DNA of 31,612 nt from a virus (taxonomy: Duplodnaviria > Caudoviricetes). The position numbers were made by a program, and so were the translations under genes. Numbering within the stretch: position 1 is the first letter of the stretch; each line of letters begins with the position of its first letter. Under the pieces are notes generated by a model, which saw only the letters and a program-made list of their open reading frames with translations, did not search any database and was not told the origin of the DNA. Where the stretch lies: positions 1 through 31,612 of the IMG/VR virus record IMGVR_UViG_3300014613_000070; one strand, given 5' to 3'. Positions 1 through 31,612 of the stretch are shown in pieces.

Positions 1-204
1 CGGGTGATTCCTCTGGATGCCAGAGCGAGAGCGGTATATATGCAGATGCAGAGCGAGGTCACCCACAAGATAATATTCGCCAAGGGGGCTGTCACTTTGA
101 CTCTGGGTAATAACCGAATCAATCATGGTAGCAAGACCTATGAACCTATGGAGCCTACACAGGATATCGGCAATTCTATGGTAGTTATGGTGAAGGAGAT
201 TTAA
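1..204 (+). CDS. Head-closure/head-tail joining protein, 5'-truncated by the window edge
   Basis: Open frame from the window start. Short beta-rich protein directly upstream of the HK97 gp10-like gene, the usual position of the head-closure gene. Confidence 0.5.
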   Translation, partial: RVIPLDARARAVYMQMQSEVTHKIIFAKGAVTLTLGNNRINHGSKTYEPMEPTQDIGNSMVVMVKEI

Positions 205-205
205 T

Positions 206-364
206 ATGGATATGGCGGACATAGAGAGACTAGGTAAGTTGATTGAGGCTATCCAATCAAAATTCCAATCTATGGACAAAGCAATTTTAGAATACCAGGA
301 AGCCACAAAGGAACTAAGAGAATTTCTTGAACTTAATAAGGAAGTCTTATGGGCATCGATGTAA
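206..364 (+). CDS. Small hypothetical coiled-coil protein (52 aa, MDMADIERLGKL...)
   Basis: AAGGAG SD upstream, ATG at 206, TAA at 362-364. Fills the gap between neighbours. Not in the ORF track. Confidence 0.55.
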   Translation: MDMADIERLGKLIEAIQSKFQSMDKAILEYQEATKELREFLELNKEVLWASM

Positions 365-762
365 CTTTCAAAAGCAATATACCTGAGCTAATGAAAAAGA
401 TAGATTCTACTTCTAGGGGAAGGATGCTGGAAGCTGTAATGGAAGTCCGCAATAAGACACTAGATACTCTAGCTGGCAACCGAACAGGTAGGACTTATTA
501 TGTTCCAGGCACTCATAAAACTTATACCGCCTCCTCTCCTGGAGAACCTCCTGCAGTAGCCACTGGAGAACTGAGGCAGTCTATTGCAGGCACAGTGGAG
601 AAAGAGGGCAGCCAAATTGTGGGCAGGGTAGGAACGGATACAAAGCAAGGTCTGATGACAGAGTTCGGCACTAAGAATATGGAACCTAGACCCTGGCTGA
701 GAAAGTCCTTTGAGGAATCAGAGTCAAAGGTAAAAGAGATATTTATGAGGTTATGGTTTTAG
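349..762 (+). CDS. HK97 gp10-like neck/tail-completion protein
   Basis: ASSPGEPPAVATGELRQSI and EFGTKNMEPRPWLRKSF motifs; position in the neck module. Confidence 0.85.
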   Translation: MGIDVTFKSNIPELMKKIDSTSRGRMLEAVMEVRNKTLDTLAGNRTGRTYYVPGTHKTYTASSPGEPPAVATGELRQSIAGTVEKEGSQIVGRVGTDTKQGLMTEFGTKNMEPRPWLRKSFEESESKVKEIFMRLWF

Positions 763-1191
763 ATGGACACACAGAAAAGCCTATTGACCTATTTATGGGG
801 CGTCTTGACCGGGGATACTGACCTAAAGACGGCTATGGGGGGTACAGTTCGTTGTTACCTTACCTGGGCGAAACCAGATGCCGAATTCCCTTATCTAGTA
901 CATCGGTTCGATAGCAGTTCAGGCGAACCATTTCCGAATAGAAGAGGGGCCTATTATCTGGACATTTGGAGTGATAGTTCCAATGCCGATGAGATTCTAG
1001 CTATAAGAGTGCTTATTATAGCATTGCTAGATGAGCTCCGGGCTAATACGACAGATGTCAAGAACATAAAATTAAGCCTACAAACAGATGGGTTTATTCC
1101 TGAAAGTGAGCAAGGGATATGGCATTATGCGATGCAATTTAATCTTAATTTATGGAGACAGACAGAAACGTTGGCGATAATTGGGAGGTAG
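763..1191 (+). CDS. Tail terminator protein (DUF3168/gp17-like)
   Basis: 142 aa between the gp10-like and major tail genes; FPYLV, LDIWS and GIWHYAMQF pattern. Confidence 0.7.
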   Translation: MDTQKSLLTYLWGVLTGDTDLKTAMGGTVRCYLTWAKPDAEFPYLVHRFDSSSGEPFPNRRGAYYLDIWSDSSNADEILAIRVLIIALLDELRANTTDVKNIKLSLQTDGFIPESEQGIWHYAMQFNLNLWRQTETLAIIGR

Positions 1192-1278
1192 GTTTCATGC
1201 GAAAGAGAAGATAAAGCCCTAGAAATCAATCCTGTGCGTTCTGGTAAGGGCGCAAATAAAGTTTGGAGGTAAAATACA

Positions 1279-1818
1279 ATGCAACACGGAATAGCTACTG
1301 ACTCTTATCAAAGAATCTTTATGGGGCCAGGTGCTGTTTACATAGGAGCCGACCAGGCAGCATTGCTAGGGGCGACAAAGGGCGGCAATATGCTCGAAAT
1401 TATCAGAACCTTCAGAGATATTCGACCTGATGGTGCTTTGGGTAAGGTCAAGAATTATCGTAAGAGGGAGAATGTCGAAGCCATTCTGACCGTTAGGCTT
1501 TATGAGGTTCAGATAGGTAACGTTGTTTATGCCCTGGCAGGTTCATCCAATTCAGAAGGCGTTATCACAGGTGGCGAAATCGTAGCTGCTACCTACATTT
1601 CAGAGGTATCTATCGTAGCCGAGATGACAGGGATTACTGAGGCTGTTGAGTATTCAAGCGTGCAAATTGCTTTAACTAATTGTCTTGTTGAGGGACCTTT
1701 CGCATTGAATCTTCCGGAATCAGGTGAGGCTGTCCTGGAGTTAAAGTTCCATGCGCACTTCGACCCTGCCGCTCTGACCACTGAACCCTGGGAGATCACA
1801 TTCGTTCACGCATCTTAA
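1279..1818 (+). CDS. Major tail tube protein
   Basis: GPGAVY...LGATKGG N-terminus typical of siphovirus tube proteins; strong GGAGG SD; synteny. Confidence 0.8.
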   Translation: MQHGIATDSYQRIFMGPGAVYIGADQAALLGATKGGNMLEIIRTFRDIRPDGALGKVKNYRKRENVEAILTVRLYEVQIGNVVYALAGSSNSEGVITGGEIVAATYISEVSIVAEMTGITEAVEYSSVQIALTNCLVEGPFALNLPESGEAVLELKFHAHFDPAALTTEPWEITFVHAS

Positions 1819-1829
1819 AGGTGGTGTAT

Positions 1830-2312
1830 ATGTCGGAGATAACAGCTAAGGAGGCGATAGCGCGGGCTGAGAATATACGAAAACATATTAGCGTCTTCGG
1901 TTCTCTGCCCGTGCAGGTTTTCATTGTTCACGCAATAAAGGCACCCCTGTGTAAAATTCTGAGGCGGGTGTTGGATGGACCTATCGGGCTGGTCGAACTA
2001 ATCCGCATCTTGCTTGAACTAAGAAGGATAAGGGATAGGATACTCCTTAAATTGCCAGAGCCGGTCAAAGATAACACATGTTACCCTAATACCCACATTC
2101 TCATAGATGTCTTTGGCGAATTTTTCGAGCGGTTACAATTGCCCTCACGGGGAAAGGAATTGAAGGCGATATGCAAATCCATTGAAATCATATATGAATT
2201 CGACCCACCTTATCGCTTCCTGATAAATCGCTTGATTGAACTCTGGCTAGAGAGACAGGACGAATGGGTTTGGTACGACGAAGAGAAATCATCAAGATAC
2301 TGGAAACCATGA
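1830..2312 (+). CDS. Hypothetical protein inserted in the tail operon
   Basis: ORF with GGTGGTG SD before ATG 1830; no recognisable family. Confidence 0.7.
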   Translation: MSEITAKEAIARAENIRKHISVFGSLPVQVFIVHAIKAPLCKILRRVLDGPIGLVELIRILLELRRIRDRILLKLPEPVKDNTCYPNTHILIDVFGEFFERLQLPSRGKELKAICKSIEIIYEFDPPYRFLINRLIELWLERQDEWVWYDEEKSSRYWKP

Positions 2313-2323
2313 AGGAGGATAAT

Positions 2324-2512
2324 ATGGAAGAGCAGAAGGAGAAAGATTTAACTACAAAGCAGTGTTGGATTATTGGATTAGTAGTAGCTATCATAGTAAC
2401 AGGCTTTGTAACTATGCTAAGTAGCTTCGGCGTAGGTATTCTCATAGGTATCCCAGTAGGCATCGCAGTAGCTTGCGGAGCATCTGGAATTAGCGCCAAA
2501 GCAAGGAAATGA
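2324..2512 (+). CDS. Small two-TM membrane protein
   Basis: AAGGAGG SD at 2312-2318; two hydrophobic segments and a basic C-terminus. Confidence 0.7.
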   Translation: MEEQKEKDLTTKQCWIIGLVVAIIVTGFVTMLSSFGVGILIGIPVGIAVACGASGISAKARK

Positions 2513-2525
2513 GAAGGGGGACAAT

Positions 2526-2867
2526 ATGGATATCGAGATTCGGGAATTAAATGTTGGTGATGTATTCACCGTAGCTCGGATGCTTGGCAAGATAACTAAA
2601 GGGGCGAGGCTTCAACTAGCCTCCGTACTAACGGGTAAGAAAGTCAATCCTACCGAAATGGGTATGGTGCTATTCCAGAGTCTCGTTACTGAAGCTGAGG
2701 GGGACCTCAAGGCATGGATGGCAAACTTAGTTGGTAAAGAGATAACCGAGTTTGAAGCAATGTCAGCTACGACAGTACTTGATGTCATTGAAAAGTTAAT
2801 TAAACAGGAAGGGATCAAGGATTTTTTCGGCAGAGCCTCATCGCTAATGAGCAACCTACCAGGATAG
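2526..2867 (+). CDS. Tail assembly chaperone (lambda gpG analogue)
   Basis: Upstream of the tape measure gene; slippery heptamer near its 3' end. Confidence 0.8.
   Translation: MDIEIRELNVGDVFTVARMLGKITKGARLQLASVLTGKKVNPTEMGMVLFQSLVTEAEGDLKAWMANLVGKEITEFEAMSATTVLDVIEKLIKQEGIKDFFGRASSLMSNLPG
2822..2828 (+). other. -1 programmed ribosomal frameshift site T TTT TTC
   Basis: In-frame GAT TTT TTC. The -1 frame is open from 2804 to 3199 (RQSLIANEQPTRIAEVFDLIQSRYGWTDEVV...), giving a gpGT-like fusion. Confidence 0.8.
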
Positions 2868-3199
2868 CGGAGGTTTTTGATTTAATTCAAAGCAGATATG
2901 GCTGGACAGACGAGGTGGTAAATAACCTGTCATTCAGTCGCTTCTCGCAGTTACGGAGGTTGCTAACTGAAGCAAAGCAAGAGGAAGGCAAGGAGAAGCT
3001 TATACTATCTGCTTTCATAGGGTGGCAGATGGGCGCAGGTGCCGGGAAGAAGTTCGGGGAATACTTGGAAGATTTGGGCTTGTCAGATAAAAAGACCCCA
3101 CAGGAAACAAAATTGACTGCTAAAGAGGCAATCGCTAAGGCTGAGAGAATTAAGGCTGCGATAGCTAAGAAGAGGGACGAGGAAAAGGGTAAGGCGTAA
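2828..3199 (+). CDS. Tail assembly chaperone frameshift extension (gpT analogue)
   Basis: -1 frame relative to 2526..2867; YGWT motif; no good SD of its own; ends at the tape measure start. Confidence 0.75.
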   Translation, partial: RQSLIANEQPTRIAEVFDLIQSRYGWTDEVVNNLSFSRFSQLRRLLTEAKQEEGKEKLILSAFIGWQMGAGAGKKFGEYLEDLGLSDKKTPQETKLTAKEAIAKAERIKAAIAKKRDEEKGKA

Positions 3200-5358
3200 T
3201 GGATGTTTTTTCGCTTGTCGGGAGAATGACTTTAGACGGGACTGATAAAGTTAATCAGCAGCTATCTGGACTTGAGAAGAATGTTGATAAAGTCCAGAAG
3301 GGGCTGAAGATTGCTGGAGCAGCCTTTACGGCTGTGGGAGCTGCTGGGTTGGCCATGATACAGTCTACCAAGGCGATAAACGCACATCTCGGCGTGACAG
3401 CGCTTAATCTAGGTATTACTGTCAAGGAGATGCGAGATTTAACATTGGCGACTACCAATGTTACTTTTCCGATAGATGAGGTCACAGCATCCTTTGACTT
3501 GTTAGCACGTGCCGGGGTTAAAGACACGGAAGTCTTAAAGGCTACGGCTACAGCGTTTGACACGCTGGGCGATGCTATTGGTATGAGTGCTAGTCAGGTG
3601 ACTGACATAATGGCACCTGCCATGAAGACATTCAGGTTGTCAGCAGAGGAGATGGCGAGTAAAACAGACCTGATAACTTATATGACAAGGAACAGTACCT
3701 CAACGCTGGAGGACTTCAACACAATGGTTGGGTATACAGACCAAGAGATGGTAGATGCTGGACTCTCTATGGAAGACATGACTGCAGCCATGATGTACAT
3801 GGCTGATGAAGGTGTATTGCCTGGAAAGGTCATGCTCAAGGAGTGGAACAAGGCGGTTACCCAGTCAAAGAAAGAGGGCATCTCCATGACAGAAGCCCTG
3901 GGCATGACTAGCGAAGAGTTAGAAAGGTATAAAGAAGGTCTCGCTGGGGCTACTGGCCTTACCCAACAACTCGCTGACATACAGAATGAGCAGTATACTA
4001 TCATAGACAAGCTTAAGGCTAAGTTCAGCGAGCTGACCCTAGGAGCCAGTGGGTTCCTGGAACCGCTTGAACCGATGCTGGCCGGTATGACTGCTCTTGG
4101 CCCATTGATGATAGGATTATCCACTTCAGCGGGGACTGCTGCTATCAAGTGGGGTCTCCATACAACTGCCTTAATAGCTCACAAAGTAGCATCATTTGCC
4201 TCAGCAGTGGCCATCAAAGCAGTTACAGCCGCTCAGTGGCTTTGGAACGCCGCTATGACAGCAAATCCCATTGGGCTAATCATTGTAGGTATAGGTGCTC
4301 TTATCGCTGCTGGTATCCTTTTGTGGAAGAATTGGGATAAAGTAATAGATTTCTTTGAGAAGGCTTGGACAAATATCAAAATCTTTTTCCTCGAAGGTGT
4401 GCAGAATATATTGGAAAGCCTCTCTACCTTTACCCGATTCATACCCGGACTCAATAAACTTGTTGATTCGGCCAAAGATAAGATTGCCGAAATGATAGAA
4501 GCAGAGAAGATTGAAGAGGATGTCAGGGCAGTAGAGAGGGCTTTGGAAGATGTAGAAACAGCCCTTGAAGATACTGCGGAAATAATTGCGGAGCATAGCG
4601 AGGCTACAGATATTGATACAATAGCTCTTGAAGATAATACAGAGCAATTAGTATTACAAAGGGAGGAATTAGAGAAGGAGCTGGAGGCGCGTAAAACCTT
4701 ACTAGCGCACATAGAGGATACAAGAAGGGCTTATGAGTATGAACGGAGTGCAGCGGGCAGGTTAAGAATATCAGTTAAGGATGTTCAGTTTGCCTTCTTT
4801 GATTTAGGTGGCACTCAGGAAGAGCTTATAGGATATTCAGAGCGTCTAGGTGATGAGGTAGATAATGTCAATGAATGGTTAAAAATATTAAATTTAACTG
4901 CTGAAGATGTCAATTTTGTTTTAAATGAACAGACGGAAGCTATTGATAAGACAACTGAGGCATATAAAAGGCAGGCAGAAGCTGCCGCCGAATCTGCCGC
5001 ACAGCAGGCGAAAATAGACCCTGACTTTGGGGCTGGTAAGATTGAGGCCGGTATGTCCCCATACCAAATTGCTTTTTCTAGGGGATATGACTGGGAGAAC
5101 TTAACCCCTCGCCAATATGAAGAGGTTCATGGTTTTCAACAGGGCGGTTTAATCACCGAACCCACATTACTTACTAGGGTAGGCAGTTCTATCCCATACG
5201 GTATTATGGCAGAGAAGAGACCGGAGTATATTTCTCCAGGTATCCCATCTTTCAGCATCAATATCGCCGAAATGAATGTCAGAAACGACCGGGATATTGA
5301 CTTAGTAGCAGAGCGAATAGTCAGTAAGATAAGGCTTAAAACTGGGGTTAAAGTATGA
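3199..5358 (+). CDS. Tail tape measure protein (719 aa)
   Basis: Long Ala-rich helical protein with AAQWLWNAAMTANPIGLII and LLWKNWDKV motifs and a C-terminal GFQQGGLITEPT. Confidence 0.92.
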   Translation: MDVFSLVGRMTLDGTDKVNQQLSGLEKNVDKVQKGLKIAGAAFTAVGAAGLAMIQSTKAINAHLGVTALNLGITVKEMRDLTLATTNVTFPIDEVTASFDLLARAGVKDTEVLKATATAFDTLGDAIGMSASQVTDIMAPAMKTFRLSAEEMASKTDLITYMTRNSTSTLEDFNTMVGYTDQEMVDAGLSMEDMTAAMMYMADEGVLPGKVMLKEWNKAVTQSKKEGISMTEALGMTSEELERYKEGLAGATGLTQQLADIQNEQYTIIDKLKAKFSELTLGASGFLEPLEPMLAGMTALGPLMIGLSTSAGTAAIKWGLHTTALIAHKVASFASAVAIKAVTAAQWLWNAAMTANPIGLIIVGIGALIAAGILLWKNWDKVIDFFEKAWTNIKIFFLEGVQNILESLSTFTRFIPGLNKLVDSAKDKIAEMIEAEKIEEDVRAVERALEDVETALEDTAEIIAEHSEATDIDTIALEDNTEQLVLQREELEKELEARKTLLAHIEDTRRAYEYERSAAGRLRISVKDVQFAFFDLGGTQEELIGYSERLGDEVDNVNEWLKILNLTAEDVNFVLNEQTEAIDKTTEAYKRQAEAAAESAAQQAKIDPDFGAGKIEAGMSPYQIAFSRGYDWENLTPRQYEEVHGFQQGGLITEPTLLTRVGSSIPYGIMAEKRPEYISPGIPSFSINIAEMNVRNDRDIDLVAERIVSKIRLKTGVKV

Positions 5359-6899
5359 GCGCTTGCACAGCAGAGATTGATAGTGTGGAGGTTGTTGCCG
5401 AGCAGGGGAGCATCCAAATTGATAAGAGAATAGAAGAGCGAAGCACAGCCAATTTCACTGTGCTTGATTTAGCATCTTCTGGCGCCTATGTTCGGGGTAT
5501 GCCAGTCCAGATAACTGACCCTGATTCAACTTTGATATTTGCCGGCTTTATTGATAACCCAGGCAGGCAGCGGATGTCTCCATCGGTAGGACTTGTTTGG
5601 GATATGACCTGCATGGATAACCATTACCTAGCCGATAAGAGGCTGGTGGTGAAATCCTATACGGACAAAACTCTTGCCTACATTGTCAATGATATATGGA
5701 CTGATTATCTGGATGCTGAGGGAATCACCATCGGGGAATTTCAAACGGGTCCAACCATTGAGTCGGCTATATTCAATTATGTCAAAGTATCAGACGCCTT
5801 CGATTCGCTCAAGGAAATATCAGGCTTAACCTGGTATATTGATGAAAATAAGGCTCTTTATTTTATTGACCGGGCGACTAATGCGGCATCTTGGGATTTA
5901 GATAATTCGACTTATAAACCTATAGGGAAGCCATACCTTTCGACTGGCAATCCTCTTTATCGCACTAGGCAATATATGCGAGGCGGTAAGGGCTTGACTT
6001 CCGAGCAGACGGAAGTCTTTATTGGTGATGGGACGCTGCAATCGTTTGCCCTCGGTTATCCCTGCGCTCTAGTACCGACAAGCATTACGGATTCCGTTCT
6101 CGGCGCTGGCACTATTGGGATTAAGGGGAGAGATACCGGGAAAGATTACTACTGGAGTAAGGGTGATTCGGTTATCTATTGCGAGATAGCTCCGGTCGCT
6201 GCCCGGACTTTGACGGTTGTTTATTATGGGCAATACCCCTTAATAGTATTGGCAACCAATTATGAAGCTCAGGCCACTCGGCAAGGAATCGAAGGTGGTA
6301 CTGGCATTGTTGAGGAGATAGTAACAGAGACACAACATGAATCAGCCGATGCCATGAGGGAATCAGCGAGAACCAAGCTGTTGCTTTACTGCCAGGAAGC
6401 GGAGAGGTTTGTCTATCAGACTCAGGATAGTGGGTTATCCCCAGGGCAATTGCAGAAGATAACCTATTCGCCATTCGGTTTCTCTGCCCATGAAATGTTA
6501 ATAGAATCTATATCGATAACTGCCGATGGTGACGAACTCATTTATACTGTGACCTGCATCACCGGGCCGGTAATGGGTAGTTGGGCGAAGTTCTTTTCTA
6601 ATATCTTAACCAGGCAAGATAAGACCATTAAAATAGGCGATGGCTTATTACTTATTCTTTTACAGCAAAGCGAGACCTTGGAATTAACAGAAGTCACGGC
6701 AATTGATGAGGATGAGTTTGCCGTAAGTGGGCAAGTGAATCGATGGCTTAATGCAGCCCCGATAGATGCTGGCTCTATTTACAATATTGAGCATGAAAGG
6801 CTTGAAATGACCGAGGTAACATCAGAAGCCACTCATCTTACCGAGGATTATAATTGGGATGATGCCGATATGCTCTGGGGATTCTTTACTTGGGCCTGA
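5355..6899 (+). CDS. Tail tip/hub protein (514 aa)
   Basis: Immediately after the tape measure; WYIDENKALYF hub-like motif; acidic and beta-rich. Confidence 0.7.
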   Translation: MSACTAEIDSVEVVAEQGSIQIDKRIEERSTANFTVLDLASSGAYVRGMPVQITDPDSTLIFAGFIDNPGRQRMSPSVGLVWDMTCMDNHYLADKRLVVKSYTDKTLAYIVNDIWTDYLDAEGITIGEFQTGPTIESAIFNYVKVSDAFDSLKEISGLTWYIDENKALYFIDRATNAASWDLDNSTYKPIGKPYLSTGNPLYRTRQYMRGGKGLTSEQTEVFIGDGTLQSFALGYPCALVPTSITDSVLGAGTIGIKGRDTGKDYYWSKGDSVIYCEIAPVAARTLTVVYYGQYPLIVLATNYEAQATRQGIEGGTGIVEEIVTETQHESADAMRESARTKLLLYCQEAERFVYQTQDSGLSPGQLQKITYSPFGFSAHEMLIESISITADGDELIYTVTCITGPVMGSWAKFFSNILTRQDKTIKIGDGLLLILLQQSETLELTEVTAIDEDEFAVSGQVNRWLNAAPIDAGSIYNIEHERLEMTEVTSEATHLTEDYNWDDADMLWGFFTWA

Positions 6900-6911
6900 T
6901 AGGAGAAAGAA

Positions 6912-7433
6912 ATGGAATTGATTAAGAAAAACAAGATTGAAATTACAGGCAAGGGTATTCTCACCGCCACTAAAGCAGGCACACGGAAGTTTGACAAAAA
7001 CGGGAAGATGATTGACCCCGGGGAAATAGTAACTGTTATCGAAACGCCTAACATTATCTGTAATGAGGGCTTGCTTCTTGTGGCTGGCTTTTTAATAGAC
7101 GAATCAGCCGTCTATAATACCGGACTAACCTACTGCGAAATAGGAACGGATGGTACTGCGCCAGCAGCAGGCGATACCACGCTTACTGCATTTCACCACA
7201 GAAATGCAGTAACAAACGACTCTAGGAGTAGTTATGCGGATACCTTCTCCACTTTCTTCACCGCAGCAGAGTCAACCGCTGCCATAGAAGAAGCTGGTAT
7301 CTGGGGTGGTGGAGATGCAGCAGCAGGAGAAGCAACAGGACTTTTATTCGCTCATTGGTTAGCTAGCTTTTCTAATGTTGGCGGTTTATATGACATTACG
7401 ATAACTTACGTCTTGACGGTAACGAGAGGGTAA
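6912..7433 (+). CDS. Baseplate/tail-fibre attachment protein
   Basis: NIICNEG, IGTDGTAPAAGDTTL and IEEAGIW...LFAH pattern seen in tail-fibre-proximal proteins. Confidence 0.6.
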   Translation: MELIKKNKIEITGKGILTATKAGTRKFDKNGKMIDPGEIVTVIETPNIICNEGLLLVAGFLIDESAVYNTGLTYCEIGTDGTAPAAGDTTLTAFHHRNAVTNDSRSSYADTFSTFFTAAESTAAIEEAGIWGGGDAAAGEATGLLFAHWLASFSNVGGLYDITITYVLTVTRG

Positions 7434-7434
7434 T

Positions 7435-7791
7435 ATGGCAATAGCAACAGGTGAACAAGCATTAGCAGCGGATATAATGGCATTGTTCGAAAAGGTGGCG
7501 ATGCCTTTTTGGGGAACCATTGCCCAAATCCATCCGGATTTCCTAATATGCGATGGTAACAATGGCACCCCTAATCTGCTAGCTCGATTTATCCAGGGAG
7601 TAGCTACTGCGGCGACTGACCCTGGTGCTACGGGTGGCGCAACCAGTAAAAACGCTGAGGACAGAGCGTATGTTAATCGTGGTTTTACTGACGCTCAATC
7701 TGGAGGTTATGATAAGTATGATACCACAATAACAATCTCCGATATCCGTCCGTTATTCTATGACGTGGCGTTTATCACTTATTTAGCTTAG
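7435..7791 (+). CDS. Short tail fibre with tail-collar domain
   Basis: FLICDGNNGTPNLLARFIQG...GATGG...RPLFYDVAFI is the tail-collar signature. Confidence 0.75.
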   Translation: MAIATGEQALAADIMALFEKVAMPFWGTIAQIHPDFLICDGNNGTPNLLARFIQGVATAATDPGATGGATSKNAEDRAYVNRGFTDAQSGGYDKYDTTITISDIRPLFYDVAFITYLA

Positions 7792-7801
7792 GAGGGATAA
7801 A

Positions 7802-8143
7802 ATGGTTACTGGGAGATATTGCTACAGATGTAAGGAACAGCTTACCGAGAAAAGACCAATTTCCAAATACGTTGACTATGTCATAGCAAAGGACATTACC
7901 GCAACAAATGAGGAAAATGTTCTTATTGCACTTATGCACAATCAAGGCACGCTAAAAAAACTAGAGGCAAAAGAACCGATAATGGATGACGAATACACTC
8001 GCACTCCGTTCATTGATACCTTGGAAAATGTTGCCAAGGTGGTGACAGAACTTCAGAAGGAGATTGTCCAAGGGACAGGACTTGTCTGCCCGAAGTGCTA
8101 CAGAGATACCGATACTGTAATCTGGGGTGTGCATAAGACATGA
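7802..8143 (+). CDS. Hypothetical protein with split CxxC...CxxC zinc site
   Basis: CYRC near the N-terminus and CPKC near the C-terminus; GGAGG SD. Confidence 0.7.
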   Translation: MVTGRYCYRCKEQLTEKRPISKYVDYVIAKDITATNEENVLIALMHNQGTLKKLEAKEPIMDDEYTRTPFIDTLENVAKVVTELQKEIVQGTGLVCPKCYRDTDTVIWGVHKT

Positions 8144-8664
8144 GAATTCCAATCAGTGCCTTGAGACCTGGCGACCCCATACTAGACAAGGGCAAAGGCC
8201 CCATATTTATTATCCTATCCTTTATCCTAGGATTATTTGATAAAAACTGGAGGCAGCGCAAGTGGAAGCCTTGGCACATGAAAACCGCTATCCGAAAAGT
8301 CAAAGATGGTTGGTTCGTGATTGAAGCACTTGCCGGCGGCGTTCAGGGTAACCTATATACCCTAGAGGAGCTGACAGCTAATTCAAGGGCATATCGGTGG
8401 TGTGATGAGCCTTCAAGGGCACAGATAAAAGCTTTCAAGGAGAAATATGTGGGCTATCCGTATGATGTGACAGCCTATTTTGGCACTGTCTTTGGTTACC
8501 TTTTCCAAAAGATAACTGGTAAGTCCTTCCGGATTATTGACCAGGAGCATACCTGCTGGGAGAATGGCTGTGCAGCTCAAAGGATGTTCGGCAATGAGCT
8601 CCAGCCTAATGAAGAATACCCTGTTATCTCTGAGATTGTAAATAGGTTGGAGGCGTCAAAATGA
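8140..8664 (+). CDS. Permuted papain-like (YaeF/YiiX-type NlpC/P60) peptidase/amidase, probable lysin
   Basis: LRPGD, WH, VIEA..GV, GYPYD and CWE motifs with His before Cys; directly upstream of a holin-like gene. Confidence 0.7.
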   Translation: MRIPISALRPGDPILDKGKGPIFIILSFILGLFDKNWRQRKWKPWHMKTAIRKVKDGWFVIEALAGGVQGNLYTLEELTANSRAYRWCDEPSRAQIKAFKEKYVGYPYDVTAYFGTVFGYLFQKITGKSFRIIDQEHTCWENGCAAQRMFGNELQPNEEYPVISEIVNRLEASK

Positions 8665-8891
8665 TAGAATTCTTGCAGTGGATAGGTGCAGTTGGTGGGG
8701 TAGGCGCTGTCTTTGCTGTCCTGATGTTCTTTGTCTATCGCCAGACAATCAAACAGATGCGCGAGGACAGGAAGTATATGGAGGAAAGAATGGCTAGCCT
8801 CACTACCGACTATAACAATACTACCAAAGATAACACTAAAGTGCTGACAGAATTGTTTACTTGGCTCAAGGCCAGGAATGGCACCCACTAA
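8661..8891 (+). CDS. Holin-like protein (BhlA/UviB-like topology)
   Basis: One N-terminal TM segment followed by a coiled coil; last gene of the late operon. Confidence 0.65.
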   Translation: MIEFLQWIGAVGGVGAVFAVLMFFVYRQTIKQMREDRKYMEERMASLTTDYNNTTKDNTKVLTELFTWLKARNGTH

Positions 8892-8959
8892 TTACCATCC
8901 TTACCCTTCTGAGAACGCACAGGATGAGATTTTAAGCCACTATAAGTCTATTTAAGAAT

Positions 8960-9001
8960 AATCCCCCTTTAACGAAAAAGTTAGGGGGGGGTTCCTTTTT
9001 T
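8960..9001 (+). terminator. Rho-independent terminator ending the late operon
   Basis: AATCCCCCTTTAAC-GAAAAA-GTTAGGGGGGGGTT stem (with G-U pairs) followed by CCTTTTTT. Confidence 0.85.
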
Positions 9002-9036
9002 GTCTAAAAATAATGCTAAATTGCTTGTTTATGGGG

Positions 9037-9065
9037 TTGACAGACTAGGCGTTTCGTGGTATTAT
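9037..9065 (+). promoter_or_regulatory. Sigma70-type early promoter, leaderless
   Basis: TTGACA (9037-42), 17 bp, TG-extended TATTAT (9060-65); predicted +1 falls on ATG 9072. Confidence 0.8.
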
Positions 9066-9071
9066 GCCTAT

Positions 9072-9248
9072 ATGAATAGTAATGAAATAAAACAACTCAG
9101 GAAAAGACTCGGGCTAACTCAAAAGGAGTTGGCAGCTAGGGTAAAGGTCGATGCAATCACAGTAAGTCGCTGGGAGCGCAACGAGCAGAAGCCTAGCAGC
9201 CAAGCCCAAAGGCAACTGGCTAGACTAGCTGGTAAAGCCAAGGAGTAA
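9072..9248 (+). CDS. XRE/Cro-family HTH regulator (58 aa)
   Basis: IKQLRKRLGLTQKELAARVKVDAITVSRWERNEQKPS. The upstream TTG start in the ORF track overlaps the promoter and is unlikely. Confidence 0.9.
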   Translation: MNSNEIKQLRKRLGLTQKELAARVKVDAITVSRWERNEQKPSSQAQRQLARLAGKAKE

Positions 9249-9298
9249 ATGATGGAACTTAAAATCGATGGTAAATATCAAGGAAAGGAGGTATAGTT

Positions 9299-10042
9299 AT
9301 GCTACATACTACGGGTAGATTGGCAAAAGAAGCTAATGCTTGTGAGTCAAGCTATAGTAAGATGGCAAAGGCGCTCGGAGGAGTAAAGAGGTACGGATTA
9401 GATACTCCTATCCCAATTTCAAAGGTGCTAGATGTTTGCGGGCTGGCGGATGCTCTTTGGGTACTGGCAATAACTATTGAGCCGGCAACTACAGCAAAAC
9501 GAGTGTTCGCTTGTGACTGCGCTGAAAGAGTGCTCCCGCTTTACGAGACAGCATTTCCTGATGATGATAGACCCCGACACGCTATTGAAGTTGCACGGAG
9601 TTTCACCAGTGGGGAAGCTACTAAAGAAGAGTTGGGTACTGCTTTTTTGGCCGCTGGTATGGCTGCTATGGATGCTTTGAATGCTCCTGGGGAAGCTTTG
9701 AATGCCCCTGGGGAAGCTTGGGAAGCTGCTAGGGCTGCTTTGGCTGCTAGGGATGCTGTGGATGCTAGGGATGCTTTGGCTGCTAGGCTTGCTTCTTTGG
9801 ATGCCAAGGAGGCTAGGGTTGCTAGGGCTGCTGCTAGGGTTGCTTTGGCTGCTAGGCTTGCTTCTTTGGATGCTAGGGATGCTTTGGCTGCTAGGGATGC
9901 TGTGGATGCTAGGGATGCTTTGGCTGCTAGGCTTGCTTCTTTGGATGCTAGGGATGCTTTGAATGCTGCTGGGGATACTGAGAAAGAATGGCAAATCCAG
10001 CGTTTTAGGGAGCTTTTTTGCTCTGACGAGAAGGAGGTATAG
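9299..10042 (+). CDS. Imm5-like domain protein with Ala-rich tandem repeats
   Basis: FACDCAERVLPLYE...DDRPRHAIEVAR motif followed by an AARDA/ALAAR low-complexity tract and EWQIQRFRELF. Confidence 0.7.
   Translation: MLHTTGRLAKEANACESSYSKMAKALGGVKRYGLDTPIPISKVLDVCGLADALWVLAITIEPATTAKRVFACDCAERVLPLYETAFPDDDRPRHAIEVARSFTSGEATKEELGTAFLAAGMAAMDALNAPGEALNAPGEAWEAARAALAARDAVDARDALAARLASLDAKEARVARAAARVALAARLASLDARDALAARDAVDARDALAARLASLDARDALNAAGDTEKEWQIQRFRELFCSDEKEV
9660..9975 (+). repeat. Intragenic nested GCT-rich tandem repeats
   Basis: Near-identical 21-bp tandem pair (GCTTTGAATGC[T/C]CCTGGGGAA); exact 69-bp direct repeat at 9736-9804 and 9880-9948; many GCTAGGGAT 9-mers. Confidence 0.9.
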
Positions 10043-10045
10043 GTA

Positions 10046-10414
10046 ATGATAACATGGATTACTGCTGACCAACTTAGAGAAGCTAACGCCTGCGAAGAAC
10101 AAGTCAAAACATTCGAGGAAGAATGGCCTGATGGAGCACATATTACCGAGGAGAATATCCTTAAAGCCTACGAACTTGGACTTGACCTTCATTGGTTCGC
10201 AGAGAGCTTCTTGGATTCTCCTCACATGGATGCCTATGATAAGGCAATGGCCCTTCACAGGGATGCCTATGAGAAGGCACTGGCCCCTCACATGGATGCC
10301 TATGATAAGGCAATGGCCCTTCACATGGATGCCTATAAGAAGGCAATGGCCCTTTCACTATGTCAGATTGCACATAGAAAGGAGGGATCAGATGACGATA
10401 AAAGGCGGGGCTAG
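10046..10414 (+). CDS. Hypothetical protein with 11-aa tandem repeats
   Basis: LREANAC...DLHWFA N-domain, then four HMDAYDKAMAL-like units. Confidence 0.8.
   Translation: MITWITADQLREANACEEQVKTFEEEWPDGAHITEENILKAYELGLDLHWFAESFLDSPHMDAYDKAMALHRDAYEKALAPHMDAYDKAMALHMDAYKKAMALSLCQIAHRKEGSDDDKRRG
10223..10354 (+). repeat. Four tandem 33-bp repeats
   Basis: CACATGGATGCCTATGATAAGGCAATGGCCCTT at 10223 and 10289; variants at 10256 and 10322. Confidence 0.95.
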
Positions 10415-10556
10415 ACAGGAAACGATATTTCATACTGTCAGAATAATAATGGCTCGTGGAGCGACAATAGACCAGGCGATAAAAGAGGTTGAATCTATCC
10501 TGCGCTGTCAGCTACCAAAGCACATCAAGGCACTAATACGCCAAGAGTGTGGATAA
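10392..10556 (+). CDS. Small hypothetical protein (54 aa, MTIKGGARQE...)
   Basis: AAGGAGG SD before ATG 10392; this is the true start inside track ORF 10131..10556. Confidence 0.6.
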   Translation: MTIKGGARQETIFHTVRIIMARGATIDQAIKEVESILRCQLPKHIKALIRQECG

Positions 10557-10568
10557 AGGAGGGAATCA

Positions 10569-11357
10569 ATGCCAGATAAAGGAAACTGCAAACACGGAGA
10601 ATTTATACTGACCGAGGGATGCCCGCAGTGTATCGCTGCGAGGCGGGAAGCTGGTATCATGCCAGAGCAGGATGAGATGGAAGATGGTTTAAACAATGAG
10701 GGACTGACGATGGTCGGAACATCATTATTAACCCTAAGACCTGGGGAAGATGTTGAAGTCCGAAGTCACTATACCGAGGCGCTGAGGCTTCTGGAGTATG
10801 CTGAAAGCAGAGTTATTGCCACTGTCGAGGATACTAAGATAGCCAACAATGACCTAGCTGTCATCTCTAAGCTAAAGAAAGCGATGGAAGCAAAGCGCAA
10901 GGAATACCTGCAACCGCTTAAGGGGCAGACCGAAGCTATCAGGGATACCTATAATTACCTGATGGCTCCGGTACTTGAGGCGGATAAAATCACCCGCGAT
11001 AAAATGCTGGCCTTCAACAAAGAGCAGGAGCGCATCCGCCGAGAGCAGGAAGAGATTAACAGGAAAAGGCTAGAGGCTGCTGAGGCTGAAATGCGACTCA
11101 ATGGCGAGTTGACCGAATCGGTAAATCTTGTCGAGGTAACACCGGAGCCGGCAAAGCGAGTGTCAACTGAAATGGGTACCTCTGGGCAGAGGGATAACTG
11201 GCAATGCGAAGTTGTCGACATTAACGCTCTTCCCAGAGAATATATGATGCCGGACTTGGTGCTGCTTAACGCCATCGCCAAGAAGTATCACGACAAGAAA
11301 GAGGTAGTGGGTGTGAGGTTTTATAACAAGCCTATAATCAGCGTGAGGGCGAGATAG
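10569..11357 (+). CDS. Coiled-coil recombination-module protein (Gp157/Gam-like)
   Basis: Long coiled coil with C-terminal EVVDINALPREYMMPD...GVRFY; lies just upstream of the annealase. Confidence 0.55.
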   Translation: MPDKGNCKHGEFILTEGCPQCIAARREAGIMPEQDEMEDGLNNEGLTMVGTSLLTLRPGEDVEVRSHYTEALRLLEYAESRVIATVEDTKIANNDLAVISKLKKAMEAKRKEYLQPLKGQTEAIRDTYNYLMAPVLEADKITRDKMLAFNKEQERIRREQEEINRKRLEAAEAEMRLNGELTESVNLVEVTPEPAKRVSTEMGTSGQRDNWQCEVVDINALPREYMMPDLVLLNAIAKKYHDKKEVVGVRFYNKPIISVRAR

Positions 11358-11360
11358 TCA

Positions 11361-11486
11361 ATGAAGAATTGGCTTGCCAATAAAATAGAGGACTTGCTGG
11401 ATGCTATCGGGAGCCACGCCAAAGCTGACATGTGGTTTCGTTTTACAGGTGACCGGCGGTGGTATCAGCAAAAGTACAGGTACTAA
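11361..11486 (+). CDS. Small hypothetical protein (41 aa)
   Basis: ATG 11361 to TAA 11486; fills the intergenic gap. Confidence 0.45.
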   Translation: MKNWLANKIEDLLDAIGSHAKADMWFRFTGDRRWYQQKYRY

Positions 11487-11508
11487 CTAAAAAAGGGGGT
11501 GAAAAGAT

Positions 11509-12288
11509 ATGGAAAATATGGACATATATAATGCAGTCAAAAAACCGCCGCCGTTTGCGCTGAAGCCCATTACGGGAGGAAGGCTACGAGGTTTCACTGA
11601 TGTGAATCCGCAGTGGCGAATTATGGTGATGACCGAGCACTTCGGTGTCTGCGGAGTCGGCTGGAAATATACAATCGAGAAGCTCTGGCTGGAACCAGTT
11701 AGTGCTGAGATATGCGCTTTCGCCGAGGTTGCCCTATCAATTAAGGTAGACGGTGAGTGGAGTTCTCCTATTCCCGGCATCGGCGGCTCCATGCTCCTGG
11801 AGAAGGAAACGAAAGGGTTCCATGTCAGTGACGAGTGCTATAAGATGGCGATAACTGACGCCCTATCGGTGGCAATGAAAATGCTTGGGGTGGCAGGTGA
11901 TGTCTACGCTGGGGCATTTGATGGTTCGAAGTATAGTGAACGTTCATCTGTTTCGAAGAAAGCACCAGAAGAAAAGAGCCAGGTCGATACACCACCACCC
12001 GAGGCATCAAAAGAAGAGCCTGGCAAGCCAGCGGCCCCAGTAGGCGATTCTAGCCATAGCAAAGGGGAAGTAGGTGGCATTGACATGGACTGGCTAGAGG
12101 AATCTCTGAAAGTTTTACAGGATAAAGGGATTAAAGCGTATTCCGATAAGACTATCCTCGCGTATATCAATGCGATAACCCGGGCGGAGCCGAAGCATGC
12201 GACTATATCAGAGGCAGTAGCTAAACTTGATAAAGCACAAGCGAACGGCCTGGTTAAAAGAGTAAGTGATGCCCTTGAGATGGCATAG
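11509..12288 (+). CDS. Single-strand annealing protein, Rad52/Sak-like
   Basis: DVNPQWRI...FGVCGVGWKY and DECYKMAITDALSVAMKMLGVAGDVY motifs; disordered linker and C-terminal helical domain. Confidence 0.8.
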   Translation: MENMDIYNAVKKPPPFALKPITGGRLRGFTDVNPQWRIMVMTEHFGVCGVGWKYTIEKLWLEPVSAEICAFAEVALSIKVDGEWSSPIPGIGGSMLLEKETKGFHVSDECYKMAITDALSVAMKMLGVAGDVYAGAFDGSKYSERSSVSKKAPEEKSQVDTPPPEASKEEPGKPAAPVGDSSHSKGEVGGIDMDWLEESLKVLQDKGIKAYSDKTILAYINAITRAEPKHATISEAVAKLDKAQANGLVKRVSDALEMA

Positions 12289-12304
12289 CACTGGGAGGTG
12301 TTAA

Positions 12305-12532
12305 ATGACAAAATCTAAGACTTGGGAATATACTGTGTTGACAGTTGAACAGATAAACCAATTACCAGTAAATAAATTGTCAGGCTTACCTACACCTGTT
12401 GCGGTCGCTAAAGCCCAAGCTAAAATCACAGGGGATATAGCATACGAGGCAGGAAGAGAAGCGGAGAGAAAGTTCATATTGCAGAATACAGATTGTTTAA
12501 AGAGATATTGTAATGCAAAAAAGCAGAATTGA
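12305..12532 (+). CDS. Hypothetical protein
   Basis: GGAGGTG SD, 75 aa. Confidence 0.65.
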   Translation: MTKSKTWEYTVLTVEQINQLPVNKLSGLPTPVAVAKAQAKITGDIAYEAGREAERKFILQNTDCLKRYCNAKKQN

Positions 12533-12992
12533 ATGGACTGACTACACTGTGAATCCTGTTAAAGGACTTTGTCCTATGGACTGTAAGGATAATCAAGGTA
12601 AATCGTATTGTTATGCCAGGGCGATGTATAAGCGGTTTAAGTGGAATCCTGAGATGAGGTTTGACCCTGCTGTTTTCAACAACCTACCGAGAAAGCCAGC
12701 TAAAGTATTTGTGGGTTCTACTATGGAGTTATTTCTGCCGGAATGTGAGGCGTGGCTTGGAAAGACCCTTGACCTAATTAAGCCTTATAAATGGCTTACC
12801 TTCCAATTCTTAACCAAGCAACCTCAGAATCTAATCAAGTGGAGTCCGTTTCCTTCAAATTGTTATGTCGGTGTCTCGGCTACTAACCAGCACCAGTTTG
12901 ATGAGGCGGTGAAATATCTCAAGGAAGTGGAAGCGACTGTAAAATACATCAGTCTTGAGCCTCTTTTAGAGAGAATAAACATTGACCTTTAA
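12513..12992 (+). CDS. DUF5131 (phage Gp37/Gp68, radical-SAM-like) protein, N-terminal part
   Basis: SRIEWTDYTVNPVKGLC...C...CYA, VFVGSTMELF, FQFLTKQP, GVSATNQ and ISLEPLL motifs; stops right after EPLL. Confidence 0.85.
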   Translation: MQKSRIEWTDYTVNPVKGLCPMDCKDNQGKSYCYARAMYKRFKWNPEMRFDPAVFNNLPRKPAKVFVGSTMELFLPECEAWLGKTLDLIKPYKWLTFQFLTKQPQNLIKWSPFPSNCYVGVSATNQHQFDEAVKYLKEVEATVKYISLEPLLERINIDL

Positions 12993-13027
12993 GGGTAAGG
13001 CGTGCTATAATATCCTTAAAGGGAGGG
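12982..13027 (+). promoter_or_regulatory. Promoter embedded in a hairpin upstream of the HNH gene
   Basis: TTGACC-18 bp-TATAAT (13006-11, TG-extended). Inverted repeat CCTTTAAGG (12986-94) / CCTTAAAGG (13014-22) reaches the SD GGGAGG. Confidence 0.7.
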
Positions 13028-13031
13028 TGAT

Positions 13032-13751
13032 ATGCCAGAGATAGGTGAGATTAAAACCGATAGAGAGTTAGGATTAAAGGGTAAGCATAGGCGGAAGTGG
13101 GTTATCTGTCCTCAATGCGGTGAGGGTAGGTGGGTTATCTTGACTGCTACGAAGCGACCTGACTATACAGGATTATGCCATCAGTGTAGTGCCTCTGTTC
13201 GTGGTGGTAAGCGACTAAAAACTAAGGGTAGGTGGAAAACAGGGCAGGGTTATGTAATGAGATTGCTTCATCCCGATGACTTCTTTTTCTCAATGGCTGG
13301 TGCTGACGGATATGTGGGCGAGCATCGTCTAGTGATGGCTCAGAGCTTAGGGCGGTGTTTACATTCTTGGGAAATAGTCCACCACAAAGGAATAAGGGTG
13401 AAGGGTATTGAAAACAGGTCAGATAATCTAATAGATAACCTTCAGCTTGTCTCAGATGATAAGCATAAGCAAATCAGTATTCTTGAAGCTAAGATAACTA
13501 GGCTACAAAAGAAACTACACACCACTAATGTCTATTACCTTCGTGAGATACAACGCCAAGCCGAGCAACTCAAATCAAGAGAGATTTTAGCCTTGAAGCG
13601 TAGGGATGATGGTATCTTTGAAATCTATGCTGATGGTGACTTGGTTGAGGAATATGAAGCCAATGAGGATACTTGGGGAGCTTTACTACCGATAAAACTT
13701 TGGAGACATTTTAATAATATAGTTGATAGGAGAATTAAAGATGGAAACTGA
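13032..13751 (+). CDS. HNH homing endonuclease with N-terminal zinc finger and C-terminal extension
   Basis: CPQC/CHQC, GYVGEHRLVMAQSLGRCLHSWEIVHH...DNLIDNLQL; paralogue of 23746..24279. Confidence 0.88.
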   Translation: MPEIGEIKTDRELGLKGKHRRKWVICPQCGEGRWVILTATKRPDYTGLCHQCSASVRGGKRLKTKGRWKTGQGYVMRLLHPDDFFFSMAGADGYVGEHRLVMAQSLGRCLHSWEIVHHKGIRVKGIENRSDNLIDNLQLVSDDKHKQISILEAKITRLQKKLHTTNVYYLREIQRQAEQLKSREILALKRRDDGIFEIYADGDLVEEYEANEDTWGALLPIKLWRHFNNIVDRRIKDGN

Positions 13752-13992
13752 TTGCCCTCCAGGGGGAACTGGACATTGTAACGATGGATGCCCTTTTTGG
13801 AAGGATAGTAAATGCTGTCCCCCAGATTTTCCTGAAGGGTATTTATGCCGAAGGTGCAAAGATACAGGAACGATACTATTTGACACCTTTAAGGATATGG
13901 GACTTAATCGTGCAGAGCGTAGACGGAGAGGCAGGGATGATAGCCAAAGGTATAAATATATTCCGTGTCCAGAATGTAAGGGAGGTAACTAA
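13741..13992 (+). CDS. Cys-rich hypothetical protein
   Basis: AGGAG SD before ATG 13741; C..C..C..CC cluster plus CRRCKDTG and CPECKG. Confidence 0.65.
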   Translation: METDCPPGGTGHCNDGCPFWKDSKCCPPDFPEGYLCRRCKDTGTILFDTFKDMGLNRAERRRRGRDDSQRYKYIPCPECKGGN

Positions 13993-14252
13993 TGCCGAAT
14001 AAATTAAAGGAATCTGGCATCAATCAGGTAATCATCGGCGCTCAGACTCCATACAATCCAAAGACAGCACCGAAGATAGAGTGGATAGAGGAGATAGTCC
14101 AAGCTGCGGACAAGGCTGGTGTATCGGTGTTCATAAAAAATAACCTTGCTGGCTTACTTTCTCACCAAGATAGATGGGCATTTAGCCAAGATGAGAACAT
14201 ACCAGAAATGCTGAGATTACGACAGGAGATACCGAATGGAACAACCGGATGA
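13992..14252 (+). CDS. DUF5131 protein, C-terminal part
   Basis: INQVIIGAQT, PKIEWIEEIVQAADKAGVSVFIKNNL and LRQEIP are the family's C-terminal motifs; has its own GGAGG SD. Confidence 0.85.
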   Translation: MPNKLKESGINQVIIGAQTPYNPKTAPKIEWIEEIVQAADKAGVSVFIKNNLAGLLSHQDRWAFSQDENIPEMLRLRQEIPNGTTG

Positions 14253-14457
14253 ACTAAAGGTAAAATATCATGCAGGATACCTTATTCCAGCAGAGCCACT
14301 TAGCGGGCAATTTGATATTCAAGTGGACAGTGCCTTGATAGCCAGTGGCAGCCACTTCTTCTGCCATGTCTGTTTACAAGCAGTGGCTATTGAGGAGCAA
14401 AGCCCTGACCCGAACTATTGTGTGAATTGTTTTAAGAGTCTTAAGGAGATAAAATAG
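14236..14457 (+). CDS. Small zinc-finger protein
   Basis: CHVC...CVNC; AGGAG SD. Confidence 0.7.
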   Translation: MEQPDELKVKYHAGYLIPAEPLSGQFDIQVDSALIASGSHFFCHVCLQAVAIEEQSPDPNYCVNCFKSLKEIK

Positions 14458-14600
14458 TAATGGGAGGGCAGGATAGCCGATGAGTAGTGCACCACAATTC
14501 TCCTTATCTGTTTGTTTATCCCATTGCTTCCGGTGTCACCCACCGGGAGTTCAATCGCACTATGAGACTCATTGAGCGAGGACACTGCCCTCCCACATTA
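14458..14600 (+). ncRNA. Putative structured non-coding RNA (rod with a large asymmetric loop); strand uncertain
   Basis: Nested stems: 14461-71/14585-95 (11 bp perfect), 14478-85/14567-74, 14486-90/14557-61, 14523-26/14552-55 and 14527-35/14541-49. Confidence 0.6.
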
Positions 14601-14633
14601 AAGGAGTAAGATGACATGAGGTGGAGAAAGGAC

Positions 14634-14662
14634 TTGACAAAGTATTAAACATAGTTCATAGT
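14634..14662 (+). promoter_or_regulatory. Sigma70-type promoter of the replication operon, leaderless
   Basis: TTGACA (14634-39), 17 bp, CATAGT (14657-62); predicted +1 falls on ATG 14669. Confidence 0.7.
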
Positions 14663-14668
14663 GGAAAT

Positions 14669-14878
14669 ATGGCAAAATACGATGGTATGAGAAAGCTAGA
14701 ACGGAATAGAATGCTTTATGAGTATGTTGATTCCCACCCTGGAGCCTCAATGAAGGAAGTGGGTACTATATTTGGCATCACAGTTAGTAGGGTTAGCAAG
14801 TTACTTAAAAAACGTAGGGAATACTACTCTAACCTATATATTGGGATGTATCCACCGCCACCAGGAGAAGAGGCTTAG
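14669..14878 (+). CDS. HTH DNA-binding protein
   Basis: HPGASMKEVGTIFGITVSRVSKLLKK helix-turn-helix. Confidence 0.8.
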   Translation: MAKYDGMRKLERNRMLYEYVDSHPGASMKEVGTIFGITVSRVSKLLKKRREYYSNLYIGMYPPPPGEEA

Positions 14879-14879
14879 A

Positions 14880-15623
14880 ATGGCTAGAACCCAAAAGAAT
14901 GTAGTTAGTTACTTCCCCCATGATGCCAATGCTTGTACCGGGGATACCTTGACAGTCCTACAGAGCCGGTTCGGGAATGATGGTTATGCCTTCTGGTTTA
15001 AACTCTTAGAGAAATTAGCCTCCACAGATGGTCATGCCCTCGATGTTAGCAACCCAACAAAGTGGCAACTACTATTAGCAAAAATGGGTGTTAATGAAAT
15101 AACTGGTGTAGAAATAATGAATTTACTTGTAGAAATGCAGGCGATTGATAAGGACCTCTGGGACTCAAAGCTAATCTGGTGCCAAAACCTAGTAAATAAC
15201 CTTGCTGATGTTTATAAAAATCGGCGTAGGGAAATACCGCAAATACCCATTTCTACAAACCATAATGGGATAACTACAGAAAAGAAAGCCATAACTACAG
15301 GTGATAGTACACAAAGTAAAGTAAAGAAAGTAAAGAAAGTAAATAAGATAATACTACCGGGCTTTATTGATAAAGAAATCTGGGAGTCTTACTTAAAGAC
15401 ACGAAGGAAAACAACAGAGCATGCTATTTTTTTGCTGGTGAAGAAACTTGAGGAACTTCGTGCTGCCGGCGATGATCCTAATGAAGTCCTTAAAAGGTCG
15501 ATAATGAACGGCTGGACTGGAATATTCCCATTGAATCATAAAGGAGGTCAAGGTGGAACACATCGCCAAAATCCTCGACAACTTAGCCCCAGAGGAAGCT
15601 ATACCAAGCCGGAAGATTTATGA
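14880..15623 (+). CDS. Replication initiator (Lin1244/DUF4373-like N-terminus)
   Basis: YFPHDA...FGNDGYAFWFKLLEKL; C-terminal WESYLKTR...SIMNGWTGIF; followed by a DnaC-like gene. SD AGGAG/GAGG before ATG 14880. Confidence 0.85.
   Translation: MARTQKNVVSYFPHDANACTGDTLTVLQSRFGNDGYAFWFKLLEKLASTDGHALDVSNPTKWQLLLAKMGVNEITGVEIMNLLVEMQAIDKDLWDSKLIWCQNLVNNLADVYKNRRREIPQIPISTNHNGITTEKKAITTGDSTQSKVKKVKKVNKIILPGFIDKEIWESYLKTRRKTTEHAIFLLVKKLEELRAAGDDPNEVLKRSIMNGWTGIFPLNHKGGQGGTHRQNPRQLSPRGSYTKPEDL
15095..15355. repeat. Putative replication origin (iterons plus A-rich tract) inside the initiator gene
   Basis: ATAACTACAG at 15270 and 15291; TTGTAGAAATG (15127-37) is inverted to CATTTCTACAA (15248-58); tandem AAAGTAAAG run at ~15313-15345. 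Confidence 0.55.
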
Positions 15624-16242
15624 GCTACCTGAATTAACCCCAGAGGAAGAGATGGAAGAAAAAAGAAGGTCGCTTGGTGTTTCTAGTCTTAGCAATACCT
15701 TTCAAAACTTTCTTCCTTGGCCTGGAACTGAAGAGGCACTAGCCGCTTTCAAAGCATTGGCATCAGGTGAAACAAAGTGGCAGATGCTTCTCTGCTATGG
15801 TGGTGTGGGAAATGGTAAGACTTATTTATGCGAAGCTACTACGATAGCCCTTGCCGACCGTGGGCTCTTCGCCCGTGTTAATACTATGGCTGGCGTGATG
15901 CGGTCTCTGAGGGGGGGATTGGACAAAGATGCTATTTTTGGTTATAACGAAATGTTTCCCAGGTTGTGTAAGTTAAAAAGGCTAATTATAGATGATGTGG
16001 GTATGGGGAGTAGCGGTAGCGACTGGGAATATGGCCAACTTGAGGAGCTTATTGCCGAGAGATACCGAGAAAACCTTTTTACCATATTGACCACTAACCG
16101 TGATATAAAGCCTGACACTAAGCACCCGAACACGCCTGTTATACCTGAACGTATTGTGTCACGCTTCCGTGACCGAGAAAAGGCGAGGTTGGTGCTTAAT
16201 CAAGGCGAAGATTACCGGCCTGAGAAGGAAAAGGCAAGGTAA
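15553..16242 (+). CDS. DnaC/IstB-like AAA+ helicase loader
   Basis: Walker A GGVGNGKT, Walker B LIIDDVG, TILTTN and ERIVSR motifs. Confidence 0.9.
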   Translation: MEHIAKILDNLAPEEAIPSRKIYELPELTPEEEMEEKRRSLGVSSLSNTFQNFLPWPGTEEALAAFKALASGETKWQMLLCYGGVGNGKTYLCEATTIALADRGLFARVNTMAGVMRSLRGGLDKDAIFGYNEMFPRLCKLKRLIIDDVGMGSSGSDWEYGQLEELIAERYRENLFTILTTNRDIKPDTKHPNTPVIPERIVSRFRDREKARLVLNQGEDYRPEKEKAR

Positions 16243-16285
16243 TGAAGAAGTACCAGATATATGCTGAAAGGATAAGGAGGTGAAC

Positions 16286-16585
16286 ATGGACAAGACTGAG
16301 ATTAGAAAGTATGTAGAGGACAACGATGAGGTAGGTTTAACACCCGCTGAGCTAGACCACGTGGCTACGTGCTGTGAGCGTATAAGCAGGTGGTATTATG
16401 AGGGTTATCCGCTTGGGAGCTTCTTGACCGCAGTTGTTAGAAATGACTTTATAGAGACAGTATTTCAAGCTGACGACGTCAACATAAAGGCATTAGAAAT
16501 ATATGCCTATTTTCTTACATGGAACTTACCATCCGATTGGAGAAAGAAAGCTAATCCTGTTGGGGCAATGAAGTTAGGCCTATGA
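16286..16585 (+). CDS. Hypothetical phage protein (cassette 1)
   Basis: AAGGAGGTG SD; GSFLTAVVRND...ADDVN motif; ends in the TGGGGCAATGAAGT repeat. Confidence 0.75.
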   Translation: MDKTEIRKYVEDNDEVGLTPAELDHVATCCERISRWYYEGYPLGSFLTAVVRNDFIETVFQADDVNIKALEIYAYFLTWNLPSDWRKKANPVGAMKLGL

Positions 16586-17103
16586 AGTATCCTAAAACAG
16601 TAGACGAACTAATACATTGGGACACATTTACTCAGCGTGATTCCTTTGGCTCATTTACTGTTATTACTGGGTTTGAAGGTACGGGTCATTGCTTCTGGTG
16701 TGGAGACGAAATACAAGGGAGGAGACGCTATTGTGGTGGAAACAAGGGGTGCTGGACACAATACTATAAACATTTTGGCCGGACTTATGCTGCTAATGCT
16801 GCTAGGAAACGAGCACTTTTTAGCTGTGAAAATTGCGGAGTACAAGGGATTGATATTCCGCCGATTGGTCGTTATGAAAGGTCAGGGCTTGAAGTCCATC
16901 ATATTATACCGATAAATGGCGAAGATAGGACTGTCCATGTTTATAATATCTTTTGGAATCTCATTTGCCTTTGCCACGATTGTCACATGGAATTGCACGC
17001 TATCATGAGACCTCCAAAGATAGATAAACCCATAGCAATCGACAGTTGGGAGGAAGCCGTGAAAGTTAGACAATCAATATTCAGTTTTGGGGCAATGAAG
17101 TAG
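16582..17103 (+). CDS. HNH endonuclease (cassette 2)
   Basis: CENCG...LEVHHIIP...NLICLCHDCHMELH; N-terminal CFWC...YC...C. Confidence 0.85.
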   Translation: MKYPKTVDELIHWDTFTQRDSFGSFTVITGFEGTGHCFWCGDEIQGRRRYCGGNKGCWTQYYKHFGRTYAANAARKRALFSCENCGVQGIDIPPIGRYERSGLEVHHIIPINGEDRTVHVYNIFWNLICLCHDCHMELHAIMRPPKIDKPIAIDSWEEAVKVRQSIFSFGAMK

Positions 17104-17135
17104 CGAGTGATATAACTAAAGGAGGAACGGATAAG

Positions 17136-17372
17136 ATGAATACCATTAAAGACTTGATAGAAACACACCAAGGAGAAATAGACAAGTTTATTAAAGACTG
17201 TCCTCATTTGGATATTATTGTTGAGGATGAATCTTTCGGGTGGCAAAGGTCAATAACAATTAGATGTAAAAGGTGCAGGCTTAATCTAGTTGGTTATATT
17301 GTCAACAAAAGCCAAAGTTATTTATCTTATGTTCGTGATTGTATTGCTAAGTACCCTGGAAACATGAAGTAG
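17136..17372 (+). CDS. Hypothetical protein (cassette 3)
   Basis: AAGGAGG SD; CPH...CKRC motif. Confidence 0.7.
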   Translation: MNTIKDLIETHQGEIDKFIKDCPHLDIIVEDESFGWQRSITIRCKRCRLNLVGYIVNKSQSYLSYVRDCIAKYPGNMK

Positions 17373-17412
17373 AGTCGGACATAGAACTTTAATCAAGAGG
17401 TAAGGAGGGGAA

Positions 17413-17631
17413 ATGACACAGAGACAGAAATGTTTTCATTGTGGAGAGAAAGAAGGAATATTGGTGAGGTTAACTCCTCGGGAGAATAACAATAAAACAG
17501 TTTGTATGGAATGTTTATGGGCAAGACACCCCAAAACCGCACTGGAAATGCTAGAATTTATTTTGGATAAGGAACAAGCAGAAACTCAGGCTGGGATTAT
17601 TGGAGTATGGGGCAATGAAGTAGAGAGTTAG
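17413..17631 (+). CDS. Small zinc-finger protein (cassette 4)
   Basis: AAGGAGG SD; CFHC...CMEC. Confidence 0.7.
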   Translation: MTQRQKCFHCGEKEGILVRLTPRENNNKTVCMECLWARHPKTALEMLEFILDKEQAETQAGIIGVWGNEVES

Positions 17632-17635
17632 AATT

Positions 17636-18040
17636 ATGATACCTATTTTAACAGGCAAAGTAAAAGACGGGAAGCTTAAATTAGATGCTCCTCAAAATTA
17701 CCTTGTTGAGCTCTCCAAGTTTGAGGGGCAACGTATTGAATTAACCATCCGGAAAGAACGCCATATAAGGTCGCTCAGTCAGAATAAATATTATTGGGGC
17801 GTGATAATTGAGATACTATCCAATAATTTCGGTTATGATAAAGAGGAGATGCATGAAGAATTAAAGAGGAAATTCAACCCCAAACCTAGTAAAATAGACT
17901 GCGACAAAACTTATGGGGCATCAACTACCAAGATGTCTGTTGCTGAATTCGGAGAATATTTGGAGCAGGTTATAACTTGGGCATCAGTAGAATATGGAAT
18001 CATTATACCCGATTCCGATGGAGTATATATCGATGGCTAG
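17636..18040 (+). CDS. NinB/Orf-like recombination protein
   Basis: RSLSQNKYYWG, EEMHEELK and STTKMSVAEFGEYLEQV motifs. Confidence 0.75.
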   Translation: MIPILTGKVKDGKLKLDAPQNYLVELSKFEGQRIELTIRKERHIRSLSQNKYYWGVIIEILSNNFGYDKEEMHEELKRKFNPKPSKIDCDKTYGASTTKMSVAEFGEYLEQVITWASVEYGIIIPDSDGVYIDG

Positions 18041-18167
18041 ACCGCCCAATCCCCTGTCAAGGGGTGGTCAAAATGTAATTGGAAACATACAACCGTTATG
18101 TTCATCATGTAATTCTAGTAAGAGGGAGAAATTTATTCCCAGTGCGGATGGGATTGAAATACAGTGA
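18033..18167 (+). pseudogene. Internally deleted HNH endonuclease remnant (44 aa)
   Basis: MARPPNPLSRGGQNVIGNIQPLCSSCNSSKREKFIPSADGIEIQ: the C-terminal half of an HNH motif lacking the DH catalytic residues. Not in the ORF track. Confidence 0.75.
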
Positions 18168-18538
18168 AGATAAAAATATCGCCCTTAGACAAGCTATTCT
18201 CGGAGTATATCAGACGAAGGGCAATGCAAAGAGTTGGCGGGTGTGAGCGATGTCTGTCGGGCAAGGTCGATTACAAGCAACTTCAATGCAGTCATTTTAT
18301 AGGAAGGGGCAGGAAGTCAACCAGGTATGATGAGGATAACGCTGTAGGGCTTTGTATGGGTTGTCACACTCATCTAGGAGCAAACCCCCTTGAACACACT
18401 CAGTGGTTTACTGATAAAATAGGTCAGGAGAAACTTGACCTATTACAAGCGAGAAGCAGAATCACCTATCCCAAACCTGATAAAAAACTTATTGAGTTAT
18501 ACCTTAAGGAAAAGATAGCGGAGATACTAAGTGAGTAA
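18164..18538 (+). CDS. NinG/Rap-like endonuclease
   Basis: LDKLFSEYIRRR, CERC, QCSHFIGR...STRYDEDN...LCMGCH. Confidence 0.85.
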   Translation: MKIKISPLDKLFSEYIRRRAMQRVGGCERCLSGKVDYKQLQCSHFIGRGRKSTRYDEDNAVGLCMGCHTHLGANPLEHTQWFTDKIGQEKLDLLQARSRITYPKPDKKLIELYLKEKIAEILSE

Positions 18539-18749
18539 TTGGCCTTTATTTTGGTGCCTAAAATCTGAAGACCAAGCGAAATTGATGCAATTCCAATGGG
18601 ACGTCTATGGCCTGAAGCTTGATATACCGACTCCGCCCAGGGCATCGAAGAGCGTATGGCAGACAGTAATGCTAGAGAGCGCTGAAGAAATCGACAAGTT
18701 AATGCGCCAAGCGTCTTCTATGAGTAGGGGGGTGAAAGAGAAATATTAG
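18531..18749 (+). CDS. Hypothetical protein
   Basis: 72-aa ORF overlapping the upstream stop; GGAG SD. Confidence 0.6.
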   Translation: MSNWPLFWCLKSEDQAKLMQFQWDVYGLKLDIPTPPRASKSVWQTVMLESAEEIDKLMRQASSMSRGVKEKY

Positions 18750-18784
18750 ACAGGCATGAGCTAAAAAGGCTTTCTGATGAGGAC

Positions 18785-19039
18785 TTGGTGAATTACCTCG
18801 AGGGGTATACTAACGAGTTAGAATTAACCGGCCGCCGACTCATTGCCCTAAAAAGAACTCAGGTAGTTAATCCAACTTGGTCAGCCTATGACCCTTATAT
18901 AGATGAGGTTGTTAGTATTGACATCAGGATAGAAGAACAGGAAGCGGTGCGAGACGAGTATTCCGACCAAATCGCTCTTATCGATGCCGAGCGTAACCGC
19001 AGGCTAGGATATAATCAGACGATAAGGATGTTTAGGTGA
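18785..19039 (+). CDS. Hypothetical coiled-coil protein (start uncertain)
   Basis: Frame is open from ~18728; no clear ATG. Confidence 0.55.
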   Translation: MVNYLEGYTNELELTGRRLIALKRTQVVNPTWSAYDPYIDEVVSIDIRIEEQEAVRDEYSDQIALIDAERNRRLGYNQTIRMFR

Positions 19040-19042
19040 AAA

Positions 19043-19075
19043 TGAACTTCCCACGACCTTACGGTCGGGGTATCC
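19043..19075. mobile_element. Solo IS200/IS605-like terminal hairpin (tentative)
   Basis: TGAACTT-CCCACGACC-TTAC-GGTCGGGG-TATCC resembles IS200/IS605-superfamily subterminal palindromes; no transposase nearby. Confidence 0.35.
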
Positions 19076-19230
19076 TGAGCTAAGTTATGAAAAGGATGCA
19101 TGAGGAGTTTTAAGTGATGACAACGCTAAAAAGAATGCTGGCGACTTTCTGGGCAGAAACGTTGATTTAGTGATGATAGTATGGCTATTAAGTGGTGATT
19201 TATAGACTGCTGTGGTAAGGACTGGTTCAA

Positions 19231-19737
19231 TTGGCTGAGTTAGATTGTAGCAAATGCAAGGATGCTCGTGTCACTAATGGTTGCCATGGTAAAGAATGGT
19301 ACAAGCCAGGCGAGATAAGATATTGTAAACCTCAAGTTATATTCATACTTGAATATCTCAGGCTAATGGAGCTAGGGCAGTATCCTAGAAACCCCAAAGA
19401 GACCGGGTATACGGAGCTTAAGGTGTGGGTCCAGCGCGGTAAGAAGGATGGCTACTTTGTTACACCGGCCACTATCTTCAGCGATATAGATGCTAGATTA
19501 AAGACCGCCGGTAAAGATGGAGGATTACTGAGGGCTAGGTATTGTGACGGTTATGACGAGGATGCACTAATTAAGCAATATAGAATGCCCTACGAGGAAT
19601 TACTAGCCAGGATAGATTCTGCCCTTTTTTTCATTTGTGGGTTTTACACAAAAACCAACTATCTTGAATGGAAGAAGAAAAGAACATACAGGGCGAATGT
19701 CCACCAAAAGGTAGGACATAAAAATCAAAAGTGGTAG
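19231..19737 (+). CDS. Putative late-transcription regulator
   Basis: Cys-rich N-terminus and HTH-like C-terminal region; located after the nin-like genes where Q/RinA/ArpU-type genes usually lie. Function is inferred from position. Confidence 0.45.
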   Translation: MAELDCSKCKDARVTNGCHGKEWYKPGEIRYCKPQVIFILEYLRLMELGQYPRNPKETGYTELKVWVQRGKKDGYFVTPATIFSDIDARLKTAGKDGGLLRARYCDGYDEDALIKQYRMPYEELLARIDSALFFICGFYTKTNYLEWKKKRTYRANVHQKVGHKNQKW

Positions 19738-19797
19738 GCGGCACAATACTTCGAAGTGCAAAGGTGAAACCTACCAGGAGTTTAATGGGAGGAAGAA

Positions 19798-20172
19798 ATG
19801 AGCCAAGAAGAAACTGTTACTTGCCGTCACGTAGAGGATATAGATACCTCCACCAATATTGGGAAATGTCGGCTCTGTGACCAAGAACGGTGGTATAACC
19901 CGGGGCATATAGTCGAGATTATTAAAAGGGGTCATGTTAAAGGCATTCTAACTGATATTGTTCCGGCACGGTACGGTTACCGCGAGCATAGAAGGAGGGA
20001 GAAAGAAATGGGACAAAAGACAGAGGTATCTATGAGCGACAAAACATCAATCCAGGTAACCAAGGAAACCAAGGAAAGGCTAGGCCGGCTCGGCATTAAG
20101 GGGGACACCTATGACGCCATCATCAATCGGCTTCTGGACAAGGTAGGTAGTAAGAAGGCGAGGAGCGGTTAG
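19798..20172 (+). CDS. Zn-binding domain fused to a ribbon-helix-helix-like domain
   Basis: CRH...CRLC N-part; C-part TSIQVTKETKERLGRLGIKGDTYDAIINRLLD with internal SD+ATG at 20008 and 20032. Confidence 0.6.
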   Translation: MSQEETVTCRHVEDIDTSTNIGKCRLCDQERWYNPGHIVEIIKRGHVKGILTDIVPARYGYREHRRREKEMGQKTEVSMSDKTSIQVTKETKERLGRLGIKGDTYDAIINRLLDKVGSKKARSG

Positions 20173-20186
20173 TTATAAGGAGAGGT

Positions 20187-21200
20187 ATGGAGATTAAGTT
20201 TCCTAGAGACACGGCATTTCGCAAGACATTCTTTGTGCCAGATAGCTTCGCTCACCCAGCTAAGATGGATGCCCAGCTTCTTATCTGGATAGTAGAGCGT
20301 TACACGGAAGCAGGTGAAATTATCCTAGACCCGATGGCGGGAAGTGGCACACTGATGCTTGCGTGCACTCTGGGAAGGCACTGCGTATTGGTTGAGCTTG
20401 AGGAGAAGTTTTGTAAGATGATGCGGGACAACTGGGAGCAGGTCAAGATGAGACCGCAACTCGGCTCGGCTATGGGAGAGTGCCAGATACTTCAGGGTGA
20501 TGCCAGACAGCTTGAGGGCTTATGCGATAAGATTATAACAAGTCCGCCTTATGCTGAAGCGAAGCCAGGGACAATGACCGAAGAGCAATGGGCGGAAAAT
20601 AGATTAAGGCATCACCGTTCCCCTGATTGCGAAGGCAGAGCTATTACTAGCGGATATCCTGATAATCCCAACAACTTGGGCAATCTACCCTACGGAGAGA
20701 TAAACCATATCATCACATCACCTCCGTATGAGGGGAGTGTATCAGCTTCTACTGGCGGGGAGCGAGACCAATCATCAGCTAGGCAAAGAGAAAAGCGATT
20801 AGAGGATAAGGGGTATGACCCTGCCAAGTATCAAGGCGGAGTAGGTAGAAATCTTGAGGTAGATTTCCAATATTCCAAAGCCGAAGACAACATAGGTAAT
20901 CTTAAAAACACTTCCTATCTCTCGGCAATGGCTCAGGTCTATCAGCAGTGCTATTCCGTTTTGAAGCCTGAAGGTCTGATGATACTGGTAACTAAGAACT
21001 TCCTGAGAGACCAAAAAGAGATAAGATTAGATACAGATACCCTCGCCCTTTGTGATAAGGCAGGGTTTCAATTCGTTGAAAGGCACTATCGCCGACTCCC
21101 GTCTCAGAGTTTTTGGAGAGTAATCTATGCGAGAAAATACCCCAACGCACCAGTCTTAGACCGAGAAGATATACTTGTGTTTAGGAAGGAGAAGCAATGA
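20187..21200 (+). CDS. DNA amino-methyltransferase (likely N4-cytosine) with duplicated SPPY module
   Basis: HPAKM, motif I LDPMAGSGT, two IITSPPY motifs and VLKPEG. Confidence 0.85.
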   Translation: MEIKFPRDTAFRKTFFVPDSFAHPAKMDAQLLIWIVERYTEAGEIILDPMAGSGTLMLACTLGRHCVLVELEEKFCKMMRDNWEQVKMRPQLGSAMGECQILQGDARQLEGLCDKIITSPPYAEAKPGTMTEEQWAENRLRHHRSPDCEGRAITSGYPDNPNNLGNLPYGEINHIITSPPYEGSVSASTGGERDQSSARQREKRLEDKGYDPAKYQGGVGRNLEVDFQYSKAEDNIGNLKNTSYLSAMAQVYQQCYSVLKPEGLMILVTKNFLRDQKEIRLDTDTLALCDKAGFQFVERHYRRLPSQSFWRVIYARKYPNAPVLDREDILVFRKEKQ

Positions 21201-21289
21201 GCGTTAATGAAATTGTCATGTGTGTTATTGTAGTGATTACCGGCATAGCGATGATTGCCATGTCCTATAGGAAAGAAATCAAGAGGTAA
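21197..21289 (+). CDS. 30-aa single-TM peptide
   Basis: AAGGAG SD; MSVNEIVMCVIVVITGIAMIAMSYRKEIKR. Confidence 0.55.
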   Translation: MSVNEIVMCVIVVITGIAMIAMSYRKEIKR

Positions 21290-21300
21290 GGAGGTAAGAT

Positions 21301-21468
21301 ATGAAAAGAGGATTACTGAATATAGTAGCACTGGTTCTTCTAGTAGTCGGAGTAATCATCATCATAAGTGGGCTTGATGTGATTATCCTGTGGAGAGTGT
21401 TTGTTGGCGATGGTATGGTAATTCTAGCTTTTATAATTGCCCTTTACTTGACAAAATATCAGAAATAG
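21301..21468 (+). CDS. 55-aa two-TM membrane protein
   Basis: TAAGGAGGT SD; MKRGLLNIVALVLLVVGVIIIISG...LAFIIALYLTKYQK. Confidence 0.65.
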   Translation: MKRGLLNIVALVLLVVGVIIIISGLDVIILWRVFVGDGMVILAFIIALYLTKYQK

Positions 21469-21481
21469 CCCATGATATAAT
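21448..21481 (+). promoter_or_regulatory. Putative late-operon promoter
   Basis: TTGACA (21448-53), 17 bp, CATGAT; an overlapping TATAAT lies at 21476-81. Confidence 0.55.
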
Positions 21482-21502
21482 TAGTTGAAAAGTGTGAACA
21501 CG

Positions 21503-21532
21503 GGAAGCCCGGTTGAGATGCCGGGCTTCTTG
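21503..21532 (+). terminator. GC-rich hairpin/terminator just downstream of the putative late promoter
   Basis: GAAGCCCGG-TTGAGATG-CCGGGCTTC then TT; the U tract is weak. Confidence 0.6.
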
Positions 21533-21619
21533 CATATAGCCCACCAGTATATATATGGATATTCAGACAGTAGAAATTACTAGAGTTGGTTCAGAAACTT
21601 CGGGACACAAGAAGCTACG

Positions 21620-22843
21620 ATGAAAATAGAAGTCGTCCCTATAAGCGCAATTAAGCCCTCAGCCTATAATCCACGCAAAGATCTCCAGCCGGGTGATGCG
21701 GAATATGAGAAGCTCAAGAAGTCCATTACTGAGTTTGACATGGTTGAACCGCTTGTCTGGAATAAGAGGTCAGGCAACTTAGTGGGCGGTCACCAAAGAC
21801 TTAAAATCCTCAAGGAACTGGACTATTCCGAGGTTGAGGTATCGGTGGTTGACCTCCCCGAAGCCAAAGAGAAGGCTCTCAACCTGGCACTCAATAAGAT
21901 ATCCGGTGAATGGGACCTCCCTGCACTAAAGGATTTGCTTGAGGAGCTTGACACTGGTGACTTCGACATGGAGATAACAGGCTTCGACCTGAAAGAGATT
22001 GAAGACCTGATGACCCAATTCCATGTACCAGAAGAAGGACTAACCGATGATGATGCCGTACCAGAGGCCACAGAATCGATTTGTAGGAAGGGCGACCTGT
22101 GGAGTCTAGGGAATCACAAGGTCTTATGTGGGGATGCGACTCTCAAGACGGATGTGGAGAGGCTGATGGGGGGAGAGAAGGCGGATTTGGTTTTCACTGA
22201 CCCGCCGTATGGGATTGGTTACAAAGATGTGAAAGGCAAGCATGAGCCGATTGTCAATGATAAAGGCGTGGCTATTATAGACTTACTGGCATTACTTCCT
22301 TCTGATTGCCCTTCTTATGTCTGTTGTAACTGGAAGAGTTACCCCGAATATTACCAAGCAATTCCCGACGTGAAAGCTCTTATTGTTTGGGATAAGGGAC
22401 ATGGCGTTCAGAACCTTGATAAGTTTTACAAACGCCACGAGTTTATCATATATCGGGGAGAGTTCGGTGGACAAAAAACATTGGATGGTGATGTCTGGTT
22501 AGTAGACAGAGAAGTGAGGGGTGACCATCCCACCGCTAAACCTGTTGAGCTTATATCAAAGGCTCTCGGATATTCCAGTTATGTAGGCAATATAGTCCTC
22601 GACCTCTTCGGAGGCTCCGGCTCCACACTAATAGCCTGTGAGAAGCTAGGTAGAAGATGTTTTATGATGGAGATTTCAGAGATGTATTGCACGGTCATTT
22701 TGAAACGATGGGAGGCATATACAGGCAAAGACGCTGTTCGAGAGGATGGTAGGAAATGGAGCGAATTAAAAGCAGAGATGAAGCAGGTAAACAAAGACCA
22801 GTTTACTATAAGCCCTATCACCTCAAAAATAAAGAGCGGTTAG
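21620..22843 (+). CDS. ParB-like N-terminal domain plus N6-adenine DNA methyltransferase
   Basis: YNPRK...VGGHQRLK ParB/Srx domain; FTDPPY, HPTAKPVEL and DLFGGSGST (beta-class order); typical position before terS. Confidence 0.9.
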   Translation: MKIEVVPISAIKPSAYNPRKDLQPGDAEYEKLKKSITEFDMVEPLVWNKRSGNLVGGHQRLKILKELDYSEVEVSVVDLPEAKEKALNLALNKISGEWDLPALKDLLEELDTGDFDMEITGFDLKEIEDLMTQFHVPEEGLTDDDAVPEATESICRKGDLWSLGNHKVLCGDATLKTDVERLMGGEKADLVFTDPPYGIGYKDVKGKHEPIVNDKGVAIIDLLALLPSDCPSYVCCNWKSYPEYYQAIPDVKALIVWDKGHGVQNLDKFYKRHEFIIYRGEFGGQKTLDGDVWLVDREVRGDHPTAKPVELISKALGYSSYVGNIVLDLFGGSGSTLIACEKLGRRCFMMEISEMYCTVILKRWEAYTGKDAVREDGRKWSELKAEMKQVNKDQFTISPITSKIKSG

Positions 22844-23125
22844 CTCAGAAATTCAAGGAAAACTATGAGAGAATTAAAACTGACCCTGTTTTGCTGGCAG
22901 AGCACAGAAAGAAATGTGCTGAGGCAACACGGAGATATAGAGAACGACGGTTTACCAGGACAGTTGCAGGATAGTTTTGAAGCTAACGTCACTGGAAACG
23001 ATGTTATTCCTATATGCAATGCCCTTGACCACTTGAAGCGAAAGAACCCAGAGAAGGCGGCAGGTTATCAAGTGGACTTCACAGGTAAGCAGGCGGTGAG
23101 AATTGGAACCGCTGATGAAGTGTGA
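22756..23125 (+). pseudogene. Degenerate insert: basic helical ORF (22756..22974) plus a duplicate of the methyltransferase 3' end
   Basis: YHLKNKERLAQKFKENYER resembles HNH N-terminal helices; DFTGKQAVRI at 23075-23104 repeats YTGKDAVRE at 22718-22744. Confidence 0.5.
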
Positions 23126-23219
23126 AATTTGCAAGAAGGTTGTGGAGCCGATAGATGCCCCAGAACATGAGAAGGAAACAGGGCACAATTCATGGACAAT
23201 GATTAAACGGAAGGCTTAA
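23115..23219 (+). CDS. 34-aa C2H2-type zinc-finger microprotein
   Basis: MKCEICKKVVEPIDAPEHEKETGHNSWTMIKRKA. Not in the ORF track. Confidence 0.6.
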   Translation: MKCEICKKVVEPIDAPEHEKETGHNSWTMIKRKA

Positions 23220-23281
23220 CATAACTAAAACAGTTTTGAGGCTAAAAGATAACATTCCCCACCGGCGGGAAGGACAGATAC

Positions 23282-23746
23282 ATGGTAACGAACGGCAAAA
23301 GCGGCAGACCTAAAGTAGAAATAGACTATGTGGCAGTTGAGAAACTTGCTCTTCTTCAATGCACCGAATCCGAAATAGCTGAGTATCTTGGTGTCTCAAT
23401 TAGGACATTACAGAGGAATAAAGAGTTTTGTCGCATATATAAAAAGGGGCAGCATGATGGTCACTCTTCATTGCGTAGGCTACAATGGAAGGTAGCCAAT
23501 GGGGAATATCTGGCTAAGTCTATCACATATACCAATAAAGATGGCTCCACTCGCACTGAGAACGTTTATGCACAACCTAGCCCAGTTATGTTGATATGGC
23601 TTGGGAAGCAGTATTTAGAGCAGAAAGATAAAACCGAGATAGGCAATCCAGAAGGAGAGAGCTTTAGAGTTGAACATGATGCTAAAGGAAAACTCCTTCA
23701 GGCTATAAATAGGTTAGCCGAAAGGGCAAAAGAGGTTCAGGAATAA
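23282..23746 (+). CDS. terS: Terminase small subunit
   Basis: GRPK, HTH (CTESEIAEYLGVSIRTL), SLRRLQW and MLIWLGKQYLEQKDK motifs. Confidence 0.88.
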   Translation: MVTNGKSGRPKVEIDYVAVEKLALLQCTESEIAEYLGVSIRTLQRNKEFCRIYKKGQHDGHSSLRRLQWKVANGEYLAKSITYTNKDGSTRTENVYAQPSPVMLIWLGKQYLEQKDKTEIGNPEGESFRVEHDAKGKLLQAINRLAERAKEVQE

Positions 23747-24279
23747 TGCCAGAGATAGGTGATATTCGTAAAGGTGTAGAAACGGGGCATAAGGGCACTG
23801 GCAGATATATCTGGCATGCTTGCTTAGGTTGTGGTAAAGAGAGATGGATTTCAATAAGCGATTTTCGTTACAATCGGCGACTTAAATGCCATCATTGTGC
23901 GTCTCTCGGCAATAACTGGAATTGGAAGGGTGGGCGCAAGGAATGGAATGGGTATGTTTTTATACATCTACAACCCGATGATTTCTTCTATTCAATGGCT
24001 GATAGGAACGGATATGTAAGAGAACACCGTTTAGTTATAGCCAAACAGATAGGTCGTTGTCTTCAGTTGTGGGAAATCGTGCATCACAAAAATCATATAC
24101 GGAATGATAACCGAATTGGAAACCTTCAATTGGTCAGCGATGATAGGCATAAACAAATTACTGTGCTGGAAGTTAAAATAGATAGACTTCTAAAAGGGCA
24201 GGATGACTTGAGAAAAGAACTTCGGCTCTTACAGTTTGAGAATAAGCAGTTGCGTGAAAATCTATGCAAGGAAGCTTAG
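23746..24279 (+). CDS. HNH homing endonuclease between terS and terL
   Basis: GYVREHRLVIAKQIGRCLQLWEIVHHKNHIRNDNRIGNLQL. Confidence 0.9.
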   Translation: MPEIGDIRKGVETGHKGTGRYIWHACLGCGKERWISISDFRYNRRLKCHHCASLGNNWNWKGGRKEWNGYVFIHLQPDDFFYSMADRNGYVREHRLVIAKQIGRCLQLWEIVHHKNHIRNDNRIGNLQLVSDDRHKQITVLEVKIDRLLKGQDDLRKELRLLQFENKQLRENLCKEA

Positions 24280-25577
24280 CGCAATCAATCGCCTTGCTGC
24301 CAGAGCATGAGAGGCTAAAGACGCTCAAGAGCCTGACTGAGAAGGAAGCAGAATCATTACTGTATGACTGGGAGTTCTGGGCTAGGCCAAAGCAATTACC
24401 CCCGGACTGGGACTGGTATATCTGGCTTTTATTAAGTGGGAGAGGGTTCGGTAAGACAAGGGTAGGCTCTGAGCTGGTCATCAAGTGGGCGAGAGAAGGT
24501 TTTAGTCCCATAGCTTTAGTAGCAGCCAAAGCCTCAGATGCTAGAGACACCATGGTAGAGGCTGGTGACTCCTCTATATTGAAAGTTTCACCCCCTTGGT
24601 TTATGCCACACTACGAACCATCAAAGCGCCGGCTCACCTGGCCGAACGGAGTCATCGGAATCACCTACTCCGGGGAAGAACCTGACCAACTCAGGGGCAT
24701 GCAGCATCAGAAGGCTTGGGCGGATGAGTTAGCTAAATATAAATACCCACAGGATACTTGGGACCAGCTAATGTATGGTTTGAGGGCGGGGGAAAAGCCC
24801 CAGGCCGTAGTAACCACCACACCAAGGCCCATCAAAGTCATCAAGGATTTAGTCAAGGACTCTAGGACGGCGGTTACACTTGGTCATACCCTAGATAATG
24901 CGGATAACCTGGCCCCAGACTTCCTCAAATATATCCTGAGTAGGTATGAAGGCACTCGATTAGGAAGGCAGGAACTGGCCGCAGAGATATTGGATGATAA
25001 CCCCAATGCGCTCTGGCAACGCGGGAAGATTGACGAATTAAGAGTAACTAAGCATCCAGAACTTGCTAGAGTCGTGGTAGCTATAGACCCTGCCGTGTCT
25101 ACAGGAGATGAGAGCGCAGATACTGGCATTATAGTAGCAGGAATAGCTTCTTGCATGGGTGAGCTCCACGGCTACATACTGGACGACCTCACTCTCAAGG
25201 GAACGCCTAACCAATGGGCGACTGCTGCGGTTACCGGCTATTATAGAGCAAAGGCTGATAAGATAGTCGGCGAGGTAAATAATGGTGGCGATATGGTGGG
25301 CAACACAGTGAGGATGATTGATAAGTCAGTTCCCTTCAAGAGCGTTCATGCCAGTCGTGGCAAGTATGTCAGGGCAGAGCCAGTGTCAGCACTCTATGAG
25401 CAAGGCAGGATTCACCATCTAGGATTCTTCCCTGAGCTAGAGGATCAGCTTTGTGAGTGGTGCCCAGGCGATACATCACCAGACAGACTTGATGCCCTAG
25501 TGTGGGCGATAACCGAGCTGATGCTGGAGAAGCAGGTCTTAGGGCTTATGATAGGGAGCGCAGCAAGGAAGGACTAA
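24264..25577 (+). CDS. terL: Terminase large subunit
   Basis: Walker A GRGFGKT, Walker B WADELA, TTTPRP, nuclease VAIDPA and SPDRLDALVWA. Confidence 0.95.
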   Translation: MQGSLAQSIALLPEHERLKTLKSLTEKEAESLLYDWEFWARPKQLPPDWDWYIWLLLSGRGFGKTRVGSELVIKWAREGFSPIALVAAKASDARDTMVEAGDSSILKVSPPWFMPHYEPSKRRLTWPNGVIGITYSGEEPDQLRGMQHQKAWADELAKYKYPQDTWDQLMYGLRAGEKPQAVVTTTPRPIKVIKDLVKDSRTAVTLGHTLDNADNLAPDFLKYILSRYEGTRLGRQELAAEILDDNPNALWQRGKIDELRVTKHPELARVVVAIDPAVSTGDESADTGIIVAGIASCMGELHGYILDDLTLKGTPNQWATAAVTGYYRAKADKIVGEVNNGGDMVGNTVRMIDKSVPFKSVHASRGKYVRAEPVSALYEQGRIHHLGFFPELEDQLCEWCPGDTSPDRLDALVWAITELMLEKQVLGLMIGSAARKD

Positions 25578-25604
25578 TGAATATTAAGACATTGGGAGTC
25601 GAGT

Positions 25605-27617
25605 ATGTTTGATAATGTCCGCAACCGAATCGCTGTAGCCATAGCGCCTAGTAAGAAGGAAGCCATCAATCCCTTCGGCATCATTTCGATGCAGCCGGCG
25701 GACGTCCCAATCTACACTGACATGACGGTGCGCAGGGCGACCCGGGAAGGCTATAAGATAAGCGTTTATGTCTATCGCTCAATAAGAACCATCGTCCAGG
25801 CTGCCTCGGCAATACCCTGGGTGGTGCAGGATAGTAAGGGTGAACCGATAGAAGGGCATCCCTTGGCTAAAGTGCTGAAGAAACCTAACCCCGAATTCTC
25901 TGGACAGGACTTAATCGAGTTCCTGATTGCCCACCTTGAGTTGGTAGGAAACGCACTCTGGCAGCCGATAACCGTGGGCAACCAAGTAAGGGAATTCTGG
26001 ACGGTGATGCCCGACCTGGTGAGGCCGATACCATCGAACGTCCCAGGCGAATGGTTGAAGGGGTGGGAAGTAAGCAGTATAGATGGCCACCAGAGGATAG
26101 TGCCGCCCGAGCAATTTATTCACTTCATGCAGATGGACCCGGGGAATCCCTACTGGGGGACTTCGCCTCTTCTGGCTGCGGCTAGGACAATCGATACAGA
26201 CAACGAAGCCCAGGACACGCAAAAGGTATCGATGCAGAATCGGGCGACTCCAGATGGAGTATTCGCCCATGAGACCCCATTGACACAGGAGCAATTCGAG
26301 GAAGCTACCAGGCAGGTCAGGGAAAACTTCCTGGCCAAGGGTAAGAAGAGAGAGCCTTGGGTGTTAGGCGCTGGGGCCAAGTGGATTCAGATGAGCATGA
26401 CCCCAGTGGAGATGGACTTCATAGCTTCACGGCTACAAAACAAAAGGGATATTGCCGGTGCCTTCGGCATCAGCCCGATATTCCTGGGCGACCTTGAGCA
26501 GTCCAGCTATAACAATATGCAAGAGGCTCGCAAGGCTCTCTATGAAGATGTGGTGATTCCACTGCTGGACGATATCAAGGCGACGCTTAACCTGAAGATA
26601 GCGCCGATGTATGGTGATATCGTTATCGCCTATGACACCTCGAAGATTGCGGCACTCCGGGAAGACTACACTAAGAAGGTGGAGCAAGCCAAGAATCTCT
26701 GGGGCATGGGTGTCCCCTTCGACCAGATAAACGAAAGGCTGGAGATGGGCTTCGAAGAATTCGAGGGCTGGAGCCAGGGGTATCTACCATTGACCCTGCT
26801 ACCGACGGGGGTCTCTGGAGTATCTCAGGAAGAGATGTCATCGCCAAAGTCGAAGAAAGCCTTGAATCTGGACAATGAGGAGCAAAAGGCAACTCACTGG
26901 AAAAGGATAGACCGGCGTAGAATCGCATGGTGGGGCGTCGTGGCCAAGAAGATGGCGCCACTTTATGAGGCAGAAGCCGAGGCTATCATAAAGGCGGTTA
27001 AGGGTAAAGTGCCAGATAAGCTAGCAGAGGCTGCTTCTCGTGCCATACAGAGCGGGAGGTCTGACTGGGAGAAGACACTGATAGCCATATCGACCGCTCT
27101 TATCGAGGATTTTGGCAACGAGATAGCCGATGACCTGGGCGCCGAGAAGTCTGATAACCCATCTGAAAGCAAGTGGACATTCAACCCTATGAGTGCAGCA
27201 GCCCGGGCATGGATTATAAAAAACGGTGCCGAGAGCGTCACCACCATTATGGCCACGAACCTTGATGATATTAAGAGAGTTATCCTGGCTGGCGTCGATG
27301 AGAACATCGGCACTCGGAAGATAGCCATGAATATTAGGCAATTCTATACCGACCGCTCACCATTCAAGTCTATGCGCATCGCCAGGACTGAGACAAGCCA
27401 TGCGTCAGGCTTCGGCCAGCGAGAGGCAGCCAGACAATCTGGTGTAGTGAAGCAGAAAACATGGCTGACTAGCAGGGACGATAGAGTCAGAGATGCCCAT
27501 ATTGCTATGGAGGGCGAGACAGTGGATTTGAACGAGCAATATTCCGACGGGAGTATGTATCCCGGCGAGCAGGATATAATGTGCAGATGCGTAGAAGGAT
27601 ACAGAACAGGGAGGTAA
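25605..27617 (+). CDS. HK97-family portal protein fused to a MuF/SPP1 gp7-like head morphogenesis domain
   Basis: Portal motifs (GNALW, YWGTSPL, IAGAFGISP) in the first ~400 aa; C-terminal RIARTET, KTWLTSRDDRVRDAH and CRC. Confidence 0.9.
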   Translation: MFDNVRNRIAVAIAPSKKEAINPFGIISMQPADVPIYTDMTVRRATREGYKISVYVYRSIRTIVQAASAIPWVVQDSKGEPIEGHPLAKVLKKPNPEFSGQDLIEFLIAHLELVGNALWQPITVGNQVREFWTVMPDLVRPIPSNVPGEWLKGWEVSSIDGHQRIVPPEQFIHFMQMDPGNPYWGTSPLLAAARTIDTDNEAQDTQKVSMQNRATPDGVFAHETPLTQEQFEEATRQVRENFLAKGKKREPWVLGAGAKWIQMSMTPVEMDFIASRLQNKRDIAGAFGISPIFLGDLEQSSYNNMQEARKALYEDVVIPLLDDIKATLNLKIAPMYGDIVIAYDTSKIAALREDYTKKVEQAKNLWGMGVPFDQINERLEMGFEEFEGWSQGYLPLTLLPTGVSGVSQEEMSSPKSKKALNLDNEEQKATHWKRIDRRRIAWWGVVAKKMAPLYEAEAEAIIKAVKGKVPDKLAEAASRAIQSGRSDWEKTLIAISTALIEDFGNEIADDLGAEKSDNPSESKWTFNPMSAAARAWIIKNGAESVTTIMATNLDDIKRVILAGVDENIGTRKIAMNIRQFYTDRSPFKSMRIARTETSHASGFGQREAARQSGVVKQKTWLTSRDDRVRDAHIAMEGETVDLNEQYSDGSMYPGEQDIMCRCVEGYRTGR

Positions 27618-27619
27618 AT

Positions 27620-28600
27620 ATGGACAGAGAGCTAAAGACTTTCAAGTTTGAGGTCAAGGAAGTAGACGAAGATGAGGGAACCTTTACTGGCCATGCGGCC
27701 ACCTTCAGCAAGACCCCTGACAGTTATGGTGATATCATCGACCCTGGCGCTTTCACCAAGACACTGAAAGAAGGGGGAAAGCGTATCAAGAGTCTATGGA
27801 ATCATAGTGTTATGGAGCCTATAGGCAAGCCTGTTGAGATGGCTGAAGACGGCACTGGGCTGGCCTTTAAGATTAAGCTGAGCCTCGGCGTCCAGAGAGC
27901 TAGGGAAGTTCTCAGCTTAATGAAGGACGGGGTTATCACCGAGATGTCGATAGGCTATGACACCTTGAAGGAAACATACAAGGAAGGCACTAGGCACCTC
28001 CAGGAGGTGAGATTGTGGGACTTATCGCCGGTCACATTTGCTGCTAATCCCGAGGCTTTAATCACCAGCGTCAAGGCCGAGATGAAGCCATATCCCAACG
28101 AACACGCTTGCCGGCTCCGTAATCCCGATGACTTCCAGGATGGTAGCTTCAGGAGAACGACCAGGACGTCGGACGGAAAGAAATATTCTGTTATTATGGG
28201 GCGACTCGAAGGTGAGGACACCTTGACCGAGCAAGCATTTAGATACGATAAGGAAGTCTGGGAAGCGGGCGAAGCATCCGCCCATTGCAAAGACCATGAC
28301 GGAAAGTTCGAGGCTGCCAAAGAGCAGTCAAAATCAGGACGGGTCTTGAGTACCTCTAATCTTGAGAAGGTTAGAAATTCCCTTGAATCTATTCTATCGG
28401 CCGTCAAAAATCTCCAAGCACTTCTGGAATCAGCCGAGAAAGAGCCAGAGCCGGACAAGTCCACTTTACTCTCTGAAGTTGAAACGGGAGCCGCAGAACT
28501 GGAGGCTATAGTCGGCACACTCAAGGCCGAGAACGATGGCTTTGATACCAAGGAAGCTGATGAGCGTATCGAGGCCATACTTGCCCAACTGAGAAAATAA
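27620..28600 (+). CDS. HK97 prohead protease (S78) with C-terminal extra domains
   Basis: LWNH, EMSIGY and LSPVTFAANPEA motifs; GGAGG SD before ATG 27620. Confidence 0.92.
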   Translation: MDRELKTFKFEVKEVDEDEGTFTGHAATFSKTPDSYGDIIDPGAFTKTLKEGGKRIKSLWNHSVMEPIGKPVEMAEDGTGLAFKIKLSLGVQRAREVLSLMKDGVITEMSIGYDTLKETYKEGTRHLQEVRLWDLSPVTFAANPEALITSVKAEMKPYPNEHACRLRNPDDFQDGSFRRTTRTSDGKKYSVIMGRLEGEDTLTEQAFRYDKEVWEAGEASAHCKDHDGKFEAAKEQSKSGRVLSTSNLEKVRNSLESILSAVKNLQALLESAEKEPEPDKSTLLSEVETGAAELEAIVGTLKAENDGFDTKEADERIEAILAQLRK

Positions 28601-28618
28601 ACACTGAGGTGAAATAAC

Positions 28619-29809
28619 ATGGACCCAAAAGAAATTGCTAGACTAATCCAAGAAGCAGTAAGTGAACTGCACAAAGCCACGGAACGCCAGGACGCTGAGA
28701 TTAAAGCCCTTGGCGAACCGATGGGAGAGACTAAAGCGTCTGTGGACAAGATTAACGCTCGGATTGATGAGCTGGAAATTAAACTCCAGCGCCAGAGCTT
28801 ACCGGGTGCCGGTACCCCAAACTCGGAAGAGAAATCCGAAGAGGACAAGGCAAGGTCAGCCGCTTTCTATAAGTTCATGAGGGGTGGCATAGCATCAATG
28901 AACCCTGACGAGCGGAAGGCACTGGTCGAGGACACCGCCGGGTTATATCTGGTAACCCCAGAACTGGACACAGAGATTGTCCGTTCCCTACCCAAGATAA
29001 CTGTCATCCGACCTATGGCGGCTATCCGACCCATCAATAAGGAATCGCTGAAGATTCGTAGCATCAGCGAGGTAACCGTCGGATGGGGTAAGCTGGAGAC
29101 AGGCGGCAGCACCAATGAATCAAGTCATGTTCCGGGAGCACCCACCTATCAATATGCGGAGGACCTAATCGGTCTGACCAAGATTGGTAGGGATGAGCTG
29201 GCGGACTCGGATGTCAACCTTCAGGCTATACTGGCCGATTCGTTCACCAGGGCAATAGCTGAAGCAGAAGACCTGGCCTTTGTCAGGGGTGCAGGGCACT
29301 CTTCGGAAGAGCCGGAAGGTATCTGCATCAACACTACCCTAACCGGCAATACCGTAACTACGACCGCAGCGGCAGCGGTTACCTTTGAGAAGTTCATGGA
29401 GATGATTTACCAATGCCCTGCTCAGTACCGCAGGAATGGTGCTTGGGTGGTAAAGTCCTCGACTGAGTTAGCTCTCCGGCAACTCAGGTCGGAAACGGAC
29501 GCCACTTACAAAGGACGGTTTCTGTGGGAGCCCAGTTTGCAAGCTGGTGCGCCTAATACCTTCTTGGGATACCCGATTCATAATCAGGACGACATGAAGG
29601 AACTGAGCGATACGGCTCAGGTCATCGCCATTTTCGGCGACTTCAAGGCCGGCTACCGCATCATCGACCGAGCGGGAATCACCCTTGAGAGGCTTGGTGA
29701 GTTGTATGCTGAAGCGGGACTTGTGGGCTTCCTAGTTCACAAGAGAGTGGGTGGTGGCGTGATGAGGGCATCGCAGCAACCTCTAGTCCTACTGACCGAA
29801 GCAGCCTAG
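28619..29809 (+). CDS. HK97-fold major capsid protein with delta domain
   Basis: N-terminal coiled coil; GLYLVTPE, AEDLAFVRGAG..EPEGI, FLWEPSLQAG, FGDFKAGYRIIDR and RVGGGV. Confidence 0.95.
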   Translation: MDPKEIARLIQEAVSELHKATERQDAEIKALGEPMGETKASVDKINARIDELEIKLQRQSLPGAGTPNSEEKSEEDKARSAAFYKFMRGGIASMNPDERKALVEDTAGLYLVTPELDTEIVRSLPKITVIRPMAAIRPINKESLKIRSISEVTVGWGKLETGGSTNESSHVPGAPTYQYAEDLIGLTKIGRDELADSDVNLQAILADSFTRAIAEAEDLAFVRGAGHSSEEPEGICINTTLTGNTVTTTAAAAVTFEKFMEMIYQCPAQYRRNGAWVVKSSTELALRQLRSETDATYKGRFLWEPSLQAGAPNTFLGYPIHNQDDMKELSDTAQVIAIFGDFKAGYRIIDRAGITLERLGELYAEAGLVGFLVHKRVGGGVMRASQQPLVLLTEAA

Positions 29810-29831
29810 TAATAGGCGAAGCGAATAGGCA

Positions 29832-29862
29832 GTGAGGCGGGTGAAAATTAACGCCCGCCCAC
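29832..29862 (+). other. Intergenic hairpin after the capsid gene (attenuator or mRNA stabiliser)
   Basis: GGCGGGTG-AAAATTAA-CGCCCGCC; no strong U tract. Confidence 0.55.
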
Positions 29863-29881
29863 TTATCAATTGGAGGTAAAC

Positions 29882-30688
29882 ATGGTAGCAAAAATGCAAA
29901 GATTACATATTCCTGATGTTGGAGAGGCTGTCGTATATAAGGGGTCTGGACATCCCTTCGAGGCGGCTATGGATACCATCCCAGCAGGGTTCGACATAGG
30001 AGATTTAATTCGGCTGGGGAAATATACGTTTGTTCTGGGTAAACTAGGGGGAACGATAACTGGTACTGGCCTTGGTTTGAAAAATGGACTTGCCCAAGGT
30101 GTGGACCAAGTTGTACTGGGGGCAGTTGCTTCAGCTGGAGATAAAGAAGTGACGCTAACCACATCTGCCACATCAGGCAAAGCAGGGACGGGCTTGACTG
30201 AAGTAGATGATTACAAGGGAGGCACTATAGTCCTGTTCAAAGCTGGCGTGGATAAGCCTCAGATTCGTGGAATCACTGGAAATACAGCGAGAGCAGCTAC
30301 TGGAGCTGTAGATGTCACATTCGACCTTGACTCCCCCCTTACTCTTGACCTAGCAGTCACAGATGTAGGTGAGGCTATGCAGAGCCCGTGGTCATATCTG
30401 ATACAGGATAGCGAAATTAGTCATCCTGTGGTAGGCGTAGCTACGGTTGTAGGAACGTCTGGTCAATATATATGGGTTCAGACTTGGGGGCCAGTATTCG
30501 TATCACCCCAGGCTCTTGTGGGTGTGGGCGGAGCAGGTATAGGATGCTACTGGAGACACGACGGGTCTATCGATGTTTATGCAAATATCGGTACGTATGT
30601 GTCAACACAATATGCCGGATTTGTGCTCGCCGAGGCAATCGCTCATACCCAGGCAGCTCCGTTCTTTATGCTTCAAGTTATGCCATAA
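29882..30688 (+). CDS. Putative capsid decoration/cement protein
   Basis: Directly after the capsid gene; Gly/Thr/Ala-rich beta protein with GQYIWVQTWGP; GGAGG SD. Confidence 0.6.
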   Translation: MVAKMQRLHIPDVGEAVVYKGSGHPFEAAMDTIPAGFDIGDLIRLGKYTFVLGKLGGTITGTGLGLKNGLAQGVDQVVLGAVASAGDKEVTLTTSATSGKAGTGLTEVDDYKGGTIVLFKAGVDKPQIRGITGNTARAATGAVDVTFDLDSPLTLDLAVTDVGEAMQSPWSYLIQDSEISHPVVGVATVVGTSGQYIWVQTWGPVFVSPQALVGVGGAGIGCYWRHDGSIDVYANIGTYVSTQYAGFVLAEAIAHTQAAPFFMLQVMP

Positions 30689-30744
30689 GGAAGCCCTGCT
30701 AGCGGGGGTTCCTCCTTCGGAGGGGAGTAGAGATGCTCCCCTCC
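30689..30744 (+). other. Tandem intergenic hairpins
   Basis: GGAAGCCCTGC...GCGGGGGTTCC (30689-712) and GGAGGGGAG...CTCCCCTCC (30719-744). Confidence 0.6.
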
Positions 30745-30767
30745 AGTAGAATACAAATGGGGGAAAT

Positions 30768-30956
30768 ATGAGGATAAGAATACTCAAACATTTAATATCA
30801 GCCTTCGGTAGCATGGAGCCTGGGGCTGTGCATGATATCCCGGACAATATAGCTCAAAGCTGGTGCCGTGCTGGGATAGCCATGCAGGATAAGAGCCTTG
30901 ACGGTCCCAAAGAAGTCAAGAACAAACCGAGGCGAGCATCCAAGAAGAATAAATAA
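30768..30956 (+). CDS. Small head-associated protein
   Basis: MRIRILK...PGAVHDIPDNIAQSWCRAGIA with a basic tail; a common gene type after capsid genes. Confidence 0.65.
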   Translation: MRIRILKHLISAFGSMEPGAVHDIPDNIAQSWCRAGIAMQDKSLDGPKEVKNKPRRASKKNK

Positions 30957-30986
30957 TATCGGGAAAAATACCCGAGGAGGTAAACC

Positions 30987-31612
30987 ATGGCAGACTTTGT
31001 AAAAATAGCGGACAGAATGTATGAGGGGGCAAGCACTGACACCAAGCCCACCGGCGTCCCGAATGGGACTATCTGTAGATACACGGACACCAGAGAAGTC
31101 GTCATCACTTACGATGGCGGTACTACCTACATAAATGCAGATAAGCGTGTGAGGCTTGTTGAGGAAGATGGGTCTTACATTGATTTGCCAGGTGAATTTG
31201 CTACTCTTGTCTTGGCTTTACAGCAATCACTAGAATCACACATGGATGCTGGCGAAGCTACAGGCGGCGGTAATACCACCTTGGTTGACACAGGCAAATC
31301 CTGGGAAGTCAACATGTGGGCAGGTGCCACGTTTGATATCGTGATAGCAGATAAAGGATACCTTGGTGTAGTCGTAAGTAATACCGAGACCACACTAACT
31401 TTTGCTGCATTGGCAGGTGCTGCCGCAGTGGTTGCTGGTTGCCCGTACGGTCTCAAGAGAATCGTGAGGGTTGAGGACGTTGCAGCTTGGGGTGGCACAG
31501 ACCTTACCGGAGCAGATGTAACGCTATACTGGAAAGCACTTGTTGATGATGGCATCAAAGGTTTACTGAAGTCCATCGGTGACATCTCAACTGGCGAAAA
31601 CCTGGTAACCAG
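30987..31612 (+). CDS. Virion structural (head fibre-like) protein, 3'-truncated by the window edge
   Basis: GAGGAGG SD; MADFVKIADRMYEGASTDTKPTGVPNG...ATGGGNTTLVDTGKSWEVNMWAG; open to the window end, so missing from the ORF track. Confidence 0.75.
   Translation, partial: MADFVKIADRMYEGASTDTKPTGVPNGTICRYTDTREVVITYDGGTTYINADKRVRLVEEDGSYIDLPGEFATLVLALQQSLESHMDAGEATGGGNTTLVDTGKSWEVNMWAGATFDIVIADKGYLGVVVSNTETTLTFAALAGAAAVVAGCPYGLKRIVRVEDVAAWGGTDLTGADVTLYWKALVDDGIKGLLKSIGDISTGENLVT

Follow-up and report, generated by a model that had tools for sequence, protein, structure and literature searches.

The window, i.e. the whole stretch of DNA that was analysed, is a linear virus record of 31.6 kb with an estimated completeness of 74%, and it encodes terminase, portal, protease, capsid and tape-measure genes. 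The four public runs containing this stretch are groundwater metagenomes. The region described here lies after a DnaC-like gene and before NinB- and NinG-like genes. It is a worn array of cargo genes having one copy of a short sequence S and four copies of a repeat E. The features are given below in order of position.

11509..12288, +, likely Rad52/Sak-type single-strand annealing protein, a candidate catalyst (atlas features 0.94, model TM 0.93 to Rad52/22-named clusters)
15553..16242, +, DnaC-like helicase loader gene (phrog_50, E 1.6e-27), with a stop codon overlapping the S start codon ATG
16242..16267, +, S, 5′ end of an MT-A70 gene (MKKYQIYA), aligned to the intact MT-A70 start in L004 and one Ile codon short
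Stop at 16283, +, leader of 13 codons opened by S
16273..16283, +, strong Shine-Dalgarno (SD) sequence joined to S and serving ORF1 (duplex −17.6 kcal/mol)
16286..16585, +, cargo ORF1, 99 aa, without an assigned family (protein family of 76 clusters)
16558..16574, +, E copy 1, cut short at about 17 bp; other alleles run on into the full E
16582..17103, +, cargo ORF2, HNH endonuclease, 173 aa (PF01844; phrog_119; relatives)
17088..17117, +, E copy 2, after which ORF3 has its own SD
17136..17372, +, cargo ORF3, 78 aa, no Pfam or PHROG match (16 relatives matched, 13 compared)
17364..17392, +, E copy 3, the 3′ part of the MT-A70 tail with a TCG serine variant that also occurs in intact MT genes
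17413..17631, +, cargo ORF4, 72 aa, Cys-pair protein ending in the MT frame of E
17608..17635, +, E copy 4, lacking 4 bp that are also deleted in L060 and L294, and fused to the start codon of ninB
17636..18040, +, NinB/Orf-like gene (phrog_72), with E directly upstream also in L004 and L192

No family could be assigned to ORF1, ORF3 and ORF4 by Pfam and PHROG profile searches. Relatives of ORF1 are found with E in L082 and L157, and without S or E in L275. The sequence ATGAAGTAG is located at 17095, 17364 and 17615.

The repeat was first reported in the initial annotation as an exact 14-mer at 16561, 17088 and 17608, and this was borne out, copies being found in 0 of 100 shuffles; the spacings of 527, 269 and 251 bp, the presence of a single ORF in each unit and the agreement between copies 2 and 4 at 20 of 21 positions are also borne out by the sequence. 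The repeat does stand at the end of each ORF, but its extent had been taken too short, the unit being approximately 33–36 bp. The C-terminal peptides were read correctly, while the separate reading frames proposed for them reduce to one frame for copies 1–3 and another for copy 4. A degenerate third copy is indeed present; the first half of what was described is probably the own coding sequence of ORF3 (a relative reads KYPGNMRR), and E starts at 17364. Three features had been overlooked, namely the identity of the repeat as the coding tail of an MT-A70 gene, its 5′ partner S at 16242, and the HNH endonuclease encoded by ORF2.

Some other observations were made in the window. A DUF5131 gene (12513–14252) is split by an HNH gene (13032–13751) and a small ORF, both parts matching phrog_2045. 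The HNH genes at 13032 and 23746 are related, 20 of their 21 first bases being identical, and an HNH fragment lies between ninB and ninG (17994–18167). An Imm5-like protein (9299–10414) has long 9-bp tandem repeats, and the next gene has 33-bp repeats.

Relation of E and S to the MT-A70 gene

Judged by its coding frame, E is almost certainly the 3′ end of an MT-A70 adenine methyltransferase (MT) gene, reading WGNEVESDIEL-stop. The motif continues the frame ELFAR..GW..WGNEVESDIEL-stop in many of the 53 loci obtained by the viral-contig scan, and both E and S match the coding ends of PF05063 genes. An intact MT-A70 gene (PF05063 at 3.6e-28) is present in L004 directly upstream of a ninB that is 65% identical to that of the window, and E copies 1, 2, 3 and 4 of the window agree with the 3′ end of this gene at 18, 26, 24 and 23 of 33 ungapped positions. 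The window holds the termini only, an intact MT-A70 gene being absent from it by profile search. The serine codon TCG instead of AGT was seen in two MT and four non-MT copies of E, copy 3 of the window among them, which suggests repeated derivation of E from coding alleles.

Each of the three frames contains a stop in E, and E has an SD of moderate strength. The earlier remark that the repeat is not an SD is true of the 14-mer only, as the full E pairs with the anti-SD at −9.3 kcal/mol, copies 1 and 4 weakly. The 3′ half of E was used as the search anchor for secondary copies, and the conservation of E is partly set by the search patterns. The left edges of the secondary copies vary in position across about 20 bp, which led to the rejection of one sharp left boundary for E; their 3′ half (SD-spacer-ATG) is the least eroded, and many copies of E are only about 18–25 bp long.

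Protein binding or RNA processing had been offered earlier as a function of the repeat, and in a reading of this kind, RNA binding included, E would be a regulatory site like the start-associated sequences of cluster K phages. The orientation of E is in keeping with it, as all 32 secondary copies in the locus flanks lie on the same strand (none were found in five shuffles), and so is its place just before start codons in an accessory region. Such an origin is nevertheless highly improbable because the sequence is explained by protein coding, including the TCG/AGT serine switch in MT and non-MT copies. Moreover, the 5′ half of E erodes freely, the repeat has no Rfam match, no promoter or terminator excess was detected in S and E, and E forms no stable structure, its top-strand folds being no better than those of shuffles. 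In agreement with the initial annotation, no integrase and no attC-like fold were found in the window by profile search and folding, and no attC-like palindrome is among the 25 longest inverted repeats listed there.

S is, from its alignment, the 5′ end of the same MT-A70 gene and the partner of E. It was found 119 times, with 95 non-MT copies and 24 classed as MT (one of these a fusion). As many as 34 of the 95 non-MT copies lie directly behind E, where 1–2 are expected under the null. E follows S within 1.5 kb in 28/32 cases against 73/2000 random windows, the loci being mostly picked by E; in loci picked by S alone an adjacent E was present in 7/7, two of them being new contigs. The stop of the S leader overlaps the cargo start in 21/44, a count inflated by shared ancestry, which leaves the bicistronic leader as a possible but weakly supported role for S. 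There are 13 in-frame fusions to S. A Mom-family gene fused in frame to S was observed at L109:113-802 on the minus strand. The HNH start MKYP was considered as a remnant of S and rejected, as relatives natively start M-N/K-Y-P.

The MT-A70 gene itself appears from these comparisons to be cargo, having near-identical ends on polyphyletic interiors. In 25 MT genes with full tails the interiors average 38% amino acid and 48% nucleotide identity, while S averages 79% and E 90%, a value on which the selection of E by the search bears. Near-standard ends are present in 17 of 35 distinct MT genes, grouped by mismatch thresholds set before the tree was made; these genes do not form one clade (AU p 3e-71), and their interiors require 12 changes of label on the tree, which is the number obtained with shuffles. 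The MT interior of L004 is 75% identical to that of L048, which has other ends.

Neighbours, cargo and spread of the frame

The repeat had been regarded as a recombination boundary. The motif was found at homologous loci and the gene content of related contigs does differ at it. The gene before ninB is ORF4 in the window, Dam in L192 and MT-A70 in L004, and the ninB genes of the window and L192 are 89% identical. L124 and L225 are 100% identical over 250 bp downstream of E, with an MT gene upstream in one and another gene in the other; L082 and L157 are 97.6% identical upstream of E and unrelated downstream. Five loci with a DnaC 39–52% identical to that of the window have other genes behind it, S and E being present in four of them and neither in L002. 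Single swap pairs of this kind could be misassembled across E.

Homologous pairs were counted at 171 E junctions, which gave 2 two-sided pairs (one a duplicate), 56 left-only pairs (16 of them not MT-MT) and 11 right-only pairs. Among 497 control gene starts lacking both S and E, 3 pairs were two-sided and 15 one-sided. Of the non-duplicate, non-MT-MT pairs at E, 27/28 are one-sided, against 15/18 control pairs. Phages here are mosaic at most gene borders, and ordinary gene starts are about as mosaic as E. Since the linkage is mostly broken at control borders also, E is not established as a hotter breakpoint or as the cause of the changes.

The control thus speaks for an explanation by passive joints, in which S and E would be remnants of an MT-A70 gene that was replaced many times, kept for stops, ribosome site and translational coupling, with illegitimate recombination acting at gene borders and arm homology adding little. 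The SD-spacer-ATG half, which is the least eroded part of E and carries its pairing with the anti-SD, the three-frame stops and the overlap of the S-leader stop with cargo starts are consistent with this. It does not readily explain the base-precise arrays described below, the DNA-identical ends on polyphyletic MT interiors, the keeping of S before cargo which has its own SD, or the excess of ATGAAG behind E; we consider it rather unlikely, with some weight left to it.

The metagenome scan for E returned 122 loci of an estimated 220. Altogether it gave 117 distinct upstream contexts, of which the short-flanked ones were set aside; in the 111 distinct hits with 64 bp upstream the sequence before E is non-MT in 89 and MT in 22. 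The ORFs upstream of E number 145 in 112 clusters and the downstream ORFs 173 in 141 clusters, after removal of 13 duplicate loci. In L029 six S-cargo-E units stand in tandem, with E followed by S in base-precise joints (E-S joints), and one of the cargo genes is a relative of ORF1. The labels 'Mom-like' and 'Dcm-like', considered for two L029 cargo genes, were not used as no Pfam match was found.

Fifteen other records with S or E have few structural genes in common with the window and fall into several sets, and the frame accordingly crosses phage lineages. It is often located downstream of a DnaC-like or P-loop gene. One P-loop-like protein family with a C-terminal zinc finger (L254:6511-7404, L029:441-1421), which has no annotation, was observed in 8 record lineages, and in two lineages it occupies the dnaC position just before S. 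The cargo and neighbour genes include N6/N4 and Dam methyltransferases, a Mom-family gene, PAPS-reductase-like genes and a Tad6 anti-defence gene. The last, of the Tad6 anti-Thoeris family, lies at L171:428-940 directly behind an E-S joint. In G004 and G011 S and E were observed on opposite strands at the same relative places, a layout that may be an assembly join.

A strict E pattern gave no match in species genomes, and a looser one gave four, in Bacillota and Patescibacteria assemblies (L231 of these entered the ORF clustering). The E-S joint has no match among GenBank phages.

Judged by the protein ends, the cargo families seem mostly to exist outside the frame, which counts against the frame as a vehicle of exchange, an E-derived tail being present in 4–6 of 75 other ORF1 relatives, 4–8 of 60 HNH relatives, 0 of 6 for ORF4 and 0 of 13 compared for ORF3. 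These counts bear on the possibility that a nuclease, e.g. the HNH cargo, cuts intact MT-A70 alleles and drives their replacement by framed cassettes in a homing-like manner. The order of ORF2 and E in the window, about 4–5 HNH relatives that end in E-derived peptides and the presence of an intact MT in only 3/17 records would fit such a process, which is very unlikely all the same: most of the 60 HNH relatives are without the tail, no HNH was found in about 100 other upstream representatives scanned, and 17 distant HNH loci are without S or E.

The words of E and S (window 17092–17120 and 16242–16270) are far deeper than the phage itself in the four groundwater runs, and for this reason the frame is regarded as common in those communities. 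The summed contig depth at copy 2 is 1666/3420/331/343 in the four runs against about 23/26/15/2 nearby, which would be the ground for taking the array as an assembly chimera across a very common sequence. The probability of this is negligible, as one contig of run X1 (which may be the source sample) covers copies 2–4 without difference, the other runs cover single copies, and a second record has the same array; the cargo-E joints are not misjoins because too few bases are in common.

Proposed movement of the cassettes

The origin of both ends, the S-cargo-E layout, the precise E-S tandem arrays, the changed neighbours and the mosaic MT interiors are established, and on this basis we think it fairly probable that the two-ended S/E frame lets phages of one gene pool swap and stack foreign genes via short-homology annealing. 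The movement may be pictured in four steps. In the first, MT-A70 alleles would exchange interiors at their two conserved motif ends, by which the ends become homogenised. In the second, foreign genes would enter the frame by microhomology, leaving ragged inner edges, and whole-gene joints would survive, aided by the three-frame stops of E and the ribosome site in each end. In the third, framed genes would replace the MT gene or other cargo through arms of 18–36 bp, probably via phage annealases. In the fourth, E-S joints (circle or tandem) would enter existing frames and yield arrays, or would be joined to further gene starts at ATGA(AG).

The edges of the units are of two kinds. The inner edges are ragged and coincide with the natural ends of genes (the relatives of ORF1, ORF2 and ORF4 end within a few codons of the E join), and the outer edges are precise, at ATG on both sides. 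Genes fused directly behind E (S excluded) start with ATGA in 71/72, ATGAA in 48/72 and ATGAAG in 21/72, and the control starts give 185/375, 79/375 and 11/375. When collapsed by family, ATGAAG occurs in 13/56 behind E against 11/185 in the control (p 5e-4), the 72 genes falling in 57 families. The MT stop codon could account for ATGA by itself, but the extended prefixes correspond to the beginning of S. This excess of prefixes of S suggests an E-S intermediate, circle or tandem, entering gene starts by microhomology. Such joints would be tolerable because every frame is closed by a stop in E, which also has a moderate SD.

Neither a circle nor a deletion allele of the array, for which a search had been proposed, was demonstrated, and no pair of empty and filled versions of this array was obtained. 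E-to-S joints are present in contigs of three of the four runs and loose ends pile up at the edges of S and E; as all four runs are contigs, these joints fit circles and tandem arrays equally.

The initial annotation had suggested a Sak/Rad52-like annealase as the agent. A likely Rad52/Sak-type gene is in fact present in the window, as a candidate; related loci have RecT-like genes instead of Sak-like ones. The product of 11509..12288 has no Pfam or PDB sequence match, and its role as annealase, predicted from the model, should be taken as a lead only. The Rad52_Rad22 family was found in 1/17 records, and the ERF and AAA_24 families in 0/16. The minimum homology of Red-beta is cited as 23–27 bp in the account of PMC3945230; the arm length would be near this minimum, and copies of about 18–25 bp would be short for annealing.

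Excision of an S-cargo-E circle by a dedicated phage or host enzyme, followed by insertion at ATGA(AG) starts in the manner of an integron or IS, would agree with the precise outer edges, with the 4–10 bases of the start of S in 71/72 genes behind E, and with more than 100 cargo clusters. We hold it to be quite unlikely in view of the ragged inner edges, the lack of a stable fold and the gene content of the records: the integrase family PF00589 is in 1/17 and not in the window (a record 74% complete), searches for serine recombinase, reverse transcriptase, IS110 and Y1 gave 0/17 records for PF00239 and PF00078 and 0/16 for PF01548 and PF01797, and no gene family is common to all S/E records. 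Absence of the enzyme is not proven by this, because the search covered virus records only and most of them are incomplete. A bolder extension is doubtful. In it MT-A70 would be a self-spreading universal gene socket with its two termini as attachment ends, and cassettes would leave as E-S circles and enter ATGA(AG) starts; several phage lineages without relation to one another would take their accessory genes from a common, stackable stock of hundreds, and the whole would amount to an integron equivalent, possibly served by a further enzyme.

Comparison with known systems

Solitary phage MT-A70 (PF05063) methyltransferases are the source of both ends, and intact genes persist in the same frame. 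No earlier report of MT-A70 termini as linkers was found in a literature search of limited depth.

In the account of PMC3029335, the boundary (linker) model of mosaic phages has short conserved sequences at gene borders, with general recombination proposed; conserved linkers versus illegitimate recombination with selection is described there as a long-standing question, clear linkers being usually missing, and in Island3 an inserted gene is flanked by about 50 bp of duplicated gene 3′ end. S and E resemble boundary sequences in being short conserved sequences where unrelated genes alternate at borders. They differ in that they are a paired frame from one named gene, occur at several places per genome with more than 100 cargo clusters, and stand in tandem arrays in records with few common structural genes. 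As the S/E linker is of known origin and offers two ends, over 100 natural joints and an ancestral allele still circulating, it is a single system in which both the linker and the illegitimate-recombination models are open to testing. The frame is also a marker of likely accessory genes, and since the cargo is mostly without annotation and includes such genes, the S and E motifs are a cheap route to candidate DNA-modification and counter-defence genes.

The PeSL cassettes of T4-type phages, as presented in PMC2839356, are non-essential genes bounded by dispersed repeats, for which repeat recombination and mini-circles were shown. Dispersed repeats bounding accessory genes are common to PeSLs and S/E. 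A PeSL consists of a promoter and a stem-loop, whereas S and E are without promoter, terminator or fold and are coding-derived; likewise, mini-circles are shown for PeSLs, and the contig joints of S/E fit circles or tandem arrays. The start-associated sequences (SAS) of cluster K mycobacteriophages are characterised in PMC3203893 as asymmetric, in one orientation, upstream of starts, with an SD-like part and in the non-structural region. E is similarly asymmetric, stands immediately ahead of start codons and has SD-like pairing, but SAS stay with the same gene families and E changes its neighbours (the 72 genes behind it represent 57 families). The origin of E can, moreover, be traced to a gene, and E has a partner at the 5′ side.

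Integron cassette arrays and CALINs, phages included, are treated in PMC9892861. The array is like them in its accessory cargo and in consisting of consecutive one-gene units with a related site at the end of each; unlike them, S/E forms no attC hairpin by folding, has ragged inner edges and has two different ends, and no IntI was found in the window. By these comparisons S/E would work like the lambdoid boundary sequences or the T4 PeSLs and not as an integron, and it is probably a real and new form of linker-mediated cassette exchange, operating through a mechanism that we infer.
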